A stretch of 56,365 bases of DNA from Patescibacteria group bacterium (GTDB lineage: Bacteria > Patescibacteriota > Patescibacteriia > UBA9934 > GWF2-40-263): NCBI GenBank assembly GCA_038065075.1, contig JBBTRQ010000023.1, positions 1-56,365 on the forward strand, given 5' to 3'. Under the pieces are notes generated by a model. That model ran no database searches and was not told the origin of the DNA. It worked only from the letters and a program-made list of their open reading frames with translations. How positions within the stretch are numbered: the stretch's first letter is position 1; each line of letters begins with the position of its first letter. A program made the translations under genes and the position numbers. This document shows, piece by piece, positions 1 to 56,365 of this stretch.

Positions 1-2028
1 CATGAGCAGTGTCGACTTGTTCACTTGATACGGGATCTCACTCACAATGATCGCAAAGTTGCCCTTGCTGTCCTCCACGATCTCGGTCTTGGCGCGCACA
101 ACCACACCGCCTTTGCCGGTGGCAAGCGCCGCTTGGATGTCTTTTTGGTTGTAGGCGATGGCGCCGGTGGGAAAATCCGGACACTGCACGATTTGCGCGA
201 GGTCGTCGATGGACGCGTCACGATTCTGAATCAGATGCAAAATAGCATTGGCGACTTCGGTCAGGTTGTGCGGAGGAATGTTGGACGCCATACCCACGGC
301 AATGCCGACCGTGCCGTTAATGAGCAGGTTGGGGAGCTTGGCCGGGAGGACTTTGGGTTCCTTGTGCGTGCCATCAAACGTGGGCATGAAATCCACCGTC
401 CCCTTCTCGATGTCCATGAGGAGTTCCTCGGAGATCTGTTCAAGTTTTGCCTCGGTGTATCTGTAAGCCGCTGCTGAATCGCCGTCGAGAGAGTTATGGA
501 CAAATACCCCGGATGCCAAACTGAAGTTGTGTGTTCCATCGATTGTGAGGTCGTACACATCCTCGCGTTGTTTCAGACATTCAACGGCAACGACCTTGTG
601 GTTGCCGTTCAAGCTTTGCAACACCAGTTCGGAATTATTTTGAAAATACTTCCGGAGTCCAGTCGTCCACAACGGTGCCTTACCGTATGGATACAGGCGT
701 GGTCGACAAAACTCATACGTATCGACCGTCAACTGGCCACAGTCCTCGAGCGCTTTACGGCAAATCGCCAAAAATTTGCGCTTGCCGGTCGAATTGGTCA
801 GGCGATTCCGATTGGCTTTGGTGATCCGTTCATGCATCAGGGTTTGATATTCCGGCTCCTGCCATAGCCGTTTGAGCCGTTCTGTCGTGCGTTGACCGAA
901 TGCTTTACCGAGTTCGGGGTGCGCTTGTTGATAGTCCTTATTGATCAGGCTCAACGCCTCGCTCTTCATCATCCGATAGTCCTCATCCTGCCAGTTTTTG
1001 AGATTCCTCTGTGACATCCGCTCACTCTGTCGCTGACGATTTGCCGGATCGCTCCAAAAGAGCTTCCGACCTGCTGCAATTCGCCGGCGATATTCCGGAT
1101 CCTGATGTTGCTTGGCCGCCTGAGAAAAATGAATCTGCCAATGCTCACCCCAATCTACACGACGGACATTATCAGGATTGTTGTTCAACTTGTTAAAATC
1201 GACGTGGTGTCGAACGCGTCCATTCGACTTCCTATAGACCGCCGCCGATAAATTGTAATTGTCGGCCAGATGATGCGCCGGCACCCACTCTCCCGTGGCG
1301 TTCTGCAGAATCAATAGGTACCCATCGCGGTTCAAACGATCGACCTTTTCCGACAAACGGGAATAAAGTGGCATGAGTGACGTCCCCGGGTCGAGCCGTT
1401 GTGCCTCACAATAAGAACCATTTTTCATCATGAAACGATGGTCCGGCGTGCAACGGATCTCTTCGCCGTTATCCAAGACGACCTTGACCAGCCTGGCGTC
1501 ATGTTTGGTCATCCGTGGGCGTTGGATCTTTGCCATGGCGATCAACCCCTTGCTGTTGATGGTATATGTATAGTTCGTTTTACCAGCCTCAAACTCTTCG
1601 ACCAGCGTCTCAAAACTGACGTCGCGACCGTCCGTCAACCGCACCTTTGTCTCTTTGGTGAAACAACCGAAGTTTCCCTGGCCGCGGATGAGTGGCATGC
1701 GCATGGAAAAATCCTGCGCCATGCGCACCAAGGAATCGTACACGGCCGAATCTCCGTGCGGATGGTATTTTCCCAGCACGTCTCCCACGACCGCCGCACA
1801 TTTCCTAAACTTGGCGCTACTGCGCAAACCCGTCTGCCACATCGAATACAAAATGCGTCGGTGCACCGGTTTGAGTCCGTCGCGAATGTCCGGAAGCGCG
1901 CGGCCCACGATGACGCTCATCGCGTAATCGAGATACGACGTTTGCATCTCTTCGACGAGACTCTGTGACACGATGTTGTCACTCGGAGCGTCTGGTGCTG
2001 ATTCGATAAAGGGTTTCTTCTTGGCCAT
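1..2028 (-). CDS. gyrA: DNA gyrase subunit A, N-terminal part (runs off left edge), interrupted by an intein
   Basis: Absent from the ORF track because no stop lies in the window. Minus-strand translation from ATG 2028-2026 gives [63 protein letters not shown] / intein / [39 protein letters not shown]. The frame stays open to position 1 (676 codons). Confidence 0.9.
493..1665 (-). mobile_element. GyrA intein (391 aa) with HNH-type homing endonuclease module
   Basis: Begins with Cys ([13 protein letters not shown]), has TPDH (block B), and ends [15 protein letters not shown] followed by Ser. Removing it rejoins GNFG|SLDGD. The centre carries [27 protein letters not shown] (HNH signature) plus degenerate PEY/R-rich repeats. 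Confidence 0.85.
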
Positions 2029-2067
2029 ATTCGATCCCCCTCCTTTTTAAGGAGGGGCTAGGGGTGG

Positions 2068-2385
2068 TTACTGGTCTTTTGCTTCTCCTTCCTGTCGCGC
2101 CTTCTCTGCATCATACCCAGCTTTCAGTGCGTCAAACGCGTCTGTTGCTTCCTGCACCTGTTCCTCAGGTTTGAGTTGCGCGTCTTCTATCTCCTCTGCC
2201 GCCCGATCAACCCCTGCCTCCACAGACGCTCGTAATGTGGGAACATCCTCAATGATGTCGCGAATCGTCACCATCCAACCAATCGCGATCACGATCACCG
2301 CGACGGCCATGAGAAGCCAGAACCAACGTCGGTGGGTCGCGCTCAGTGGTCGAAGGGAAATGGGCTTAGGACTCACCGTCTTCAT
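2068..2385 (-). CDS. small membrane-anchored hypothetical protein (105 aa)
   Basis: ORF track. One hydrophobic helix (WFWLLMAVAVIVIAIGWMV) followed by an acidic tail. No family recognised. Confidence 0.5.
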   Translation of the reverse strand: MKTVSPKPISLRPLSATHRRWFWLLMAVAVIVIAIGWMVTIRDIIEDVPTLRASVEAGVDRAAEEIEDAQLKPEEQVQEATDAFDALKAGYDAEKARQEGEAKDQ

Positions 2386-2386
2386 A

Positions 2387-3037
2387 TCATCTCGTAAGCG
2401 AGATGATGACCATATCGTCCTCGGGCAAATCCTTGCGGGTCACTTTATATTTATTCATATCCTCACGGCGGCACGTCCCGAAGGCTTTGCAAAATGCGTC
2501 GACAGTCCCCAGCTCCTCCTTGGCTCCCGCAACCGCATGCGTCATGGGAATGACCACGCGCGGTTCGATCTGCGAAATCACTTCGGCGGCGACTTTGGGA
2601 TCCATTACACGTCCGCCTCCGACCGGGATCATCAAGATATCGATATTCTCAAGCTTCTGAAGTTCCTCATCGGTCAACGCGCGATCCAGGGCTCCAAGAT
2701 GGGCCAGACGCATCCCTTCGGTCTCAATGCGAAAAATCAGATTCGGCACGGGTCTCCCTTTTTCTTCACGTTTGAGTGGCGCGGAAACACCGAACACAAA
2801 AACACTCCGGACTTCAAACTCGCCCGGGAGGTTAATGAGATAAGGATTGCCTGTGACGGCCTCAAGATTATTCGCGTCCTCTTCATCGTGTGACACCAGG
2901 AGCACCTCGGCCTCTAGCGTGCGGGGGAACCGCAGACCCGTCGAATTCTGGTAGGGGTCGGTCACGAGACGGACGTCAGCCCCGGCGGTTTTGGTTGTGA
3001 TCTCAAACGAAGAAAATCCGTTCCAAGAAATTTGCAT
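2387..3037 (-). CDS. MBL-fold/UPF0173-like metal-dependent hydrolase homolog (216 aa)
   Basis: Pattern VTDPY..LLVSHDEEDANN..IPMTH resembles UlaG/YtkL-type beta-lactamase-fold proteins. The start is preceded by the conserved leader GTAGTGAGCCTGTCGAACT. Confidence 0.55.
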   Translation of the reverse strand: MQISWNGFSSFEITTKTAGADVRLVTDPYQNSTGLRFPRTLEAEVLLVSHDEEDANNLEAVTGNPYLINLPGEFEVRSVFVFGVSAPLKREEKGRPVPNLIFRIETEGMRLAHLGALDRALTDEELQKLENIDILMIPVGGGRVMDPKVAAEVISQIEPRVVIPMTHAVAGAKEELGTVDAFCKAFGTCRREDMNKYKVTRKDLPEDDMVIISLTR

Positions 3038-3063
3038 AGTTCGACAGGCTCACTACAGGTAGC

Positions 3064-3750
3064 TTATTCTTCCTCAGAAAAGGTGTCCTTCCAATATTCG
3101 ATTTCTTTCTTGACGATCTCCAGCTCCGGATCAGGTTCGGTGATCAAAAAGCCTTCACGGAACCGCGACACCTTACCCTTGATTTCCGCCTGTTGGTTTT
3201 CGTCGCCGCCCTGCGCGAGCTGTTCAAGTTCAGCAATGGCTGTCTGAATCTTGTCCGCCTCCTGCGTCCATTTGTCGACAAGTGCCTGGTACTGTACGGC
3301 TTGCTCACCCACGCGATTTTTCAAAATCTCGGCGAGCTTGTCCTTGGCGACCAAGATCCCGTCTTCGACTTGGTAGCGTTGCTTGGCATCCAGGGACTCC
3401 GTAAACAAATCACTCGACACGAGGGCTTCCAAACTCACACCCGCGTCGAGGTGCGGCTTGATCACGCCACGAACCGTTTCGTCGACATGGTCTAGCACCA
3501 TCTTTTTGAGCATCTCCTCGGCGGTCGAGCTGGTCAGCTCTTCATACGCACGACGGTAGGGATACTCCTTCATGCCGATCGTATAGAACGCGTGCTTGAT
3601 CGCCGCCTCATCGAGCGCCTCATTTGTTGCGAGGTCATCGTGGATCCTCTGAGCCTCCTCTTTGATCATGGGAGGGAGCGTCGGCACAAAGTGCTTTATC
3701 GCGTACTGAAATTCTTCGAGCATGGACTGGTGTGGATGCATACTGGGCAA
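3064..3750 (-). CDS. hypothetical protein (228 aa, helical/coiled)
   Basis: Long clean ORF with backbone composition. No motif recognised. Confidence 0.55.
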   Translation of the reverse strand: MPSMHPHQSMLEEFQYAIKHFVPTLPPMIKEEAQRIHDDLATNEALDEAAIKHAFYTIGMKEYPYRRAYEELTSSTAEEMLKKMVLDHVDETVRGVIKPHLDAGVSLEALVSSDLFTESLDAKQRYQVEDGILVAKDKLAEILKNRVGEQAVQYQALVDKWTQEADKIQTAIAELEQLAQGGDENQQAEIKGKVSRFREGFLITEPDPELEIVKKEIEYWKDTFSEEE

Positions 3751-3752
3751 AG

Positions 3753-4136
3753 TTAGACTGATTCTGTGTGTAGTTTAAACCATTCTGCGATATCTTCAAT
3801 ATCCAACCTATCCACGACAATCTTCACAGCAAAATCTTCGATGCTCCGTCGTGGGCCATTGAATCGGTAACCGTTGAGTTGGAGAAACGTGATGGCTGTG
3901 CTCATTCCCGTGCGTTTATTCCCATCGACGAAGGGATGGTTCATCATGATCGAACGTGCGTAGACAGCGGCTTTCTGTAAAATCGTCGGGTAAAGCTCCA
4001 ACCCAAACGACGCCTGAAATGGAAGAGCGGCGGCGCTGCGTAGCGAGCTTAGTTCACGAATCCCGTCTGACCCACCCGTTCTACGGATAACGGCGGCGTG
4101 AATCAGCACCATGTGCGCGGCCGTAATCTGTTTCAT
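3753..4136 (-). CDS. doc: Doc/Fic-family toxin (127 aa from MKQITAAH)
   Basis: Fic/Doc motif HPFVDGNKRTG. ATG at 4136 lies 1 nt after the antitoxin stop. The longer 184-aa ORF in the track is an upstream extension. Confidence 0.85.
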   Translation of the reverse strand: MKQITAAHMVLIHAAVIRRTGGSDGIRELSSLRSAAALPFQASFGLELYPTILQKAAVYARSIMMNHPFVDGNKRTGMSTAITFLQLNGYRFNGPRRSIEDFAVKIVVDRLDIEDIAEWFKLHTESV

Positions 4137-4137
4137 G

Positions 4138-4377
4138 TTAACGGTCGGCCAGAGATTCAAAGTCCTCACGATAACGCTCAAGAACATCCAGAGCGATAGA
4201 GAGAACTTCTTTGTCACGTTCTGAGAGAGACACAACGGGTTTGATGGAGACCGCACGTTGTGCCTGATCAAATTCAAGCTCAACCTGGTCGCCGACATGC
4301 AGGCCAAGATTCTCCATCGCGCCTTTGGGGATAGTCACCGCAGCGGATGTTCCGACTTTGATAATTTTCTGTGCCAT
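4138..4377 (-). CDS. AbrB/SpoVT-fold antitoxin (Phd-like partner of Doc)
   Basis: MAQKIIKVGTSAAVTIPKGAMENLGLHVGDQVELEF is a swapped-hairpin AbrB/MazE signature. The gene is coupled to doc. Confidence 0.8.
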   Translation of the reverse strand: MAQKIIKVGTSAAVTIPKGAMENLGLHVGDQVELEFDQAQRAVSIKPVVSLSERDKEVLSIALDVLERYREDFESLADR

Positions 4378-4638
4378 ACTAATCCTATTCTAATGCAAAA
4401 AACCGCTCTCGTCAATTTTACAGCTATTTGTCGGAGACGGAGCCTACGACCTGGTTAGCGATTCTGCATCTCGTTGACATCATAACGAGCGCGACATACG
4501 CTGAGCTTCCTCGCTGGGACCCCCCACGAGACGTGGCAATCCAGCCACAAAGGCGCCCTTAAGTGACCTGATCGATCCGCTGCGGCTATCGAGCTTAGGC
4601 GGTCGAAAAAAGGTGTCACGCGGGGCAAGGAGACGTCG

Positions 4639-5859
4639 ATGGCAAGTGCAGACCCTGTTCGAGTGGATACGAAGCGCCTCCAGTGGCTCCTGGAGCGTGT
4701 GACTGCGGGAGCTGACTGGATCTCGGACGCGCAGGTGGAAGCCTTCGGCCGCAGGCCGGATGGTCCCATCATGCCCAGCTCGCACATCGTGCTGCGTAGC
4801 GTCCGGCTCCTCGAAAGCTACGGGATGGACGAGAACGGCAAGCCGTTCATCAGCCCCGTCACGAACGGACCGGAACTCCCGGTCGTGCAGGTCGCAGCTA
4901 ACCGCGCGGGGGAATGCTTCCTCCTGGCGCGCTGCGCGAGCGGCTACGTGATGGATACCTACGAGCTCGAGGCACCCAACCCCCAGACCATCCTGCACTT
5001 CGGCACGTACGGCCACGAGACCGCACGCGGACACGAGATCGCCACGTACGACCTGACCAGGGCGAGCATCCTGGGCTTCACGGCAGAAGGAGTGCCGGTC
5101 ATGTCCCAGTGGTCCAGTACGCTTGAAAAGGGGGAGGCCCCGCGTTCTTTCACGGGAGTCTGGCAGGGCGACCAGCTCATGGAACACGAGAGCACGAGCC
5201 CGTGGGAGTCCGTCGGCTTCGCGCGTGTCAGCTACGACGGGACGATCCTCTCGACGCTGCGCAACGTGCGTGACCACGCCATCCTGCGCAACGGCAAGGT
5301 GGTCGCTGGCTCGCCGCCCAACCTCGTCTCCATTGACGAGATGGCCGCGACCGCCAACGGCGAGATCTTCACCCTGTCGCGTCCCCACTCCAAAGTGCCG
5401 TACAGCCTGCTCCCGTTCTACGACGCGGTCTGGCAGCAGCCCCTCGTGGTGGGGCGTGGCGCCGAGCTCTTCGACCTCCTCTCCACGCGCCTGGGCGTGG
5501 TCGTGATCGGCAGCGACTACCGTCGTGTACACGCCTACGTTGTGGAGTCGAACATCATCGGTGGCCACTACACCGGCACCGTCATCCACCTGCACGACCT
5601 AGGACCCAAGGACGAGTACCGACGCGGGTACACGCCGCTCTCGGAAACCGACTGCGCCTATGTCCGCCGCTCGCGTGACGGGATGGAGCAGTGGGCGTTC
5701 CGACTGGGCGGCGAGGGCAATGCCGTCTTCTCCCACGGCCCCAGCTTCGACCGCGTGAGCGAACTCTTCCGCCACGGCGACGCCTTCCACTACTGGGCGG
5801 TCGCCGACCGCTACCTCCACCTGGTCAAAATTCCAGACGTTCCTGCGTCGAACCTCTGA
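4639..5859 (+). CDS. hypothetical protein (406 aa) in a GC-rich cassette
   Basis: Longest ORF of a GC-rich block; the 371-aa antisense ORF and several others are shadows. AAGGAG lies 6 nt before the ATG. No family recognised. Confidence 0.6.
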   Translation: MASADPVRVDTKRLQWLLERVTAGADWISDAQVEAFGRRPDGPIMPSSHIVLRSVRLLESYGMDENGKPFISPVTNGPELPVVQVAANRAGECFLLARCASGYVMDTYELEAPNPQTILHFGTYGHETARGHEIATYDLTRASILGFTAEGVPVMSQWSSTLEKGEAPRSFTGVWQGDQLMEHESTSPWESVGFARVSYDGTILSTLRNVRDHAILRNGKVVAGSPPNLVSIDEMAATANGEIFTLSRPHSKVPYSLLPFYDAVWQQPLVVGRGAELFDLLSTRLGVVVIGSDYRRVHAYVVESNIIGGHYTGTVIHLHDLGPKDEYRRGYTPLSETDCAYVRRSRDGMEQWAFRLGGEGNAVFSHGPSFDRVSELFRHGDAFHYWAVADRYLHLVKIPDVPASNL

Positions 5860-5894
5860 CCCTCTCTCCGGTGTCCCTCGCGACACCGGGCTCG

Positions 5895-5922
5895 CCCGCC
5901 ATAGCTTCACAGCGACGGCGGG
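5895..5922 (+). terminator. CCGCCATAGC..GCGACGGCGG hairpin element copy followed by a T-run (likely terminator of ORF 4639-5859)
   Basis: CCCGCCATAGCTTCACAGCGACGGCGGG followed by TTTTCATTTT. Confidence 0.55.
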
Positions 5923-6132
5923 TTTTCATTTTCCGCCCATTTGTCGGTGGCCCCGCCTACGACCTGGTTGAAACAACCTCATCCCAATCTATCGACGTAC
6001 CAGAAGATCCTCCCATCATTTGCGCGTGAGTCGCCGATACGTTCAGGAAAAAGAGAAGGGAGACGATGACGGTGATGGTTTTTCTCATATTGATGATGAT
6101 GTTGTGTGTGTTCTGACGGATCCGGAACGTGG

Positions 6133-7260
6133 TCATGTCGCCACGATTACCTGGGGCTTTTCAAGTTTGCCTTTGTATCGCGCGCCAATTTGCACCGTTC
6201 CAACCACAGATCGTGGCGCCACACCATATTGCTTTCCTGGTTTACCAGCCATGGCATGCTGATGACTGGGATCGAAGATGACGCCTCGTTTCGGAACAAG
6301 TAGTTCGATCTTCGCATCTGGCAGGAGTTTATTCAGGAGCGTTGTAACAGCCTCCAGCCACAATTCTCTTGTCTCATCCGTATAGTCTGGTGCGGATCCA
6401 TCTATGTGGGAAAAAAGATGATTCTCGTCCAGCGGTTCTGTATCGTTCAACTCTGCAAAACCACGACCAAGGCGTCTAAAAATATTCCCGATCATTGAGA
6501 TGTTGAGTGTTTTGTCTCTTGTCCAATCATCAAGTATGGGTTTCATGTCGATATCCACACCTTGCGCCGTAAGCCATTTCTCGGGAAAATCGAACGTCTT
6601 TTCCATATCACGAATGAGCTCTTTTTGTTCGGGTAGTAAATTGGCTATTCTCTCATATTGCTTAGCCATTTCAATATTTGTTTGTTTATGCGGTTGTGCT
6701 TCTACCACCTCATTGTCTGGCTCTGGCGCGTCTACACTGGCTTTGCTGCCTTCCCGGGTCATCATGTACCACTTGATCCATTGTCGCAGGTTGTCGACAT
6801 CCATCCTATCAATGACGGTTTTTCGGACGGTCGGATCCTCCTTGAACATACTAAGCAAGACTGTCCGATCATGTCCGGCAAGCTCTTCCATGATCTGGCG
6901 GCGTCCATCCTCATCCGCATTACGTCCATAGTGGCCTGCAATCCACCCACGCAATTTTTGATCGTCCATGTTTTCAACAATGGCATCCTGCAAGTCCGCT
7001 TCCTCTTCTATCAGCTCGATTAAATCTTGCCTCTCGTAGGCCGCAAGCGCCTCATCAATCTCATCTTGTTCTCGGTCAGGATTCGTCTGCTTTGGGTCGC
7101 TTCCCCTAGCTCGCTCCCCCGCGAATGTTTCTGGTCGCATAGATGTGTAGATAGAAGTTATCAGAGACCTCTGCAAAAGATCTGTGTAGTCATCTTGCTT
7201 CAACCATTCAATGATCTTAGCCAAGTCTGTGAGATAAAGCCAATGTCGTCTCCGCTTCAA
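6133..7260 (-). CDS. hypothetical protein with GrpE-like C-terminal domain (375 aa)
   Basis: The C-terminus AKIELLVPKRGVIFDPSHQHAM..VVGTVQIGARYKGKLEKPQVIV resembles the GrpE beta-domain (FDPxxHxA..GY..G..RPA.V.V). The long acidic N-terminus is unassigned. The ORF appears to begin with TTG, so the start is uncertain. Confidence 0.45.
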   Translation of the reverse strand: MKRRRHWLYLTDLAKIIEWLKQDDYTDLLQRSLITSIYTSMRPETFAGERARGSDPKQTNPDREQDEIDEALAAYERQDLIELIEEEADLQDAIVENMDDQKLRGWIAGHYGRNADEDGRRQIMEELAGHDRTVLLSMFKEDPTVRKTVIDRMDVDNLRQWIKWYMMTREGSKASVDAPEPDNEVVEAQPHKQTNIEMAKQYERIANLLPEQKELIRDMEKTFDFPEKWLTAQGVDIDMKPILDDWTRDKTLNISMIGNIFRRLGRGFAELNDTEPLDENHLFSHIDGSAPDYTDETRELWLEAVTTLLNKLLPDAKIELLVPKRGVIFDPSHQHAMAGKPGKQYGVAPRSVVGTVQIGARYKGKLEKPQVIVAT

Positions 7261-7317
7261 GGGTGTACGGCATGTTGGAGGCGAAACCTCCGCCCCGCTT
7301 AGAGATTCTGCATCTCG

Positions 7318-7346
7318 TTGACATTTTGCCTCCTCCTGGCTACACT
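7318..7346 (+). promoter_or_regulatory. sigma70-like promoter of rpsA
   Basis: TTGACA-17 nt-TACACT, about 85 nt upstream of ATG 7431. Confidence 0.5.
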
Positions 7347-7430
7347 CCCTCCGTCATTAATTACTTAACCCCGCGTGAGCCCTCCACCAAAGCCTTGGCG
7401 ACGGTGGACCGCTTGCCGGCATATTTTTAT

Positions 7431-8579
7431 ATGACACAGCAGACCCAGACAGCAGGATCCGAGTTCGAGACACTCATGCAGGAGGGCGGTTACTTGAATC
7501 TTCCTCAAGTCGGTGACGTCGTCACCGGCACGGTCATCGGCACAGGCCGACGGGAAGTGCGCATTGACCTCGCCGGTATCGCCACCGGCGTCGTGCGCGG
7601 CAAGGAACTCTTCGCGGAATCCAGCGAGTACGCCAACATCGAACCTGGCTCCCAGGTCGAGGCAACGGTCATGGAACTTGAAAATGAGAACGGCGAAATC
7701 GAACTTTCGTTCCGCTTCGCTGGACAACAGAAGGCGTGGGAAGAAATCCGCGCCCTGTTCACGACCGCCGAGACGATCGAAACGAAAATCCTGGAAGCCA
7801 ACAAGGGCGGACTCATCGTCCGCGTGGGAACCGTAAACGGATTCTTGCCCGTCTCACAACTTTCTCCGGAGCACTATCCACGCGTGAGCGGCGGGGACAA
7901 GAACAAGATCCTCGAGAAGCTCAAGAGCTACGTCGGCAGTAAAATGAAGGTCATCGTCTTGGACGCGAACGAGGCCGATGAGAAGCTCATCGTCTCAGAA
8001 AAAGCGGTATGGGAGGATCAACAGAAGAACGTGCTCTCGCAGTTTAAGGTCGGCAATACTGTTGAAGGCGAGGTGACCGCGCTGGCGGACTTCGGTGCCT
8101 TCATCAAATTCGGCGCGCTGGAGGGCTTGGTCCACATTTCCGAGATTGCCTGGCAGAGAATTGATCATCCGCGCGATCTCCTTAAGATCGGACAACAGGT
8201 GAAGGCGGAGATCATCGGCATCGAAGGCAGTAAAATCTTCCTCTCCATGAAGAAGCTCATCCGCGACCCATGGCAGAACGTCTCCGAACGCTACAAGGTC
8301 GGCGACACCGTGGAAGGAACCGTGCTGAAAGTAAACCCCTTTGGATTCTTCGTGGAACTTGATCCGGAAATCCATGGCCTCGCCCATGTCTCTGAACTCT
8401 CCGACAAGCCCGTCACGGACGTGACCCAAATTGGGAAAGAGGGTGAGCGCATGAAGTTCAAGATCGTTTCGATCGAACCCCAAGAGCATCGCCTGGGCCT
8501 CTCGGTCAAAGCCCTCACACAGACAGACACTCCCACTCCAGAAGAAGTGAAACCAGCCACTGAAGAAGTAGTCACATAA
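7431..8579 (+). CDS. rpsA: 30S ribosomal protein S1 (four S1 domains)
   Basis: Repeated S1 motifs (GDVVTGTV.., VEATV.., GNTVEGEVTALADFGAFIKF, GDTVEGTVLKVNPFGFFVEL). The start is set at MTQQTQ; the track ORF from 7263 runs through the promoter. Confidence 0.85.
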   Translation: MTQQTQTAGSEFETLMQEGGYLNLPQVGDVVTGTVIGTGRREVRIDLAGIATGVVRGKELFAESSEYANIEPGSQVEATVMELENENGEIELSFRFAGQQKAWEEIRALFTTAETIETKILEANKGGLIVRVGTVNGFLPVSQLSPEHYPRVSGGDKNKILEKLKSYVGSKMKVIVLDANEADEKLIVSEKAVWEDQQKNVLSQFKVGNTVEGEVTALADFGAFIKFGALEGLVHISEIAWQRIDHPRDLLKIGQQVKAEIIGIEGSKIFLSMKKLIRDPWQNVSERYKVGDTVEGTVLKVNPFGFFVELDPEIHGLAHVSELSDKPVTDVTQIGKEGERMKFKIVSIEPQEHRLGLSVKALTQTDTPTPEEVKPATEEVVT

Positions 8580-8584
8580 GGCTT

Positions 8585-10396
8585 ATGAAGCCACTCTCAA
8601 AAAACATCATCTTCGCCCTGGTGGCGGTTCTCCTCATCTCAGCCATCTTTTCGGGCTATACCCTTAATGGGAACAAGCCCGAGGAAATCGGCATGACGAC
8701 GCTGGTGGAAGAAATTCAGACAGAGTCCGTCCAGATGATCGAGATCGAAGGCTCGGAAATCACCATCACTCTGAAGGATGGCCGGGAGCAGACAACGCGC
8801 AAAGAGTCTGCTGTCGCACTCTCAGAAGAGCTCATCAGCTATGGCGTCACGGCCGACCAACTCAAGACGGCCCAGATCACCATCAAGGATCGATCCACTC
8901 GCTCGTACATCTTGGGGGTCATCCTCCCCTCGCTCCTGCCGCTGTTCCTGCTCATTTTCATCTTCTGGTTCATGTTGCGACAAATGCAGGGCGCCAACAA
9001 CAAGGCGATGTCCTTTGGCATGAGCAACGCCCGCGAGATCAAGGACACCAAACAGAAAGTCACGTTTGCGGACGTAGCCGGTGACAAAGAAGCCAAGATA
9101 GAATTGGAGGAGGTCGTCGAGTTCTTGAAGAATCCAAAAAAGTTTTCCGACCTGGGAGCGAAACTGCCAAAGGGCCTCCTGCTCATGGGTCGACCCGGAA
9201 CTGGAAAAACGCTCCTGGCTCGAGCTGTCGCTGGAGAAGCCGGCGTGCCGTTCTATCACTTGAGCGGTTCGGAATTCGTCGAGATGTTCGTCGGCGTGGG
9301 GGCGTCACGGGTTCGTGACCTCTTTGCTCGCGCAAAAAAAAGCGCCCCCTGCATCGTCTTCATTGACGAGATCGATGCCGTCGGTCGCCAGCGCGGAACG
9401 GGACTTGGTGGATCGCACGACGAGCGTGAACAGACTCTCAACCAAATCTTGGTGGAGATGGACGGGTTTGATCCCAACATCGGTGTCATCGTGATTGCCG
9501 CGACCAATCGTCCGGACGTGCTTGACCCAGCCCTTCTGCGCCCAGGTCGCTTCGACCGTCGTGTGGTCTTGGATCTTCCAGACATCAACGACCGAGAAGA
9601 GATTCTGAAAATCCACGCGAAGAACAAACCCCTGGGACCTGACGTGAACATTCGTCGGATTGCCGAGCGCACTCCAGGTTTCTCGGGCGCGGACCTCATG
9701 AACCTCCTCAACGAAGCCGCGATCCGTGCCGCACGACGCAATGACAACAAGATCATCCAAGAAGACGCAAACGACTCTGTCGAAAAAGTCCTCCTGGGCC
9801 CCGAGCGCAAGAGCTTCGTCATGAACAAGGAGGAGAAAAAGATCACGGCCTATCATGAGGCAGGCCACGCGCTGGTCGCTCACATGCTTCCCAACTGCGA
9901 TCCGGTGCACAAAGTCTCGATCATCTCCCGCGGCATGGCTGGCGGCTACACGCTCAAACTCCCGTCGGAAGACAAACGCCTGCATAAGCGAGCGGAATTC
10001 ATCGACGACATGGCGATGATGCTCGGCGGCTTCGTCGCGGAGAAGGAGACCTTCGGCGACGTCACGACCGGGGCGTCGGACGACTTGCGCAAGTGCACGG
10101 GACTCGCGCGCGAAATTGTCACACGCTACGGCATGAGCGAAACGCTGGGTCCACGCGTATTCGGGGATAGCCAAGAGATGGTGTTCCTGGGTCGCGAGAT
10201 TCACGAAGCACGCAACTACTCCGAGAAGACCGCCGAAGCCATCGACCAAGAAATTGAAAAGCTGGTGAATAGCGCGATGGAGACAGCCCGTGATATCATG
10301 AGAACGCAAAAACCAAAGCTCGACCGGATCGCACAGAAACTTCTGGAGGCCGAGACGATTGAGAAAGAAGCGTTCGAAGAATTGTTAAAGCAATAG
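8585..10396 (+). CDS. ftsH: ATP-dependent zinc metalloprotease FtsH
   Basis: Walker [26 protein letters not shown] region, HEAGHAL zinc motif, and two N-terminal TM helices. Confidence 0.95.
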
Positions 10397-10419
10397 GTCC
10401 TAGAGGGCCTATAGGACCT

Positions 10420-11409
10420 ATGTCAGGAGGGAAAAAATCCACAATGCTCTACCGTCCGTTTTTGCGTGAGGCTTGGCGTCTCACGTGGGAGCACAAGAGC
10501 TTGTGGATTTTTGGTATCTTCGCGGCGCTCATCTCGACCGGCGGAGTGGTGGACGTGGTGTGGCGAGCGTTGGAAAAAGTCACACGAACAGAATCACTCC
10601 TAGAGAACCTGGCGGACGCATCTTTCCTGGGCTACGACGTCGCCGCAAGCTACATCGGTCAGCTCGCCGTGCTGGGACCTGAGCGGACAAGTTTCATCGT
10701 GATCGTCTCAACGCTCACGGGAATCCTTCTCATCATCATCGCTACACTTTCACAAGGCGCGCTCCTTCTGGGAATCCAAACAAAGACCCCGAAAGATCCT
10801 TATGCCCTTCGTCGAGAAGCAGGTACACATTTCTGGAGTCTGTTCCTGATCGGCGTCCTGAACAAACTGTTGATGCTCATCTTGGTCGTCCTCATGACCC
10901 TCCCGCTCCTCTTGGTCTCCCTCTCCACAAACCTCGGCCACAGCCTCCTCTTCCTCGCGCTCATGCTCCTCTTTATCCCCGCGACGATCATCCTCAACAT
11001 CGTCTACATGTTCGCGCTCATCGACGTCGTGGAAACAGACGCCCATCCCCTATCGGCCATTCACACGGGGCTGAGACTCTTTGCAAAACAATGGCTCGCC
11101 ACCCTCGAGTACGGCATTATTCTCTTCCTGCTCGTCTTTGGCGCGGGACTACTTCTCCTGATTGGGGTGAGTCTCTTGCTGGTGCCTCTCTCGATCGTCT
11201 ACGCCGCCACCCTCCTTACGGGTTCCTTCTCGTTCTTCCTCGCCTTCAACGTGGTCGCGGCGCTCCTCGTCTTTGCCATCATCCTCACTTTCGGCGGCGC
11301 GTGCGTCACCTTCCAATACAGCGCCTGGTACCACTTCTACAAACACGGCCTGCACAAGGTGCATGGAAAAAAGGTGTTCTCAAAAATCCTGCGGTTGGTG
11401 AAGCGATAG
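10420..11409 (+). CDS. polytopic membrane protein, unknown function (329 aa)
   Basis: Six or more hydrophobic segments. No catalytic motif recognised. Confidence 0.6.
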   Translation: MSGGKKSTMLYRPFLREAWRLTWEHKSLWIFGIFAALISTGGVVDVVWRALEKVTRTESLLENLADASFLGYDVAASYIGQLAVLGPERTSFIVIVSTLTGILLIIIATLSQGALLLGIQTKTPKDPYALRREAGTHFWSLFLIGVLNKLLMLILVVLMTLPLLLVSLSTNLGHSLLFLALMLLFIPATIILNIVYMFALIDVVETDAHPLSAIHTGLRLFAKQWLATLEYGIILFLLVFGAGLLLLIGVSLLLVPLSIVYAATLLTGSFSFFLAFNVVAALLVFAIILTFGGACVTFQYSAWYHFYKHGLHKVHGKKVFSKILRLVKR

Positions 11410-11450
11410 ACGCTAAAAAATCCTTTCAAGAACAGAATCATCATTCCGTC

Positions 11451-11488
11451 AAAAAACAATTCTGTCCGACCGGACACAATTGTTTTTT
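11451..11488. terminator. bidirectional intrinsic terminator
   Basis: AAAAAACAATTCTGTCCGACCGGACACAATTGTTTTTT: an A-tract, a near-perfect palindrome and a T-tract. Confidence 0.6.
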
Positions 11489-11538
11489 GATTCACTCACA
11501 GATTCACAATATTACAAATACCTACGTATGATCACAGA

Positions 11539-11572
11539 GATACAATAGTGTCCGATCGGACATTATTGTATC
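11539..11572. promoter_or_regulatory. 34-bp near-perfect palindrome (candidate operator or recombination site)
   Basis: GATACAATAGTGTCCGATCGGACATTATTGTATC has one mismatch and no flanking T-run. It shares the core TGTCCGAYCGGACA with 11451-11488. Confidence 0.35.
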
Positions 11573-11588
11573 TGGTCCGTGACACCCT

Positions 11589-11616
11589 CTCTGGACAGAA
11601 TCATCGTTTTGGTCTA
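11589..11616 (+). repeat. left direct repeat flanking GC-rich cassette
   Basis: CTCTGGACAGAATCATCGTTTTGGTCTA compared with 12179-12205. Confidence 0.8.
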
Positions 11617-11678
11617 GTCTTCCAAGTCGTTCATCGACAAACGGGCACCATTCCGGTGTCCTAGACAGGAGTGCTCCA

Positions 11679-12092
11679 ATGAAGGCTCGTCTCCCCGCCG
11701 CGCTGTCCGTTGCAATCTTCCTCTCCTTTGTTGTCTGCGGCGCTTCGGCGGTCGCGGACGACTACCCGACCTGCAGGAACGACAACTCGATCCTGCGGGA
11801 TCGCGATCAGATGATCCCGCTCGCCGAGCAGGGCTACGAATCGGCTCAGTCGAAGGTCGTGAGCTTCGACATCCAGATCCACGAGATCTGCCTGTGCACG
11901 CAGGTCGAGTGGGATCGACTCGATGCCGAGTACACCGAGACCACCATCGCCTACGCCGATGGCCGAGGCATGCCGGTTCGCCTGGCCAAGCCGGTCGTCA
12001 TCAGCCAGCCACGCCCCGAATGCGTCGCTCCCGCGAAGCGCTCGTGGCATGAGCAGGAGCCGGTGACCGAAGTGGACCCGATCGAGAACTAG
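11679..12092 (+). CDS. small secreted protein (137 aa), GC-rich cassette
   Basis: Signal peptide MKARLPAALSVAIFLSFVVCGASAVA. AGGAG lies 7 nt before the ATG. Confidence 0.6.
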   Translation: MKARLPAALSVAIFLSFVVCGASAVADDYPTCRNDNSILRDRDQMIPLAEQGYESAQSKVVSFDIQIHEICLCTQVEWDRLDAEYTETTIAYADGRGMPVRLAKPVVISQPRPECVAPAKRSWHEQEPVTEVDPIEN

Positions 12093-12122
12093 CCGCCTGT
12101 CTCTCGCCGTCCACGCCTCAGT

Positions 12123-12152
12123 CGCCCCGACTCCCTACGGGCGGCTTTTTTG
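12123..12152 (+). terminator. intrinsic terminator of cassette ORF
   Basis: CGCCC-11 nt-GGGCG followed by GCTTTTTTGTTT. Confidence 0.6.
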
Positions 12153-12178
12153 TTTCCAGGCACGACACAAAAGTCAGA

Positions 12179-12205
12179 CTCTGGACAGAATCAACGTTTG
12201 GTCTA
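12179..12205 (+). repeat. right direct repeat flanking GC-rich cassette
   Basis: CTCTGGACAGAATCAACGTTTGGTCTA differs from the left copy by one substitution and one T indel. Confidence 0.8.
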
Positions 12206-12213
12206 AGAACCTC

Positions 12214-12504
12214 TCAAAAACTCTCCTGCATGTAATCGATCACAATTGAAATAATGCGTCTCACGGTAAGATTGCAATTTTTGAAGTGAAGTTTTTCGAT
12301 CACCTCGACGCCCTCTTGCCGAATCACGTCACTGATAAGTGCGTGAATAAACGATTGCGTCGCTCCATTAATTCCATCAAAATCTATAATAATTTCCTTT
12401 CCTTTGGACACGATCGGCAGGATGTCCTTCAAGCGGATGTCCCTGGCAACATCCTTATTTTCAGCAAAAGATCCTACCAAAGAAGCGAGGCTGATAGTCT
12501 TCAT
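12214..12504 (-). CDS. STAS-like (DUF4325-type) protein (96 aa)
   Basis: IIIDFDGINGATQSFIHALISDV is the typical DUF4325/STAS-like pattern. The gene overlaps the upstream ATPase gene by 4 nt. The unit is low in GC (~40%). Confidence 0.6.
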   Translation of the reverse strand: MKTISLASLVGSFAENKDVARDIRLKDILPIVSKGKEIIIDFDGINGATQSFIHALISDVIRQEGVEVIEKLHFKNCNLTVRRIISIVIDYMQESF

Positions 12505-13568
12505 ACAAATCTTGGCTCGACTTTACGTCGAGCTTTTTTTCTTGCACGAACGGCGGCGCTGTACACTTCTCTTAATGACTCGAGTAACTGGTCAAACTCA
12601 TTTGTTGCATCCAGGGAGATATCAATGCCGACAACGGTTCCTTGCCATCGTGGTAATCCTTCCTTGACTGTGTGGCGATCATCAAATGGATCCGCGTGAA
12701 GTTGGAACGCCTGATCTTTTTTGTATTTTAACAGCTTGTACAGCGCATCCCCGCTATAAAGCACAAAGTGGGTTCGGTTCACCGCCGCAATGGACTTGGT
12801 AAAAAATAAGCCCGCACCAGCATTCCGTTCGGTTCCCCCTTCGCGGGCTGTGGTTCCGGTGATACCGGGCATAAGCGCCAGTCGGATTGCTTCTAGATCC
12901 GAATGAACGAGGTATGATTGTGAAATGGTTTTTTTGATCCCTACACCTATATCCGCGATGCCGATTCGAATCATGTTGCTTCGTGCGTGATACTGCGCCG
13001 ATAAGACTGCCCCTTGTTTTGACTGCGCATGCTCAAGTACGTTTCTCACCATTTCGCTAAAAACATATTGAATCGGCTCAGCATGCTTGGGACTCAGGTG
13101 AAGCAACGGGATAATTTCCGTAAGTACACCGACTAGCTCGCCCGTATTTCGAATCTGTCTGAGAGGAATAAAGCGACCCGCTGGTTCGTGTAATGTAATA
13201 TTCATGCCTGACTCGATACCCAAAAACTTAAACAGACCCATGCGTTCAAGATAGTGCTTTGACGTGGCCTCAAGCTTCTCACAAAAAACAGACTCATCCC
13301 GCACACCCAAACCCAAAATAGCGATCATGGACAAAACGAGCGGATGGAGGGATATCCATTTTTTGTTCGCCGTTATCTCTAGCGTTCCCGGATTCAAAGG
13401 ATCAAAACCTCTAAAAAAAGCTTCGATGTTCCCGATAAACGCACTATTAGGAAGATGTATCTTCATGTCAATAAAATACCAGGATTTTCGTTTTTCGTCA
13501 AAATATGCAAATCCCGGTAAATTTCGCATAAAGCGATCCACTTCCCTGTTGTAAGGAATAAAAGACAT
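12501..13568 (-). CDS. GHKL-superfamily (histidine-kinase-like) ATPase
   Basis: N box EMVRNVLEHA, G1 IADIGVGI, G2 GTERNAGAGLF. The start is set at MSFIPYN (ATG 13568); the track extension to 13646 runs into GC-rich foreign DNA. Confidence 0.7.
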   Translation of the reverse strand: MSFIPYNREVDRFMRNLPGFAYFDEKRKSWYFIDMKIHLPNSAFIGNIEAFFRGFDPLNPGTLEITANKKWISLHPLVLSMIAILGLGVRDESVFCEKLEATSKHYLERMGLFKFLGIESGMNITLHEPAGRFIPLRQIRNTGELVGVLTEIIPLLHLSPKHAEPIQYVFSEMVRNVLEHAQSKQGAVLSAQYHARSNMIRIGIADIGVGIKKTISQSYLVHSDLEAIRLALMPGITGTTAREGGTERNAGAGLFFTKSIAAVNRTHFVLYSGDALYKLLKYKKDQAFQLHADPFDDRHTVKEGLPRWQGTVVGIDISLDATNEFDQLLESLREVYSAAVRARKKARRKVEPRFV

Positions 13569-13653
13569 GGATCTCCTCACGCTGGAGGAGGCGAACCAGA
13601 TCACCGACATCAACGACAACACCATCTTCCGCGCGCTGGTCTCCAAGCGGTAG
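13567..13653 (+). CDS. 28-aa ORF resembling the N-terminus of excisionase/MerR-type HTH proteins (possible remnant)
   Basis: MDLLTLEEANQITDINDNTIFRALVSKR* in a GC-rich patch. It is followed by a terminator similar to that of cassette 11679-12092. Confidence 0.3.
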   Translation: MDLLTLEEANQITDINDNTIFRALVSKR

Positions 13654-13726
13654 CCCAGCCTTCCACGCGCCTCCCTCTCCAGGGCGGCTTTTTTGTTTTA
13701 TCGATTCCCTGGTAAACTAGAGCCAC

Positions 13727-13773
13727 AAAAGATTGCTTCGTCCCCCTCGAAAGCTCGGGGTCCTCGCAATGAC
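13727..13773 (+). repeat. REP-like hairpin AAAAGATTGCTTC-(GC hairpin)-CTCGCAATGAC
   Basis: The same termini occur at 38287-38340 with a different central hairpin. Both copies lie just upstream of gene starts. Confidence 0.7.
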
Positions 13774-13784
13774 GAGGAAAAATT

Positions 13785-15527
13785 ATGTCAAATGATATCC
13801 ACTCAATCGAAGACCTCCTGAAATACACCGGCGCGAATGCGGCGACGCAGACACCGTCCAAAGCCGGAGACCGTTCGACTGTCGAGAAGTTTGACGAAAA
13901 GATGCACGACGTGCGGCTCAAGGAAAAAGAGACGGAGGCACAGGCACAAGCACAGACGCTGGGAGTCTCTTACGTGAACCTCAAGGGGTTCCCGATTTCT
14001 CCAGAGGCACTGCGCCTTGTTCCTCAGGAGCGAGCCGAGGCGTTAAAGACGGTATGCTTTTTGTTTACGGGTCCTGAAATCCGCTTGGCGTCCCTCAATC
14101 CCACTGACCAAGCGGTGAAAGATCTGCTCTTCGAGTTGCAGGAGCGCCACAAAGCCAACGGTGGTGTCTACAAAATTACCGATGAAAGTTACCGCGTCGC
14201 GCTCAAGGCCTATGACACGCTCCCCAAGATCAAAGAAATCGTGAAGGGCGTGAAAGTGACCGACGACGAGCTCGAAAAATTCAAAAGCCAACTCACGGGG
14301 TACGCGGACGTCCAAAAAGTGATGGACAACGCGAGCGTCACGGACATCATGACCATCGTCATGGCCGCGGGTCTGCAATTTGGCACCTCCGACGTTCACA
14401 TCGAAGCCGAGCAGTCTAAAATTGTCGTGCGCTTCCGTGTGGATGGTGTCCTCCAAGAAGTCGCCAGCCTTCCCCACGACTTCTGGAAAAAAATCATCGC
14501 TCGCATCAAACTCATTTCCGGCCTTAAGATCAACATCACGGATCGACCACAGGATGGACGATTTACCATTTTTTTGAAAACAGGTGACACCGACGTGCGT
14601 GTCTCCACCATTCCGACCACCTGGGGCGAGTCGGTCGTGATGCGTATCTTGAAGCCCAGCGCCATCAACGTTGAATTCGAACAACTTGGTTACCGACCAC
14701 TCGCGGCCGCAAAACTCTTGAAAGAAATCGAGAAGCCACACGGCATGATCATGACCACCGGTCCAACCGGCTCTGGAAAAACGACGACGCTGTACGCGAT
14801 CCTGCGAAAACTCAACACGGCCGACGTGAAGATCATCACCTTGGAAGATCCCATCGAGTACAAACTGGAAGGCATCAACCAATCTCAGATCGAACAGTCC
14901 AGAAACTACACGTTCGCCGGAGGACTACGCTCCATCCTGCGACAAGACCCGGACATCGTGATGGTCGGAGAAATCCGTGACCTTGAAACCGCCGAGGTGG
15001 CGATCAACGCGGCACTTACGGGACACCTCATGCTCTCGACCTTGCACACCAACGACGCCGCGGGTGCCATCCCGCGCTTCATCTCCATGGGCGTCAAACC
15101 GTTTCTCCTTGCTCCCGCGCTCAACGCGATCATCGGACAACGCCTGGCTCGCAAAGTCTGCGAGAAATGTAAGGAGCTTGTGACCCTGACCCCGGAAGAA
15201 CTCGAGCTCGTCCGAAAGGTCGCCACACAAATTCCACCTGCCTCAGGCGAAAAAATTGCCCCCGAGAGCGAGTGGAAATTCTACAAAGGCAAGGGATGCG
15301 AGGTCTGCAATGGAACCGGGTATAAGGGTCGAGTCGGCCTCTACGAAATTCTCACCATGAGCGACTCCATCAAGGGCGCCCTCTCCGAATCCATTTCTGA
15401 ATACCAAGTCCGCGAGCTCGCCAAGGAACAAGGCATGACCACCATGCTTCAAGATGGCATCCTCAAGGTGCTCGACGGAGTCACAACGGTGGAGGAAGTA
15501 ACGAAAGTCGCCGGACAAGGAGAATAA
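13785..15527 (+). CDS. pilB: type IV pilus assembly ATPase PilB/GspE family (580 aa)
   Basis: Walker A GPTGSGKTTTLYA, Asp/His boxes, a CEKCKE..CEVCNGTG tetracysteine motif, and an N-terminal GspE_N-like domain. Confidence 0.85.
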   Translation: MSNDIHSIEDLLKYTGANAATQTPSKAGDRSTVEKFDEKMHDVRLKEKETEAQAQAQTLGVSYVNLKGFPISPEALRLVPQERAEALKTVCFLFTGPEIRLASLNPTDQAVKDLLFELQERHKANGGVYKITDESYRVALKAYDTLPKIKEIVKGVKVTDDELEKFKSQLTGYADVQKVMDNASVTDIMTIVMAAGLQFGTSDVHIEAEQSKIVVRFRVDGVLQEVASLPHDFWKKIIARIKLISGLKINITDRPQDGRFTIFLKTGDTDVRVSTIPTTWGESVVMRILKPSAINVEFEQLGYRPLAAAKLLKEIEKPHGMIMTTGPTGSGKTTTLYAILRKLNTADVKIITLEDPIEYKLEGINQSQIEQSRNYTFAGGLRSILRQDPDIVMVGEIRDLETAEVAINAALTGHLMLSTLHTNDAAGAIPRFISMGVKPFLLAPALNAIIGQRLARKVCEKCKELVTLTPEELELVRKVATQIPPASGEKIAPESEWKFYKGKGCEVCNGTGYKGRVGLYEILTMSDSIKGALSESISEYQVRELAKEQGMTTMLQDGILKVLDGVTTVEEVTKVAGQGE

Positions 15528-15534
15528 CAAAACA

Positions 15535-15600
15535 CCCTTCGACGGGTTCGACAGGCTCACCGTGGTGAGTTCATCGAACCACAAGCTCAGGGTGTTTTTT
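15535..15600 (+). terminator. compound REP-type hairpin plus T-run after pilB
   Basis: CCCTTCGAC..GGTTCGACAGGCTCACCGTGGTGAGTTCATCGAACC..CTCAGGG followed by TGTTTTTT. Confidence 0.5.
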
Positions 15601-16032
15601 CTATTCGATCGTGATGGTGTGACTCCCAGGCGCAGCGACAAATGAGATCGTGTGAGTCGGTGTGAATGGAGTCGGAACCGACTCTGGCCACTCGATGAAC
15701 GTCACGGTGTCGGCACGGCCGGTTTCTTCCTCCAGCGCGAGCGGCGCGATTTCTGCAGGATCGTTGATGCGGTAAAAATCGACGTGGAGAATCTGCTTGA
15801 TATCACCGTGAGATACGGAATAGCGGTTCACAAGCGTGAACGACGGGCTACGCACTGGCTCGTGGAATCCGAGCGACTCGGCGACTCCACGTACAAACGT
15901 CGTCTTGCCGCTACCTAGATCACCAGAAAGAAAAACCACTTCGCCACCGACAAGCCCGCCTGCAAACTCTGCGGCAAGTTTTTTTGTTTCCTGTTCTGAG
16001 TGAGAAAGATGTTTCATACAATTTTGTGTCAT
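15601..16032 (-). CDS. tsaE: tRNA t6A biosynthesis ATPase TsaE
   Basis: GDLGSGKTTFVRGV P-loop; the length fits the family. The true start may be MKHLSH (16017) because the first ATG lies inside a REP arm. Confidence 0.8.
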   Translation of the reverse strand: MTQNCMKHLSHSEQETKKLAAEFAGGLVGGEVVFLSGDLGSGKTTFVRGVAESLGFHEPVRSPSFTLVNRYSVSHGDIKQILHVDFYRINDPAEIAPLALEEETGRADTVTFIEWPESVPTPFTPTHTISFVAAPGSHTITIE

Positions 16033-16110
16033 CCCGAGCGACCAACGGGAGTCGAGGGATCTCTAACCGTGAGGGATCCCTCCGCTCGCTTCGCTCGGTC
16101 GGGATGACAC
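16026..16110. repeat. 85-nt compound palindromic (REP-like) element between tsaD and tsaE
   Basis: GTGTCATCCCGAGCGA...TCGCTCGGTCGGGATGACAC outer arms with a GAGGGATC/GATCCCTC inner hairpin. Confidence 0.7.
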
Positions 16111-16111
16111 A

Positions 16112-17257
16112 TCAGGCTAATCGCATATTCGGATCAGCCTTAAGCGTGAGCGGATCCACGAATTCTCCTCGAGCCGCTTTCATAAGTCCGGCCGCGCCGA
16201 TCATCGCGGCGTTATCGCCGGTGAGAGAAAGATCGGGTGCGTGAAAGGTCACCAACGGGTCGAGCTCGAAGAGTTTTTGTTTCAGCGTTTCGCGCAGAGC
16301 TCGGCTCGCTGACACGCCTCCAGACAGGATCACCGACTTGGGACTCGTCGCCTGAACGGCCTTGAGGGTCTTGTGTACCAACACGTCGACGACGGCCTGG
16401 AGGAAACTGGCAGAGATATCCGCGACGGTTACCGCACCACTGTGATCTGCGGCCTCCCTCCCACCCCCCCTAGCCCCCCCTCGGGCAGGGGGGGAACCTC
16501 GTCCTGAATCAAGATAGACTCGCACGGCGGTCTTCAACCCAGCGAAGCTGAAATCGAAATCGTCCGAGTCGATCATGGGGCGAGGAAACGCGACAAAGGC
16601 GGAATCTCCGTCACGAGCGGCCTTCTCAATCTTGGGTCCACCCGGATACTCCATCCCCAAGAGCTTCGCGACTTTGTCGAATGCCTCCCCTGCGGCGTCG
16701 TCACGTGTCATGCCCAGCAACTCGTACTTCCCATGGTCGCGCATGAGGATGAGCTCGGTGTGCCCGCCGGAGACGAGGAGGCACAGGGCGGGAAACCGAG
16801 GATTCAAACGCCCTTCAGGGCGGTCGAATGCAGACGCCCCTCCCGCCGTCGCCAAGGCTATGGCGGGCAGGAAAGGGGCTTTGAAATCAGACAGCCACAC
16901 AGAATAAATGTGTCCCTCAAGATGGTTCACGGCTACAAGAGGTTTCTTCCACGCCCACGCGAGGGTCTTGCCGAGCTCGACTCCCACACGCAGAGCCGGC
17001 ACGAGTCCCGGTCCTGCTGTCACCGCAACCGCGTCGATCCCGGTTCCATCGTGCGCGATGCCTACTTCCTGCAGGAGCGGAATGATCCACGCCGCGTGCT
17101 CGCGCGCCGCCACTTCCGGCACCACGCCGCCGTACTGGGCATGAATCTTTGCTTGGGAGGACGTGATATTTTTTTCGATCACAAACACACCATCGGTCAG
17201 CGACACGACCGCGATGGAGGTTTCGTCACAACTGGTTTCGATGGCGAGGATACGCAT
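16112..17257 (-). CDS. tsaD: tRNA N6-adenosine threonylcarbamoyltransferase TsaD, with two in-frame repeat-derived insertions
   Basis: MRILAIETSCDETS, VSGGHTELI and the Kae1/TsaD fold are present. The start is set at ATG 17257; the track ORF extends to 17308. Confidence 0.9.
   Translation of the reverse strand: MRILAIETSCDETSIAVVSLTDGVFVIEKNITSSQAKIHAQYGGVVPEVAAREHAAWIIPLLQEVGIAHDGTGIDAVAVTAGPGLVPALRVGVELGKTLAWAWKKPLVAVNHLEGHIYSVWLSDFKAPFLPAIALATAGGASAFDRPEGRLNPRFPALCLLVSGGHTELILMRDHGKYELLGMTRDDAAGEAFDKVAKLLGMEYPGGPKIEKAARDGDSAFVAFPRPMIDSDDFDFSFAGLKTAVRVYLDSGRGSPPARGGARGGGREAADHSGAVTVADISASFLQAVVDVLVHKTLKAVQATSPKSVILSGGVSASRALRETLKQKLFELDPLVTFHAPDLSLTGDNAAMIGAAGLMKAARGEFVDPLTLKADPNMRLA
16836..16879 (-). 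repeat. hairpin element copy inside tsaD coding sequence
   Basis: Sense strand GCCCCTTTCCTGCCCGCCATAGCCTTGGCGACGGCGGGAGGGGC is translated as ..FLPAIALATAGGA... Confidence 0.8.
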
Positions 17258-17304
17258 AGGAATGAAAAGGCCCCGCAGGTGCAGGGCGCGTGTTGGAGCG
17301 ACGG

Positions 17305-18180
17305 TCACGCCGCTTTCGTCGTCGCTCTCCTTGTGAGAGAGAGCGCGTTCTGAAGAAGCCGGAGGCTCACCTGGAAGTTTTCCATCAGGAGGTTTCCCAC
17401 CTTCCGGAGGTAACTTCCGCGACGTTCCCGTCCGACGACGACTCGTCCGAGGAGCTCGTCGTACCTGTAGTCCAGGTCGAGAAGCTCTTTGTAGTCGCCA
17501 TGAAGCGAGGAAAACTCCGGCTCCGCGAGGAACCGCGAGATGACCTCAGCCTTGCCGTCGTCCGGCAGGACTCCGTGGAGCCACCACAGGAGCCAACGGC
17601 CGATGACGATGTGTCGTCGCAATGGACGGAAGTTTGCCTCCCAATTCCTTTGGAGCCAGGCCTCCAGGTTGTGGTCGCAGCCGAAGTGCCGGCTCATGAA
17701 GATTCCGCCGCGGGCTTGAGTCGAACGCAGATTCGACACGAGCTTCTGCAACATTTCTTCCTGGACTGAGCCGTAAGGAACTTGGAAACAATCTGCCAAC
17801 GGCTTCCCGATGGCGAAGCGCCCCAATTTCCTCGGAAACGTCTGAAGGTACGAGGGGCCGTACATGTGCCGTCCGCAGGCTGCGTCGTTGGCGTTCCAGA
17901 GCCAACTGCTCAGGGGAACGGCGCGCTCGGTGGCCAATCGACCGAACTGACGCTCAAGTGCTTGCGCGCGAGCGAACTTGCTCGGCCGTGCGACAAGGAT
18001 GAGATCCAGGTCGCTGCCCCATTGCAGATCACCGCGAACCAGCGAGCCGACGAATGCGACCCCCTTGAATACCCGCTCTTGGTCGGCCAACTCGAGGATG
18101 TCATGTGCTACTTCCTCGAAGTCCGTCTCCGACGGCACATTGCCCTGGCGAGCGAGTCGCCAGGGGAAGATCATTCCCAT
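17305..18180 (-). CDS. Pol-beta-superfamily nucleotidyltransferase domain protein (GC-rich cassette)
   Basis: GVAFVGSLVRGDLQWGSDLDLILV matches the GS-x9-12-DxD NTase motif. The start is set at ATG 18180, which is preceded by GGGAG. Confidence 0.65.
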   Translation of the reverse strand: MGMIFPWRLARQGNVPSETDFEEVAHDILELADQERVFKGVAFVGSLVRGDLQWGSDLDLILVARPSKFARAQALERQFGRLATERAVPLSSWLWNANDAACGRHMYGPSYLQTFPRKLGRFAIGKPLADCFQVPYGSVQEEMLQKLVSNLRSTQARGGIFMSRHFGCDHNLEAWLQRNWEANFRPLRRHIVIGRWLLWWLHGVLPDDGKAEVISRFLAEPEFSSLHGDYKELLDLDYRYDELLGRVVVGRERRGSYLRKVGNLLMENFQVSLRLLQNALSLTRRATTKAA

Positions 18181-18324
18181 GGCGTTCTCCCAGGACAAAA
18201 GGTTGGATCACGTAGACACCTCCACGGCTGCACGGTACCCTACATGGGCACCAGGAGCATCAGCTCGACACCGCGACTGTACGCAGGTCCTCTCAAAGCG
18301 TCAAGCAAATAATCTGCATTTCCT

Positions 18325-19341
18325 ATGATTAAACTGAGCTTTCAAACCTTTGCCCAATTGTGCGAAATGCTCAAGGGGCTCTACGGCGTTGTGTCCGTAG
18401 CAGACTTGCGATCCATTGGTGGCGGATTCACGACAGAAAACTTTTTGTTCTCCGATGGAGAAGCAACGTATTTTCTCAAACGCTACAACACGACAGACAC
18501 GGCCCGAATTCACGACATCGCTACGGCTTATGAACGATTTTCCCAAGGAGGAATCCCCGTCATCCAGCCCATCAAAAATACACAAGGAGAATCCTGCTTC
18601 TTCCTGGATGAGACCTGGTGGGGCGTATTCCCATTCGTGGATGGAATCACAAAAACTTCCACTGAACTTACCTCGCATGATGTGGCAGAACTGGGAAATA
18701 TGCTTGGAAAAATCCATCAGGTCGGACAGTCATGCCTCCTTCAGGACATTCAGCCGATCCCCCTGTGGAACAAGGACGTCTTCACTTCAGAAAAACGACT
18801 TCTTGAATATACCTACCATCACGAAATACAAAAACGCGAGATCGAGACACTCGCGATAGAAAACCTGACAACGAAGGAACGGTTCCTCTCCTCCCACGCG
18901 GACTTTATCGCCAGCCTACATCCATTGAACAACTGCCTCATCCATGGCGACTTCATCCATAACAACGTGTTCTTCTCCCCGGACGGCCAGATCAAGGCAA
19001 CGTTTGATCTGGACAAGGCCTGCGTCGCTCCGCGTTCCTACGAAGTTGCCCGCTCGATGTTCATCATCTGTTTTGACCATGGCTGGGACGAAACAAACTT
19101 CACCCTGGCTGACACTTTCTTGCGTCACTACCTGGCCATCCACCCAATGAGCTTTGAAGAATTCCAATCCGGGTTGTACACCTACACCGCCAACTTCTCC
19201 CACATGACCTGGGTGGAAAAAAAGGTGATTCTCTACAAGGACCCCAGACGCGATAAACATCTGCGTTCATCCAACATGCGAATCAAGCACTTGGCGGAAG
19301 AGTTCCCCACGCTCGCTGAACGGCTCTTTCCCCACACGTGA
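18325..19341 (+). CDS. APH/choline-kinase-fold phosphotransferase (338 aa)
   Basis: LIHGDFIHNNVFF (HGDxxxxN) and FDLDKA (DxD) motifs. Confidence 0.75.
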   Translation: MIKLSFQTFAQLCEMLKGLYGVVSVADLRSIGGGFTTENFLFSDGEATYFLKRYNTTDTARIHDIATAYERFSQGGIPVIQPIKNTQGESCFFLDETWWGVFPFVDGITKTSTELTSHDVAELGNMLGKIHQVGQSCLLQDIQPIPLWNKDVFTSEKRLLEYTYHHEIQKREIETLAIENLTTKERFLSSHADFIASLHPLNNCLIHGDFIHNNVFFSPDGQIKATFDLDKACVAPRSYEVARSMFIICFDHGWDETNFTLADTFLRHYLAIHPMSFEEFQSGLYTYTANFSHMTWVEKKVILYKDPRRDKHLRSSNMRIKHLAEEFPTLAERLFPHT

Positions 19342-20552
19342 CCTGTATGCTCAAATCCCTCACCAAGTTTCAAAAACGCCTGCTCGCTTCTTTTTTTCTT
19401 TTTGGCCTGGCGGCTCCCATGGTGGTCGTGTATGCCAACACCTTTCTGTGGCGGCAGTCGGCGGACGTGGTGGTGCTCGCCATTTTCAACATCGGTAACT
19501 ACGCAGGCATCTCGCTGGGATTTCTCTTCAACGCGTACCTCCTGCGATTTTTCGAAAGTGGGAAGCTCTACGCACTGGGGTGTCTGCTCCAAGGCGTTGT
19601 CCCGATCCTCATGGTCGCCATGGGCGCGCAGGCAGACACCTACGCGTTGGGACTGGGTTTCATTTTGGGAATCGCCCAAGGATTTTTCTGGGGCAACCGC
19701 AACGCGCTCACGAGCAAGTTCACGCAAGGTCCACAGCGGTATCAGTTCATCAGTGTGGAGACAGCGATAGGAATTCTCGCGGGCGTGATCTCCCCTCTCT
19801 TGATCGGCTGGTTCATCGCTTTTGGAGAAACGCTCCCAACCTACACCGTCGACCAGGCCTACCAGATCACGTCCGTCATCGGATTTGTCTTGCTCCTTAT
19901 CTCAGGATTCCTTGCATGGCCGTTTGCGATGGAGCCGTTCACCCCCAAACACTTCTTTCTCACAAAAGCCAGCTCGCTTTGGAACAAGCAACGACTCGTC
20001 GAGGGCGTAAACGGCATCGCCAGCGGAATCGAAAGTGTACTCCCGCTGGTGATCATCCTGTTGTTCCTCGGCCAAGAGGAGGCTGTCGGGTCGGTCAAAG
20101 CCATGACCGCCATTCTCTCCGCCGTCGCGATCTACGCGATCGGCAAGCGCGTGCGTCACAACCATCACGCGCTCCTGTTCAGTCTTTGGATTCTCCTGAA
20201 CCTGACCGGCGGAATCATCTTCGCGATTTTTTACTCCCCGGGTGCCGCGCTGACCCTCTTTATTTTGGGCGGACTCGTTGGCTCCTTGCGTTGGTCCTCA
20301 TTCGCCGCGGTCATGTACGAGATCGTCGACAAAGAAACGGGGCGCGAAGGCTCGCATCGTTTCCTTTATCTGCTTGACCGTGAGTTCTTCCTCAACGCAG
20401 GTCGAGTCCTGGGTCTGGGACTGCTTGTCCTGGTGTACTGGTACAGTCCTGAGGCCCTCATACGATTCGGCCCCATTGGCATCGCCCTCGTTCAAATTCC
20501 GACACTCCTCCTCTTGCACAATCTCACCAAAAACATTAGCCATTCCGCCTAA
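19338..20552 (+). CDS. MFS-like 12-TM transporter (404 aa)
   Basis: About 12 hydrophobic segments. The start overlaps the APH stop by 4 nt. Confidence 0.55.
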   Translation: MTCMLKSLTKFQKRLLASFFLFGLAAPMVVVYANTFLWRQSADVVVLAIFNIGNYAGISLGFLFNAYLLRFFESGKLYALGCLLQGVVPILMVAMGAQADTYALGLGFILGIAQGFFWGNRNALTSKFTQGPQRYQFISVETAIGILAGVISPLLIGWFIAFGETLPTYTVDQAYQITSVIGFVLLLISGFLAWPFAMEPFTPKHFFLTKASSLWNKQRLVEGVNGIASGIESVLPLVIILLFLGQEEAVGSVKAMTAILSAVAIYAIGKRVRHNHHALLFSLWILLNLTGGIIFAIFYSPGAALTLFILGGLVGSLRWSSFAAVMYEIVDKETGREGSHRFLYLLDREFFLNAGRVLGLGLLVLVYWYSPEALIRFGPIGIALVQIPTLLLLHNLTKNISHSA

Positions 20553-20627
20553 AAACAAGAGAACAGGGTTGACAAAACCCTGTTTTTTTGATATTTTTGA
20601 GCCGCAACCTGAAACCTGGAGACTCTG

Positions 20628-21074
20628 ATGAAGTTCGAAAAGCTGCTGCTCTCCCTCCTCGTTTCTCTCATCCTGCTCATGTCCACCGGACTCGTCTCCC
20701 GTGGCATCGCCAAGGTCGAGCGGCGCGTCGAGGTGTTTCCGATCATCTCGGAGAGCACCGTCACGCTGATGGAGAAGCTCGGGGCGTCCAAGGACGACTT
20801 CGGTCGCGCCTGCGACTGCTACAAGAAGGGCGCCCTGGCGACGGCGTACGACGGAACCTCCTGCGAAGGGATCGCGAACGAAGCGGCCCTCACGCAGGCA
20901 ACCGAACGCCGCATGCAGGCTTCCGCCGAACTCGACCCGAGCCTCCTCATGGCCTGGGTGCTCGGGGTCGTCGACAAGACCCACTCCACCTGGCAGTGCT
21001 CCGGCACGGCCTACGAGTCGGTCTTCGACTTCAACATGAGCCTCTCGCCCACGTACGACCTCCCGGCCTCCTAG
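20628..21074 (+). CDS. small secreted protein (148 aa), GC-rich cassette
   Basis: Signal-like N-terminus MKFEKLLLSLLVSLILLMSTGLVSRGIA. GGAG lies 6 nt before the ATG. Confidence 0.55.
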   Translation: MKFEKLLLSLLVSLILLMSTGLVSRGIAKVERRVEVFPIISESTVTLMEKLGASKDDFGRACDCYKKGALATAYDGTSCEGIANEAALTQATERRMQASAELDPSLLMAWVLGVVDKTHSTWQCSGTAYESVFDFNMSLSPTYDLPAS

Positions 21075-21167
21075 GAGGCCCCACTCTCCTCGCACCCTGC
21101 GAGGCAAGGACGCCCCGCGCCTGCCTCGTAGGTGCGTCTTTGTTTTAGGATCTCCTTGGCGCGCGAA

Positions 21168-22799
21168 CTACCCCATCTGCTCCAACGCTTTCAAAACCGC
21201 TACGGCGTCCTTGGGGCGATTTTCTTGATCTTTTTCAATCATCGAGCGAAGCAGCGCCGCCATTTTGCGTCCACGCTCTCCCCCGCCAAGCTCCGTCACC
21301 ACGTCCTCGCGCTCAAAGAAGCCACTGTTGGCAAGCAGGACATGCCCCTGCATCGCCGATAGATTGCGTCCATATCGTCGCTCAACCGCAACCGCAAGCA
21401 GCTCTCCAACGGAAATGCCCAAGGCATACACGTCCGAGGCAGTGGTTGGGCGTCCTTTCCGAGCATCAAAGTCAAGAAAAAAAACCGTGCCGACAATGTG
21501 TGGCGCTTGTTCTCGAGCCTTCATCGTCTCACGTTCTACCGGAAACTTGGCCATGGGCGGGAGCTTCTTCACAAGCCTGTCCACGCGCTCATCCAAGGCA
21601 ACGCCCATCCGCTCCTCCCCGCTCTCAACGCGATCCAAAAGCGCCGCAAGCTCCAGCCAGGCCTCCTCCGCTTTCGGAGCGAACTGATTGATGTATGACA
21701 ATTCAAGCAGCTGTTCGCGCAACGTGTGTACCGCGACAGAGAGCTCTCCGCGCATGAGAAGCTGATGATAATCCCAGTCCATCGCAATGCCCATGTCCGT
21801 CAGTTTTGCTTCAACCAAACCCAGTTGAGGAAACGAAACCATGATATTGCTAGGCTTCACATCGCGGTGCAGAATGCGCACTTCATGGAACGCGGAAAGC
21901 GCCTGCGCGATTTGGCGTGTGAGGTTCACATAGGTGTCGGGCGTAACCGATTCATACGTGGCATCTGTGTGAATCGCCTCATCCAAATTCTCTCCTTGCA
22001 CCCGCTCCATGGCTATGGCGATGTACTCTTCCTCCTTGCGCTCCTGCGACGTGACCAGAACGCGCGTCGCGCCCAAAAAGCCGGGGATGCGGTCGGTCGT
22101 GCGTGCCTCGCGAGAATGTGTCCGCGCCAGACGCAACGCGTTCAACAGTCCGGCATCGGCATCGGGCAAGGGATTGAACATCGCCATCGCGCTGATCTCT
22201 CGCGCGGCGTATGACAATGTCTGATTCTTGGACGTCTGACCGAGCACGGGAATAAACTTGATCACATAGGGTCCGGCTTCGACAACCGTGCCCATTCCGC
22301 CCTTGCCCAACAGCTCACCGACTTCCAGTCGTTTACCGGCAATGAACAGACTCTTGGGAAACACGTGCTCTGTTTGATATCTGCGCCTCTCATCGTCTCT
22401 GTTCACAATAATGCGCACCACTGTCTCATGGGTCGTGTGACGCTCAAGGCTGTCCAGCGCGATCTCTCCCAGCAACAAATCTCGCGCCGCATCCTCGCGA
22501 CGCGGTGCCATGTACGGCGTTTCAGGCGATGTCTCGTGGATGGAGGCGAACGCGCGGTGCAAGTCGCTACGCCTTTGTGCGCGCTCAAAGGCCGACACGT
22601 GCCGCGCTTCCTCGTCGATATCGGGTTCGCCGGTCGTGTCCGGCGGCCGCCATTGGCGGGTCGCCCCGGGTCGTTCTTTCCGACCCCAGGGAATGAATCG
22701 CTCAAGCATATACTGATAGCGTACTAGATCATGCCGCAATAATAAAGGAACGAAACCTCTCTCAAAAGGAGTCCCCGTAGAGATTCCTTTATTGACCAT
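21168..22799 (-). CDS. Ser/Thr protein kinase (Hanks type) with long N-terminal region
   Basis: G-loop GKGGMGTVVEA, VIKFI, HRDVKPSNIMV, DMGIA, and SDVYALGISVGELL after a large activation-segment insertion. Confidence 0.8.
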   Translation of the reverse strand: MVNKGISTGTPFERGFVPLLLRHDLVRYQYMLERFIPWGRKERPGATRQWRPPDTTGEPDIDEEARHVSAFERAQRRSDLHRAFASIHETSPETPYMAPRREDAARDLLLGEIALDSLERHTTHETVVRIIVNRDDERRRYQTEHVFPKSLFIAGKRLEVGELLGKGGMGTVVEAGPYVIKFIPVLGQTSKNQTLSYAAREISAMAMFNPLPDADAGLLNALRLARTHSREARTTDRIPGFLGATRVLVTSQERKEEEYIAIAMERVQGENLDEAIHTDATYESVTPDTYVNLTRQIAQALSAFHEVRILHRDVKPSNIMVSFPQLGLVEAKLTDMGIAMDWDYHQLLMRGELSVAVHTLREQLLELSYINQFAPKAEEAWLELAALLDRVESGEERMGVALDERVDRLVKKLPPMAKFPVERETMKAREQAPHIVGTVFFLDFDARKGRPTTASDVYALGISVGELLAVAVERRYGRNLSAMQGHVLLANSGFFEREDVVTELGGGERGRKMAALLRSMIEKDQENRPKDAVAVLKALEQMG

Positions 22800-22829
22800 C
22801 GTCTTACGTTTCTATATATTGTAAGACGT

Positions 22830-23081
22830 ATGGGAAAAACAACCGTCTCCACAAAATACCAAATCGTCATTCCCAAAGACGTACGAAAAAAACTCGACAT
22901 CTCACCCGGAATGGAGCTTGACATTGAGGTCGTCGACGGCGATCGAGCCGTAGTGCACACCAAAGACGTCAGCTCGGTACAGGCATTGAAAGGACTGGGG
23001 AAAGAGACCTGGAAAACACTCGGTGGTGGTGACCACTACCTCAAACAAGAACGAAACACATGGGACGCCTCATCGGGCTAG
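22830..23081 (+). CDS. AbrB/SpoVT-type antitoxin (VapB-like)
   Basis: MGKTTVSTKYQIVIPKDVRKKLDISPGMELDIEVV. Confidence 0.75.
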   Translation: MGKTTVSTKYQIVIPKDVRKKLDISPGMELDIEVVDGDRAVVHTKDVSSVQALKGLGKETWKTLGGGDHYLKQERNTWDASSG

Positions 23082-23311
23082 ACACATCGGTACTGATTTA
23101 TCTCCTCGAAGAACACCCTCGGTACATGAAGCAGACACAAAAACTGCTCACACGAATCGAGCGCGGTTCTGCACGAGGAATTTTTTCAATTGTTGGAATG
23201 ATCGAGCTATTGACAGGAGTTAAGCGTCAAGGACGGCGAGATCTGGCACAAGACTACAAAATCCTCCTCTCTCGCTTTCCAAACCTCGATTCCAATTCAC
23301 AGCCCCTTTAG
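23060..23311 (+). pseudogene. PIN-domain (VapC-like) toxin, apparently C-terminally truncated (83 aa)
   Basis: LIGLDTSVLIYLLEE is a PIN N-terminus. The ORF stops after ~83 aa, where two GC hairpins (GCCCCTTTAGGGGC, GGGGCTAAAGCCCC) begin; typical PIN toxins are ~130 aa. Confidence 0.5.
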
Positions 23312-23352
23312 GGGCGTCCGTATGAGACGGGGCTAAAGCCCCTATGAATATT

Positions 23353-25194
23353 TTATGATTTGTTTTGTTCTCGCTTGCGCTTCACCGAATCCAGAATCGC
23401 TTTGCGGATGCGGAGGTTCTTTGGTGTGACTTCCAGAAGTTCGTCGTCGCCCAGAAACTCGAGGTTCAATTCCAGCGTCATGTCACGAGGCGGTTCAAGG
23501 GCAATACTCGCCCCATCCCCTTTGGATCGCATGTTGGACAACTTCTTTTCTTTGCACGGATTGACCTCCATGTCCTCTTGGCGAGAATTTTCTCCAATGA
23601 CCATGCCCACATACACCTCTGTACTTGGACCCACAAACAAACTTCCGCGCTCCTGCAGGTTGGCGAGCGAATATCCCATGGTGATTCCATTCTCCATGGA
23701 AATCATCGCCCCGTGACCCGTGGCGGTGATGTCGCCTGCCTTTTCGCGGTAACCAAGCAAAAGCGTGTTGAGAATGCCCTGCCCCTTGGTGTCGGTCAAA
23801 AATTCACTGCGGTAGCCGATGAGTCCGCGGGTTGGAATTTCAAATTCGATGTACGCCGTTCCCTGGCCTGAGCTTGTCGAAGGCTCAACAAGCATGTCTT
23901 TCATTTCTCCGCGGCGCTTGCCCATTTTTTCAATGACGGTTCCTGTAAACGCTTCCGGACACTCAATCGACACGGCCTCGTATGGCTCCATGGTCACGCC
24001 GTCCACTTCTTTGAAGATCACCTGAGGACGCGAGACCTGCAGTTCGTATCCTTCGCGTCGCATCTTCTCGATGAGGATTGCCAGGTGCAACTCGCCACGA
24101 CCGGAAACGACAAACTGGCTGTCGCCCTCGCCTTTCTCAATCTTGAGTGCGACATCGTTCAAGAGTTCCTTTTCAAGTCGCTCTTTCAAGTGTCGTGCAG
24201 TCGAAAATTCTCCTTCGTTCCCAGCAAACGGAGAGGTGTTGGCGCCAAACGTCATCTTCACGGTCGGCTCCTCGATGTGGAGAACCGGCAATGCCTTGCC
24301 TTCGACAGGGTCGACGAGCGATTCTCCAATCTGCACGTTCTCAATCCCCGCGAGAACCACGATCTCTCCTGCCTGCGCTTGTGGAACATCCGTGCGACCG
24401 AGTCCATCGTAAATCTGCAGAGCCGTGATGCGGGCCATCTTTTCTTTTCCCTCGCGGTCGATGTGCTTGATCTGCGCGCCTTGTTTGACAATTCCATTCA
24501 CGACACGGCCCACCGCAATGCGTCCTTTGTAGTTATCGTAAAAAATGTTCACGACCGGGATCTGGAGTGGCTGATCTTTATCGCCTGTCGGCCCGGAGAT
24601 GTGATCGACCACGGAATCAAGAACGGGGGCGATGCCTGTCATCTTGGTGATGTCAGGCTCAAGTCCTGCCACGCCGTTGATGGCACTCGCGTACAACACA
24701 GGGAAATGTGCCTGCTCGTCGGTCGCTCCAAGATCGATAAACAAATCAAACGTCTTGTCCAAGACCCACGCTGGGCGCGCGTCCTTCTTGTCGATCTTGT
24801 TGATGACGAGGATCACGCGGTGGCCGGCCTCCAGCGCATTCTTCAAAACGAACTTCGTCTGCGGCATGGGTCCCTCTTTTGCGTCCACCAAGAGCAAGCA
24901 GCCGTCCACCAGATTCATGATGCGTTCCACTTCTCCGCCGAAGTCGGCGTGGCCAGGAGTATCGACGATGTTGATCTTGCGTCCTTTCCAGTCGATGGCG
25001 GCGTTCTTGGCAAAAATGGTAATGCCGCGCTCACGCTCGAGCTCATTGGAATCCATGATCGTCGTACCCATGGCACTCGCGTCGCGAAAAGTATTACTTT
25101 GCTTCAAAAGCGCATCGACCAGGGTGGTCTTCCCATGGTCGACGTGCGCGATGATCGCGATGTTTCGAATGTCGTCTCGTGTCGTTTGTGTCAT
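23353..25194 (-). CDS. typA: translational GTPase TypA/BipA
   Basis: IRNIAIIAHVDHGKTTLVDALL, DTPGHADFGGEV, NKIDK. The start is set at MTQTTRDD (ATG 25194). Confidence 0.93.
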   Translation of the reverse strand: MTQTTRDDIRNIAIIAHVDHGKTTLVDALLKQSNTFRDASAMGTTIMDSNELERERGITIFAKNAAIDWKGRKINIVDTPGHADFGGEVERIMNLVDGCLLLVDAKEGPMPQTKFVLKNALEAGHRVILVINKIDKKDARPAWVLDKTFDLFIDLGATDEQAHFPVLYASAINGVAGLEPDITKMTGIAPVLDSVVDHISGPTGDKDQPLQIPVVNIFYDNYKGRIAVGRVVNGIVKQGAQIKHIDREGKEKMARITALQIYDGLGRTDVPQAQAGEIVVLAGIENVQIGESLVDPVEGKALPVLHIEEPTVKMTFGANTSPFAGNEGEFSTARHLKERLEKELLNDVALKIEKGEGDSQFVVSGRGELHLAILIEKMRREGYELQVSRPQVIFKEVDGVTMEPYEAVSIECPEAFTGTVIEKMGKRRGEMKDMLVEPSTSSGQGTAYIEFEIPTRGLIGYRSEFLTDTKGQGILNTLLLGYREKAGDITATGHGAMISMENGITMGYSLANLQERGSLFVGPSTEVYVGMVIGENSRQEDMEVNPCKEKKLSNMRSKGDGASIALEPPRDMTLELNLEFLGDDELLEVTPKNLRIRKAILDSVKRKREQNKS

Positions 25195-25305
25195 AGTTCG
25201 ACCATTCAATACTTCATGGTCGCCCTGAGTTAGATCGAAGGGCGACAGGCTCACTACCTGTAACGGCGGAAGGATACAAAAAAACAGCGGATCAGTCAAT
25301 GCACG

Positions 25306-25695
25306 CTAGAATGATACGACTCGCTCCCAACTGCTCACCTGCGGCGGTTCGTCTGCCGTCAGTCCTATGTGAAGGCGGTAATAGCGATCCTGCACGTTCG
25401 CTTCCACATCGATAAATTGACCTGAAATCGGAAGGATCGTGCAGGTTTCCCCCTGGATCGTAATGGTTTCATTTCCCGCATACTGGGTGTCGATCGAGCG
25501 CTTGAGCAGAGCCTCCTGCGCGCACCCCTGGGCAAGCGCTTTTGCTTGCAACTGGTGGTTCAAATCAAGAGCCGTAAAGGAACTGTCCTGGACTCGGCGC
25601 GCGCTCACCGTCGCCAACATCACCAACACCGTGGCGATCACAACCACGCTCACAAGCAATGCATATCCTTTCTGGTTGTGTTTCACGCTACTCAT
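25306..25695 (-). CDS. pilus-operon protein with pilin-like N-terminal helix (129 aa)
   Basis: MSSVKHNQKGYALLVSVVVIATVLVMLATV; located in the pilus operon. The start is set at ATG 25695. Confidence 0.5.
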   Translation of the reverse strand: MSSVKHNQKGYALLVSVVVIATVLVMLATVSARRVQDSSFTALDLNHQLQAKALAQGCAQEALLKRSIDTQYAGNETITIQGETCTILPISGQFIDVEANVQDRYYRLHIGLTADEPPQVSSWERVVSF

Positions 25696-25711
25696 AGTTC
25701 GATGGAACTCA

Positions 25712-26212
25712 CTACTGGTAGAACGAAGAAAAACTGTACACGTTTGTATATTCAATAGTCCGCCCAATAGAGGTATCCACTTCGTAAGAAATCTCAACAC
25801 GAACCGTATCTGCATTTCCGGAAAGACGCGTGACGTCAAAACGCGTCACGCGGATCCCTAACGAGTTGAGCGTCCCTGTTTCCAGAAGACTCGTGGAATA
25901 GACAAGATCCGTCCCCGAACGCTCCACCGTCACCGATCCTCCCTCGAGTGTTGAGAAGATCAGTTGTTGGGTGGTCCCCGTCGCCGGAACTTGAATGGAG
26001 GGAGACGACGTGAGCCATGACTCGAGTGTCGCGAGAACGAATTCATCTACGTACACGACGCGCTGTTGGGCATCCACCAACGTACGAGAACGTAATCCTG
26101 AAAAATAAATCGAACTCACCGAAAGCAGGAGGATGGAACCCACCGCCGTGAAAATGAGAATCTCGACAAGCGTCGTCCCCTTATGGGGTTGGTTGGATGA
26201 CTTGAAACGCAT
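25712..26212 (-). CDS. minor (pseudo)pilin with prepilin-type N-terminal motif
   Basis: KG|TTLVEILIFTAVGSILLL. Confidence 0.7.
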   Translation of the reverse strand: MRFKSSNQPHKGTTLVEILIFTAVGSILLLSVSSIYFSGLRSRTLVDAQQRVVYVDEFVLATLESWLTSSPSIQVPATGTTQQLIFSTLEGGSVTVERSGTDLVYSTSLLETGTLNSLGIRVTRFDVTRLSGNADTVRVEISYEVDTSIGRTIEYTNVYSFSSFYQ

Positions 26213-27581
26213 CGTTGCTTCTTAAGGCGATAAAAATCGTATTGTTGTCAAACGTAATCCCGGTGGCGACTTGCGCCATATTGATCCCGGCCGTGTAGGC
26301 CATCGTCCAGTTGGATCCCGCTTCCCAGATCTGAAATTCCAGATTACTCACTCCCGTGGCAAGGTACACATACGGACCAGCCGTTGCGATTTGGTTAATT
26401 TCCCCTCCGACGTCGATCGCGTTCTTTTGAACGAGGGCAACGGGATCTGTTCGATCAAATTGATACAATTCCGGATTCGTACTCGAATTATTCTCGCGCC
26501 CGACATAGAGCTTGTCCCCATTAATGCTCAAGGAAGCGGCATCCGTGGAACCGGAGAGATCGTAGGAACCCGCCACCGTGAGGCTCGTCATTTGCGCGAG
26601 GGAAAGAATGAGAACCTCCTGCGTGTTGGACGATGTCGCGGCATACAGATAGCCATCGGAAACGGCCAGATCGCGTACCTCAGCCCCCACGGCGTACTGC
26701 GAGACGAGCGTCGGTGAGGATGGAACGGACACGTCGTATACCTGGATGTCACTTTCTGTTCCGACAAAGACATACGACCCGTCCGCCATCACCCTCAGCC
26801 CCTCCTCTTCAATGGCGACCGTTGTCAGTAATTGAAGATTGTAGGGATCCGAAACGTCAAAGACGAGCATCTCGTTGCTGTCACCAACGACATAGAGGTA
26901 GGTATCGGCAACCAAGGCGAGACTCGTGAGGCTATCGTAGGTGATGTACGAATCGATAATCGTCGGATGCGCTGGATCTTGAATCGTGATGGAGAAAAGA
27001 CTCGGGCGATTTCCCGAACTAGTGGTGGCGGTCAAGAAAGCAAAATTCCCTTGGCGAGCAACACCCGTCGCTTGCCCTTGCGGTCCAATGTCCAATGACC
27101 CAACGATGATCGGAACCCCCCAATTCCCCCAGACTTCCACGTTCTGCCAATTTGTCAGCCGGGTTGTTGCGGATCGGGAGATGAGCCTTCCCCAATAATT
27201 CCAGTAGACCTCGATGACGACATCCTTTGTGCTCGTATCAATCTCCTGGATGGTAACCGTGCGAAAAAATGTTCCATCCGTCACGTCTGTATCCCCAGAA
27301 AACGACCACGACCCGTTGACGTAATTGAGCCCATGCTGGCCCACCGCGAGAGATGCCCAATCGCTTGATCCGATAAACCGGGCTCCATCAAGAGCTTCCT
27401 GGAGAAGGGTATTTGCCCGCGCCTGTTTCAAAAGACCGTTACTCTCCGTAATGGAAGAACCAAACAACACAAACACCGCGACGACAAGAATCGCGAACAG
27501 GGCCATGGAGATAATAACCTCAAGGGCCTGGACTCCCTGCTGTGACTTGTAACACTCCATAGGAAGAAATTGAAATGTCAT
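26181..27581 (-). CDS. large minor pilin-like protein with repeated beta-propeller (LVIVD-type) C-terminal repeats
   Basis: N-terminal helix QALEVIISMALFAILVVAVFVLF. Repeats such as YLYVVGDSNEMLVFDVSDP, YVFVGTESDIQVYDVSVP, YLYAATSSNTQEVLILSL and YVYLATGVSNLEFQIWE. Confidence 0.55.
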   Translation of the reverse strand: MTFQFLPMECYKSQQGVQALEVIISMALFAILVVAVFVLFGSSITESNGLLKQARANTLLQEALDGARFIGSSDWASLAVGQHGLNYVNGSWSFSGDTDVTDGTFFRTVTIQEIDTSTKDVVIEVYWNYWGRLISRSATTRLTNWQNVEVWGNWGVPIIVGSLDIGPQGQATGVARQGNFAFLTATTSSGNRPSLFSITIQDPAHPTIIDSYITYDSLTSLALVADTYLYVVGDSNEMLVFDVSDPYNLQLLTTVAIEEEGLRVMADGSYVFVGTESDIQVYDVSVPSSPTLVSQYAVGAEVRDLAVSDGYLYAATSSNTQEVLILSLAQMTSLTVAGSYDLSGSTDAASLSINGDKLYVGRENNSSTNPELYQFDRTDPVALVQKNAIDVGGEINQIATAGPYVYLATGVSNLEFQIWEAGSNWTMAYTAGINMAQVATGITFDNNTIFIALRSNDAFQVIQPTP

Positions 27582-27975
27582 ACACTCGGTCCCCTAATTG
27601 CAATGACACAAGGACGGGCTGACTCGGGGAGAGATCCCCCACGGGAAACACGATCTGTGTATCCCCCGTAACCGTAATGTTCGCGGGCATCTGGAAGCTG
27701 ACATCTTTTTCAACCTGACGCAACGCATACGAATCTCCTGTGAACCGTGTCACCGTCTGTGAAGAAATGTTCACTCCATGCGACTGATCGTCGACCTGTG
27801 TATACGACTCCATCTGTGCCAGGGCAATCTGCGAGGTGACCAAGTTGGTGTTATTCAGAAGCGATTGCCATCCCAAAAGCGCAAACGTGGCGATGGCGCC
27901 GGTCGCGGCCAAGAGAAGAATCAACCCAATGACCGTGAGTGTCTCAATAAAAGAAAATCCACGATCCGCGCGCAT
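27520..27975 (-). CDS. minor pilin with prepilin N-terminal motif (151 aa)
   Basis: RADRG|FSFIETLTVIGLILLLAA. Confidence 0.7.
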   Translation of the reverse strand: MRADRGFSFIETLTVIGLILLLAATGAIATFALLGWQSLLNNTNLVTSQIALAQMESYTQVDDQSHGVNISSQTVTRFTGDSYALRQVEKDVSFQMPANITVTGDTQIVFPVGDLSPSQPVLVSLQLGDRVYDISISSYGVLQVTAGSPGP

Positions 27976-27978
27976 ACA

Positions 27979-29073
27979 TCAGCCGATGCCGCTTGTTAAT
28001 TGGTAGATCGGCGTGATCACGGCAAGGGCGACAAACCCTACCAATCCTCCGATCATAATCATCAGCAGTGGTTCAAGAAGAGTCGTCATCACCTTGATCA
28101 CTTCATCGATTTCTTCCTCCGTAAACTTCGCGATGAAGAAAAAACTTTTATCCAGCCGTGCCGTCTCTTCGCCCACGCTTACCATTTGGGTTACGAGCGG
28201 AGAAAACAAGACGGGATGGGCCTGCAAATACAGTCCGATATTTTCCCCTCCCTGAATGGAGGCGGCAATCTTCTCCAGAGATCGTCGGTACACGGGATGT
28301 TCAATGGACTCGGCCGCAATCTTAAACGCGGGAACGACCGACACACCGGAAGCAAGTAGGACTCCGAGCATCTGTGAAAATCGCGCGACCTGAATCTTCT
28401 TGATCAAGGTATTTACCAGCGGGATATACAAGGTGAGGGAATGGAAGGCATAGCGAAACCGATGGATCTTCAAGGCAAAATAAAACGCGATGACTCCGAA
28501 AACCAACAACGCGACCATCCACTTCCAGTACGTCGTGACAAATTCTGCCGAGAAAATCACAAACGTCGTGGACGCAGGAAGATCTACGTTTAGGGAAAGA
28601 AAGAGCGGCGTAATCTGCGGGAGCAAAACAAACACCAAGTACGCCACGGTTCCAATCGTCCCGGCCACAACAATGAATGGGTAAATCAGCGCTGAAAGAA
28701 CCTTCTTTCGAAGTTCTCCCGCCTTTTCAAAATGATCGTTAATCCTCACGAGGGAATCGGACAAGGTTCCCGTCTTCTCTCCAACGGAAATAAGATTAAC
28801 AACAAGCTCATTAAAGATATGCGGCATCTTCTTCATGCTTGAAGAAAGCGTCTCACCGGAATCCAAATCTTTCACAAGGGAATGGAGGATTCGATGGAAC
28901 GACTTGGAGCGTGTTTGTTCGTGGATGGCCAAGAGTCCTTTCTCAAGGGGAACCCCGGCTTCAATCATGGCGGCAAGATGCTTAAACAAGACAAGCCGTT
29001 CTTTGGACGTCATTCGATCGAAAACGCGTATTTTCGTCGGCCAAGGTTTTTGCTCCGGTTGGGGCTTTGCCAT
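27979..29073 (-). CDS. pilC: type IV pilus platform protein PilC/GspF family
   Basis: 364 aa with a duplicated GspF-type domain and three TM segments. The gene is adjacent to the ATPase. Confidence 0.8.
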   Translation of the reverse strand: MAKPQPEQKPWPTKIRVFDRMTSKERLVLFKHLAAMIEAGVPLEKGLLAIHEQTRSKSFHRILHSLVKDLDSGETLSSSMKKMPHIFNELVVNLISVGEKTGTLSDSLVRINDHFEKAGELRKKVLSALIYPFIVVAGTIGTVAYLVFVLLPQITPLFLSLNVDLPASTTFVIFSAEFVTTYWKWMVALLVFGVIAFYFALKIHRFRYAFHSLTLYIPLVNTLIKKIQVARFSQMLGVLLASGVSVVPAFKIAAESIEHPVYRRSLEKIAASIQGGENIGLYLQAHPVLFSPLVTQMVSVGEETARLDKSFFFIAKFTEEEIDEVIKVMTTLLEPLLMIMIGGLVGFVALAVITPIYQLTSGIG

Positions 29074-29076
29074 ACC

Positions 29077-30366
29077 TTATTCTTGAATCACACGCACGAC
29101 TTCCGCGAGGGATGTCAGTCCCGCCGCGGCTTTCCCAAGCCCATCAGATACCATCGTGGTCATCCCTTCTTCGATCGCCACCTTCTGAATTTCAGTCGCG
29201 TTCTCGCGCTTCATAATCAACCGCTTCACCGTTTCGGACATTTCTAACACTTCATAAATTCCCAGGCGCCCCACGTACCCCGTTTGACTACAAGAGGAGC
29301 ATCCTTGGGGCAAGTAAGAAAACACAATCTCATTCATTTCTTTTTCCGAGACGAAATTGGAAAGACTCTCCCGCTCAATGTCAGACATCTTTTTCTTCTG
29401 CGCGCACTCCTTACACAGTCGACGGACAAGCCGCTGACCAATGGCCAGGTTGATGGTCGACGCGATCAGAAACGGCTCGATTCCCATATCGAGTAACCGA
29501 GGAAGAGTCACGGAGGCGCTATTTGTATGCAGAGTGGTAAGAAGCAAGTGACCCGTCATGGCCGCATTGATTGAAATGCTCGCCGTCTCTTCATCTCGGA
29601 TCTCTCCCACCATGATGATATTTGGATCTTGTCGGACGATGGTACGCAGTCCCTTGGCAAAGGTCAGGTCCGTACGTGGGTTGATCTGAATTTGTGTGAC
29701 CCCTGGAACGGTATATTCAATGGGATCCTCAATGGTGATAATGGAACGCTCGCGGGAGTTGAGAACATCCAAAATCGCATACAGCGAGGTTGTCTTTCCT
29801 GATCCCGTTGGCCCGGTAGCGATCACCATGCCGTAAGACTTCTGAATGTTTCTCTTGATGCGTTTAAGATCCTTCTCAGAAAACCCCAGCTCTTCCAGCG
29901 CGAGCGCGCTCGTCTGACCGATCAACAATCGGATGACGGTATTCTCTCCAAAAAAAGTCGGGGAAATGGAGACCCGCATGTCGACGGGCGTGTCACCAAG
30001 CGTCATGCGAAAGCGACCATCCTGCGGGGCATAGTGTTCATCTGTCCTGAGCTCGGACAACACTTTAATGCGGGTGACAACCTTAAAATGAACCTCCGGC
30101 GTGAGTAACAATACGTCATGGAGAATTCCATCAATGCGGAACCGAATGACGGTTCCCCCCTCAATGGGGTCGATATGAATGTCCGATGCGGTCGATTTGT
30201 ATGCGTGTTCAACAAGCCCATCAACCAACTCTTTGATCGAGGCTTTCTCCAACGCGTCCATCCCCTGGAGCGAAACGATTTTTCTGCTCTCGTTGACATG
30301 CCGCGCGAGCTCCTGGAGGAAGGATTCGTCCTGTGTATGATTTTTTGTCCCAACGCGTTGACCCAT
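29077..30366 (-). CDS. second GspE/PilB-family secretion ATPase (429 aa)
   Basis: GPTGSGKTTSLYA, CKECAQ..CSSCSQTG. It is shorter at the N-terminus than the PilB encoded at 13785. Confidence 0.8.
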   Translation of the reverse strand: MGQRVGTKNHTQDESFLQELARHVNESRKIVSLQGMDALEKASIKELVDGLVEHAYKSTASDIHIDPIEGGTVIRFRIDGILHDVLLLTPEVHFKVVTRIKVLSELRTDEHYAPQDGRFRMTLGDTPVDMRVSISPTFFGENTVIRLLIGQTSALALEELGFSEKDLKRIKRNIQKSYGMVIATGPTGSGKTTSLYAILDVLNSRERSIITIEDPIEYTVPGVTQIQINPRTDLTFAKGLRTIVRQDPNIIMVGEIRDEETASISINAAMTGHLLLTTLHTNSASVTLPRLLDMGIEPFLIASTINLAIGQRLVRRLCKECAQKKKMSDIERESLSNFVSEKEMNEIVFSYLPQGCSSCSQTGYVGRLGIYEVLEMSETVKRLIMKRENATEIQKVAIEEGMTTMVSDGLGKAAAGLTSLAEVVRVIQE

Positions 30367-30420
30367 ATGTTTGTGTTTGTGCTATAATTGTAGCAAATAA
30401 CTTTAACGAAACCTATTCCT

Positions 30421-30885
30421 ATGCGCTCACTTTCATCACAACGAGGGTTCACGCTCGTTGAAATCCTCATCGTTCTCGCCCTGATCGCCATCTTAGTCGG
30501 TGCCGTTCTCGTCGCTCTTAACCCAGGTCGACAGTTTGCCAGTGGACGCAATTCAACGCGCTACTCGCACCTCAACACCATCATGAATGCGATCAGCTCC
30601 AATGCCGTGGAAAACAATGGGGTATTCACCTGCGCCTCCGCCGGAACGATTCCCGCAACCGCGACGGAAATGGGAAGCGGGGTAGGACTTTATGATATCG
30701 CCCCCTGTCTGGTAACCGAGTATCTTCCATCGGTGCCGGTCGATCCATCCGATGCCGACGCCGCTTGGACATCTGAGACAAGCTACGCCACCGGATACAC
30801 TATTGCTCAGAACGCTACGACAGGAGCTATCACGATCTCGGCTCCAACCGCGGAGTTGAGCGCGGCCATCAGCGTTACTCGATAA
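30421..30885 (+). CDS. type IV major pilin candidate
   Basis: MRSLSSQRG|FTLVEILIVLALIAILVGAVLVAL. Confidence 0.8.
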   Translation: MRSLSSQRGFTLVEILIVLALIAILVGAVLVALNPGRQFASGRNSTRYSHLNTIMNAISSNAVENNGVFTCASAGTIPATATEMGSGVGLYDIAPCLVTEYLPSVPVDPSDADAAWTSETSYATGYTIAQNATTGAITISAPTAELSAAISVTR

Positions 30886-30996
30886 ATCTCGTTCACAAAA
30901 GAGAAGCCTTCATCCTGGGCTTCTTTTTTTCACAGTATTTCAACGACCTCCGTCATGGGTTATACTTTTCTGGTATATCTTAATCTAACCATCCTT

Positions 30997-31428
30997 ATGA
31001 AAAATGCCTTCCTCCCTTTGTCTCTCTTGAGTCTCGTCCTGATTGGTGGTGGTTGTTTCAACGCCGTGACCGAGACAGCGATCGAACGGGGAATCGAATC
31101 TGAAACGGGCGGATCCTCTGATATCTCACTCCCAGACGACTTCCCCACGGACTTCTTTGTCTACGATGGTGACATCACGATCATCAGCGCGGCAAACATC
31201 CCCGATGAGGGCGTGTCTCTCATGTTCTCAAGCGAGGACTCTCTGAGTGTTGTCGCCGCGTGGTATGAAGCAGAGCTCACCAACGAGGGTTGGGTGAAGT
31301 CCCAAGACTATACCCTTCAAGGCAGCGTTGTGCAGGCTTACACAAAAGCAGATCTCATGACCGCTGTTTCCCTTTCGGAAACTTCAGGCGTAACAACGGG
31401 CACGATTGTTCGATCACAACAGGAATAG
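30997..31428 (+). CDS. lipoprotein, unknown function
   Basis: MKNAFLPLSLLSLVLIGGGC lipobox. A plausible coding continuation exists in another frame up to 31541. Confidence 0.55.
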   Translation: MKNAFLPLSLLSLVLIGGGCFNAVTETAIERGIESETGGSSDISLPDDFPTDFFVYDGDITIISAANIPDEGVSLMFSSEDSLSVVAAWYEAELTNEGWVKSQDYTLQGSVVQAYTKADLMTAVSLSETSGVTTGTIVRSQQE

Positions 31429-31600
31429 AAAGCGATGAGCCTCCCCCAACAACAGAGGGGGCAGACTGGTTCCCAGGGATAGGGACTTATACCCTCGACG
31501 AAATCGATGCCATGTTCCAGACCATCAAGCCGGTTCGATAAGATTCGACGCACAACATGAAAACAAAACAATCCCGACAGGGATCGTTTTACAAAGACCT

Positions 31601-31837
31601 TTACAACAGTTTGAGAAACTCTTCGACTGACAGCCCGGCCTGTTTGACGATGTCCATCAGAAGTCCTTTCTGAATGGTTTCCCCTTTATGGACAGGCACA
31701 ACCGTCTGGCATTTTCTCTGCGGATGTTGCATCACGACGTGACTGCCTTTTTGACGATCTTGGACGAATCCGGCTCTTTCGAGGGCTCGGATTACCTTGC
31801 TGGCACGTACAGACGGCAGGAGGTGAAACGCAGTCAT
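31601..31837 (-). CDS. hicA: HicA-family mRNA interferase toxin
   Basis: KVIRALERAGFVQDRQKGSHVVMQHP. Confidence 0.8.
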   Translation of the reverse strand: MTAFHLLPSVRASKVIRALERAGFVQDRQKGSHVVMQHPQRKCQTVVPVHKGETIQKGLLMDIVKQAGLSVEEFLKLL

Positions 31838-31843
31838 ACCCGA

Positions 31844-32098
31844 TTAGGGTTGGATCATAACCGAGCTCACAAAGACACGTTGTTCTTTCTTCGGAAGACT
31901 TGTGCGATGGGTGGCGAGGCTTTCCAGATATACCTCGATAGCTTCGGTAATACGCGACTCGGCTTGGGCGAGCGTCTTACCCTGCGTGTGACAGCCGGGA
32001 AGCTCTGGCACGGTGGCAATGAACCAACCGCCTTCTTCACGGTACACAACCTGGAAGTTACGATTCACAGGAAAAGTCTTATTCATATACCTGCACAA
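31844..32098 (-). CDS. hicB: HicB-family antitoxin
   Basis: GGWFIATVPELPGCHTQGKTLAQAESRITEAIEVYLESL. Confidence 0.8.
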   Translation of the reverse strand: MCRYMNKTFPVNRNFQVVYREEGGWFIATVPELPGCHTQGKTLAQAESRITEAIEVYLESLATHRTSLPKKEQRVFVSSVMIQP

Positions 32099-32164
32099 TA
32101 ACAGATATCGTTTGGTTCCTCAATTTCTTCCATCCCCTTTCGACAAGCTCAGAGAGTCCGAATC

Positions 32165-32214
32165 AAAAAGACGCATACATGACTGGTAGCGAAAAAGTCA
32201 TGATGCGTCTTTTT
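32165..32214. terminator. bidirectional hairpin terminator next to tRNA-Glu
   Basis: AAAAAGACGCATACATGAC-loop-GTCATGATGCGTCTTTTT. Confidence 0.6.
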
Positions 32215-32215
32215 G

Positions 32216-32290
32216 TGGTGACCCCAGGGGGAATTGAACCCCCGTTACCAGGATGAAAACCTGATGTCCTAACCATTAGACGATGGGGCC
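32216..32290 (-). tRNA. tRNA-Glu (anticodon UUC), CCA encoded
   Basis: The reverse complement GGCCCCATCGTCTAATGGTTAGGACATCAGGTTTTCATCCTGGTAACGGGGGTTCAATTCCCCCTGGGGTCACCA folds as a cloverleaf. Anticodon loop is TTTTCAT and T-arm is GGGGG-TTCAATT-CCCCC. Confidence 0.9.
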
Positions 32291-32413
32291 AGAAGATAAA
32301 TGCGGCGGTATCATAAGAAAAAAGGAGAGTCACGTCAATGCCACCGCACGTTAACGACCATGTGATACACTTGAATCAATAACTCGCGCAGGCTAAAGCC
32401 TGCGGCTACCTCT

Positions 32414-33469
32414 ATGCCTTCCCAACCATCCCACATGACCATCGAGAAGTGGTTCTTCCTTCTCGTCATGGCCGCCGTGCTCTTTCTCTTTTGGAAAATA
32501 CTCGAGCCGTTTATTTTGGTCATCATCGTCGCGATCGTCGTGACGGTCATCTTGTCGCCCATCGACAAGCGCCTCAAAAAAATTCTCAAGCGCCCACGGC
32601 TCTCCGCCGCGCTACTCTCAGTTGCTACGTTCTTTCTCGTCTTCGTCCCAATCTTGACCGTGCTCTTTCTCATGGTCACGCAGGCCTCTGATTTAGTCCG
32701 CACGGCAGCATCGGACACCGCCTGGCTGGACGAGCTCAAGGCCACGGCCACGCCGCTCATCCAGACGCTCCCCACACCCGTGCAAGACGAACTCGCCGCC
32801 GTCGACCTTTCCGCGATCGGCAAGTCCGTCGCCACCTGGGCGTTCCAAAACGTCGGCAACGTGTTCTCCTCCTCGACCCAACTCATCCTCAACACGTTCA
32901 TCTTCTTCATGTGTCTGTACTATCTGCTGACCAACCGTGAACATCTCTACAATGAAGCCCTCGCCCTCTCCCCGCTCGCCAACGAGACGGACAAGATGCT
33001 CCTTAAGCGCATCGTGAACACGATCCGCGGCGTGGTGTTTGGTGTCCTGTTGGTCGCGATCATCCAGGGCATCATCGCGGGCATCGGCATGACGATCTTC
33101 CATGTCCCTGGTTCTCTCATCTGGGCCGCCCTCACGGCGGTCGCCGGCCTTGTGCCGATTCTGGGAACCGCGATCGTCCTCATCCCTGCCATCCTCTATT
33201 TGTTCTTCACAGGCTCGACCGCGGCGGCCATCGGACTCCTGATCTGGTCTCTCGTGTTTGTCTCGATGATCGATAACCTCATCGGCCCCTCCCTCATCGG
33301 CGGCCGCGCGCATCTGCATTCGTTCCTGGTCTTAATCGCCGTCTTGGGAGGCTTGGCCGCGTTCGGCAGTGTGGGCGCCATCGCGGGTCCCACGATCCTG
33401 GCCGCCCTCTTGGGACTCATCGAACTCTACAAGTCTGGAATCTTATCGACTGGTCGAGTGACAACGTAA
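32414..33469 (+). CDS. AI-2E/PerM (UPF0118) family transporter
   Basis: 351 aa with ~8 TM segments and the characteristic length and topology of the family. Confidence 0.6.
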   Translation: MPSQPSHMTIEKWFFLLVMAAVLFLFWKILEPFILVIIVAIVVTVILSPIDKRLKKILKRPRLSAALLSVATFFLVFVPILTVLFLMVTQASDLVRTAASDTAWLDELKATATPLIQTLPTPVQDELAAVDLSAIGKSVATWAFQNVGNVFSSSTQLILNTFIFFMCLYYLLTNREHLYNEALALSPLANETDKMLLKRIVNTIRGVVFGVLLVAIIQGIIAGIGMTIFHVPGSLIWAALTAVAGLVPILGTAIVLIPAILYLFFTGSTAAAIGLLIWSLVFVSMIDNLIGPSLIGGRAHLHSFLVLIAVLGGLAAFGSVGAIAGPTILAALLGLIELYKSGILSTGRVTT

Positions 33470-33508
33470 ACCCCAAACCAAAACAGGCCGCAAAGCCTGT
33501 TTTGTTAT

Positions 33509-34627
33509 TTACTCGATGCGGTCGATGCGGATCGCGGTCCCTCCACCGCCGCCGTCCCATGTCGTGATAAGGAGGTCTCCCACGAGTGCCGTATGTGGGC
33601 GATGGGCATCAGTGCCTTCGTAGAGGTACTCCGTTAAGATGAGTTCACCTTCTGGATTGAATACGTACCGCACGATGTTCCCGCCGTCGTCGGTGAGGAC
33701 TCCTGGCGTGGGAGGAGGTGGCATCTGCCCACGAGCGTATGCATCAACATTCACCCGCGCGTGCATCACGAGACTCCCGTCGTTCAGATACACACCGCTC
33801 GTCATCCCCGCGGACTGTTTATCCTCGTCCACGAGCCGAGTCGTATCGACGAGCTCCCAATCTTTATCGTAACGCAGGCGCGTCACGCCGCTTTGCTGGA
33901 GGTGCATGATCGTGTCCGCGGCCAGTACATCGAATCCATCTTGTGTTTGAATCGCGCTCGAGCCGTTACCATGAACGATCTCTCCCCCGCCGATCGTGAC
34001 GGTGTCGAAGACCTCGAGATCTTCATCCATCCGAAACACCTTGTGGCCGATCGTCGGGAGGAAAAACGCCGCCGCGATCCCATCCTCTTCAGGCACGAGG
34101 AACATGTCGTTGGTGACGAGGAACTCGCCTCCCATCGGAGGACGCTCCGATGCCGGAACTTCGTACCGATCGATGATGTGCTCCATGGCCATCCGATTCA
34201 AATCGCGATCGACCTTCACGGCGTACGCCGAGTCGGCAGATGGTTGGGAAAAGACAAGATAGTGATAGCCGCCCGCAAAGACGTGCCAGTGGTCTGCGAC
34301 TCCGCCAACTTCATCGCGCGACACGATCGTCTTCCAGTCGAGTGTTGCTTCAGGATCTTCGGGATCGAAAAAGGCCATGTCGATGCCTTGATTGCGCTCG
34401 GCGGACAAAACGACTTGACCCTCATCGTCGGCAACGCCAAAGAGCCAGAGGGGAGCGTCGACCTGGTCCTCATAGAGTTTCTCAAACACGACCTCACGGA
34501 CTGGCTCCGTCTGTTCGGATACAGAGGCCGTATCGGTCGAATCGGACCTATCGGTCGTATCAACCGGTGACGCGCACCCAAACCCCAGGAGCGCCAGCAT
34601 GAAAAAGACGGGAAGAAATTTTTTCAT
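33509..34627 (-). CDS. lipoprotein, unknown function (372 aa)
   Basis: MKKFLPVFFMLALLGFGC lipobox. The start overlaps the ribE stop. Confidence 0.6.
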   Translation of the reverse strand: MKKFLPVFFMLALLGFGCASPVDTTDRSDSTDTASVSEQTEPVREVVFEKLYEDQVDAPLWLFGVADDEGQVVLSAERNQGIDMAFFDPEDPEATLDWKTIVSRDEVGGVADHWHVFAGGYHYLVFSQPSADSAYAVKVDRDLNRMAMEHIIDRYEVPASERPPMGGEFLVTNDMFLVPEEDGIAAAFFLPTIGHKVFRMDEDLEVFDTVTIGGGEIVHGNGSSAIQTQDGFDVLAADTIMHLQQSGVTRLRYDKDWELVDTTRLVDEDKQSAGMTSGVYLNDGSLVMHARVNVDAYARGQMPPPPTPGVLTDDGGNIVRYVFNPEGELILTEYLYEGTDAHRPHTALVGDLLITTWDGGGGGTAIRIDRIE

Positions 34628-35244
34628 AGAGATGTCTTTTCAGAAAGGACTCGCTCGACCGTCTCGACGATGACCTGCGTCTGGGGATCGATCTCCACGT
34701 TCACATGATCGCCGATTTTTTTTGTGCCGAATCGTGTGAGCTTGAGCGTCTCGGGAATAAAGTGAACCTTGAACGTCCCCGCCTTTGCGTCGGCGTCCAC
34801 GACGGTGAGGCTCGCGCCGTCCAGACCGATGAACCCTTTGGAGAAGATGAAGCGCATCCACGACGGGTTCACCTTGAATGTCATCGACTTGTTGTTCTCG
34901 CTCTCTGCCACGTCGACAATTTCTGCCATCGTCGACACATGACCGCTCATGGGGTGCCCGCCGATCTCGTCTCCCATCTTGGCCGAGCGCTCGACATTGA
35001 CCGAGTCGCCAGCCTTGAGCGAGCCGATGGTCGTCTTTGCGAGCGTCTCTTGCATCGCATCAAAACTCACGCGCGCGCCGTCAATCTTGGTCACGGTGAA
35101 ACACGTTCCATCAATCGAAACGCTCGCACCAATCTGGAGGCCGTCGGCGAGCCTTGTCGGCATCTCGACCGTAAATGATTTAAGTCCCGGCTTGTCGATC
35201 ATCTCGACTACGGGACAAAGCGCTTGGATAATGCCGGTGTACAT
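34624..35244 (-). CDS. ribE: riboflavin synthase alpha chain
   Basis: MYTGIIQALCPV.., duplicated lumazine-binding halves. The start is set at ATG 35244. Confidence 0.8.
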   Translation of the reverse strand: MYTGIIQALCPVVEMIDKPGLKSFTVEMPTRLADGLQIGASVSIDGTCFTVTKIDGARVSFDAMQETLAKTTIGSLKAGDSVNVERSAKMGDEIGGHPMSGHVSTMAEIVDVAESENNKSMTFKVNPSWMRFIFSKGFIGLDGASLTVVDADAKAGTFKVHFIPETLKLTRFGTKKIGDHVNVEIDPQTQVIVETVERVLSEKTSL

Positions 35245-35349
35245 AGGGTGAATCGTGAAACGTGAATCGTGGAGCGTGTTGTCAGTACGCTTCACGTTAC
35301 ACGCTACACGTTACACGATTCATGCCCCACCTTGCTATACTATCCTCAT

Positions 35350-35853
35350 ATGCCACCTGAACGACGCGGCGGGACACCGCCAGAAACTATGCTCGAGAAA
35401 CAAACTAAAAAAGTCGAATTCGACTGGGAGCGCGGAGAGATCCCCGAGACGGAGGTTCGCTTTACCACCAGTCGAGGGGGCGGACCCGGAGGACAAGGGG
35501 TAAATACGACCGACTCGCGCGTGGAATTGCGATGGACGATTGGGTCTTCGTCGTTGCTCTCAGAGGAACAAAAACAGGCCTTGCGAGAACACGCTAGAGA
35601 AAACGCGCGTAAGAGAATCCTCGAAGAAAGCGACGAGTTGAAATTCGTCTGCATCTCGGAACGCTCACAGCTTCAAAACAAACGTGATTGCATTGATCGA
35701 CTCAACGCCTTCTTGCGCGAGGCCCTCACGCCAATCGAGGAACGCGTCGCAACGAAAAAAACAAAAGGCGTGAAGGCTCGTGAGCGTCGCGCAAGTGAAG
35801 CCGACAAGCGCCGCAAGCGAGCTCGCGGCCGCGTGGGGGACTGGGACTCGTGA
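35350..35853 (+). CDS. arfB: peptidyl-tRNA hydrolase ArfB / class-I release-factor-domain protein
   Basis: GGQ motif SRGGGPGGQGVNTTDSRVELRW and a basic C-terminal tail. The start is set at ATG 35350. Confidence 0.8.
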   Translation: MPPERRGGTPPETMLEKQTKKVEFDWERGEIPETEVRFTTSRGGGPGGQGVNTTDSRVELRWTIGSSSLLSEEQKQALREHARENARKRILEESDELKFVCISERSQLQNKRDCIDRLNAFLREALTPIEERVATKKTKGVKARERRASEADKRRKRARGRVGDWDS

Positions 35854-35867
35854 TACACTAGAGTCAT

Positions 35868-36557
35868 ATGACCGCATTTCTCCTTACATCGATTATCTTG
35901 TTTGTCATCTGGCTCGCGTTGTTTTTGTTCTCAAGTGAAACGCGTCACGAGCAGATCATCATGAGCATCGTCGGTCTTGTTCTCTCGCCGGGAATTCTCT
36001 TGATCGCCGCCTACGACTTCCGACAAATTGTCTCCGACGAAGTCGCGGCGGTAGGGATCGAGGATTTCCTCTTCGCATTTTCGTTCTTTGGAGTAGCGGC
36101 CGTGATCTACCAAGTGCTCATCGGCAAACACGCGCACAAGATTCGTGGCTCACGATACGAGATGAAACATCTTGGCCACTGGGTGGGACATCTTCTGCTC
36201 ATCCTCGGACTCTGGGCGTTCGCCGCGCTCCTGCTCATCGAGGTCTTTGATCTCTCGAGCATCCAAGGCCTCATCATCGGTGGCCTCTTGGTGGGCATGT
36301 ACATCATCGCGGACCGCCATGACCTCACGATGAACGCGCTTCTCTCAGGGCTTTTCATGGCCGCGCTCGTCTTCATCGTCGAACAAATTTTCTTCGTGCG
36401 CCTGTTCCCCATCGACGCCGCCTCGTTCTGGCAATTCGACGCACTCTCCGGCTTCATCATCGGCGGCATTCCGCTGGAGGAAATCATGTGGGCCGCTGTG
36501 GTTGGCTTCACGATCGGACCGTTGTACGAGTGGCTGAGGAAGTATCAGTTAAGATAG
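35868..36557 (+). CDS. polytopic membrane protein (229 aa)
   Basis: About seven hydrophobic segments. Family not assigned. Confidence 0.55.
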   Translation: MTAFLLTSIILFVIWLALFLFSSETRHEQIIMSIVGLVLSPGILLIAAYDFRQIVSDEVAAVGIEDFLFAFSFFGVAAVIYQVLIGKHAHKIRGSRYEMKHLGHWVGHLLLILGLWAFAALLLIEVFDLSSIQGLIIGGLLVGMYIIADRHDLTMNALLSGLFMAALVFIVEQIFFVRLFPIDAASFWQFDALSGFIIGGIPLEEIMWAAVVGFTIGPLYEWLRKYQLR

Positions 36558-36566
36558 GCAAGTAGT

Positions 36567-36785
36567 ATGGCAACGAAGAAACCAAAAATTTCCTACGATT
36601 CTGAGGCACAGATTCTCTCAATACGACTATCTCCACAAAAGAGTGTTGATTCGGATATCTACGGAAATGTTATCGTCGACTACGGCAAGGATGGCCACAT
36701 GGTAAATGTTGACATCATGGATATATCTCTTTCTGAATTCAAACGGGAACCCGCGATGCGAAAATTGATTGCTGTAACTGCCTAA
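36567..36785 (+). CDS. DUF2283-family small protein
   Basis: KISYDSEAQILSIRLS...VIVDYGKDGHMVNVDIMD. Confidence 0.65.
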   Translation: MATKKPKISYDSEAQILSIRLSPQKSVDSDIYGNVIVDYGKDGHMVNVDIMDISLSEFKREPAMRKLIAVTA

Positions 36786-36806
36786 AAAATTCAGGCTGAT
36801 TTTTTT

Positions 36807-37325
36807 ATGCTGAAGCCACTGAATATAGCATTCGAGAAGGGTCTGAGACTCTTGTCCACACACATGCCTGTCTCAGACGAAAATACGAGAAAGCCTGTTT
36901 TCTTCCATGACGTACGAGTGGGTGTTTATCTATACGAGAATCACTATTCTCGAGAGATTATTCTCGCTGGTCTGCTACACGACACGCTTGAGTTCAGCAA
37001 CATCACCGAACAAATTCTCAAAGACGAATTCGGTGAAACGGTCTTGAGACTGGTGCAAGCAAGTACTAAAGATGACTCCATCCAGGATAAGGAAGAGAAG
37101 ACAAGAGAACTGATCCGTCGCGGTGTTGAAAACGGACAGGACGCGCTCATTGTAAAAGCGGCAGATATTCTTGATAGCTTCAAGTTCTACACCGCCACCA
37201 AAAACGTCGGCGAGATCGAGTACTGTATGAGAAACGCGCGAGCCATCTTCCAGTTCATGCCTCCCGAGTTCAACGACAAGATTTTTGTTGAGTTGAAAGG
37301 ATGGATGGAGAAGCATCCATCGTAA
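36807..37325 (+). CDS. HD-domain phosphohydrolase
   Basis: HDVRV..AGLLHDTLE. Confidence 0.6.
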   Translation: MLKPLNIAFEKGLRLLSTHMPVSDENTRKPVFFHDVRVGVYLYENHYSREIILAGLLHDTLEFSNITEQILKDEFGETVLRLVQASTKDDSIQDKEEKTRELIRRGVENGQDALIVKAADILDSFKFYTATKNVGEIEYCMRNARAIFQFMPPEFNDKIFVELKGWMEKHPS

Positions 37326-37395
37326 ATTCTGTGTTTGAAAACTTTTGTCGAGATTTTAAAATGCCCGAGGGTTGCGTGCCTTCGGGCTTTGCGTT

Positions 37396-37830
37396 TTAGT
37401 CTCCCAGCACCTCCTTGAGGCGGGCGAGGGCGACGGCATGGTCGAAGGCCATGCGGGTGAGATCGATCTGGTCGAGATCGACGAGATGGACGGCGGCGGC
37501 ATCGGAGGCAGCGTGTGCCATCCCGATGGTGTCCGAATCGACGCGGCACCAGAACACGTGCGCGGCCGTGTGGCCGGGACGCGGATCGCGGCCTGGAGTG
37601 TCCAGCACGATCATGGGCTCGAGGACTTCACAGGAGAGGACAAGCCCGACCTCTTCCTCGAGCTCACGCACGGCCGCATCGACCAAGCCTTCGCCTGGAT
37701 CGACCCGTCCGCCTGGAAACGCGAGGCACCCTTTGAAAGGATCTTTCGCACGCTCGATCAGGAGGACACGGACGCCGTCCGTGAGCACGACGTCGACGGT
37801 GAGCTGATCAGTCACGGGCACCTCCTGCAT
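37396..37830 (-). CDS. NUDIX hydrolase (GC-rich cassette)
   Basis: Nudix box [24 protein letters not shown]. The start is set at MQEVPV (ATG 37830). Confidence 0.8.
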
Positions 37831-38086
37831 CAGCACAGCGCTTGTCGGGGATGCTCGAGTCATTGGGACCGCGGTAGTCGATGTCTGTCTCGACACCGCA
37901 GGCAACGCACGAGAACGTGACATACATGTCATGGCCACCGCCGTAGTCGTAATGGTGCGTGTGGTAGAGGTCGCCGAATTCCACGAGGAGCTTGGCTCCA
38001 CACCCACCACCACCGTTTCCCTTGCCAGTACAATCGAACTCTCCAGACCAACCCTTCTGCGGGCGACCCTTCTTGAGCACCTTCAT
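37808..38086 (-). CDS. small Cys/Gly-rich (zinc-ribbon-like) protein, co-transcribed with the Nudix gene
   Basis: [16 protein letters not shown]...[15 protein letters not shown] lies 6 nt before the ATG. The gene overlaps the Nudix start. Confidence 0.5.
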
Positions 38087-38120
38087 GACGTTCTCCTTTG
38101 AATGAGCGACCGAGGGGGGT

Positions 38121-38150
38121 GCACATAGGTGCCGATCGGACCTTATGTGC
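38121..38150. promoter_or_regulatory. imperfect palindrome upstream of the Nudix operon
   Basis: GCACATAGGTGCCGATCGGACCTTATGTGC, extended by GAGGGG../..CCCCTC. The centre CCGATCGG is shared with 11539-11572. Confidence 0.3.
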
Positions 38151-38286
38151 TACCCCTCACTCGCAGGATCATCATGCCAGTCACACAGAAATTACTCGAC
38201 GAAAAATCGTCTTGAAATTGACTCAAATCAAAAAAGTGTCATAATTTAGGCAAATGATGTAAAGGAATCGCTACGAAATAAATCGT

Positions 38287-38340
38287 AAAAGATTGCTTCC
38301 CGCCACGCTTCGCTCGCGGTTTCGGCGCGCTCGCAATGAC
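38287..38340 (+). repeat. REP-like hairpin AAAAGATTGCTTC-(GC hairpin)-CTCGCAATGAC
   Basis: The termini are identical to 13727-13773. The element overlaps the annotated TrmB start. Confidence 0.7.
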
Positions 38341-39139
38341 ACAAGCTATGAACCTCTCACCGCTCGAACAAAAAGAAATCACGGAGGTCCTTACGTCTTT
38401 TGGCTTTAACCCTAAGGACCAGGACGTCTATATGGCTCTGCTTGCCCAAGGACAGACGACGCTCACCCCGCTCGCGAAAGTCCTTGGGATTCCTGTGAGT
38501 ACCGTCCAGTCCTCAATCAACCGACTCGTCGACCGGGGAGTCGTGGAGGTCAGCAAACAAAAAAGCCGCTCCTTGTATGAGGCGAGCGACCCGGATGTGT
38601 TCCGCGTGATTCTCAAAGAGCAGGCAAGCGGTGTGGCTGGAATTCTCCCCCTCTTGGAGAAGCTCAAAACGGAAACGCATACCACCCCAAAACTGCGCGT
38701 GTACCAACGCGATCGGGTCGCCGAAATTTTCAACGCAAGCCTGGAATGCAGAAGTGGGGTTGTGTACGAGATCGTCTCCGCGGATGACTTTCAGCACATC
38801 ATTGGCGAGAAGTACCACTATTCCCGTCGTCGAGTGAAGGCGGGCGTCCAGCTTAAAAGTCTTCGCGTCCGCAGTCATGAAATCAAGAAGTACAGCCTCG
38901 CCACACACAAACGCGAACTACGCGAGGCCCGTTTCCTTCCATCTGAGCTCACGTTTCGCACAAGCATTTCTTTCTGGGACAACACGGTCGCCTTTTTCAC
39001 GACCAAGGGTGAGGGCATCCACTGGACGATCGAAAGCAAAACTCTGCGCGAAATGGTTGAGCAGATCTTTGAACTGCTCTGGAGCGTCTCAGGCAGAATG
39101 GAAACGCTAGTCGAGCCATCGACAAATAAGGTACAATGA
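38336..39139 (+). CDS. TrmB-family transcriptional regulator
   Basis: N-terminal wHTH FNPKDQDVYMALLAQGQTTLTPLAKVLGIPVSTVQSSINRLVDRGVV. An alternative start is MNLSPLE at 38348. Confidence 0.65.
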   Translation: MTQAMNLSPLEQKEITEVLTSFGFNPKDQDVYMALLAQGQTTLTPLAKVLGIPVSTVQSSINRLVDRGVVEVSKQKSRSLYEASDPDVFRVILKEQASGVAGILPLLEKLKTETHTTPKLRVYQRDRVAEIFNASLECRSGVVYEIVSADDFQHIIGEKYHYSRRRVKAGVQLKSLRVRSHEIKKYSLATHKRELREARFLPSELTFRTSISFWDNTVAFFTTKGEGIHWTIESKTLREMVEQIFELLWSVSGRMETLVEPSTNKVQ

Positions 39140-39146
39140 GCGCGTT

Positions 39147-39533
39147 ATGTCCGAGCTTGATCACTCCCTCAATGTCTCCGACTGGCTTTCGCAAACCGAA
39201 GGTAAACTTTCGGTTGACGTGGTGGAGACACAAGATGAGATCGTGGTTCGATCGGCTATTGCCGGTGTGCGAACCCAAGACCTCGACATCACCCTCTCCG
39301 ATGACACGCTCACGATTCGAGGAGTGCGCAACCATGCGTGTGAAGAATCTACGCGCGATCAAGTTCACGTCCAAGAATGCCACTGGGGATCGTTCTCGCG
39401 CACCATCATCCTTCCCTGTTCGGTCGACGCCGACTCGGTGGACGCCACCCTGCGACGCGGCATCTTGACGATCCACATGAAAAAAGTTGAGATGGACAAA
39501 AGCATTACCGTGCTCGAATTGGACGATCTATGA
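39147..39533 (+). CDS. Hsp20/alpha-crystallin small heat-shock protein
   Basis: Alpha-crystallin domain ..LTIRGVR..SFSRTIILPCSVDADSVDATLRRGILTIHMKK. Confidence 0.85.
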   Translation: MSELDHSLNVSDWLSQTEGKLSVDVVETQDEIVVRSAIAGVRTQDLDITLSDDTLTIRGVRNHACEESTRDQVHVQECHWGSFSRTIILPCSVDADSVDATLRRGILTIHMKKVEMDKSITVLELDDL

Positions 39534-41377
39534 CCTGGACCATCAAAGTCGTGTTGTATTCAACCCTCGTGGGCATCACGATTTTTTGTTTGGGCATCTA
39601 CCTCTGGGCGCATGACTACGAGGGACGATTGCCACCCAGCACCCACATCGACGGCGTCGAGGTGGGCGGAATGGATCCAGAAGAAGTACGCCAAGCCTTG
39701 CAGGGACGCATCGACGCCATCCTTACCGACGGTGTCGAGGTGGTGGTTGGTGATGAATCTCGAACATTGAGCCTTGTCACGTTGTCCTCTGGTGACGCGG
39801 CACAGGATGTTGACTTTGCGCTGACGGAAACACTCGACTCCCTCATGGCAGGGCACAAGGACGGCTCCATTGCCGATGCCGCCGCGATGTTCCTCTCGCT
39901 CCTGTCTCCACGCGCGGTCGCGATTCCGGTCACGCTCCAAGAGGACCGTATCCAAACAAACGTGCTCGCGCTCTTCCCTGATACGGAGGTCCGCGCACAA
40001 AACGCCACGTTCACCATCTCGTGGAATGCAGAAAAAAACATGTGGTCGATTGGTGTGGTCGATGGAACTCCTGGGAAGGAATTCCAGTGGGATCCATTCT
40101 TTAGAGAGCTGGAGGAACAACTCGTGACACTTCAATCGTCTCCCATCGTGCTTGAACTTACGCAAGTGACGCCTCGCGTCTTTTCCGAAGAGGAAAAACA
40201 CGAGCTCGCCAGTAAGGCCGCGACCGCTCTACAAACAGGCTCGCAAAGAATTTATGCCACCTACGAGGATCAAACCTGGAAATTAACCGGAGATGAGCTC
40301 GGCGCCATGCTCGCCCCGGGAGACGATCTGCGATTGACGTTCTTAGAGGAACCCCTCCTCACCTGGATCACAACGATCGCACAGGACGTGAACCAAACCG
40401 CTCGTGATGCCCGGCTCACCATTGAGAACGGACGCGTCGTTGACTTTGTTGAAAGCCTCGAGGGAAGAACCCTCGATGAGGAACAATTGAAGGAGGACCT
40501 GCTCGCGCTGATCGCGGTTGTTCAGGAAGAACCGCTTCTTCCCATCGAACTCCTCGTAGACATTGTTCCACCCACCATCACTACCGGCGACGTCAACGAC
40601 TTGGGCATCGACGAAATCCTAGGCGTGGGCACATCTAGTTATCGCGGAAGCCCGACCAACCGCCGCGGCAATATCCAAAACGGTGTCGATCTTTTGAATG
40701 GAATCCTCATCGCACCGGGAGAGACATTCTCGCTCCTTGCCGCGCTTTCCCCGTTCACCTACGAGAATGGCTATCTCCCCGAGCTCGTCATTAAGGGCGA
40801 TAAGATCACGCCTGAGATCGGCGGAGGCCTCTGCCAAATCGGCACGACGACCTTCCGCGCGGCCATGGCTGCGGGGCTCCCCATCGTCGAGCGCCAGAAC
40901 CATTCGCTCGTCGTCTCGTACTACAACGATCCGGCCAACGGGAACCCGGGGACAGACGCGACGATCTACGAGCCGGCACCGGACTTCAAATTCCTCAACG
41001 ACACGGAGAACTACATCCTCTTCCAAGCCGAAAACGTGACGGATACACAGGAGCTGCGATTTACCTTCTGGGGCACTAACGATGGTCGCACGGCCTCGTA
41101 CTCGCCTCCCATTGTCTCGCGTTGGATTCCCGTGGGTGAAACGCAATACATCGAGACACTCGATCTCGAGCCAGGTGTGGAACAATGTCAGGGATCGCAT
41201 ATTGGTGCGGATGCATCGTTTGTATACACAGTCGTGAGCGCACAAGGAGAGACTACAGAGACGACGTTCGAATCGCACTACCGGCCACTGCCACGTATCT
41301 GTCTGATCGGCGTGGAGGAACTCACTCCCCCTCCCTTATCCACAGAAATTCTTGCACCTGATTCTGACGCGCCGTAA
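39530..41377 (+). CDS. VanW-family protein with N-terminal TM anchor
   Basis: GGGLCQIGTTTFRAAMAAGLPIVERQNHS is a VanW signature. Confidence 0.75.
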   Translation: MTWTIKVVLYSTLVGITIFCLGIYLWAHDYEGRLPPSTHIDGVEVGGMDPEEVRQALQGRIDAILTDGVEVVVGDESRTLSLVTLSSGDAAQDVDFALTETLDSLMAGHKDGSIADAAAMFLSLLSPRAVAIPVTLQEDRIQTNVLALFPDTEVRAQNATFTISWNAEKNMWSIGVVDGTPGKEFQWDPFFRELEEQLVTLQSSPIVLELTQVTPRVFSEEEKHELASKAATALQTGSQRIYATYEDQTWKLTGDELGAMLAPGDDLRLTFLEEPLLTWITTIAQDVNQTARDARLTIENGRVVDFVESLEGRTLDEEQLKEDLLALIAVVQEEPLLPIELLVDIVPPTITTGDVNDLGIDEILGVGTSSYRGSPTNRRGNIQNGVDLLNGILIAPGETFSLLAALSPFTYENGYLPELVIKGDKITPEIGGGLCQIGTTTFRAAMAAGLPIVERQNHSLVVSYYNDPANGNPGTDATIYEPAPDFKFLNDTENYILFQAENVTDTQELRFTFWGTNDGRTASYSPPIVSRWIPVGETQYIETLDLEPGVEQCQGSHIGADASFVYTVVSAQGETTETTFESHYRPLPRICLIGVEELTPPPLSTEILAPDSDAP

Positions 41378-41705
41378 TATCCATACGTCATAAAACAAAA
41401 CGACTCGCTCGCGCGAATCGCCTGCCAGGCCTTCAGCCGGGTTTGCTCATTCCACAGAATGATCTGCAGGCAAGAAATTTCATGCGTGGACAGATCGAGC
41501 GCAATGCCTGATGTATCCACGTTATGAAATCCCATGCTTGTCGTGCCTGCAGATCACTCTGAACAATTGCCGGGATGACCAGAGAAAAGAACAGGACTGT
41601 AGGGTAACGCCACAGTCTACCTACTGAATGAAAAGTTGTCAAGTATCTGAACACGATCATGATACCTTATCCACAAATGCCTGGCAATAGTGAACCGATC
41701 CAACC

Positions 41706-41731
41706 AAAAATGGGCAGAACGCCCATTTTTT
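41706..41731. terminator. bidirectional intrinsic terminator downstream of clpP
   Basis: AAAAATGGGCAGAACGCCCATTTTTT. Confidence 0.7.
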
Positions 41732-41780
41732 GAATATTCGAGAAATCTCATCCACGACCTATCCCCGCTCTGTCCCCTGC

Positions 41781-42401
41781 TTATTTGATCACCTTATCAA
41801 CCAATCCGTACTTCACCGCTTCATTGGCCTCGAGGAAATAATCGCGCTCGGTATCGCGTTCCACGTCCGATTTTTTCTTTCCCGTGTGCTGGGCGAGGAT
41901 GTTGTTGAGTTGGTCCTTAATCTTCAAAATACGCTCGGCATGGATTTTGATATCGGTTGCCTGTCCTGATACACCGCCGAGGACCTGATGAATCATCACC
42001 TCCGAGTTTGGAAGCACAAAACGCTTTCCTTTCGCGCCCGCGGCCAAGAGAACCGCTCCCATGCTCGCCGCCATGCCCACGCAAATCGTCGACACATCCG
42101 GCTTCACGTACTGCATCGCATCGTAGATCGCGAGTCCCGCGGTAACGGAACCTCCCGGGGAGTTGATGTAGATCTTGATGTCCTTGGTCTTATCCTGGCT
42201 CTCCAAGAACAACAGCTGGGCGATCACCAAGTTCGCGACGACGTCATCAATTTCTGTTCCCAGAAAAACGATGCGGTCTTTCAAGAGACGTGAATAGATG
42301 TCATAGGCTCGTTCTCCGTCATGAGATTTTTCAATGACGGTTGGAATCAAGATCGAGTCGATGGGGTCGTGGAATGTGGAGGTGATATCAAGGTTATTCA
42401 T
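41781..42401 (-). CDS. clpP: ATP-dependent Clp protease proteolytic subunit
   Basis: [19 protein letters not shown].., [14 protein letters not shown] (catalytic Ser), MIHQ. Confidence 0.95.
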
Positions 42402-42413
42402 ACGCAGGTCATT

Positions 42414-43391
42414 CTAGCGTGTTTGTACGAGCTTTTCCACCCGCCAACATCCATCCTCCCCACACATGAGCCTAGACTCTGGAATGATATAGCCGGCCGC
42501 ACGTTTGTGTCCCCCGCCGCCCTGTGCCTTCGCAATCTCCGAGACATCACGCGTAAGCGATCGCATGGAGACCTTCACATGACCGTCCGCTGTCTCACGG
42601 TACACGCGCAGGGTGTCGATATCCGTGACGAGGTTAAGGAAATTAGACAGCCCGTCTATCTCGTCATCGCTGACTTGATTGTCTTCGATGTCCGCTCGTG
42701 TGAGGTACGTGCTGATCATGTTCTGCTCGCGATCTTCCTCGATCCGCTCAAGCGCCACGCCCCACACGCGCAGAGCCGAAACGGAACGATTGTGGAACAT
42801 GGCATGAATCACATCCTGCACGCGCGCGCCACTCAGTACCAATTTGGAGGCGGCATCCAGCGCCCGTTCATCCGTCGCGGCATTCGAGAACGCCGTCGTA
42901 TCAAAACACAGTCCTGTAAGCAGACACGTCGCCGCGTCTCGAGAGGGAACGATCTGATTCTCTTCGAAGAATCGATGAACAATCGCGGCGGTGGCAGGCG
43001 CTCCGTCCACAACTTGGTTCACATGGCCATAGCGACTGTTGGTGGTGTGATGGTCGATATTGATGACTTGGGGGTTGCCTGGAATTCTCTCAACAAGACC
43101 TCGAACAAATTCCGCATCGGAACAATCAAACACGACCACGAGGTCGACCTCTGGATTATCAAAAATCTGAAGGCTCGTCGTGCACTGGTGGGCGCGAGGA
43201 AGCCGACGATATTGTTCTGGCACGGTAGTCGCCACATACACCGGCACGGTCTTCCCGAGCGTCGCCATAAAATCCGCCATCGCGAGAGCGGACCCAAGGC
43301 TATCACCATCGATCCGTTCATCCGAAATGAACACCGGTTCATGAGCTTTCACGAGCAGATCGTAGATTTGTTTGTGGAGATAGGATTCCAT
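42414..43391 (-). CDS. nrnA: DHH/DHHA1 phosphoesterase (NrnA-like oligoribonuclease/pAp phosphatase)
   Basis: DGDSLGS, NIDHH and GGGHKRAAG motifs. Confidence 0.85.
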   Translation of the reverse strand: MESYLHKQIYDLLVKAHEPVFISDERIDGDSLGSALAMADFMATLGKTVPVYVATTVPEQYRRLPRAHQCTTSLQIFDNPEVDLVVVFDCSDAEFVRGLVERIPGNPQVINIDHHTTNSRYGHVNQVVDGAPATAAIVHRFFEENQIVPSRDAATCLLTGLCFDTTAFSNAATDERALDAASKLVLSGARVQDVIHAMFHNRSVSALRVWGVALERIEEDREQNMISTYLTRADIEDNQVSDDEIDGLSNFLNLVTDIDTLRVYRETADGHVKVSMRSLTRDVSEIAKAQGGGGHKRAAGYIIPESRLMCGEDGCWRVEKLVQTR

Positions 43392-43476
43392 AGTTCGACA
43401 GGCTCACTATCTATAGGGAGCCGCACACTCTATCCTACCCCAAAGCGATGGTCAACCATGTTATAATCGTTTCACT

Positions 43477-45798
43477 ATGCACCTGATGAAATTGGAGCTC
43501 CAGGGTTTCAAGACGTTCGCCAAAAAAACCGCGCTTTCTTTTTTGCCCCCAACCGATGTGCGTTCCCCTATTACCGCCGTGGTGGGCCCAAATGGTTCTG
43601 GAAAATCCAACCTCGCCGACGCCATCCGCTGGGTCCTGGGCGAGCAGAGTTTGAAGCTCCTGCGTGGCAAGGAATCGCAGGATGTTATTTTTTCGGGCTC
43701 GCAAGGAAAGGGTCGTGCAGGGTTTGCCGAGGTGAGCTTGAGCCTTAATAATGAGGACGGCTCCATGCCCATTGACTATGGCCATGTGACCATCACGCGT
43801 CGCCTCTTCCGCGATGGCACCAGTGAATATCTCTTGAACGAATCTCACGTCCGACTCCAAGACATCCAACTTCTGCTCGCCCAGGCCAACGTCGGCCAGC
43901 GCTCGTACTCCGTGATCGGCCAGGGGATGATCGATCACATCTTGGTCTCGACACCCGAGGAGCGCAAAGCGTTCTTTGATGATGCGACAGGTGTGAAGCC
44001 GTTTCAGTTGAAGCGCCATGAGGCCGTACTCAAACTCAAACGCACGCACGAAAACTTAGCGGATGTCGAGATGCTCTTGCGCGAGATTGAACCGCGCCTG
44101 CGTTCCCTCAAGCGCCAGGCTCAACGGCTCGAGCAACGCGATGAGATCGAACAAAAACTTCACGCGCTGGAAGCCGACTACTACGGCGCGCAGTGGTGGA
44201 CGCTCATCGACCAACTCGACGCCGTGAAGCGACAGTTCGAGGAGGCCGATGATAAAATCAAACTCGAGCGCAAAGAGTTGACGGACTTGGAGCGCGCAGC
44301 AGAGAAACTTGAAAAGTCAGAGACCGGTGACGACGGCCTCGCGGCGCTCCAGACTTCGTATCGCGCGGTGCAAAAAAAACAACATGAGAACCGCCAAGCG
44401 CAATTTGAGACCGAGAAAGAAATCGAGCTCACCAAGGTGCGCGCGCAGAGTAACTGGGCGCCTCTGCCGCTGCTGAAGATCGTCGAGGAGGTGGGGGCGA
44501 TCACGGAGGGGATCAAGGGACTCAAAGGCTTCAAAGGCGTCGAGGAAATTCACAAGGCTGTCGACGAACTTCTTAAGAAATCCTCGAGCCTGCGCAAACA
44601 CCTCGAGCGGCCAAATCCCGAGGACATCAAGCCCGATCCCAAGCTCCTCGAGAAACTCAAAGACCTCAAAGCGCAAGAGAGCAAGATCCAAAAAGAGCTC
44701 ACGGGCCTGGAGGCGCAGATCGACGCGTACGCCACCCAGGAAAGATCGGAGCGAACCGAGCTCATCGAACAACAAAAGACTCTACGCGAGAAGCAACGAC
44801 AGATTCATCTCTTCGAAAACCGACGCAATGAATTACAAATCGACGTGGCACGCTATGAGGAGCGCCAACAGGCTCTCACTCGCGAGATGAACGAGTTCAT
44901 GAAAGACCGCGCGGTAGAGGTTCGGTCGCATCGTCTGGACACTTCACGCTCCACGACTCACGATTCAGACTCCTACGCCGAAATCCAGCGCCTGCGCTAC
45001 AAACTCGAGCTTATCGGCGGCATCGATCCGGAGATCATGAAAGAATACGAGGAGACGCGCACGCGCCACGCGTTCCTCGACGGCCAAGTGAGCGATCTCC
45101 ACAAGGCTCTGCGCGACACGGAAAAAGTCATTGTGGAACTGGACGAGCAGATCGAGAAACAGTCCAAGGCGGTGTTTGGGAAAATCGATCGTGAGTTTGA
45201 ACGGTATTTCAAATTGCTGTTTGGGGGAGGATCGTGTCGGTTGGTGAAGCTCACACGCGAGGATGCAGATGAGGTAGCCCCAGGCTTCCCTGCCCGCCAT
45301 AGCTTTAGCGACGGCGGGAGCCTGGGCGAAGCCGAAGGTGTGACACCGGATCGCGCCTTTGCCGATACGGGCGAAGGAGAGCGAGACCGGGAAGACATCA
45401 TCGCCAAGAAACTGCAGAAGCACCAAGACCCCGTGATCGGCATCGACATCCAAGCGACGCCACCGGGGAAAAAACTCAAGGCGCTCAATCTGCTCTCCGG
45501 CGGCGAGCGCGCGCTCACCTCAATCGCGCTCATCAGCGCCATCATGGCCGTGAACCCAAGCCCGTTCGTGTTGCTCGACGAGGTCGATGCGGCACTGGAT
45601 GAGTCCAACACCATCCGCTTTGCCTCCATCCTGCAAGAGCTCTCAGAAAAATCTCAGTTCATCATCATCACGCATAACCGCGCGACCATGGAACAGGCTG
45701 ACGTCCTCTACGGCGTCACGATGGGCGATGAGGGGATCTCCAATCTGCTGTCGATTCATCTGGAAGAAGTCTCAAACGGCGCAACGGCAAGACGATAA
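43477..45798 (+). CDS. smc: SMC chromosome-condensation ATPase, unusually short (773 aa), carrying an in-frame hairpin element
   Basis: N-head VVGPNGSGKSNLADAIRWVLGEQS..LRG..DVIFSGS; C-head PPGKKLKALNLLSGGERALTSIALI..VLLDEVDAALDESN. No hinge-type segment was recognised by eye. Confidence 0.85.
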   Translation: MHLMKLELQGFKTFAKKTALSFLPPTDVRSPITAVVGPNGSGKSNLADAIRWVLGEQSLKLLRGKESQDVIFSGSQGKGRAGFAEVSLSLNNEDGSMPIDYGHVTITRRLFRDGTSEYLLNESHVRLQDIQLLLAQANVGQRSYSVIGQGMIDHILVSTPEERKAFFDDATGVKPFQLKRHEAVLKLKRTHENLADVEMLLREIEPRLRSLKRQAQRLEQRDEIEQKLHALEADYYGAQWWTLIDQLDAVKRQFEEADDKIKLERKELTDLERAAEKLEKSETGDDGLAALQTSYRAVQKKQHENRQAQFETEKEIELTKVRAQSNWAPLPLLKIVEEVGAITEGIKGLKGFKGVEEIHKAVDELLKKSSSLRKHLERPNPEDIKPDPKLLEKLKDLKAQESKIQKELTGLEAQIDAYATQERSERTELIEQQKTLREKQRQIHLFENRRNELQIDVARYEERQQALTREMNEFMKDRAVEVRSHRLDTSRSTTHDSDSYAEIQRLRYKLELIGGIDPEIMKEYEETRTRHAFLDGQVSDLHKALRDTEKVIVELDEQIEKQSKAVFGKIDREFERYFKLLFGGGSCRLVKLTREDADEVAPGFPARHSFSDGGSLGEAEGVTPDRAFADTGEGERDREDIIAKKLQKHQDPVIGIDIQATPPGKKLKALNLLSGGERALTSIALISAIMAVNPSPFVLLDEVDAALDESNTIRFASILQELSEKSQFIIITHNRATMEQADVLYGVTMGDEGISNLLSIHLEEVSNGATARR
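45279..45326 (+). repeat. hairpin element copy inside smc
   Basis: CCCAGGCTTCCCTGCCCGCCATAGCTTTAGCGACGGCGGGAGCCTGGG is translated as APGFPARHSFSDGGSLG. Confidence 0.85.
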
Positions 45799-45821
45799 TA
45801 AAAAACGACCCGTGGTGGTCG

Positions 45822-46034
45822 TCATGAGGAGAGGAGGGCGATAGCAACGAGCATGAGGACGTCCAGAAAGATCGCCAGAGGAAGGAGGGCGAGAGCCTCC
45901 TTGACCTCCTTGCGCCACCACTGGGCGGCCATGCCCTCCCGCTCAATGGGGTCGTTGAAGCTCCGAAAGAGCGGGTGGCGTTCCTGGGAGAGGAGCGCCG
46001 CGAATAGCCCGAGAAGCGCGACAAAGGTCAACAT
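45822..46034 (-). CDS. small membrane protein (70 aa), GC-rich unit
   Basis: Two hydrophobic segments. A GGGGTGAG-type SD precedes the ATG. Confidence 0.4.
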   Translation of the reverse strand: MLTFVALLGLFAALLSQERHPLFRSFNDPIEREGMAAQWWRKEVKEALALLPLAIFLDVLMLVAIALLSS

Positions 46035-46139
46035 GACTCACCCCTTTCGCTTGGCCACTTGTCTATAATAGAGCTAACCACGACGCACAACTTTGTACAA
46101 CAAAACACACCCCAGAGATGGGATGTGTTTTGTTTATGT

Positions 46140-46197
46140 CCTCAACTGAGTCTTCGACCCTGAGTCTATAGAAGGGTCGACTTCTCGGTTGAAGAGG
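46140..46197. repeat. attC-like imperfect palindrome E1
   Basis: CCTCAACTGAGTCTTCGACCCTGAGTCTATAGAAGGGTCGACTTCTCGGTTGAAGAGG. Confidence 0.8.
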
Positions 46198-46198
46198 C

Positions 46199-46450
46199 AT
46201 GGGTGGCATGCTATTCTTTTCCTATATGAAGAAACACGTCGTGAATGATTATCCTGTCATTGTGCACACGGACGATTCTGTCGGCTACTGGGTTGAGTGT
46301 CCTGTCTTTGAAGGTTGTTACAGCCAGGGTAAGACGATCGATGAAGCGCTCAAGAACATCCAGGAAGCGATCGAACTCTGCGCAGAAGAGTTACCAAAAA
46401 AGGCGGTGAGACAACGACGCGAGATAGGCGTCCATTTTGTTCGCGTCTAA
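46199..46450 (+). CDS. hicB: HicB-family antitoxin
   Basis: GYWVECPVFEGCYSQGKTIDEALKNIQEAIELCAEEL. The start is possibly MKKH at 46226. Confidence 0.8.
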   Translation: MGGMLFFSYMKKHVVNDYPVIVHTDDSVGYWVECPVFEGCYSQGKTIDEALKNIQEAIELCAEELPKKAVRQRREIGVHFVRV

Positions 46451-46454
46451 GTCT

Positions 46455-46682
46455 ATGACAGAGCTTGCAGGAATCTCCGGAAAGCGGATGATCCGTGTCC
46501 TCGAGAAACTCGGCTATCAGATTTTACGTCAGAAAGGTAGTCACGTCCGTCTGAAGCACCATCGAGATCCGACCAGACGACCTGTCACCGTTCCCCTTCA
46601 CAAGGAGCTCGGCGTTGGACTCGTCCATAAAATGATCCGAGACGCCGGTATCAGCCTAGAAAGTTTCATCGAACTGCTCTGA
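46455..46682 (+). CDS. hicA: HicA-family toxin
   Basis: RMIRVLEKLGYQILRQKGSHVRLKH. Confidence 0.8.
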   Translation: MTELAGISGKRMIRVLEKLGYQILRQKGSHVRLKHHRDPTRRPVTVPLHKELGVGLVHKMIRDAGISLESFIELL

Positions 46683-46700
46683 GGAGCAGTTCTTTATTTT

Positions 46701-46742
46701 CCTCAACTGAGTCTTCGAGGTAACTCGATTCCTCGGTTGAGG
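46701..46742. repeat. attC-like imperfect palindrome E2
   Basis: CCTCAACTGAGTCTTCGAGGTAACTCGATTCCTCGGTTGAGG. Confidence 0.8.
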
Positions 46743-47469
46743 ACCCCGGCAGTCGACACGTGATTGGCGCTTTCGCACCACGTCGGCCGGGGCAGGTCGT
46801 CTAGAGGCCCCGGTCGACTTCACAAGTCGTGCCGGGATCCTCGTTCCCCTGACTTTTTGGCGCGCGCAGGGGGGGCGCAGATCAATGATCCCGCAGGAAG
46901 GACATCGTCCCTCCTTTCCTTGCTCAGTGCCCGGGTGATAACCTAGTGGGCAAAGGGATGAGGTCGCTCATCCTCCGAGTCGATGCGTCGACCAGCGTGT
47001 CGTTAACCTCCACGAGCCAGGAGTATTCAGATTAACCCGACTTCATCGGGAGGCCTAATACTGAAGGCCTGTTTTCCCATGCTTTGGCGCGACCCTTTAG
47101 GACGTTGCCGTCCACCGACGCCTCAAGGTTTCCCTCGAGCGGTTGCTCCAACAGGTTTGCTACGTACTCAGGTGCTGTCCCCTTTCCTCACGCTCTGTTG
47201 TGCAAACCGGCATAGTGCGCCGGGTTGTCTGTATTATCCGCGTCTGGGCGACAACTTGGTCTTACGACCCCCAGACGTTTCCTAGTGTTGCTCGGGCATG
47301 AACCCTCCTCCATACCTGGTGGTTCAGAACGTCACGACGACCAGGATTTCGTCGAGACACCAGACATCTCGCTCATGGTCGGCGAGCCACGTGTGGCCGC
47401 GGACCGAGAGGAGACGTCCGAAACGAATCACCCCGTTCGAGAAGACAACCATGCTCAGCATGATCTCCT

Positions 47470-47524
47470 CCTCAACTGAGTCTTCGACCCTGAGTCTATC
47501 GAAGGGTCGACTTCTCGGTTGAGG
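47470..47524. repeat. attC-like imperfect palindrome E3 (near-identical to E1)
   Basis: CCTCAACTGAGTCTTCGACCCTGAGTCTATCGAAGGGTCGACTTCTCGGTTGAGG. Confidence 0.8.
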
Positions 47525-47565
47525 AGCCCGGCGCGAGGACGGACTCCTCGGGTCGGGCGCGTGGG

Positions 47566-48207
47566 TCAGTTGGTGCCGGCGTCCCATGCGTCGGCGTCAA
47601 ACCCGTTGTTGGTGAGGTCGTCGAGGTAGTCCGCGTCGTCGGTGACATTCGGGGCGAGGACGACCGCGACGGCCGCCTCGATCTCCTCGCCATCGACCAT
47701 CGCGAGGAGTTCCTCGCGGAGGCGGGCTTCGACGATCGCGGGGTTGTCCTCCGGGTCGGGCTCCGGGTACGGCAGGTCGACCATGTCGCGGGAGTAGCGG
47801 GTGAAGGCGTGGCCGATGGCCGAGGGGTCGAGCCGCGGGACGGGGATCACGATGAAGGCTGTGCCCTCACCGTCCGAGACCCGGACGAGCTCGTAGTGCT
47901 CCCCACCGTCGTCGGTGAGGTAGGCAACGCTCACCGCCAGCCGGAGATCCTCGTTGAAGAGGAGGACGGCGACGATCTTGTCGACGATCTCGAGGCACCC
48001 GGCCAGGTGGGCACGGACGCCCAGACCGATCAAGGTGGCGGCGAGCTGGGCGGAGTTGGAACGGTTCACGATGATTTCTTTCTGCGACCTCTGGCCGCGT
48101 GGGGGGTGCGTGTCGGGAACTGTTTCATCCCAAGAGTCTTGAGGCAGAACCTCCAGACTTCTGAGATGAAAAAGCTGATTACCAGGTACCTCGTCGGAGA
48201 TACCCAA
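47566..48207 (-). CDS. hypothetical acidic protein (213 aa), GC-rich
   Basis: Longest ORF of the GC-rich block. The ORF appears to begin with TTG, so the start is uncertain. No family recognised. Confidence 0.5.
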   Translation of the reverse strand: MGISDEVPGNQLFHLRSLEVLPQDSWDETVPDTHPPRGQRSQKEIIVNRSNSAQLAATLIGLGVRAHLAGCLEIVDKIVAVLLFNEDLRLAVSVAYLTDDGGEHYELVRVSDGEGTAFIVIPVPRLDPSAIGHAFTRYSRDMVDLPYPEPDPEDNPAIVEARLREELLAMVDGEEIEAAVAVVLAPNVTDDADYLDDLTNNGFDADAWDAGTN

Positions 48208-48416
48208 TAATCAGCTAAGGAAGGCCTTGCGGCTTCCTCGGATGAACATCAGGTCTCTCTCCCCAATGAGTTCGATTGTAATGGTGCAATACTATCACTT
48301 TTTGACCGTTTTGTCAAGAGGAGTGTGTGCTTTTTGAGCTGAATTTAGTCAAAATTTGTGACCATAAGCAAAAGCCGGGTGGAGGCAGTTCTGTGTCTAT
48401 GTTATTCTTTGTTTGT

Positions 48417-48701
48417 ATGAAGTCTCAACAACTCTCTTATACGGCCGTGATCCAGCAAGATGAAGACGGAAACCACCTTGTTTCTTTTCCCTCTCTTCCC
48501 GGGTGCGTCACTTTTGGACGGACTTATGAGGAAGCTTTGAAAATGGGACAAGAGGTGCTCGAATTATGGATCGAAGAACTTGTTGAATCTGGGGAACCAC
48601 TCCCAGAAGAAGGTCGATCAAGTCTGACGATCCTGAACACACCGCGCCCGACTCACAAACGAACTCGTGCCTATGCATCCGCTCGCACCCAAAGAGCTTG
48701 A
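48417..48701 (+). CDS. hicB: HicB-family antitoxin
   Basis: YTAVIQQDEDGNHLVSFPSLPGCVTFGRTYEEALKMGQEVLELWIEEL. The start is set at MKSQQ. Confidence 0.75.
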   Translation: MKSQQLSYTAVIQQDEDGNHLVSFPSLPGCVTFGRTYEEALKMGQEVLELWIEELVESGEPLPEEGRSSLTILNTPRPTHKRTRAYASARTQRA

Positions 48702-48885
48702 ACGCATTCTCAAAGCTCATGGGTTTGTTCTCTCGAGGGAACGTGGTAGTCACCGAATCTATCGGCATCCAGAAACCGGCTCGATCGTGCCGATCCCCTT
48801 TCACGGAAAAAGCAAACCATTGCCAATCGGAACGTTCATGGCAATCGTCAAACAATCTAAGCTCCCGAAGGACGTCTTTAAATGA
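48667..48885 (+). CDS. hicA: HicA-family toxin
   Basis: LERILKAHGFVLSRERGSHRIYRHPE. Confidence 0.8.
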   Translation: MPMHPLAPKELERILKAHGFVLSRERGSHRIYRHPETGSIVPIPFHGKSKPLPIGTFMAIVKQSKLPKDVFK

Positions 48886-48910
48886 GACGTCCTTTGTTTT
48901 GGAACAAGAT

Positions 48911-48953
48911 AAAACCGCTCTGTGAGGAGCGGCTATGCGTGCGTCGATCGCCA
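48911..48953 (-). terminator. shared 3' module/terminator (copy 1)
   Basis: Minus-strand sense TGGCGATCGACGCACGCATAGCCGCTCCTCACAGAGCGGTTTT. It matches 50234-50275 apart from a 1-nt indel. Confidence 0.65.
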
Positions 48954-48978
48954 CACCCGGCGGGGCGTGTTGGGGGTG

Positions 48979-49446
48979 CTACTTGTCGTGCTCGCGATGG
49001 GTGAAGACGATCGTCTTCCCGGTGAGATCCCCGCAGATACGGGTGAACTCACCCACCCCAGGGAGCAACCCGTCGCCGTCAACGGCTCGGGACAGGACCT
49101 GATCCTTGTCCTGGCCGCGAACCCGCCCGCTCGCCAAGGCGACCAGGTTGTTGTTGGCGTCCACGAGCATGAAGCTCGTGTCCGCCCAGACGAACTGGAG
49201 CTCGGGAAGCGTGCTCCTCGTCGCTCCCTCGGAAGAGCGGTAGGCGAACCGGTACTCGATCCGGTACTTGCCCGAGAGGCCGCTCGCCCTCAACCCGGTC
49301 TGCACGCACACGGCGAGCGGCCGGCCTGGCATCCACACCGTGTCGCCGTGGTAGATCTCCACGGTAGCGGTGGCGGTGAGCTGCTGCGCGAGGGCGAAGG
49401 TGGGGGTGGAGAGGAGAAGGGCGAGGAGGACGGGGATGAGGCGCAT
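48979..49446 (-). CDS. secreted protein (155 aa), GC-rich
   Basis: Signal peptide MRLIPVLLALLLSTPTFALA. AGGAG lies 5 nt before the ATG. Confidence 0.6.
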   Translation of the reverse strand: MRLIPVLLALLLSTPTFALAQQLTATATVEIYHGDTVWMPGRPLAVCVQTGLRASGLSGKYRIEYRFAYRSSEGATRSTLPELQFVWADTSFMLVDANNNLVALASGRVRGQDKDQVLSRAVDGDGLLPGVGEFTRICGDLTGKTIVFTHREHDK

Positions 49447-49487
49447 GACGTCTCCTGGGGGTTGGGTACAACTTCACCGTGAAGTTT

Positions 49488-49535
49488 CCCTCAACTGACA
49501 CGTCGAGATTTCGCTCGACGGTTCGGTTGAAGGGG
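49488..49535. repeat. attC-like imperfect palindrome E4
   Basis: CCCTCAACTGACACGTCGAGATTTCGCTCGACGGTTCGGTTGAAGGGG. Confidence 0.75.
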
Positions 49536-49546
49536 CGCCACAGTCT

Positions 49547-49816
49547 GTGCTATGCTCAAATTGTATGGATCAGGAGCAAGCCATCAACGATATCCTCGAG
49601 ATCGTCTCGGCGATAAAAGACGAAATGGTTACGCATGATGAACTACATCAGGCATTGTTTGAGACGAGGTCAGAAATCATGAGCCATGTTGACAGCTTCA
49701 TCCATCTGCACAATAAGCTCGACACGGAGCTCACGGCTTTGCGGGGAAAGTACGACCGACTCGAGGGTTTCGTAAAACAGCTTGCCGCCCACGCCCATAT
49801 CACTCTGGAATATTAG
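49547..49816 (+). CDS. small coiled-coil protein (89 aa)
   Basis: Clean ORF with backbone-like composition between E4 and E5, followed by the terminator GCAACCTCGCAAGAGGTTGTTTTGTTT. Confidence 0.5.
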   Translation: MLCSNCMDQEQAINDILEIVSAIKDEMVTHDELHQALFETRSEIMSHVDSFIHLHNKLDTELTALRGKYDRLEGFVKQLAAHAHITLEY

Positions 49817-49848
49817 CAGTAGCAACCTCGCAAGAGGTTGTTTTGTTT

Positions 49849-49892
49849 CCCTCAACCGACGCGCCAAGCGACACTTAGCGAGTCAGTTGAGG
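49849..49892. repeat. attC-like imperfect palindrome E5
   Basis: CCCTCAACCGACGCGCCAAGCGACACTTAGCGAGTCAGTTGAGG. Confidence 0.75.
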
Positions 49893-50233
49893 ACCCCGGC
49901 CGACGTGGCGCTTGAGCGCCACGAGCGTCCCCGTGAGTACGAAATCCTCGAGGACGACCTGCACGACTTTGGCCGTGAGAGCCGCCTTGAGCGCTCTGTT
50001 TCCCGGCTTACTCTGGCAATGCATTGGGTCTCCTTCCCAACCAACGCTGGCTGAAAAAAAATTGGATGTCGTCAAACACCTGCTCGACGTACGTGGAGGG
50101 CAGATCGCAAATAACGATCTGCCCTATGCGCGCGTGGTCAAGCAAGAGACGACAAGCTACCATTTTTGCACGTTCTGTCAAGACGGGTGCTTGAAATATC
50201 CCATTATTTCAGCCGATTTTTTGGCCAATAGAA

Positions 50234-50275
50234 AAAACCGCTCGTGAGGAGCGGCTATGCGTGCGTCGATCGCCA
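50234..50275 (-). terminator. shared 3' module/terminator (copy 2)
   Basis: AAAACCGCTCGTGAGGAGCGGCTATGCGTGCGTCGATCGCCA on the plus strand; on the minus strand it reads as a hairpin plus T-run. Confidence 0.65.
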
Positions 50276-50295
50276 GACGCGGTAGGCGTCGGCGA

Positions 50296-50859
50296 TCACT
50301 CCTTGCTCATCACGAGCCGGTCGAGCGCGCGGTGGAACGTGAGCTTGTTGGGCTGGTTGTTGACGATGACGGGACCGTCGAGGGCCATGAGGTCGGGGAT
50401 GTTGGCGTTGCCGGCGAGCTGTTCGATCTCCCGGAAGCGCTGGCCCGTGAGCCCCTGCTCCCCCATCCGTTGCCGGCGGCGGGCGCGGGCGAGCCGGACG
50501 TTGAAGTCGGCTTCGAGCTTCACGAGCTGGAAACCGTGCAGGTCGTTGTAGACCTCGACCTCGGCGAGGTTGCGCACCCCGCTGACGACGACCAGTCGCC
50601 GGGGCTCGCGCGTCCAGAGCTCGACGACGGCCTCCTGTACCTGCCGCGCGATCCAGCCGTAGCCTTCGTTCGCGGCCCGCTCTTCGAAGAGCGCAGAGAG
50701 TTGGTCGGTCGTCGGACTCCAGTTGCCGCTCTGCGCGGCGAGCTTGCGGATGAAGTCCGAGTGACCGAAGCGCTGTGCCCCGTGAACCTTCTGCAGGTAC
50801 TCAGCCGCTTCGTCCTTGCCGGCACACGGCCAGCCCACGAACCCGATGACACGTCTCAT
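50296..50859 (-). CDS. P-loop kinase-like protein (dNMP/dephospho-CoA-kinase-like), GC-rich
   Basis: VIGFVGWPCAGKDEAAEYL Walker A. GGAGGTG lies 5 nt before the ATG. Confidence 0.55.
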   Translation of the reverse strand: MRRVIGFVGWPCAGKDEAAEYLQKVHGAQRFGHSDFIRKLAAQSGNWSPTTDQLSALFEERAANEGYGWIARQVQEAVVELWTREPRRLVVVSGVRNLAEVEVYNDLHGFQLVKLEADFNVRLARARRRQRMGEQGLTGQRFREIEQLAGNANIPDLMALDGPVIVNNQPNKLTFHRALDRLVMSKE

Positions 50860-50931
50860 GAATTCACCTCCTCTCCAGAATCTCTGGAGCCACCAACCTA
50901 GCAGGGAAAAGACCGCTCGTCAATCCATTTC

Positions 50932-50960
50932 TTGACGAAAGAAAGGAAATCTCGTATTCT
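50932..50960 (+). promoter_or_regulatory. candidate rpsP promoter
   Basis: TTGACG-17 nt-TATTCT, about 75 nt upstream of ATG 51037. Confidence 0.4.
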
Positions 50961-51036
50961 GCCGCCATCCCCCCTACGCCAAGGCTTCGGGGGGCAAGCC
51001 GTCAAACACGCTCATGTTTAGACGAACAATACCCTT

Positions 51037-51465
51037 ATGATTACTATTCGACTCTCCCGCGTTGGAACCAAGCGCGCCCCGGTCTACCGCGTGGTCGTTC
51101 AGCCAAAGCACAACGACCCGTGGGCCATCGCCACCGAAATTCTCGGCCACTTCAACCCCCGCAAGGAACCACGCGAACTCGTCCTTAATGTCGAGCGCGT
51201 GAAATACTGGCTTAGTCAGGGCGCCGAGGCCAGCGACACCGTGTGGAATCTTCTCTTGGACGAAAAAATCGTTGAAGGCAAGAAGCGTAGCGTGAGCCAT
51301 ATCTCTGGCACGCGCACCAAGAAGCTGGCGGATAAGGCCACCGAGGCAAAGGCAAAGGCTGACGAAGCCGCCACCAAGACTAAGCAAGTCGCTGAAGCCG
51401 CAAAGGCCGCCGCAGAGGCACCAGCACCAGAAGCTCCAGCACCAGAAGAACAACCAGCATCCTAA
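51037..51465 (+). CDS. rpsP: 30S ribosomal protein S16 with Lys/Ala/Pro-rich C-terminal extension
   Basis: MITIRLSRVGTKRAPVYRVVV.. with tail KAKADEAATK..APAPEAPAPEE. Confidence 0.9.
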   Translation: MITIRLSRVGTKRAPVYRVVVQPKHNDPWAIATEILGHFNPRKEPRELVLNVERVKYWLSQGAEASDTVWNLLLDEKIVEGKKRSVSHISGTRTKKLADKATEAKAKADEAATKTKQVAEAAKAAAEAPAPEAPAPEEQPAS

Positions 51466-51494
51466 GACCTAGGCGGGAGTCCATCTCCCGCCTA

Positions 51495-52607
51495 TTGGTT
51501 TATATGATCCAGTCACGCCACGAACAATTTGAAACACTCTTTCCCTCCGAGCCTGCGTTTCGATGGAAGCAAATCGAAGGTGCGTTTTTTTCGTCGGCAA
51601 AAAGTTGGGACGACGTGACGACCATCTCAAAGTCGATGCGCGAGAAGCTGGCAGTCATCCCATGGATGAGCGTTACCTCACAGACAGTTCAAGTCAGCGG
51701 TAACGGGGACACGCACAAGGCGCTTCTCAGAGTCGAGGGCGACAAGGAAATCGAAACCGTCCTCATGAAAAACCGTGCGGGTGCCTGGACGATCTGCGTC
51801 TCATCTCAAGTGGGCTGTGCCATGCGCTGTGGTTTTTGCGCGACCGGCAAGATGGGTCTCACACGCAGTCTCATCGCCGACGAGATCGTGGACCAGTATC
51901 GATTTTGGCAACGATATCTGGTAGACCCGGGCTTTCCTGCCAGCCATAGCTTTAGCGACGGCGGGAGCCCGGGCGCACCCAGGCTGAAGCCTGGGACTAC
52001 CGAGAGAATCAGCAACATCGTCTTCATGGGCATGGGCGAGCCGCTCGCCAACTACGAGGAAGTAAAGCTGACGCTCAACACCCTTTTGAAATTTACCGAC
52101 CTTGGCGAGACCCGCCTCATGGTCTCCACCGTGGGCGTGCTCCCACGACTCGAACAGCTCCTCACGGACCCAGAGTGGCCACACGTGCGTCTGGCCGTTT
52201 CGCTTCACTCCGCTATCGAAGAGACACGCAAAAAAATCGTACCAACCAGTTACGACGAATTTCTTCCTAAACTATCCGACTGGGCGAAGCGCTACCTTCA
52301 AAAATTCGGCAATCGCCGTCACCACCTCACCTTTGAATACGTCATGCTCAAGGGCGTGAACGACTCACCCGCGCATGCCAAGGCGCTGGCCGTCTTCGTG
52401 AACCGCATCGGACGGATCAAGGTCAATCTCATTCCCTACAACCTTACGGACTGCGAATATCAACGGTCAACGGACACGACGATCACCGCCTTTCTTGATA
52501 CCCTCGCGCGCAATCACGTCACGGCCACCATCCGCCACACGATGGGTGACGACATCAATGCCGCCTGCGGACAGCTCATCGTCAATCAAACGGCCACGAC
52601 CGAGTAA
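51495..52607 (+). CDS. rlmN: 23S rRNA/tRNA adenine-C2 methyltransferase RlmN (radical SAM), carrying an in-frame hairpin element
   Basis: CAMRCGFCATG, NIVFMGMGEPLANY and a C-terminal ..CGQL motif. Confidence 0.9.
   Translation: MVYMIQSRHEQFETLFPSEPAFRWKQIEGAFFSSAKSWDDVTTISKSMREKLAVIPWMSVTSQTVQVSGNGDTHKALLRVEGDKEIETVLMKNRAGAWTICVSSQVGCAMRCGFCATGKMGLTRSLIADEIVDQYRFWQRYLVDPGFPASHSFSDGGSPGAPRLKPGTTERISNIVFMGMGEPLANYEEVKLTLNTLLKFTDLGETRLMVSTVGVLPRLEQLLTDPEWPHVRLAVSLHSAIEETRKKIVPTSYDEFLPKLSDWAKRYLQKFGNRRHHLTFEYVMLKGVNDSPAHAKALAVFVNRIGRIKVNLIPYNLTDCEYQRSTDTTITAFLDTLARNHVTATIRHTMGDDINAACGQLIVNQTATTE
51926..51973 (+). repeat. hairpin element copy inside rlmN
   Basis: CCCGGGCTTTCCTGCCAGCCATAGCTTTAGCGACGGCGGGAGCCCGGG is translated as DPGFPASHSFSDGGSPG. 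It is followed by the short hairpin CCCAGGCTGAAGCCTGGG (51978-51995). Confidence 0.85.
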
Positions 52608-52666
52608 CCCATTGAGCTTGACAGCCGCGGCGGGGCTGTGCTAGTCTCTAAGCACAACTGAAGAAA

Positions 52667-52785
52667 ACGTATTCAGAGTGTAGCGAGGGAACTAGCCCGA
52701 TGACCTGCCCGCAACCTACTCGCAAGAGCAAGGTGCGACCTCTAGCCCCGCAAGGGGAAAGATGCAACGGCAAAGCTGAATACGT
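52667..52785 (+). promoter_or_regulatory. SAM-I (S-box)-like riboswitch aptamer
   Basis: P1 is ACGTATTCAG/CTGAATACGT. The core AGAGTGTAGCGAGGGAACTAGCCCGATGACCTGCCCGCAACC..GGTGCGACCTCTAGCC..CCCCGCAAGGGGAAAGATG matches the conserved S-box string GAGGGA-CUGGCCCGAUGA-CC-GGCAACC..GGUGC..GAAAGAUG. P3 covaries (CGCAACC/GGTGCG). Confidence 0.65.
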
Positions 52786-52913
52786 CGCCCACAAGGCGAT
52801 CGTTTTGTTTAGACGATCCCCCTGCAGGCGACGTATTCGCCAAACCGTCTGATTAAGCGCGTCTTTCCATCATGGGAAGGCGCGTTTGTTCTTTCACAAC
52901 CAGGGAGGACGGC

Positions 52914-53153
52914 ATGACCGACCACAACCCAGAGCCCGACGACTTCGTCTTCAACGACACGGCGCCGGCCGGACTCGCGCGATCGCCATACGGCTGCGCA
53001 GACGAGGACGCACTCATCCGCGAACTGGACTTCCGCCGCGCCCGTGAACGGTTAGAGCAGGGTCTGGATCCGCTCACCGGCAAGCCCTACAACCGCTCGG
53101 TGGATCCCTTCGCCACCACCTGGGATCTGGAGCCGATCGAGGAGTCATTGTGA
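52914..53153 (+). CDS. hypothetical acidic protein (79 aa), GC-rich
   Basis: GGGAGG lies 5 nt before ATG 52914. It is the first ORF after the riboswitch and its hairpins. Confidence 0.5.
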   Translation: MTDHNPEPDDFVFNDTAPAGLARSPYGCADEDALIRELDFRRARERLEQGLDPLTGKPYNRSVDPFATTWDLEPIEESL

Positions 53154-53374
53154 TCCTCTTCCAACCCTGTTCGTACCATTATCCGGAACTACTCGGATAC
53201 GAGCGACTCGAGTGGGCCGCGAGCATGGGTCGAGCGCATGATCGCAAGACGCGGTGTCTTCCTCGTGCCCGAGAAACCTGGCCGCCTTGAAAAACGACGC
53301 GGTCGTGAACACCTCACGACCCTTTTCCCCGCCCTGCGACATTCCGTCGTAGGGCGGGGACGAAGGAGCCCATC

Positions 53375-53806
53375 ATGTCCGTCATCGCTCTGGAACGTCC
53401 GGCTATCGAGGCTGTGCTCATCCGTGTTGACCCTCAAGAGTTCGAGCGTCAGCGTTTGCGCTTCACATCCGGTCTGCGCGTCCCTGGCCTCGCTCGCTAC
53501 GAACTCCGCGGCACTCCCGTCCGCTTCGCAGGAGTGAGTCAGGGTGGAGGAATCGACTCGCACTCGAGCAAGCGCGTCGGTGTGTTCGTGGAACGGTCAG
53601 GAGCATCTGGACTCTACGAGCCGCCGCACGAAGCAGTGCGCTCGTGCGATCTTCTCGTCGTCGTGCGTGCCCCAACAGCACGAGAACGAGCGGAAAGCCC
53701 ACTCAAACTCAGCGCCCTGAGGATCGTCGAGGCCGTTCGACTGCGTCCGGGCTCGCTCGAAGGCTTGGAAAGCCTTGAGATCACCGAACCGTTCGTCGTC
53801 TGCTGA
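53375..53806 (+). CDS. hypothetical protein (143 aa), GC-rich
   Basis: AAGGAG lies 6 nt before the ATG. No family recognised. Confidence 0.5.
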   Translation: MSVIALERPAIEAVLIRVDPQEFERQRLRFTSGLRVPGLARYELRGTPVRFAGVSQGGGIDSHSSKRVGVFVERSGASGLYEPPHEAVRSCDLLVVVRAPTARERAESPLKLSALRIVEAVRLRPGSLEGLESLEITEPFVVC

Positions 53807-53890
53807 ACCAACGAGCAGCGGTACGATCCGCTGCTTTTTCTTGACGAGCGACGCTGGATTCTCTAGGCTCCCCTTGAAAGGAGAGAGCCG

Positions 53891-54313
53891 ATGAGTCTCA
53901 CCGAACGTCCCAAGTGGCGCATGACCCGCTGCGAAGCGCAGGTGATCCTGGATCTGGAGGCGCTGAATCGCGCCCTGCGCGCGCCCGAGCGCTGGGTACC
54001 AGAGCCGCTCATCACGCTCTTGATGAGTGCGCGCAAGGGCGGCCGACCGCATGTCACTCTGCGTACGCTCAAGAAGCAGGGCTATGTCGAGTACGACCCG
54101 ACCCAGCTGGCCTGGCGCCGAACCGGCAAGCCGGTTCCTCGACCCGAAGTGCTGTCGGGCGACGCGCCCAACCCGATCCCGCAAGACGCCATGAGCCGGC
54201 TCGCGACTGCATGGAGACGCGGACGTCGCTCCTTCACGCTGGAGGATCTCGCCGCAACGCCGCCGGATCTCAAGGGCGTTCCCAAGTCCAGTCCCAAACG
54301 CGGCCGCGCATGA
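53891..54313 (+). CDS. hypothetical basic protein (140 aa), possibly wHTH, GC-rich
   Basis: AAGGAG lies 7 nt before the ATG. The segment ..VTLRTLKKQGYVEYD.. is winged-helix-like. Confidence 0.45.
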   Translation: MSLTERPKWRMTRCEAQVILDLEALNRALRAPERWVPEPLITLLMSARKGGRPHVTLRTLKKQGYVEYDPTQLAWRRTGKPVPRPEVLSGDAPNPIPQDAMSRLATAWRRGRRSFTLEDLAATPPDLKGVPKSSPKRGRA

Positions 54314-54358
54314 GCCGCAAACGCAAAGCGGCCCTTCGATCAACTCAGGGTCGCCTCG

Positions 54359-54388
54359 CCCGCCATAGCTCGTCAGAGCGACGGCGGG
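54359..54388. repeat. hairpin element copy at the convergent junction, overlapping the last codons of trmD
   Basis: CCCGCCATAGCTCGTCAGAGCGACGGCGGG. The trmD end ..KKYPPSL* is encoded by its right arm. Confidence 0.8.
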
Positions 54389-55044
54389 TATTTCTTTTTG
54401 GATTCTTCCTCTCGCCACTGGGCGATTTTTTTGTGATCGCCGGAGAGAAGAACCTCGGGGACCTTCCAGCCTTTGTAGTCTTCCGGCTTCGTATACTGCG
54501 GATATTCTTGATAGCCTTCCTCGCTGTGCGATTCCTGTTTGAGCGACTCCGCCTCAATGACACCGGGCACCATCCGGGCAACGGCATCGATCATGACCAT
54601 GGCTGGAAGCTCGCCACCGGTGAGCACGTAGTTCCCGATCGAGAGCGCCTCATTAGCGATGTGCTCGGTTACGCGGTGGTCGATCCCCTCGTAGCGCCCG
54701 CACAGGAAAATGAGTTGATCGTATTTCGCTAAACGTCTGGCATCTTCTTGCGTGAACGTCTTTCCCGAAGCCGCCGTCACGATGACTCGCGTTTTTTTCA
54801 ACCGTCGTTTCACCTTCTTCACCGCTTTCTCAAACGGCTCCACCTTCATGACCATGCCGGCGCCGCCCCCATAGGGTGTGTCATCGACTTTGTGATGTTT
54901 GTCCGTTGACCAGTCACGTAACTGGTGGGCACGCACCTCAATGAGTTTCGCCTTCTGTGCCCGACCCAAAATCGACGCGCCCACGTAGGGCTCGACGACT
55001 TCGGGAAAGATGGTAATCACATCAAATTGAATCCTTTTGCGCAT
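54373..55044 (-). CDS. trmD: tRNA (guanine37-N1)-methyltransferase
   Basis: FDVITIFPEVVEPY.., GRYEGIDHRV, LSIGNYVLTGGELPAMVMIDAV. Confidence 0.92.
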   Translation of the reverse strand: MRKRIQFDVITIFPEVVEPYVGASILGRAQKAKLIEVRAHQLRDWSTDKHHKVDDTPYGGGAGMVMKVEPFEKAVKKVKRRLKKTRVIVTAASGKTFTQEDARRLAKYDQLIFLCGRYEGIDHRVTEHIANEALSIGNYVLTGGELPAMVMIDAVARMVPGVIEAESLKQESHSEEGYQEYPQYTKPEDYKGWKVPEVLLSGDHKKIAQWREEESKKKYPPSL

Positions 55045-55096
55045 ACAAAAAATCGGTCAGCCTTAGCTTAACCGATTTTTTGATTTCACTCTAGGT

Positions 55097-55477
55097 TTAG
55101 ATCCCTAAGTCATCTACAGACGTATCGTCGTCCGAACTGCGGGATTCCTCGCGTGGCGCTCGGTCATCGCGATCTTCGCGATGTTCACGAGGTGGGCGGC
55201 GGGAACCTTCTGGCTCATAGATCTTGAGGTTGACGCGGGCATTCTCCTTGGCGCCAACGATCTTGAGCAAAGTGCGAACCGCGCGAGCTGTCTGACCCTG
55301 TCGACCGATCACATACCCCATGTCTTCCTGGTTGATGTGAAGAGTGATGAGAACTCCGCGCTCGTCAACGATGCGCTCTGTGGTAACGTCATCTGGATGA
55401 TTGACGATGCCGCGAATGATGTACTCAACGAACTCCTGGTCGTGGTATTTCTCAGCCATAGCTGTTACTACCTTCAT
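55097..55477 (-). CDS. KH-domain RNA-binding protein (UPF0109/KhpA-like) with Arg/Asp-rich tail
   Basis: VIGRQGQTARAVRTLLKIVG is a KH GXXG region. The start is possibly MAEKY. Confidence 0.8.
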   Translation of the reverse strand: MKVVTAMAEKYHDQEFVEYIIRGIVNHPDDVTTERIVDERGVLITLHINQEDMGYVIGRQGQTARAVRTLLKIVGAKENARVNLKIYEPEGSRRPPREHREDRDDRAPREESRSSDDDTSVDDLGI

Positions 55478-55596
55478 TACTGTTTCGAAATGTCATCCCT
55501 CGTCTTGTCTCTCGACCGCGGCAGCATGGCGCCACCTAAAGACACGAGGGAGGAACATTCATAGGATAATCCAAAAAAAGATGGGGAGTCAAGCTA

Positions 55597-55625
55597 TTGA
55601 CAGTATTTACGGCCTTTTATACAAT
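55597..55625 (+). promoter_or_regulatory. rRNA operon promoter candidate
   Basis: TTGACA-17 nt-TACAAT, about 210 nt upstream of the 16S 5' end. Confidence 0.6.
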
Positions 55626-55837
55626 GCCCGCGCTCATTACAACTAAATCTTCTCCAAATCATACACATGGCTTGTAAGTAGCCATAAGACAACTTGTCTT
55701 TTGTATGATTGCAACGTTTATTCCCCGCCCGCCGTAGCTCGCAAGAGCGAAGGCTGGGCAGTCCGCCATAGCCCGCAAGGACAACGGTGGACGAAATAGC
55801 AGAGCCCTTCGACCGAGCATAGCTCGGCTCAGGGCAT

Positions 55838-56365
<528 letters not shown>

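Follow-up and report, generated by a model that had tools for sequence, protein, structure and literature searches.

Small gene units bounded by imperfect hairpin elements (ELs) form an array in the interval between the housekeeping genes smc and rpsP; the array is real and apparently mobile, with attC-like sites. The window, i.e., the whole 56,365-base stretch that was analyzed, is identical in sequence to part of NCBI GCA_964359885.1, and its relatives belong to Candidatus Uhrbacteria. With moderate confidence, we read the locus as a set of small mobile gene cassettes, in which the ELs serve as DNA recombination sites for a recombinase encoded elsewhere in the genome. The cassettes would comprise hicBA pairs, orf89, high-GC orphan ORFs and one non-coding RNA, with ELs as the junctions at which recombination may occur. 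The active form would be the folded single-stranded smc-sense strand, and the recombinase would act on ELs in the way that IntI acts on attC, cutting units out and reinserting them. The host is an uncultured groundwater CPR bacterium, with sibling contigs from Hainich.

The flanking genes named in the earlier note were found by domain matches: smc (SMC_N) at 43,477–45,798 and rpsP (Ribosomal_S16) at 51,037–51,465. Between smc and the first element lie mem70, a small hydrophobic ORF (45,822–46,034, minus strand), and next to it a terminator-like hairpin (46,099–46,134), which forms a constant left border of the array. The right side, ahead of rpsP, is also fixed and carries an AAA_18 kinase-like gene (50,296–50,859, minus strand) kept in most relatives. 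The locus was compared with about 12 homologous smc–rpsP islands from related genomes and metagenome loci.

The pattern CCTCAAC-N20-50-GTTGARG occurs at five sites in the window against 0.03 expected, and none of 100 shuffles reached five. A covariance model trained on 22 family members, in an unfiltered search, returned only these five in 56,365 bases (E <= 2e-8; next match E = 0.09). All five elements claimed earlier are present, with end coordinates shifted by 1–3 nt, and all lie on the plus strand. E1 (46,140–46,194) is a 55-nt hairpin, CCTCAACTGAG...CTCGGTTGAAG; E2 (46,701–46,742; 42 nt) runs on into the extension ACCCCGGC..., and in relatives it always adjoins region A (see below). E3 (47,470–47,524; 55 nt) is 97% identical to E1 over 58 nt and continues into a GC-rich extension with a second hairpin, AGCCCGGCGCGAGGACGGACTCCTCGGGTCGGGCGCG (47,525–47,565, plus strand), which also stands 3' of many ELs in relatives at 86–98% identity. 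E4 (49,489–49,532; 44 nt) ends in GTTGAAG, and E5 (49,850–49,892; 43 nt) is followed by ACCCCGGCCGACGTGG... (49,893–49,925). DNA-fold z-scores of E1–E5 range from -3.9 to -6.0 on the plus strand. Each hairpin has a 7-bp terminal stem, a T/G position, a 2–3-bp GAS/STC stem, an internal loop and an apical stem-loop. Of the fold proposed earlier, the stems and apical loop stand; the supposed bulges do not, since the internal loops are symmetric (2x2 or 3x3; 1x1 mismatches in E5) and leave no extrahelical bases. Position 8, described earlier as mismatched, holds a conserved T.G, replaced by C/A in 2 of 43 distinct ELs, one of them E5.

The first unit is a toxin–antitoxin pair (46,226–46,682, plus strand) of hicB1 (46,226–46,450; Pfam HicB_lk_antitox, 5e-11) and hicA1 (46,455–46,682; HicA_toxin, 7.5e-18), closed by an intrinsic terminator (46,671–46,700). 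Upstream of hicB1 lies a promoter-like site whose -35 box, TTGAAG (46,189–46,194), is formed by the last six bases of E1, followed by a 17-nt spacer and TATTCT (46,212–46,217). A second pair, hicB2 (48,417–48,701) and hicA2 (48,667–48,885), occupies 48,417–48,885 on the plus strand; its orthologous pair has ELs on both sides in three relatives (L036, L057 and L109). There are thus two hicBA pairs in place of the one described earlier, and orf89 (49,565–49,816, plus strand) lies between E4 and E5 as described. It encodes a small coiled-coil protein, has its own terminator (49,821–49,849) and is preceded by a similar promoter-like site (TTGAAG 49,527–49,532, 18-nt spacer, TATGCT 49,551–49,556). 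On the cassette reading, the units have adapted to the site: those on the smc strand use the EL variant TTGAAG as a -35 box, and in several relatives opposite-strand ORFs begin 1–8 nt past GTTGAGG. Two high-GC ORFs on the minus strand are orphans: orf167 (47,566–48,069; GC 0.68), in the slot adjoining region B, matched no Pfam family and has no homologue among related islands, so it is genome-specific, and sp155 (48,979–49,446) has a signal-peptide-like N-terminus. Cassette proteins are, overall, orphans without a Pfam family plus toxin–antitoxin pairs, a content typical of chromosomal integron cassettes.

Two non-coding blocks complete the array. Region A (46,743–47,300, minus strand; about 550 nt) is found in nearly all related islands at 77–87% nucleotide identity, above that of smc, and matched no Rfam family. 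Its alignment contains covarying hairpins with GNRA loops in the minus sense; RNAalifold predicts 48 pairs on this strand, 15 of them compensatory and many G.U, and folding favors the minus strand over the plus strand. Region A is a genuine structured RNA in the minus-strand sense, lying between E2 and E3, where the earlier note placed a structured non-coding unit. Region B (48,098–48,323, minus strand) is a conserved block with a 20-bp hairpin (48,173–48,216) and a leftward sigma-70-like promoter (TTGACA-17-TAGTAT with TG, 48,317 to 48,289), from which opposite-strand cassettes are probably transcribed; it forms the rpsP-side end of the EL array in 6/8 relatives.

Across relatives, the EL consensus consists of the 7-bp box CCTCAAC/GTTGAGG, the T.G, a 3-bp GAG/CTC stem, a symmetric loop, an inner YYGA/TCRR box and a variable top, which brings the length to 41–108 nt (typically 41–44 nt). 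The sequence of the outer 11-bp stem does not vary. In the inner 5-bp helix, 4/5 pairs show compensatory changes and pairing is 96%, and none of 500 shuffles reached the score; the earlier view that the terminal boxes are kept and the apical part varies yet stays paired is thereby upheld. With smc placed on the plus strand, essentially all ELs are co-oriented (T at +8, G at -8, extension on the rpsP side). The smc-sense strand folds more stably in 36 of the 43 distinct ELs (p = 9e-6; mean difference -1.29 kcal/mol) and carries 1.09 G:T mispairs per EL against 0.28 on the other strand. For attC, Nivina et al. (2016, PMC5027507) give the corresponding values as 1.24 and 0.39, the bottom strand being higher. 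The region A RNA and the majority of cassette ORFs lie on the strand opposite to the smc sense, so the better-folding EL strand is the non-coding one.

This asymmetry bears on a rather unlikely alternative, in which ELs are intercistronic RNA hairpins of long island transcripts, serving in RNase III-type processing, mRNA stabilization, insulation or Shine-Dalgarno sequestration, and rearrangement is a by-product of recombination between repeats. The hairpins do lie between cistrons, the region B promoter could drive one long transcript across the array, the T.G would become a U.G wobble in RNA, and a genuine structured RNA, region A, shares the interval. In several relatives, opposite-strand ORFs start with an ATG 1–8 nt past GTTGAGG, so the hairpin would sequester the GAGG ribosome-binding site. 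However, the stabler, wobble-bearing strand is the smc sense, whereas most ORFs and region A are read from the other, where position 8 is a C.A mismatch; the test can discriminate, since region A shows the expected G.U bias in its own sense. The -35 box within the EL also places the element outside the mRNA 5' end of smc-sense cassettes, which counts against a role in RNA. Moreover, invariance of 11 bp across genera exceeds the needs of an RNase III or stabilizer hairpin, and breakpoints at EL ends are left unexplained. A function as intrinsic terminators was ruled out, as neither strand carries a T-run after the hairpin.

Such breakpoints emerged from the comparison of related genomes and sibling populations, the decisive check among those proposed in the earlier note: islands differ by whole units, with homology ending at element ends. 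In sibling Hainich contigs, orf89 is found at other positions. In L172 and L170 (93–94% identity over the orf89 unit), orf89 directly follows the mem70 terminator; the left flank equals that of E1 in the window and the right flank that of E4, which puts the breaks precisely at the two EL ends. On its right, orf89 has four different neighbors (in the window, L171/L172, L170 and L169). In L169, E4-type ELs stand on each side of orf89, and in L172 the right-hand EL is hybrid, E5 over positions 1–8 and then E4. The hicBA1 homologue of L107, together with its EL, is EL-flanked and placed downstream of region A; in L138, hicBA1 is absent and just one EL stands between region A and the smc terminator. 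The inferred crossovers do not agree in position, some mapping to the right arm and one to the left, so part of the exchange could reflect gene conversion or homologous recombination among the repeats. Region A, region B and orf89 are kept in most islands, which makes part of the array stable rather than mobile. No circular cassettes or excision junctions were seen.

The distribution of ELs is restricted. When 185,579 species-representative genomes were scanned with the strict pattern, family members occurred only in Uhrbacteria/Patescibacteria MAGs. All eight EL matches of four syntenic genomes lie inside the smc–rpsP island, the same confinement to one locus holds in 10 metagenome loci and L178, and the count per island varies from 0–1 (L180/L181) to 7 or more (L034, L054). 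Conservation reaches past the hairpin, with three types of 3' extension and GGGAACTGTTTCATC 5' of some copies, which would not be expected of attC. A probable sister family in L179 shares the architecture, with TGAG/CTCG and the T.G, yet its arms read CCCGCC/GGTGGG and lack AAC/GTT. This family occupies almost all intergenic spaces of a 10.7 kb contig, those beside tRNA genes among them.

These flanks and the L179 family would suit selfish or neutral palindromic repeats (REP/BIME- or MITE-like), multiplied locally and shuffled by homologous recombination, gene conversion or slippage, an account we judge quite unlikely. A truly dispersed palindromic family, PE2, exists in this genome, and the near-identity of E1 and E3 is long enough for homologous recombination. 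Yet the ELs occupy one interval per genome examined and occur nowhere else in the 56 kb, while PE2 is dispersed in the same window; every EL copy is co-oriented, target-site duplications and the REP GTAG motif are absent, and no RAYT or transposase lies nearby. Most EL pairs share only 10–11-bp arms, too short for efficient RecA recombination, and units are translocated, beyond mere deletion. The arms are identical across genera where neighboring genes diverge by about 25–30% at the nucleotide level, which argues for selection on them. The earlier view that the elements delimit gene-sized units, unlike a REP or MITE family, is retained: the array is co-oriented, confined to one locus and not dispersed. 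PE2 copies lie in-frame inside smc and an rlmN-like gene, and nested in the 84-nt ELs of L034.

A direct, co-oriented repeat at a single locus could also arise as att duplicates, if small elements had integrated one after another next to the region A RNA gene through a duplex site and a host or element integrase, as islands pile up at tRNA/tmRNA genes and IMEX elements at dif. At its 3' end, the region A RNA is always bordered by an EL plus extension, and extensions resemble the region A start (ACCCCGG, AGCCCGG, covarying TCTCAAG...CTTGAGA). This origin nevertheless strikes us as highly doubtful: region A has ELs on both sides, the units measure just 0.36–2 kb and carry no integrase, the 11-bp arms are 20–86 bp apart, too far for a normal tyrosine-recombinase duplex core site, and both the covariation of the inner stem and the strand bias of the G:T mispairs are signs of selection on the folded form. 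L178 and L034, incomplete loci of 8–11 kb, may have ELs without region A.

Returning to mobile cassettes, we infer that exchange is site-specific, on single-stranded DNA, by a tyrosine recombinase acting in trans. The IntI-type or other tyrosine recombinase sought since the earlier note was not found: tblastn, covering islands and flanks, detected no IntI, Xer-like, serine recombinase or IS200-type genes in the window, 5 kb beyond it, or 237 kb of the roughly 12 related islands and their flanks. In the literature searched, integrons in CPR are not described and no IntI is known in the lineage. The claimed YYYYAAC/GTTRRRR boxes are present, but they are not deviant, falling inside natural attC variation (consensus cccUAAC/GUUAggg in the published Spirochaetes attC covariance model). 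The attC architecture likewise holds for the boxes and variable paired top and fails for extrahelical bases and length; conserved flanks and the probable sister family in L179, which lacks AAC/GTT, also speak against kinship. In attC, extrahelical bases define strand choice. Cassette-like behavior of the EL-bounded units, with attC-like sites, is thus supported, while membership in integrons or CALIN is not established.

Among known systems, REP/BIME/MITE families share with ELs the short intergenic imperfect palindromes in several copies, some nested with other palindromes, but ELs are not dispersed, are co-oriented, lack GTAG, RAYT and target-site duplications, and bound translocated gene units. 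Phage T7-type RNase III hairpins, and attC hairpins acting on mRNA translation, are also intercistronic, 40–60 nt long, with an internal loop, and can cover the next ORF's ribosome-binding site; in ELs, however, the wobble strand bias opposes most cassette transcripts and sequence is conserved far past structural need. In pdif modules/IMEX, gene units are moved by host XerC/D at dif-like sites, and in CTX phage attP a folded single-stranded hairpin is the Xer substrate. Like EL units, pdif/IMEX units are small, often toxin–antitoxin, bounded by short sites and moved by a recombinase they do not encode. However, pdif sites are 28-bp duplexes of alternating orientation on plasmids, whereas ELs are chromosomal hairpins of 41–108 nt in one orientation, with sequence unlike dif; cumulative GC skew placed no terminus near the island.

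Integron attC arrays and CALIN (2016, PMC4889954) are also among the closest known systems. ELs differ from attC in their symmetric loops without extrahelical bases, their typical length (41–44 nt against 57–141 nt for described attC), their flanking extensions and their 11-bp stretch without sequence variation (in attC, only structure and AAC are conserved); the array differs in its fixed smc–rpsP position in the whole clade and in the conserved RNA and promoter block inside it. The likenesses are an imperfect hairpin with 7-bp terminal boxes bearing AAC/GTT, a second inner box and a variable top; a non-coding (bottom) strand that is stabler and richer in G:T mispairs (PMC5027507); and an array without an adjacent integrase, as in CALIN. 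As in integrons, co-oriented sites one gene apart form a single chromosomal array, the cassettes are mostly orphan ORFs and toxin–antitoxin pairs with their own promoters, and relatives differ by whole cassettes.

The five conserved hairpin elements (ELs) that the earlier note had picked out between smc and rpsP were recovered by pattern search: CCTCAAC-N20-50-GTTGARG occurs at five sites in the window against 0.03 expected, and none of 100 shuffled sequences equalled this count. They lie at 46140-46194 (E1, 55 nt), 46701-46742 (E2, 42 nt), 47470-47524 (E3, 55 nt), 49489-49532 (E4, 44 nt) and 49850-49892 (E5, 43 nt), with EL-to-EL spacings of 561, 769, 2019 and 361 nt. Single-stranded DNA folding of the + strand gives E1-E5 z-scores between -3.9 and -6.0. 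The DNA folds bear out the architecture proposed from the sequence alone, but not its extrahelical bases: every internal loop has equal sides (3x3 or 2x2, with 1x1 mismatches in E5), no bulge occurs in the five window copies or in the 33 family copies folded, and the 'mismatch' at position 8 is a conserved T opposite G, the sole conserved asymmetry of the element. Pfam agreed with the flanks and toxin-antitoxin content assigned earlier, recognising SMC, S16, two hicBA pairs and an AAA_18 kinase in the window island; the remaining island ORFs had no family.

An alignment of 22 short EL copies (44 columns) reveals a near-invariant outer helix of 11 positions, CCTCAAC-T-GAG / CTC-G-GTTGAGG, followed by an internal loop of 3+3 nt of free sequence, an inner 5-bp helix that is mostly TCGAG/CTCGA, CTGAT/ATCAG or CCGAS/STCGG, and an apical loop likewise free in sequence. 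The inner helix carries compensatory changes at four of its five pairs, with 96% of cells paired, and 0 of 500 shuffles matched its score. Total length ranges from 41 to 108 nt; 22 of the 33 distinct copies measure 41-44 nt, and the longer ELs (55-108 nt) bear additional or nested hairpins at the top. All five ELs of the window carry the CCTCAAC/GTTGAGG boxes, as do nearly all members of the set of 43 distinct ELs, an exception being a paired AAT/ATT change in the related locus L178, and the T/G polarity is uniform in nearly every copy once smc is set on the + strand. On the rpsP side, the hairpin is prolonged by a conserved extension of which there are three types (ACCCCGGY, AGCCCGGCGCGAGGAC... 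or TCTCAAGY...), each opening a second hairpin whose stem covaries between extension types, and some copies share GGGAACTGTTTCATC on the smc side; the repeat unit is thus larger than the hairpin.

The window sequence is 100% identical to contig CAYHTY010000001.1 (389 kb) of MAG GCA_964359885.1 and is also present in Hainich groundwater samples; loci homologous to it are named Candidatus Uhrbacteria or Patescibacteria. A scan of 185,579 species-representative genomes, one per species, for CCTCAACTGA-N15-45-TCGGTTGARG returned 34 loci, the majority being chance matches without the inner hairpin, and all structured loci came from Uhrbacteria/Patescibacteria MAGs. Among the 120 loci of a metagenome pattern scan, ~100 were unrelated perfect palindromes or terminators, and four viral-contig matches proved to be an unrelated conserved sequence. 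By tblastx, all eight EL matches in four syntenic genomes (four in PFWU01, two in JAHFIQ01, one each in SCSL01 and CAYHRJ01) fall between smc and rpsP, and the placement is the same in ten metagenome loci and L178. A covariance model built from 22 copies and run with filters off detected the five ELs alone in the 56-kb window (E <= 2e-8; next match E = 0.09) and, among relatives with recognisable synteny, matched inside the island only; beyond these relatives, L025 and L038 hold one copy each. EL number is lowest in L180/L181, which retain a 12.9-bit remnant, and highest in L034 and L054, with seven or more; the ELs are co-oriented in all islands examined.

Both the restriction to one locus and the co-orientation speak against taking the ELs for a REP/MITE-like family at which homologous recombination happens incidentally, a reading that we consider quite unlikely. 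Compared with REP/RAYT elements, all EL copies lie in one interval and carry no GTAG motif, and tblastn with an IS608 TnpA probe found no IS200-like match in the window and islands. No target-site duplications were seen at the flanks of the five window ELs or of ~40 others, and this, with the limitation of copies to one locus, separates the ELs from MITEs, so the earlier distinction from both classes stands. Nor is the single-locus restriction an artefact of method, since a second palindromic family in the same window, PE2, is truly dispersed.

PE2 has the core CCGCCATAGC-N3-9-GCGACGGCGG. Its copies at 45273-45333 (in smc) and 51920-51980 (in an rlmN-like gene) are in-frame insertions of ~57-60 nt that add ..PGFPARHSFSDGGSLG.. 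to SMC and ..PGFPASHSFSDGGSPG.. to RlmN, and the 15-20 encoded residues are absent from the relatives L020, L030, L058 and L016. Related cores occur at 5896, 16843, 54360, 55729 and 55907, and in L034 the loops of the 84-nt ELs have PE2 nested within them. The in-frame insertions resemble Rickettsia palindromic elements. Past the 16S gene and the window's right end, the source contig (L001, 16620-19837) encodes a YafQ-type toxin pair and an IS256-family (Transposase_mut) gene, and a reverse transcriptase (RVT_1) lies on the equivalent side in L178 (9881-10902); the rRNA-proximal region therefore collects mobile elements.

Three functional assignments of the hairpin were rejected. As intrinsic terminators the ELs lack a T-run after the hairpin, and a terminator scan called none of them; the T-rich tracts that precede ELs are part of separate upstream terminator hairpins. 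A dif/terminus reading found no GC-skew switch. As for HicB operators, ELs flank units other than toxin-antitoxin pairs too, and HicB here is a short protein of 74-94 aa.

From smc to rpsP, the window order is smc, mem70(-), E1, hicBA1(+), E2, region A, E3, orf167(-), region B, hicBA2(+), sp155(-), E4, orf89(+), E5, ~400 nt, kinase(-) and rpsP, where mem70, orf167, sp155 and orf89 are small island ORFs and hicBA1 and hicBA2 are toxin-antitoxin pairs. The non-coding structured unit that had been proposed between E2 and E3 corresponds to region A (46743-47300, minus strand), a structured RNA of ~550 nt conserved in relatives and present in almost every related smc-rpsP island at a nucleotide identity of 77-87%, above that of protein genes. 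Its hairpins covary, GNRA loops appear in the minus sense, and RNAalifold yields 48 pairs with abundant G.U in the minus sense; the 15 compensatory pairs among them lie within the 5' 226 nt, and long-range helices are present. At its 5' edge (~47301) stands a strong Shine-Dalgarno sequence with a mini-ORF of 3-5 codons. Rfam searches of the window and six relatives, at gathering and permissive thresholds, gave no family for the ELs or region A; ARAGORN found no tmRNA, and comparison by eye with RNase P, tmRNA, SRP RNA and group I/II introns gave no convincing match. An alternative in which the ELs are att-site scars, left by serial integration beside the region A gene, appears highly improbable to us.

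Region B (48098-48323) is a conserved non-coding block carrying on its minus strand a promoter-like site, TTGACA-17-TAGTAT, that faces smc and is near-consensus with an extended -10. From 48216 to 48173 it contains a perfect hairpin of 20 bp with a T-run behind it. A 20-codon ORF in the block (MKQFPTRTPH...) has a stop codon that shares bases with the GTG start of orf167, and the GATGAAACAGTTCCC motif of region B recurs directly after several ELs in relatives. In six of the eight relatives compared, the EL array ends at region B on its rpsP side; in the window, two ELs lie beyond it.

In long arrays (L034, L054, L106, L154), most units consist of one orphan ORF of high GC that is encoded on the minus strand and has no Pfam family; several of these ORFs begin 1-8 nt after GTTGAGG in the minus-sense reading. 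Across 20 cassette proteins, HicA, HicB and AAA_18 alone were recognised by Pfam. The + strand units (hicBA, orf89) bear their own promoter and terminator, and each EL before such a unit (E1, E4 and eight copies in relatives) ends in TTGAAG, a -35 box, with a 17-nt spacer to TATTCT at E1 and an 18-nt spacer to TATGCT at E4. Base composition is mosaic, which suggests separate origins of the units: the minus-strand ORFs at 47566-48069, 48979-49446 and 50296-50859 have 67-68% GC, and the hicBA (46199-46682, 48417-48885) and orf89 units 47-52%, in a genome of ~54% GC. A ~53-nt repeat at 48908-48960 and 50231-50282, with a partial third copy at 50906-50920 (copies 93-95% identical), supplies both the 3' UTR and the intrinsic terminator for sp155 and for the AAA_18 kinase, minus-strand genes that are unrelated to each other. 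In the rpsP...trmD stretch, a SAM riboswitch at 52666-52768, which at 47.3 bits exceeds the gathering score, precedes a small ORF at 52872-53153.

The earlier note had proposed comparing sibling genomes for polymorphism of single units, a decisive test; orf89, hicBA1 and other units indeed differ in position or presence, with breaks at the EL ends. A lookup of the exact orf89 protein led to small contigs from the same aquifer. In two of them, L172 and L170, the orf89 unit is 93-94% identical to that of the window; the left flank of their first EL is 96.7-98.7% identical to the left flank of E1, its right side corresponds to the right flank of E4 and orf89, and its interior is a third variant. 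This joining of an E1-type left flank to an E4-type right flank means that homology switches exactly at both hairpin ends. Downstream of orf89, the sequences after the EL are of four different kinds: ACCCCGG... in the window, AGCCCGCCGCGAGGAC and a high-GC ORF in L171/L172, TCCCCATGCG... in L170, and, in L169, a TTGACA-17-TATACT promoter after a TTGAAG variant of the EL. In L169, orf89 is flanked left and right by ELs of the E4 type, and the right EL of L172 is a hybrid, E5-like at positions 1-8 and E4-like in the remainder; the inferred crossover positions vary and are not all at one site.

The unit of hicBA1 and its EL, upstream of region A in the window, lies downstream in L107, where hicBA1 sits behind an sp155-like gene in the window's orf89 slot. 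L138 has no hicBA1, and one long EL links the smc terminator to region A; in L020 and L180, orf89 is the first unit after smc. These translocations proceed across arms of only 10-11 bp, a further point against incidental homologous recombination among REP/MITE-like copies. With co-oriented sites, gene-sized spacing and units gained, lost and reordered at the ELs, the island behaves as a cassette array. In Candidatus Magasanikbacteria (L175-L177), an orf89 homologue of 65% identity is located between rplA and dCMP deaminase with no EL nearby; since it is an ordinary gene there, a cassette gene has non-cassette relatives in a neighbouring lineage.

Under DNA parameters, the smc-sense strand forms the more stable hairpin in 36 of 43 distinct ELs (sign test p = 9e-6), with a mean difference of -1.29 kcal/mol in its favour, and it carries 1.09 G:T mispairs per EL against 0.28 on the complement (n=43). 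The complement bears most cassette ORFs and the region A RNA, so the favoured strand is the non-coding one. We call 'bottom' the EL strand opposite most cassette ORFs and region A. The strand bias of folding and wobble pairs tells against the view that the ELs are RNA punctuation, which we regard as unlikely: selection in cassette transcripts would put wobbles in the transcript sense, as in region A, and the ELs show the opposite. The GC skew of the + strand is negative in the window, a weak indication that the smc-sense strand is on the leading-strand template; in the Vibrio superintegron, the corresponding strand is likewise on that template. In attC sites the bottom strand, which is the one recombined, folds better and bears 1.24 G:T mispairs, compared with 0.39 for the top strand (Nivina et al. 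2016, PMC5027507), and the EL bottom strand is similarly the more stable and the richer in G:T mispairs.

On balance, we lean towards a chromosomal mobile-cassette array whose junctions are attC-like folded-DNA recombination sites, with a putative recombinase acting in trans. The folded ELs would be the sites at which this recombinase moves cassettes. A further proposal is a previously undescribed CPR gene-cassette system with 41-44 nt sequence-specific hairpins, a recombinase that is not an adjacent IntI, and a core of region A and region B; we put it forward as a rather doubtful possibility. In such a system, region A could contribute to the recombination or help to control it, perhaps in the role of a guide or scaffold RNA. 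In the literature searched, no such arrays were described in CPR/Patescibacteria.

In agreement with the earlier remark that the window holds no intI, tblastn with IntI1 and XerD probes returned no match at E <= 1 across the window, L001 and ~12 islands (237 kb); gamma-delta resolvase and IS608 TnpA probes gave nothing in the window, 5 kb beyond it and ~12 islands with their flanks (237 kb). In a complete integron, IntI, a tyrosine recombinase with an additional IntI domain, is encoded beside the array; for a CALIN it lies elsewhere or has decayed. A weak XerD match at 20290-20415 falls inside a membrane transporter, and a single integrase match, in L055, adjoins an unrelated chance palindrome. 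An integron platform bears attI and a Pc promoter at one end of the array; here the strong promoter-like site of region B faces the array, but in the window two ELs lie beyond it.

A further repeat was observed in L179 (JGI Ga0212128_10003396, 10.7 kb), where ~15 copies lie between nearly all minus-strand ORFs. It follows the EL plan, CCCGCC-T-GAG...CTC-G-GGTGGG with a loop and an inner stem, and continues into an ACCCCCCGATG hairpin; it has no AAC/GTT and is probably a diverged sister family of the ELs. These repeats surround an orf89 homologue, a PIN gene, tRNA-Ala and tRNA-Glu; the 5' half of a tRNA is duplicated, and a copy of the repeat overlaps this duplicate.

Like attC sites, which end in AAC/GTT boxes (RYYYAAC/GTTRRRY), the ELs have such terminal boxes, but with Y rather than R as first base. 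The earlier note had counted its YYYYAAC/GTTRRRR boxes as a deviation from attC, a point that falls away: the consensus of the published Spirochaetes attC model is cccUAACa/uGUUAggg, next to which come a 1x1 mismatch, a 6-bp stretch, a bulge of one base and another 4 bp (Ghaly et al. 2021), so YYYYAAC boxes are normal for attC. Single-base bulges are placed at MATL nodes 17 and 22 of the same model (Ghaly et al. 2021). The extrahelical bases near the L box that give attC its strand selectivity are lacking in the ELs. A second paired box, a central spacer and a variable top are common to both, the second box being represented in ELs by the covarying inner YYGA/TCRR helix; the EL spacer between boxes consists of T.G, 3 bp and a symmetric loop and is only partly unpaired. 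Eleven base pairs of the ELs are invariant in sequence, whereas attC sites conserve mainly structure. Most ELs, at 41-44 nt, are below the attC length range of 57-141 nt. The attC sites of mobile integrons are reported to measure 57-70 bp, and VCR2 133 bp (PMC5027507). pdif sites differ in being 28 bp long, with XerC/XerD arms, a 6-8 bp spacer and alternating orientation; the EL arms are 20-86 bp apart and in one orientation. The island works like an integron or CALIN, but membership is not established, because neither IntI, in the 237 kb searched, nor extrahelical bases were found.

Integrons are the textbook system for gene capture and shuffling, and CPR genomes, at ~1 Mb, are thought to leave little room for accessory gene flux. 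Integrons are known mainly from Proteobacteria, and very small genomes are reported to lack them (PMC4889954). If CPR bacteria have a cassette array tied to one locus, it would show a dedicated small-gene swapping site in such genomes and would add to the kinds of folded-DNA recombination site that are known. The EL sites are short and sequence-defined and pair the strand bias of attC with the absence of attC hallmarks; natural positional variants exist within one aquifer. If the undescribed CPR cassette system put forward above is real, it would represent a convergent or deeply diverged counterpart of the integron in ultra-small genomes.

Follow-up and report, generated by a model that had tools for sequence, protein, structure and literature searches.

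A SAM-I riboswitch leader with one aptamer and two predicted serial terminators in the rlmN-trmD interval of an Uhrbacteria genome

The rlmN-trmD locus and the genes behind the leader

We examined a stretch of 56,365 nucleotides (the window), which is contig C23 of the genome (1.09 Mb, 54% GC) of a CPR bacterium from groundwater. Between rlmN and the convergent trmD gene it carries a candidate promoter, a leader with a SAM-I (S-box) aptamer and several hairpins, and then ORF1, a remnant of a gene of the MILFQPC family, ORF2 and ORF3 (Table 1).

Table 1. Coordinates of the leader elements and genes in the window.
Feature	Position	Strand	Details
Candidate promoter	52618-52647	+	-35 TTGACA 52618-23; extended -10 TGcTAGTCT 52639-47
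SAM-I (S-box) aptamer	52666-52768	+	RF00162 match and covariation in 9 leaders
Switch strand a (ACGUAUUCAG)	52667-52676	+	P1 5' strand and three J1/2 nucleotides; pairs with b or c
Canonical P1, GUAUU/GAUGC, 5 bp	52669-73/52761-65	+	Infernal alignment
P2	52678-83/52705-09	+	
P2b	52687-89/52696-98	+	
Pseudoknot CUAG:CUAG	52692-95 with 52742-45	+	P2 loop with J3/4
P3, CGCAACC/GGUGCG	52710-16/52732-37	+	distal CUC-GCAA-GAG
P4, CCCC-GCAA-GGGG	52746-49/52754-57	+	
Predicted antiterminator 5' strand AT5 (GGAAAGAUGC)	52756-52765	+	P4 3' arm, J4/1 and P1 3' strand
Strand b, GAUGC	52761-65	+	P1 3' strand
Long inserted hairpin	52767-52848	+	S 52767-70/52845-48; c:d 52778-89/52827-38; inner stem 52798-52803/52813-18
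Strand c (CUGAAUACGUCGCC)	52776-52789	+	a:c via 52776-85; T1 5' arm 52782-89; c:d via 52778-89
Terminator-like hairpin T1	52782-52810	+	stem 52782-89/52795-52803, C52801 bulged; U-tract UUUGUUU to 52810
Predicted terminator T2	52858-52894	+	stem 52858-68/52874-84; U-tract UUUGUUCUUU 52885-94
ORF1, 79 aa	52914-53153	+	SD GGGAGG 52903-08; first gene under the riboswitch
MILFQPC remnant, 46 codons, in frame	53150-53290	+	alignment A3; overlaps ORF1 stop
15-bp hairpin	53326-53360	+	inverted repeat I2, directly upstream of ORF2 SD
ORF2, 143 aa	53375-53806	+	homologues 64-91% identical
Predicted intrinsic terminator after ORF2	53813-53840	+	GAGCAGCGG-TACGAT-CCGCUGC, then UUUUUCUU; terminator scan and sequence
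ORF3 unit	53841-54313	+	promoter-like TTGACG 53841-46, 17 nt, TAGGCT 53864-69; ORF3 53891-54313, 140 aa

The GC content of ORF1 by codon position (0.68/0.46/0.80) is coding-like, its homologues are 80-85% identical with a dN/dS of 0.19-0.25, and the homologue in L046 (80% identical) stands behind the same type of leader; its Shine-Dalgarno sequence and start codon lie where a preliminary description of this DNA had placed them. ORF2 has a dN/dS of 0.26, and both ORFs are under purifying selection; distant homologues of ORF2 adjoin MILFQPC genes in G036 and L060. The MILFQPC remnant has lost about 106 internal codons of a family whose intact members have 152-156 aa, an invariant MILFQPC N-terminus and a C..P.A..TWPP C-terminus; intact copies stand directly behind SAM leaders in G036 and L058, and behind ORF1 in L046. 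The 15-bp hairpin in front of ORF2 has no repeat elsewhere in the genome.

ORF1, ORF2 and ORF3 gave no Pfam, PHROG or NCBIfam match, and for ORF1, ORF2 and the MILFQPC family the searches of Pfam, PHROG, NCBIfam and PDB sequences and with Foldseek returned no explanatory match. A PDB profile search with the MILFQPC family was without a match, the best Foldseek result against PDB had E = 3 (for a low-confidence model), and AlphaFold2 pLDDT values were low, at 58 for the MILFQPC family and 42 for ORF2. Unlike the S-box regulon, with its downstream Met/Cys/SAM genes, the window has small proteins without an assigned function behind its leader; neither ORF1 nor ORF2 is recognizable as such a gene, in agreement with the preliminary description, which recognized no Met/Cys/SAM gene among the ORFs.

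The riboswitch unit probably extends through ORF2, and the predicted intrinsic terminator at 53813-40 marks its end. ORF3 had been counted with ORF1 and ORF2 as one downstream set; the first two, both under purifying selection, keep that place, whereas ORF3 is probably a separate unit outside riboswitch control, because a terminator and a promoter-like sequence of its own precede it. ORF3 has 17 homologues, the family profile weakly resembles the LexA N-terminal (wHTH) domain (E = 0.058), and the N-terminal domain of ORF3 may be a winged helix. The sole overlapping metatranscriptome contig covers 53747-53906, a span that does not reach the leader. A 273-aa ORF on the minus strand (53597-54418) was rejected as a gene; it overlaps the conserved ORF2 and ORF3 and is without homology support.

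The riboswitch was found between rlmN and convergent trmD in G000, G012, G036, G063, G031 and G025 (in the last about 2 kb from trmD, where the search for rlmN gave no match), with a cargo of 1.4 to ~10 kb between riboswitch and trmD; rlmN also lies upstream of the leader in the metagenome contigs L046, L192 and L058. The same leader type occupies the rlmN->...<-trmD interval in five genera, and this shared syntenic place argues that the riboswitch is old at the locus, with the genes behind it turning over, and that it was not stranded or carried in by an insertion, as the preliminary description had thought possible. In G003, G004 and G005, which belong to the same genus as the window genome, the interval holds other genes and no riboswitch. 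Among 61 related genomes an RF00162 match was obtained in 20 (about a third); a family-wide pattern search gave, alongside true matches, three false positives in coding DNA (in G006, in G033 and in trmD of G063).

The data agree with the other possibility raised in the preliminary description, a new class of SAM-regulated genes: the linkage to the riboswitch recurs (ORF1 in L046, neighbouring gene families in G036 and L058), and ORF1 and ORF2 are under selection. The opposite reading would make the leader a relic, a riboswitch that lost its Met/SAM cargo to a rearrangement or an insertion and is decaying without function before unrelated or spurious ORFs. The variability of the rlmN-trmD region and the three genomes without a riboswitch there would suit a relic, as would the in-frame deletion remnant among the downstream genes and a GC content 4-10 points above the genome mean. 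We regard a relic as highly improbable: the aptamer and platform are intact, ORF1 and ORF2 have dN/dS values of 0.19-0.26, several independent samples assemble the same arrangement, and the same gene families stand behind SAM leaders in G036, L046 and L058. The leader (promoter to ATG) is also 87% identical to that of L046 at an ORF1 dS of 0.70, and the platform is therefore under constraint.

The aptamer, its promoter and related leaders

The RF00162 (SAM-I) covariance model matched the plus strand of the window over its full length (1-108) at 47.3 bits; the gathering score is 44.4, which leaves a margin of only 2.9 bits. E was 9e-8 when the whole window was searched and 7e-10 in a local search, and homologous leaders scored 48-61 bits. 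In nine leaders (alignment A7), which are phylogenetically related and come from one bacterial family, P1-P4 and the pseudoknot were paired in 96.4% of the cells with 8 compensatory pairs; slid controls gave 35-47%, and 0 of 500 shuffles reached the observed pairing, a shuffle figure that is inflated by such a set and is not a probability. The compensatory changes sit in P2, P2b, P3, P4 and the pseudoknot, and two P1 pairs vary one-sidedly; P1 is exactly 5 bp long in 9/9 leaders, with a closing pair that varies between U.G, U-A and C-G. The pseudoknot is 94% paired, with double changes in two of its four pairs (CUAG:CUAG here, CUGG:CCAG in relatives). Between the window and L046 alone, P2b changes from GGG/CCC to GAG/CUC, P3 from CGCAACC/GGUGCG to GGCAACC/GGUGCC, and the pseudoknot from CUAG:CUAG to CUGG:CCAG. 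The leader is, on this evidence, almost certainly a SAM-I/S-box riboswitch, and is predicted to bind SAM. The preliminary description had arrived at the same S-box identity, which the covariance-model match above the gathering score supports; the P3, the CUAG:CUAG pseudoknot and the CCCC-GCAA-GGGG P4 that it named are all present and covary in relatives.

In SAM-IV and SAM-I/IV riboswitches P4 is placed 3' of P1, and the site of the internal P4 is taken by an additional pseudoknot. Both (RF00634 and RF01725) belong to the same clan as SAM-I and have a similar ligand-pocket core. The comparison with these models, which the preliminary description had proposed, was run, and membership in either class was rejected: RF00162 was retained as best in the clan competition, and P4 of the window (52746-57) lies inside the junction. 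A search of 52550-53000 with RF00162, even at E <= 10, returned a single match and no second aptamer; the leader is not a tandem riboswitch with two aptamers.

The TTGACA string at 52618, earlier taken for a possible promoter, is present, and the -35 sequence, the spacing and a TAGnnT/TATnnT hexamer recur before the homologous leaders of G012, L046, L058, G018, G015, G025 and G036; a strict sigma-70 consensus scan, on the other hand, did not call a promoter at 52618-47, where the -10 hexamer has 3/6 matches. Transcription would start near 52654 (ACAACUGAAG...).

The genome has a second RF00162 match (C36:17342-17466, 45.5 bits) directly before metK. The alignment of the two leaders begins at their common start, ACAACUGAAG, continues through the aptamer and ends with a terminator, UCUUUCCAU..UGGGAAG with a U-run; compared with the metK leader, P3 of the window copy is shorter, and the distance from aptamer to terminator is greater by about 85 nucleotides. 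By this alignment the window leader is clearly a paralogue of the genome's own metK leader, whose one terminator and antiterminator are the homologues of T2 and AT5, with the same logic. Leaders of the metK type, found in 9 relatives, read ...CUAUCAAGAG...GAAAGAUAAUUUGUAAU, followed by one terminator and metK. Those of the window type read ...GUAUUCAGAG...GAAAGAUGC-spacer-CUGAAUACGU, followed by T1. The window, L046, L058, L192, G012, G025, G031 and G063 have the full form of the latter, with T1, T2 and strand d; the leaders of G018 and G015 have T1 only, and that of G036 has the window-type aptamer and start without strand c and T1, and a T2-type terminator only. In G063 the dual leader directly precedes a gene for an MTA/SAH nucleosidase (NF004079, 172 bits), and in G012 it is followed by a major-vault-protein-like gene and then by an MTA/SAH nucleosidase gene; these neighbours, seen in two genera, tie the leader type to SAM metabolism, while elsewhere at this locus it stands before a recurring set of small uncharacterized proteins.

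Competing helices and the expression platform

The aptamer had been described with a P1 of 10 bp. That helix, ACGUAUUCAG/CUGAAUACGU (52667-76 with 52776-85, a:c), is real, conserved and covarying (97.8% paired with 3 compensatory pairs in the nine leaders; slid controls 19-37%); it is not the ligand-bound P1, however, which the Infernal alignment gives as GUAUU/GAUGC (a:b), and it competes with GAUGC. Since a:c uses the 5' strand of the canonical P1 and pairs all but one of the four J1/2 nucleotides, formation of one helix excludes the other. Both are, judged by the alignment, maintained by selection. In T1-bearing leaders the duplex energies were -2.2 to -5.8 kcal/mol for a:b and -12.6 to -18.3 kcal/mol for a:c, and nearest-neighbour energies favour the a:c state over a:b by 10.6 kcal/mol when no ligand is present. 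The a:c helix was found in every T1-bearing leader tested and was absent (-5 to -6 kcal/mol) from two tested leaders with a T2-type terminator only.

T1 is present in 9/9 leaders of A7, and an independent terminator scan called it at 52784-52800, followed by CGTTTTGTTT. With c free, the lower stem of the 8-bp T1 contributes -8.0 kcal/mol; with a:c formed, extension of T1 from 4 to 6 bp costs +0.9 kcal/mol, and extension to 8 bp costs +5.9 kcal/mol. Because c overlaps the lower stem of T1, and from these nearest-neighbour energies, a:c may be read as the antiterminator of T1. The stem is short (5-6 perfect pairs), and T1 could be a pause site instead of a terminator.

The a:c helix could instead be taken for the ligand-stabilized P1 itself, with GAUGC lying in a long J4/1 and with c:d opening P1. 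Its length, perfection, conservation and covariation speak for such an arrangement, as does the perfect complementarity of c and d; we consider it improbable nonetheless. The SAM-I model leaves J1/2 unpaired beside the ligand pocket, whereas a:c pairs three of these four nucleotides, and the canonical ...GAAAGAUGC... 3' strand of P1 has been kept, conserved AU included, and covaries with a at the closing pair. Strand d is moreover transcribed after T1, hence c:d would be unable to prevent T1, and the T1-only leaders are without d.

The strands c:d of the long inserted hairpin (GAATACGTCGCC and GGCGACGTATTC) are a 12-nt perfect complement (inverted repeat I1); the complementarity had been noted in the preliminary description, with coordinates one base too high. 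The hairpin has an MFE of -42.1 kcal/mol (z = -7.8), and the inserts of five other leaders gave z = -4.3 to -7.1. The S helix at its base covaries, being ACGG/CCGU here, CAGA/UCUG in L058 and AGGAAG/CUUCCU in G031. Strand d was found in 7/7 of the other dual leaders (T1 and T2) and is missing from both T1-only leaders, G018 and G015; that d is present only alongside T2 fits a role in freeing a, which would allow the aptamer to function once more. Set beside the metK leader, the hairpin has the look of an insertion, and it might be thought a selfish element, an 80-nt palindrome of the REP or MITE kind that landed in a metK-like leader between aptamer and T2. There is very little chance of this, in our judgement: the genome has no other copy of the hairpin arms, and the leader hairpins are not dispersed repeats there; leaders of five genera have the hairpin at one and the same place, with changes that compensate each other, and the sequence of its 5' arm follows that of the 5' strand of P1.

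AT5 is complementary to the 5' arm of T2 (52859-68), giving a 10-bp duplex of -17.0 kcal/mol; five further dual leaders were tested, and their corresponding duplexes had -14.7 to -22.3 kcal/mol. T2 is kept in 7 dual leaders, and the terminator scan called it at 52854-52888, followed by TTCTTT. By these modelled pairings the leader would have the platform expected of an S-box riboswitch, in which an arm of the terminator can pair with the 3' part of the aptamer. The independent scan thus found both of the terminator-like hairpins that had been described, among nine terminator-like sites in the region against a chance expectation of 1.6, and the notion of a multi-hairpin expression platform behind the S-box aptamer is supported.

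Transcriptional riboswitches generally decide kinetically. The MFE structure of the transcript up to T1 contained a 6-bp T1 beside an 8-bp a:c helix, with the competition between a:c and T1 limited to the bottom 2-4 pairs, and the MFE structure of the full leader always contained T2; since T1 and T2 persist in the MFE structures, both decisions must be kinetic.

These findings bear on a simpler reading, in which the leader is an S-box leader with one checkpoint: AT5 and T2 alone would regulate, and the inserted hairpin, with T1 and a:c, would be a spacer, a pause element or a folding chaperone that does not itself end transcription; it might, for instance, keep strand a occupied until synthesis of the platform is complete. 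The metK leader and G036a have a complete and sufficient platform to which T2 and AT5 are homologous, the short T1 stem still forms beside a:c in the MFE structure, and a hairpin with a U-run is the signature of a pause site too. Against this, the leaders of G018 and G015 have the aptamer, a:c and T1 without T2 and d, so that T1 is the only regulatory candidate there, and a:c tracks T1 in all tested T1 leaders and is absent from leaders with the T2-type terminator only. We consider a single checkpoint unlikely.

Proposed mechanism and its meaning

The main reading, to which we assign a probability of about 0.55, is that a SAM-I OFF riboswitch with its own promoter runs an operon of ORF1, the decayed MILFQPC gene and ORF2, with one aptamer and two serial terminators. 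Aptamer identity, pairings, conservation and covariation were computed; from these we infer that SAM binds, that T1 and T2 terminate transcription, and in which order the steps follow. That control is of the OFF type by termination is likely; that it passes through two checkpoints is a closer question, and we give it slightly less than an even chance.

The two checkpoints would work as follows. When strand b (GAUGC) has been made, SAM could lock the 5-bp P1 (a:b). With SAM bound, c would be free, T1 would form its full 8-bp stem at the U-tract, and transcription would stop near 52803-10; in the SAM-free transcript c would capture a (10 bp), the lower stem of T1 would be withheld, and read-through would follow. 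Strand d would thereupon draw c into the long hairpin, which would release a and give SAM a second chance to bind. With SAM bound, AT5 would be kept in P4/P1 and T2 would form; in the SAM-free transcript AT5 would pair with the 5' arm of T2, forming an antiterminator of 10 bp that stacks on the long hairpin, and transcription would continue through ORF1-ORF2. At its most far-reaching, the proposal is that the aptamer is read twice in each round of transcription (a:b versus a:c at T1, then the reset by d, then T2), that the device is a fixed gate of a fast-changing accessory stretch between rlmN and trmD in Uhrbacteria, and that the cargo consists of previously unknown SAM-linked proteins; this we offer tentatively, as a possibility with the weight of expectation against it.

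Examples of S-box riboswitches are the leaders of Bacillus subtilis yitJ and metK; the mechanism was reportedly described by Grundy & Henkin (1998) and by Winkler, McDaniel and Epshtein (2003). Like SAM-I/S-box riboswitches (RF00162), the window leader has a four-way junction of P1-P4, a pseudoknot of the P2 loop with J3/4 and core strings of conserved sequence; as an antiterminator, the 3' strand of P1 and the 3' arm of P4 can take up the 5' arm of T2, OFF control by termination is proposed here, and a paralogous copy lies on metK in the same genome. Unlike S-box leaders, the window has a P1 of 5 bp only, the 5' strand of which has a second and much stronger partner in c, and a hairpin of ~80 nt with T1 inside it parts the aptamer from T2. 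The metK leaders of the CPR/Patescibacteria relatives share with the window leader the ACAACUGAAG start, the aptamer core and the UCUUUCC...GGGAAG terminator; in contrast to them, the window copy is off metK, has the extra module of a:c, T1 and d, and heads the variable rlmN-trmD stretch.

Two complete riboswitches reportedly act in series in the Bacillus clausii metE leader (SAM and AdoCbl) and in tandem TPP leaders (Sudarsan 2006; Welz & Breaker 2007). As in these, two serial intrinsic terminators are predicted in the window leader, which would let transcription end at either of two points and could in principle steepen the response; unlike these, it has one aptamer, and a second decision would reuse that aptamer after the reset by d. 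A literature search found no paper on natural SAM riboswitches of CPR bacteria, nor any on tandem terminators in a SAM-I leader. The class of riboswitch is a known one; what would be new is the copy away from metK with an exchange between three strands and two serial terminators served by one aptamer, as a proposed mechanism, and what is new is the recurring cargo of uncharacterized proteins that heads a variable locus.

The genomes of Uhrbacteria and other CPR bacteria are tiny, little is known of their regulation, and many of their proteins have no assigned function. A switch that senses a metabolite is a rare functional handle on such proteins; it would mean that ORF1, ORF2 and the MILFQPC protein are wanted only when SAM is scarce, and the link of the leader type to MTA/SAH nucleosidase points to a part in the recycling or scavenging of SAM. 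If the proposed mechanism is true, one aptamer with two terminators and a three-strand exchange would be a compact means of sharpening a riboswitch response, and would give the steep response of a tandem arrangement without a second aptamer.

Remnant gene and hairpin ahead of ORF2

The first gene behind the SAM-I riboswitch of the window, ORF1, is overlapped at its stop codon by a remnant of a conserved protein family ("MILFQPC...TWPP"), in which an internal, in-frame deletion has left 46 of ~152 codons. Undeleted genes of this family are located behind SAM riboswitches in other Uhrbacteria, and its members share conserved Cys and His residues that may bind metal. Just 5' of the ORF2 SD we observed a perfect-looking 15-bp hairpin (TCCCCGCCCTGCGAC/GTCGTAGGGCGGGGA) without a U-tract; no further copies of it were found in the same genome (G000).

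Coordinates of the features described in this part
Feature	Source	Position
MILFQPC-family remnant	window	53150-53290
Hairpin	window	53326-53360
Match to X15 contig	window	53747-53906
Promoter-like site, then ORF3	window	53841-54313
SAM-I riboswitch of metK	G000, contig C36 (locus L002)	17342-17466 (L002 1501-1625)
Vault-like gene	G012:C5 (locus L031)	L031 3261-5141
16S rRNA gene	G015:C6 (locus L033)	L033 3150-5338
Group I intron	G015:C6 (locus L033)	L033 3915-4165

ORF3 and its junction with ORF2

A terminator followed by a promoter-like site belonging to ORF3 was seen after ORF2. The ORF3 family comprises proteins of 125-142 aa plus forms of ~256-288 aa, and its weak similarity to the N-terminal winged helix of LexA makes ORF3 a possible small DNA-binding protein. 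In the X15 run, an aquifer metatranscriptome, one contig of 160 nt matched the window, with a single difference, from the last part of ORF2 through the terminator into the beginning of ORF3; it hints weakly at transcription across the junction, or may stem from DNA carry-over.

Genes of related genomes and other SAM riboswitches

In one relative (G015) a group I intron, matching RF00028 at 76 bits, lies within the 16S rRNA gene, and in several relatives (G031:C43, G018:C1, G015:C2) rlmN matches in two pieces, broken around residues 143-166.

The metK gene of G000 is directly preceded by the genome's second SAM-I riboswitch (45.5 bits), which has one terminator and a P3 with a long insertion. 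In the CPR genome G012, the first gene behind a SAM riboswitch encodes a major-vault-protein-like product of 626 aa (Pfam MVP_shoulder, Vault repeats, Band_7), followed by genes for an MTA/SAH nucleosidase, an AAA_5 ATPase and a DUF7192 protein.
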